DNA from: Octopus sinensis
Taxonomy: Eukaryota
Length of the DNA stretch: 9,850 bases
Direction: 5' to 3'
NCBI RefSeq assembly: GCF_006345805.1
Contig: NW_021827842.1
Location: forward strand, 1-9,850
Part shown: piece after piece, positions 1 through 9,850 of the stretch
Layout: the number at the start of each line of letters is the position of its first letter
Position numbering within the stretch: position 1 is the first letter of the stretch
Notes under the pieces: generated by a model
Seen by the model: the letters and a program-made list of their open reading frames with translations, nothing else
What the model was told of the DNA's origin: nothing
The model's database searches: none
Program-made: the position numbers and the translations under genes

Positions 1-8702: not shown

Positions 8703-9213
8703 GTCAGCATATATTAATATTTCGCTTAGTCATAGCAAGACTAACAACCTAGTGTAGAACTCAATACATGGTATTATCCAGAACACAATGTTGAGGTAAC
8801 ATGCAGTTTACCTGTTACACTCGCTCAATAGGAAAAACCTTATACCTAAAAGTCTGCCACATACATCATCACCAAACCATTCTGGTATCCATATGGGAGG
8901 CTGCTTGAAAGGACTTTAGGGGCCACAGGACATTGTGCAGCCCCAGTGGCATCTTCGGCAAGGTTTCTTCCATACTTTCATACCCTACTGAGTATATGAT
9001 GCTTTGAGATGGAGTAGACAATCCCACACAAGGACAGAAGGGGTGGTCACCACTAACATAGCAGACAACATGCATCACTTCAGAGGGGATCAAGGTTTCT
9101 GTCAGCAACAGAGAGGCACGATGGGTGTAAGTTTATCCATGTATACGAACATAGACATATGGTATAGACGCACATGGGATACATATATGCATACACATAG
9201 AATCATAAGCATA

Positions 9214-9255
<42 letters not shown>

Positions 9256-9331
9256 TGCAGCGTGGAAGGTGTTTATAAGCCATTTAAGAAACACACAAAA
9301 GCCGTTCGATTCCGTTCAACATTTAGTTTAA

Positions 9332-9381
9332 TTTGTCAAAATATTTTCGTCGCTAAAATCCGCGACCTGTTCACTGACAAA
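9332..9381 (-). ncRNA. Putative minimal type I hammerhead ribozyme, variant core (intact stems)
   Basis: UUUGUCA-GUGAACA-G-GUCGC-ggauuuua-GCGAC-GAA-AAUAUU-U-UGACAAA: 7-bp stem I, core with G3/C8, 5-bp stem II, GAAA, palindromic stem III, UH site, then stem I partner. Confidence 0.65.
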
Positions 9382-9398
9382 GTCCGTGCAGCACGGAC

Positions 9399-9448
9399 TT
9401 TTTCAGTGAACAGGTCGCGGATTTTAGCGCCGAAAATATTTTGACAAA
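9399..9448 (+). ncRNA. Second copy of the hammerhead-like motif, with one mismatch in stem I and one in stem II
   Basis: UUUUUCA-GUGAACA-G-GUCGC-ggauuuua-GCGCC-GAA-AAUAUU-U-UGACAAA. Confidence 0.5.
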
Positions 9449-9586
9449 TTAAACTTAAATGTGAACGGAATCGAACGGCTTTTGTGTGTTTCTTAAATGG
9501 CTATAAACACCTTCCACGCTGCAATTGTTTTCGATTCAGCACACGATCTCAGATCAAATTACTTGCTATGCGAGTACATCTCCGTA

Positions 9587-9594
9587 ATATATTA

Positions 9595-9625
<31 letters not shown>

Positions 9626-9850
9626 ATTATATATATGTACAATTTATATGTGTGTGTGTGTGTATATATATATATGATAAGGTATATATGATGTAAAAGG
9701 GAAAAACAGGAGTAAAAATATGAGTAAATGTACACCTTTTCATATATAAATATATATATATATATGTATTTATATATATATATAATATATACCTATGATT
9801 ATATACTGCTGTATAAATGTATATATACACACACACCTATGCATATTATA
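9587..9850. repeat. TA-rich low-complexity/microsatellite tract
   Basis: Interrupted (TA)n, (TG)n and (CA)n runs. Confidence 0.9.

What the first reader, a model, noticed from the sequence alone, without database searches (positions are those of the whole stretch)
9332..9381. Hidden hammerhead-like ribozyme with a swapped catalytic 3-8 pair (GUGAACA core)
Seen: the minus strand folds as UUUGUCA/UGACAAA (stem I, 7 bp), core G-U-G-A-A-C-A, one extra G, GUCGC/GCGAC (stem II, 8-nt loop), GAA, self-complementary AAUAUU (stem III) and a U at position 17. Every element is in hammerhead register. The predicted cut is between window positions 9339 and 9338. Established: the canonical core is C3-U-G-A-N-G8-A9 with C3-G8 forming a Watson-Crick tertiary pair, and compensatory swaps can restore activity. 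Single-nucleotide insertions between A9 and G10.1 occur in some natural viroid/satellite hammerheads. Penelope-like elements carry minimal type I hammerheads with palindromic stem III that cleave as dimers. Inference: this is a natural G3-C8 covariant hammerhead that CUGANGA pattern searches would miss, possibly present in many copies in this genome. The extra G and the UUU cleavage triplet may lower activity. I cannot tell whether this variant has already been catalogued.
Basis: partly seen in the sequence, partly recalled or inferred. Interest (0 to 1): 0.85.

Follow-up and report, generated by a model that had tools for sequence, protein, structure and literature searches.

The report
Retroelement hammerhead with swapped core pair
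This 50-base stretch is the hammerhead-ribozyme motif of a jumping gene (a Penelope-like retroelement) with over 4,000 copies in this genome; two normally fixed paired letters of its core are swapped compared with sister families, so it is likely a slow but still working self-cutting RNA, although cutting is untested.

Summary
Observation confirmed. The motif is the hammerhead in the terminal repeat (pLTR) of a recently active Penelope-like retroelement (RT plus C-terminal GIY-YIG, Neptune/Nematis-type linker). The window holds only a head-to-head pair of truncated pLTRs in (TA)n, and a read-through RNA would bury the motif in a long hairpin. The G3-C8 core has 4,106 exact matches in G000 (control 0); C3-G8 on the same stem II has none. 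Sister families carry C3-G8 at the same place and relatives in metagenomes carry C3-G8 or U3-A8, with compensatory changes in stems I, II and III, so the swap is a true natural covariation. Against strong catalysis: an extra G and U17; only 1 of 100 unbiased copies starts at the cut; G3·G8 copies occur about five times more often than the mirror change; the sister family's youngest branch has C9. An engineered C3G/G8C Penelope hammerhead partly cleaves (PMC11167929). I found no natural G3-C8 in print, but Lünse 2017 was not readable. The scan noted G3-C8 motifs behind Penelope-like RTs in two other genomes (unchecked notes). New variant of a known kind.

The parts
9252..9389 (-). Truncated solo pLTR of the Penelope-like element, arm without the tail
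   Evidence: Matches the full-length element L243/L062 at 95-96.5%; 58 places at 91-100% in the best-scored candidates
9375..9381 (-). Hammerhead stem I, 5' strand
9368..9374 (-). Core G3-U4-G5-A6-A7-C8-A9 (G3 at 9374, C8 at 9369)
   Evidence: 75 of 82 unbiased copies are G3/C8
9367..9367 (-). Extra G between A9 and G10.1
   Evidence: also the consensus in families B and C
9349..9366 (-). Stem II (5 bp, G10.1-C11.1) and 8-nt loop II
   Evidence: the loop varies between subfamilies, the stem does not
9340..9348 (-). G12-A13-A14 and palindromic stem III segment (AAUAUU)
9338..9339 (-). Predicted cleavage site, 3' of U17 (9339)
   Evidence: Register by hammerhead numbering; cleavage untested
9332..9338 (-). 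Hammerhead stem I, 3' strand
9281..9283 (-). ATG that starts the element's ORF in full-length copies (no ORF follows here)
   Evidence: L243 frame 1326..3152 starts at this pLTR ATG, 92 nt after G3
9391..9588 (+). Second, inverted pLTR arm with a ~60-nt tail (9529-9588); its hammerhead (9399-9448, G3 9406, C8 9411) has one broken pair in stem I and one in stem II
9217..9251 (.). (TA)n microsatellite at the left end (likely target site)
9587..9675 (.). (TA)n-rich microsatellite at the right end

Best explanation
The motif is the pLTR hammerhead of a recently active Penelope-like retroelement family in which the tertiary 3-8 pair is G-C instead of C-G, and it likely still self-cleaves slowly after U17, probably only as a dimer or with help from the element's protein. 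Shown: the element (RT-GIY-YIG ORF, direct 5' pLTR, 3' pLTR, tail, inverted partial copies), the position of the motif about 90 nt upstream of the start codon, the fixed swap, and covariation with sister families. Inferred: transcription starts 15-25 nt upstream of G3; mostly uncut RNA serves as mRNA and as template; occasional cutting would remove the first ~60 nt with the cap or separate tandem units, so a weakened ribozyme is tolerated. The copy in this window is a dead-on-arrival inverted pair and is predicted to be inert.
For: Copy number 4,106 vs control 0; C3-G8 on the same stem II 0. 23 of 30 best endonuclease loci have the same-strand G3-C8 motif 0.87-1.14 kb after the stop. 1,042-aa open frame in L086; GIY-YIG Pfam E 5e-5; full-length element with two direct hammerheads 4,361 nt apart. 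Sister lineage (57% aa, joined 95/91 in the tree) has C3-G8: 21 of 24, 6 of 8 and 11 of 16 copies in its three groups. Of 9 metagenome relatives, 3 show C3-G8 and 2 show U3-A8 at the same place; 4 show none or are cut. On 9 representatives 93% of cells pair, 7 of 13 pairs change on both sides, the 3-8 pair is C-G 5, G-C 3, U-A 1 and never unpaired; slid controls 27-48%. Within the family, subfamily-level changes break 0 of 43 stem/core positions against 9 of 72 loop/flank positions (p 0.025; 0.088 if a pair-keeping U-G change is counted). The oldest EN-linked copy (L093) is already G3-C8. In the anole Penelope element single C3G or G8C abolish and the double mutant partly restores cleavage, which needs the element's protein (PMC11167929).
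Against: No cleavage data. 5' ends of 100 copies anchored downstream do not pile up at the cut: 1 of 100 at it, 3 within 4 nt, while 83 reach upstream of G3. C8-to-G copies are about 122 against about 25 for the mirror G3-to-C (background 0.35-0.5%); they include EN-linked copies and 5' pLTRs of older full-length elements, so elements with an unpaired 3-8 position could spread. The youngest sister branch and L209 have C9. The extra nucleotide is G where the published consensus is A/C/U, and the palindrome extends to 10 nt, which can trap A13, A14 and U17 in a dimer. The 9 rows are related and hand-picked from those that aligned (L203, L207 left out after misaligning), so its shuffle count is not a probability.
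Confidence: 0.6

Rival explanations
1. The fold is kept but no longer cuts at a useful rate: stems and the 3-8 pair are kept as a structure in the 5' leader (for protein binding, transcription or translation control), not for catalysis.
For: No pile-up at the cut; excess G3·G8 copies and C9 in an actively spreading sister branch; hammerhead mutants did not affect insertion in vitro and no reads ended at the site in the anole element (PMC11167929); Naiads lack hammerheads yet thrive (PMC8557442).
Against: U4, G5, A6, G12, A13, A14, A15.1-U16.1 and a non-G 17 are kept across families about 45-57% identical in protein, and the 3-8 pair, which forms only in the active fold (established knowledge; PMC8495972), stays Watson-Crick in three states.
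Confidence: 0.3
2. The swap is neutral decay: two independent hits in one master copy that happen to be complementary, then amplified.
For: Given two changes, complementarity has about a one-in-three chance; copies share one ancestor, so the 4,106 count is one event; core changes such as C9 did get fixed in family B.
Against: The rest of the core and all stems stayed intact through a lineage whose ORF copies differ by up to about 22%; independent U3-A8 states in L207 and L209; an older related family also has C8.
Confidence: 0.1

Closest known systems
Minimal type I hammerheads of metazoan Penelope-like elements (Cervera and de la Pena 2014, PMC4209133)
   Same: In both pLTRs; extra nucleotide between 9 and 10.1; G10.1-C11.1; palindromic short stem III; mostly solo or inverted truncated copies; predicted dimer action and low activity.
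   Different: G3-C8 in place of C3-G8; extra nucleotide G (1 of 56 listed motifs has G there, by my reading of Fig. S3 text); 7-bp stem I. None of the 56 listed motifs has G3-C8.
Natural U3-A8 hammerheads (Perreault 2011, PMC3088659; Schistosoma Cercyon PLE, PMC4209133)
   Same: Natural compensatory exchange of the 3-8 tertiary pair, also inside a PLE family.
   Different: U3-A8 keeps pyrimidine-purine order and needs two transitions; G3-C8 reverses it and needs two transversions.
Engineered C3G/G8C double mutants, including the anole Poseidon (PAc) hammerhead (PMC11167929; review PMC8495972)
   Same: Same core state; partial rescue of cleavage reported.
   Different: Here natural and fixed in a family of thousands of copies; activity not measured.
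Neptune/Nematis-type EN+ Penelope-like elements (PMC8557442)
   Same: Single ORF RT then GIY-YIG, CX3CxxC linker, pLTRs, tail, inverted 5'-truncated copies, (TA)n targets.
   Different: Tail about 60 nt rather than 30-40; long microsatellite-rich 3' region; clade not placed against reference elements.

Membership tests
Hammerhead ribozyme (type I, PLE minimal form) | Literal core C3-U-G-A-N-G8-A9 | tested here: not met
   G3 and C8 in place of C3 and G8; U4, G5, A6, A9 present
Hammerhead ribozyme (type I, PLE minimal form) | Watson-Crick pair between positions 3 and 8 | tested here: met
   G-C here; C-G and U-A in homologues; 9 of 9 rows paired; 75 of 82 unbiased copies
Hammerhead ribozyme (type I, PLE minimal form) | G12-A13-A14, A15.1-U16.1, H17 | tested here: met
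   kept in families A, B, C
Hammerhead ribozyme (type I, PLE minimal form) | Stems I and II with G10.1-C11.1, supported by covariation | tested here: met
   family C has a one-base bulge in stem I
Hammerhead ribozyme (type I, PLE minimal form) | Short palindromic stem III allowing a dimer | tested here: met
   AAUAUU; outer pair covaries A-U / G-C / U-A; dimer only marginally favoured in cofolding
Hammerhead ribozyme (type I, PLE minimal form) | Extra nucleotide A/C/U between 9 and 10.1 | tested here: inconclusive
   Extra base present but G; published consensus H
Hammerhead ribozyme (type I, PLE minimal form) | Match to an Rfam hammerhead model | tested here: not met
   None to E 10 in the window; canonical-core sisters in 5 loci also miss the gathering scores, so the test does not discriminate
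Hammerhead ribozyme (type I, PLE minimal form) | Self-cleavage 3' of position 17 | not testable with these tools
   Indirect footprint test negative
EN+ Penelope-like element | Single ORF with RT and C-terminal GIY-YIG | tested here: met
   1,042-aa frame; PF01541 on the C-terminal part; Pfam finds no RT on the whole frame, RT motifs read by eye with recalled names, homologues labelled RT-domain by UniRef
EN+ Penelope-like element | pLTRs (direct and inverted), optional tail, hammerhead in pLTR | tested here: met
Neptune/Nematis clades | CX2-5CxxC linker between RT and EN; microsatellite targets | tested here: met
   CQSNCAVC in the frame; (TA)n flanks; feature list from PMC8557442
Neptune/Nematis clades | Placement in an RT tree with reference elements | not tested
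   No named reference PLE proteins were in hand; tree has none

The most novel reading that the evidence does not exclude
In this clade of Penelope-like elements the hammerhead's 'invariant' 3-8 pair has been exchanged repeatedly (C-G, U-A, G-C, perhaps U·G), and the G3-C8 form is a working, deliberately slow, protein-triggered switch in the 5' leader that decaps the element's own mRNA; searches fixed on CUGANGA then miss whole families of active ribozymes, and some elements reported to lack hammerheads may carry them.
Probability: 0.3. Interest if true: 0.75.

Novelty: new variant of a known kind. Interest (0 to 1): 0.52.

Why it matters
The C3-G8 pair was proven by engineered swaps; nature was known to use U3-A8, and I found no report of natural G3-C8 in the searches made. 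A family-wide G3-C8 with C3-G8 sisters in the same genome gives phylogenetic support for the tertiary pair in its hardest form and a ready-made natural series (C-G, G-C, U-A, G·G, C9) to test the open question of whether Penelope hammerheads need to cut at all. It also shows that CUGANGA descriptors undercount ribozymes.

Tried and rejected
Footprint of cleavage in 5' ends of copies: not found (3 of the 17 copies starting downstream of G3 start within 4 nt of the cut, p 0.22). G3·G8 as the evolutionary intermediate: not supported, since the oldest EN-linked copy is G3-C8, G8 occurs in all loop-II subfamilies and in single arms of inverted pairs; the root of that tree is unresolved. Other G3-C8 families with a different stem II start: 321 matches vs 179 control, the first 100 were mostly a SINE-like repeat and a LINE-like coding repeat without hammerhead stems. 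Expression: no RNA holder listed on record; contigs of four runs cover the element, but they cannot show strand, ends or level. Viral contigs: 2 matches with a 3-bp stem II and no stem I, taken as chance; genome contigs: 0. Rfam, PDB and Pfam on the whole ORF gave nothing useful. A search with a more distant endonuclease returned only families A and B. Literature for natural G3-C8: searches and supplement searches found only engineered cases. Lünse 2017, Przybilski 2007 and Martick 2006 were not held; file 1 of the PMC4209133 supplement was not searchable, figures are not held, and the bioRxiv supplements are closed, so a natural G3-C8 could be listed there or in Repbase/Dfam.

Full report
OBSERVATION. 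The motif is present as described on the minus strand, 9381-9332, with the predicted cut between 9339 and 9338. It folds with stems I and II at -14.7 kcal/mol, z -3.4. A relaxed hammerhead descriptor allowing any Watson-Crick 3-8 pair finds it once in the window and never in 1,500 simulated windows. Rfam shows no hammerhead up to E 10.

WHAT IT BELONGS TO. G000 is a 2.72-Gb animal genome; a protein labelled Octopus vulgaris matches a sister family in it at 99%, so an octopus-like host is inferred. The core plus stem II has 4,106 exact matches, the reversed control 0; a downstream anchor has 5,663. Two of the first 50 loci held a GIY-YIG frame upstream. Of the 30 best endonuclease loci, 23 have the same-strand G3-C8 motif 0.87-1.14 kb behind the stop. 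L086 has a 1,042-aa open frame with RT motifs (read by eye, names recalled), a CX3CxxC linker and the endonuclease (its first ~30 residues come from another repeat). L243/L062 is a full-length element with a direct 5' pLTR, tail, ORF (one frameshift) and 3' pLTR, the two hammerheads 4,361 nt apart; the ORF starts at an ATG inside the pLTR, 92 nt after G3. These are the features of EN+ Penelope-like elements of the Neptune/Nematis type (PMC8557442, passages). The window therefore holds two truncated pLTRs. A transcript through both arms folds as one hairpin; forcing the hammerhead costs 66.8 kcal/mol, so this locus is predicted inert unless transcribed from its centre.

IS THE SWAP REAL? With this family's stem II the canonical C3-G8 core has 0 matches. 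The sister lineage (57% aa; joined with support 95/91) has the homologous motif at the same pLTR position with C3-G8: 21 of 24, 6 of 8 and 11 of 16 copies in its young (B, C9), older (B, A9) and oldest (C) groups (the last two groups were selected for G8, position 3 was free); such G8 motifs give 2,033 matches against 25 control. Of 9 metagenome relatives, L203, L204 and L208 show C3-G8 (L204 with U4G, L208 with an odd stem III), L207 and L209 show U3-A8, and four show no motif or are cut. On 9 representatives, 93% of cells pair, 7 of 13 pairs change on both sides across stems I, II, III and 3-8, and slid controls reach 27-48% (rows are related, and L203 and L207 were dropped after misaligning). 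In 100 copies taken in chromosome order by a downstream anchor, 75 of the 82 covering both positions are G3/C8, 4 G3/G8, 3 other. Subfamily-level changes fall in loop II and flanks (9 of 72) and break no stem or core position (0 of 43; one A-to-G change keeps a U-G pair), p 0.025-0.088. The oldest EN-linked copy with a pLTR, L093 (78% to the young ORF), is G3-C8. Five copies of a still older related repeat have C8 with mixed position 3, found by a pattern that excluded G3, so their consensus is unknown; four copies of another have U3 with G8.

DOES IT CUT? For: in the anole Penelope element C3G or G8C alone abolish cleavage, the double mutant partly restores it, and cleavage needs the element's protein (PMC11167929, parts 1-2 of 4 and passages); a review gives 10^5-fold loss for G8C and partial rescue by C3G (PMC8495972, passages). 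Against: the same paper found insertion unaffected by these mutants and no reads ending at the site. Here 5' ends cluster 15-25 nt upstream of G3 (50 of 100) and at -7/-8 (20, partly an alignment effect), and only 1 of 100 begins at the cut; uncut RNA is thus the usual template, and the cluster likely marks the transcription start (inference). C8-to-G copies number about 122 against about 25 for G3-to-C (45 of the first 100 of 271 rows; 21 of the first 100 of 118 rows; tallied by eye, scaled), while other changes match background. G8 sits in three EN-linked mid-age copies and in the 5' pLTR of several older full-length copies. This is unexplained: a hot spot, side-branch masters, or selection for uncut 5' pLTRs. 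C9 in young family B and L209 points to relaxed demands on the core. The extra base is G where the published consensus is A/C/U (PMC4209133, parts 1-2 of 4 and supplement file 2 parts 1-2 of 3); that an extra G lowers activity is recalled, not read. The palindrome extends to 10 nt over A13-U1.1 and can compete with the active dimer.

MECHANISM. Shown: structure, position in the leader, fixation, covariation. Inferred: the pLTR promoter starts RNA just before stem I; most RNA stays whole, is translated from the pLTR ATG and reverse-transcribed from the tail or the pLTR end into (TA)n targets, giving solo and inverted pLTRs like this one; a fraction is cut after U17, as a dimer through stem III or once the protein binds, which would remove the cap or split tandem units. 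Odds: slow but working 0.6, kept as structure only 0.3, neutral double hit 0.1.

KNOWN VERSUS NEW. It works like a minimal Penelope hammerhead and is homologous to canonical ones; it fails the literal core consensus and cleavage is untested. Natural U3-A8 is in print (PMC3088659, passages; PMC4209133). G3-C8 appeared only as an engineered mutant in my searches (supplement of PMC8557442). Lünse 2017, with many PLE variants, was seen only as a reference entry and may hold it. Other papers seen as passages only: PMC6765202, PMC3884650, PMC10085705, PMC2920678, PMC3376415, PMC6155905; bioRxiv 2026.07.22.740005 part 1 of 5. Two unchecked notes of this scan report G3-C8 motifs behind Penelope-like RTs in other genomes, which suggests recurrence but is not evidence. 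Verdict: new variant of a known kind, interest 0.52.

Noticed in passing
G000-wide; L095, L108, L173, L248, L250-L254, L260/L264: C8-to-G (G3·G8) copies are about five times more common than the mirror G3-to-C change and are frequent in the 5' direct pLTR of older full-length elements.
   Followed up: partly
L113-L142 (family B) and L209:2497: The youngest branch of the sister family and one metagenome relative have C in place of the conserved A9.
   Followed up: partly
L374-L378: An older related repeat with C7-C8, a 4-nt palindrome and homologous pLTR; position 3 is T, A, C, C, A in five copies found by a pattern excluding G; it may be a second G3-C8 family.
   Followed up: partly
L380-L383: Four copies of another related motif all have U3 with G8 (wobble), a possible step towards U3-A8.
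   Followed up: no
L258, L270, L259 (G000:C12295, C30): Arrays of several pLTR hammerheads in direct tandem about 165-200 nt apart, which could form dimers in cis and resemble retrozyme-like repeats.
   Followed up: no
window 7295-7897: GC-rich minisatellite, about 40 copies of a 13-16-nt unit with higher-order periods.
   Followed up: no
window 1-250, 1150-1420, 8270-8650: Stretches shared with 15-73 of the fetched loci, i.e. other abundant short repeats, probably SINEs (class recalled).
   Followed up: no
L021/L022 (G000:C2:190.75 Mb): An inverted pLTR pair lies directly beside an intronless-looking innexin frame (PF00876, E 5e-105).
   Followed up: no
window 9252-9528 and many loci: Inverted pLTR pairs would give ~140-bp near-perfect RNA hairpins on read-through, possible substrates for editing or small-RNA pathways (inference).
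   Followed up: no
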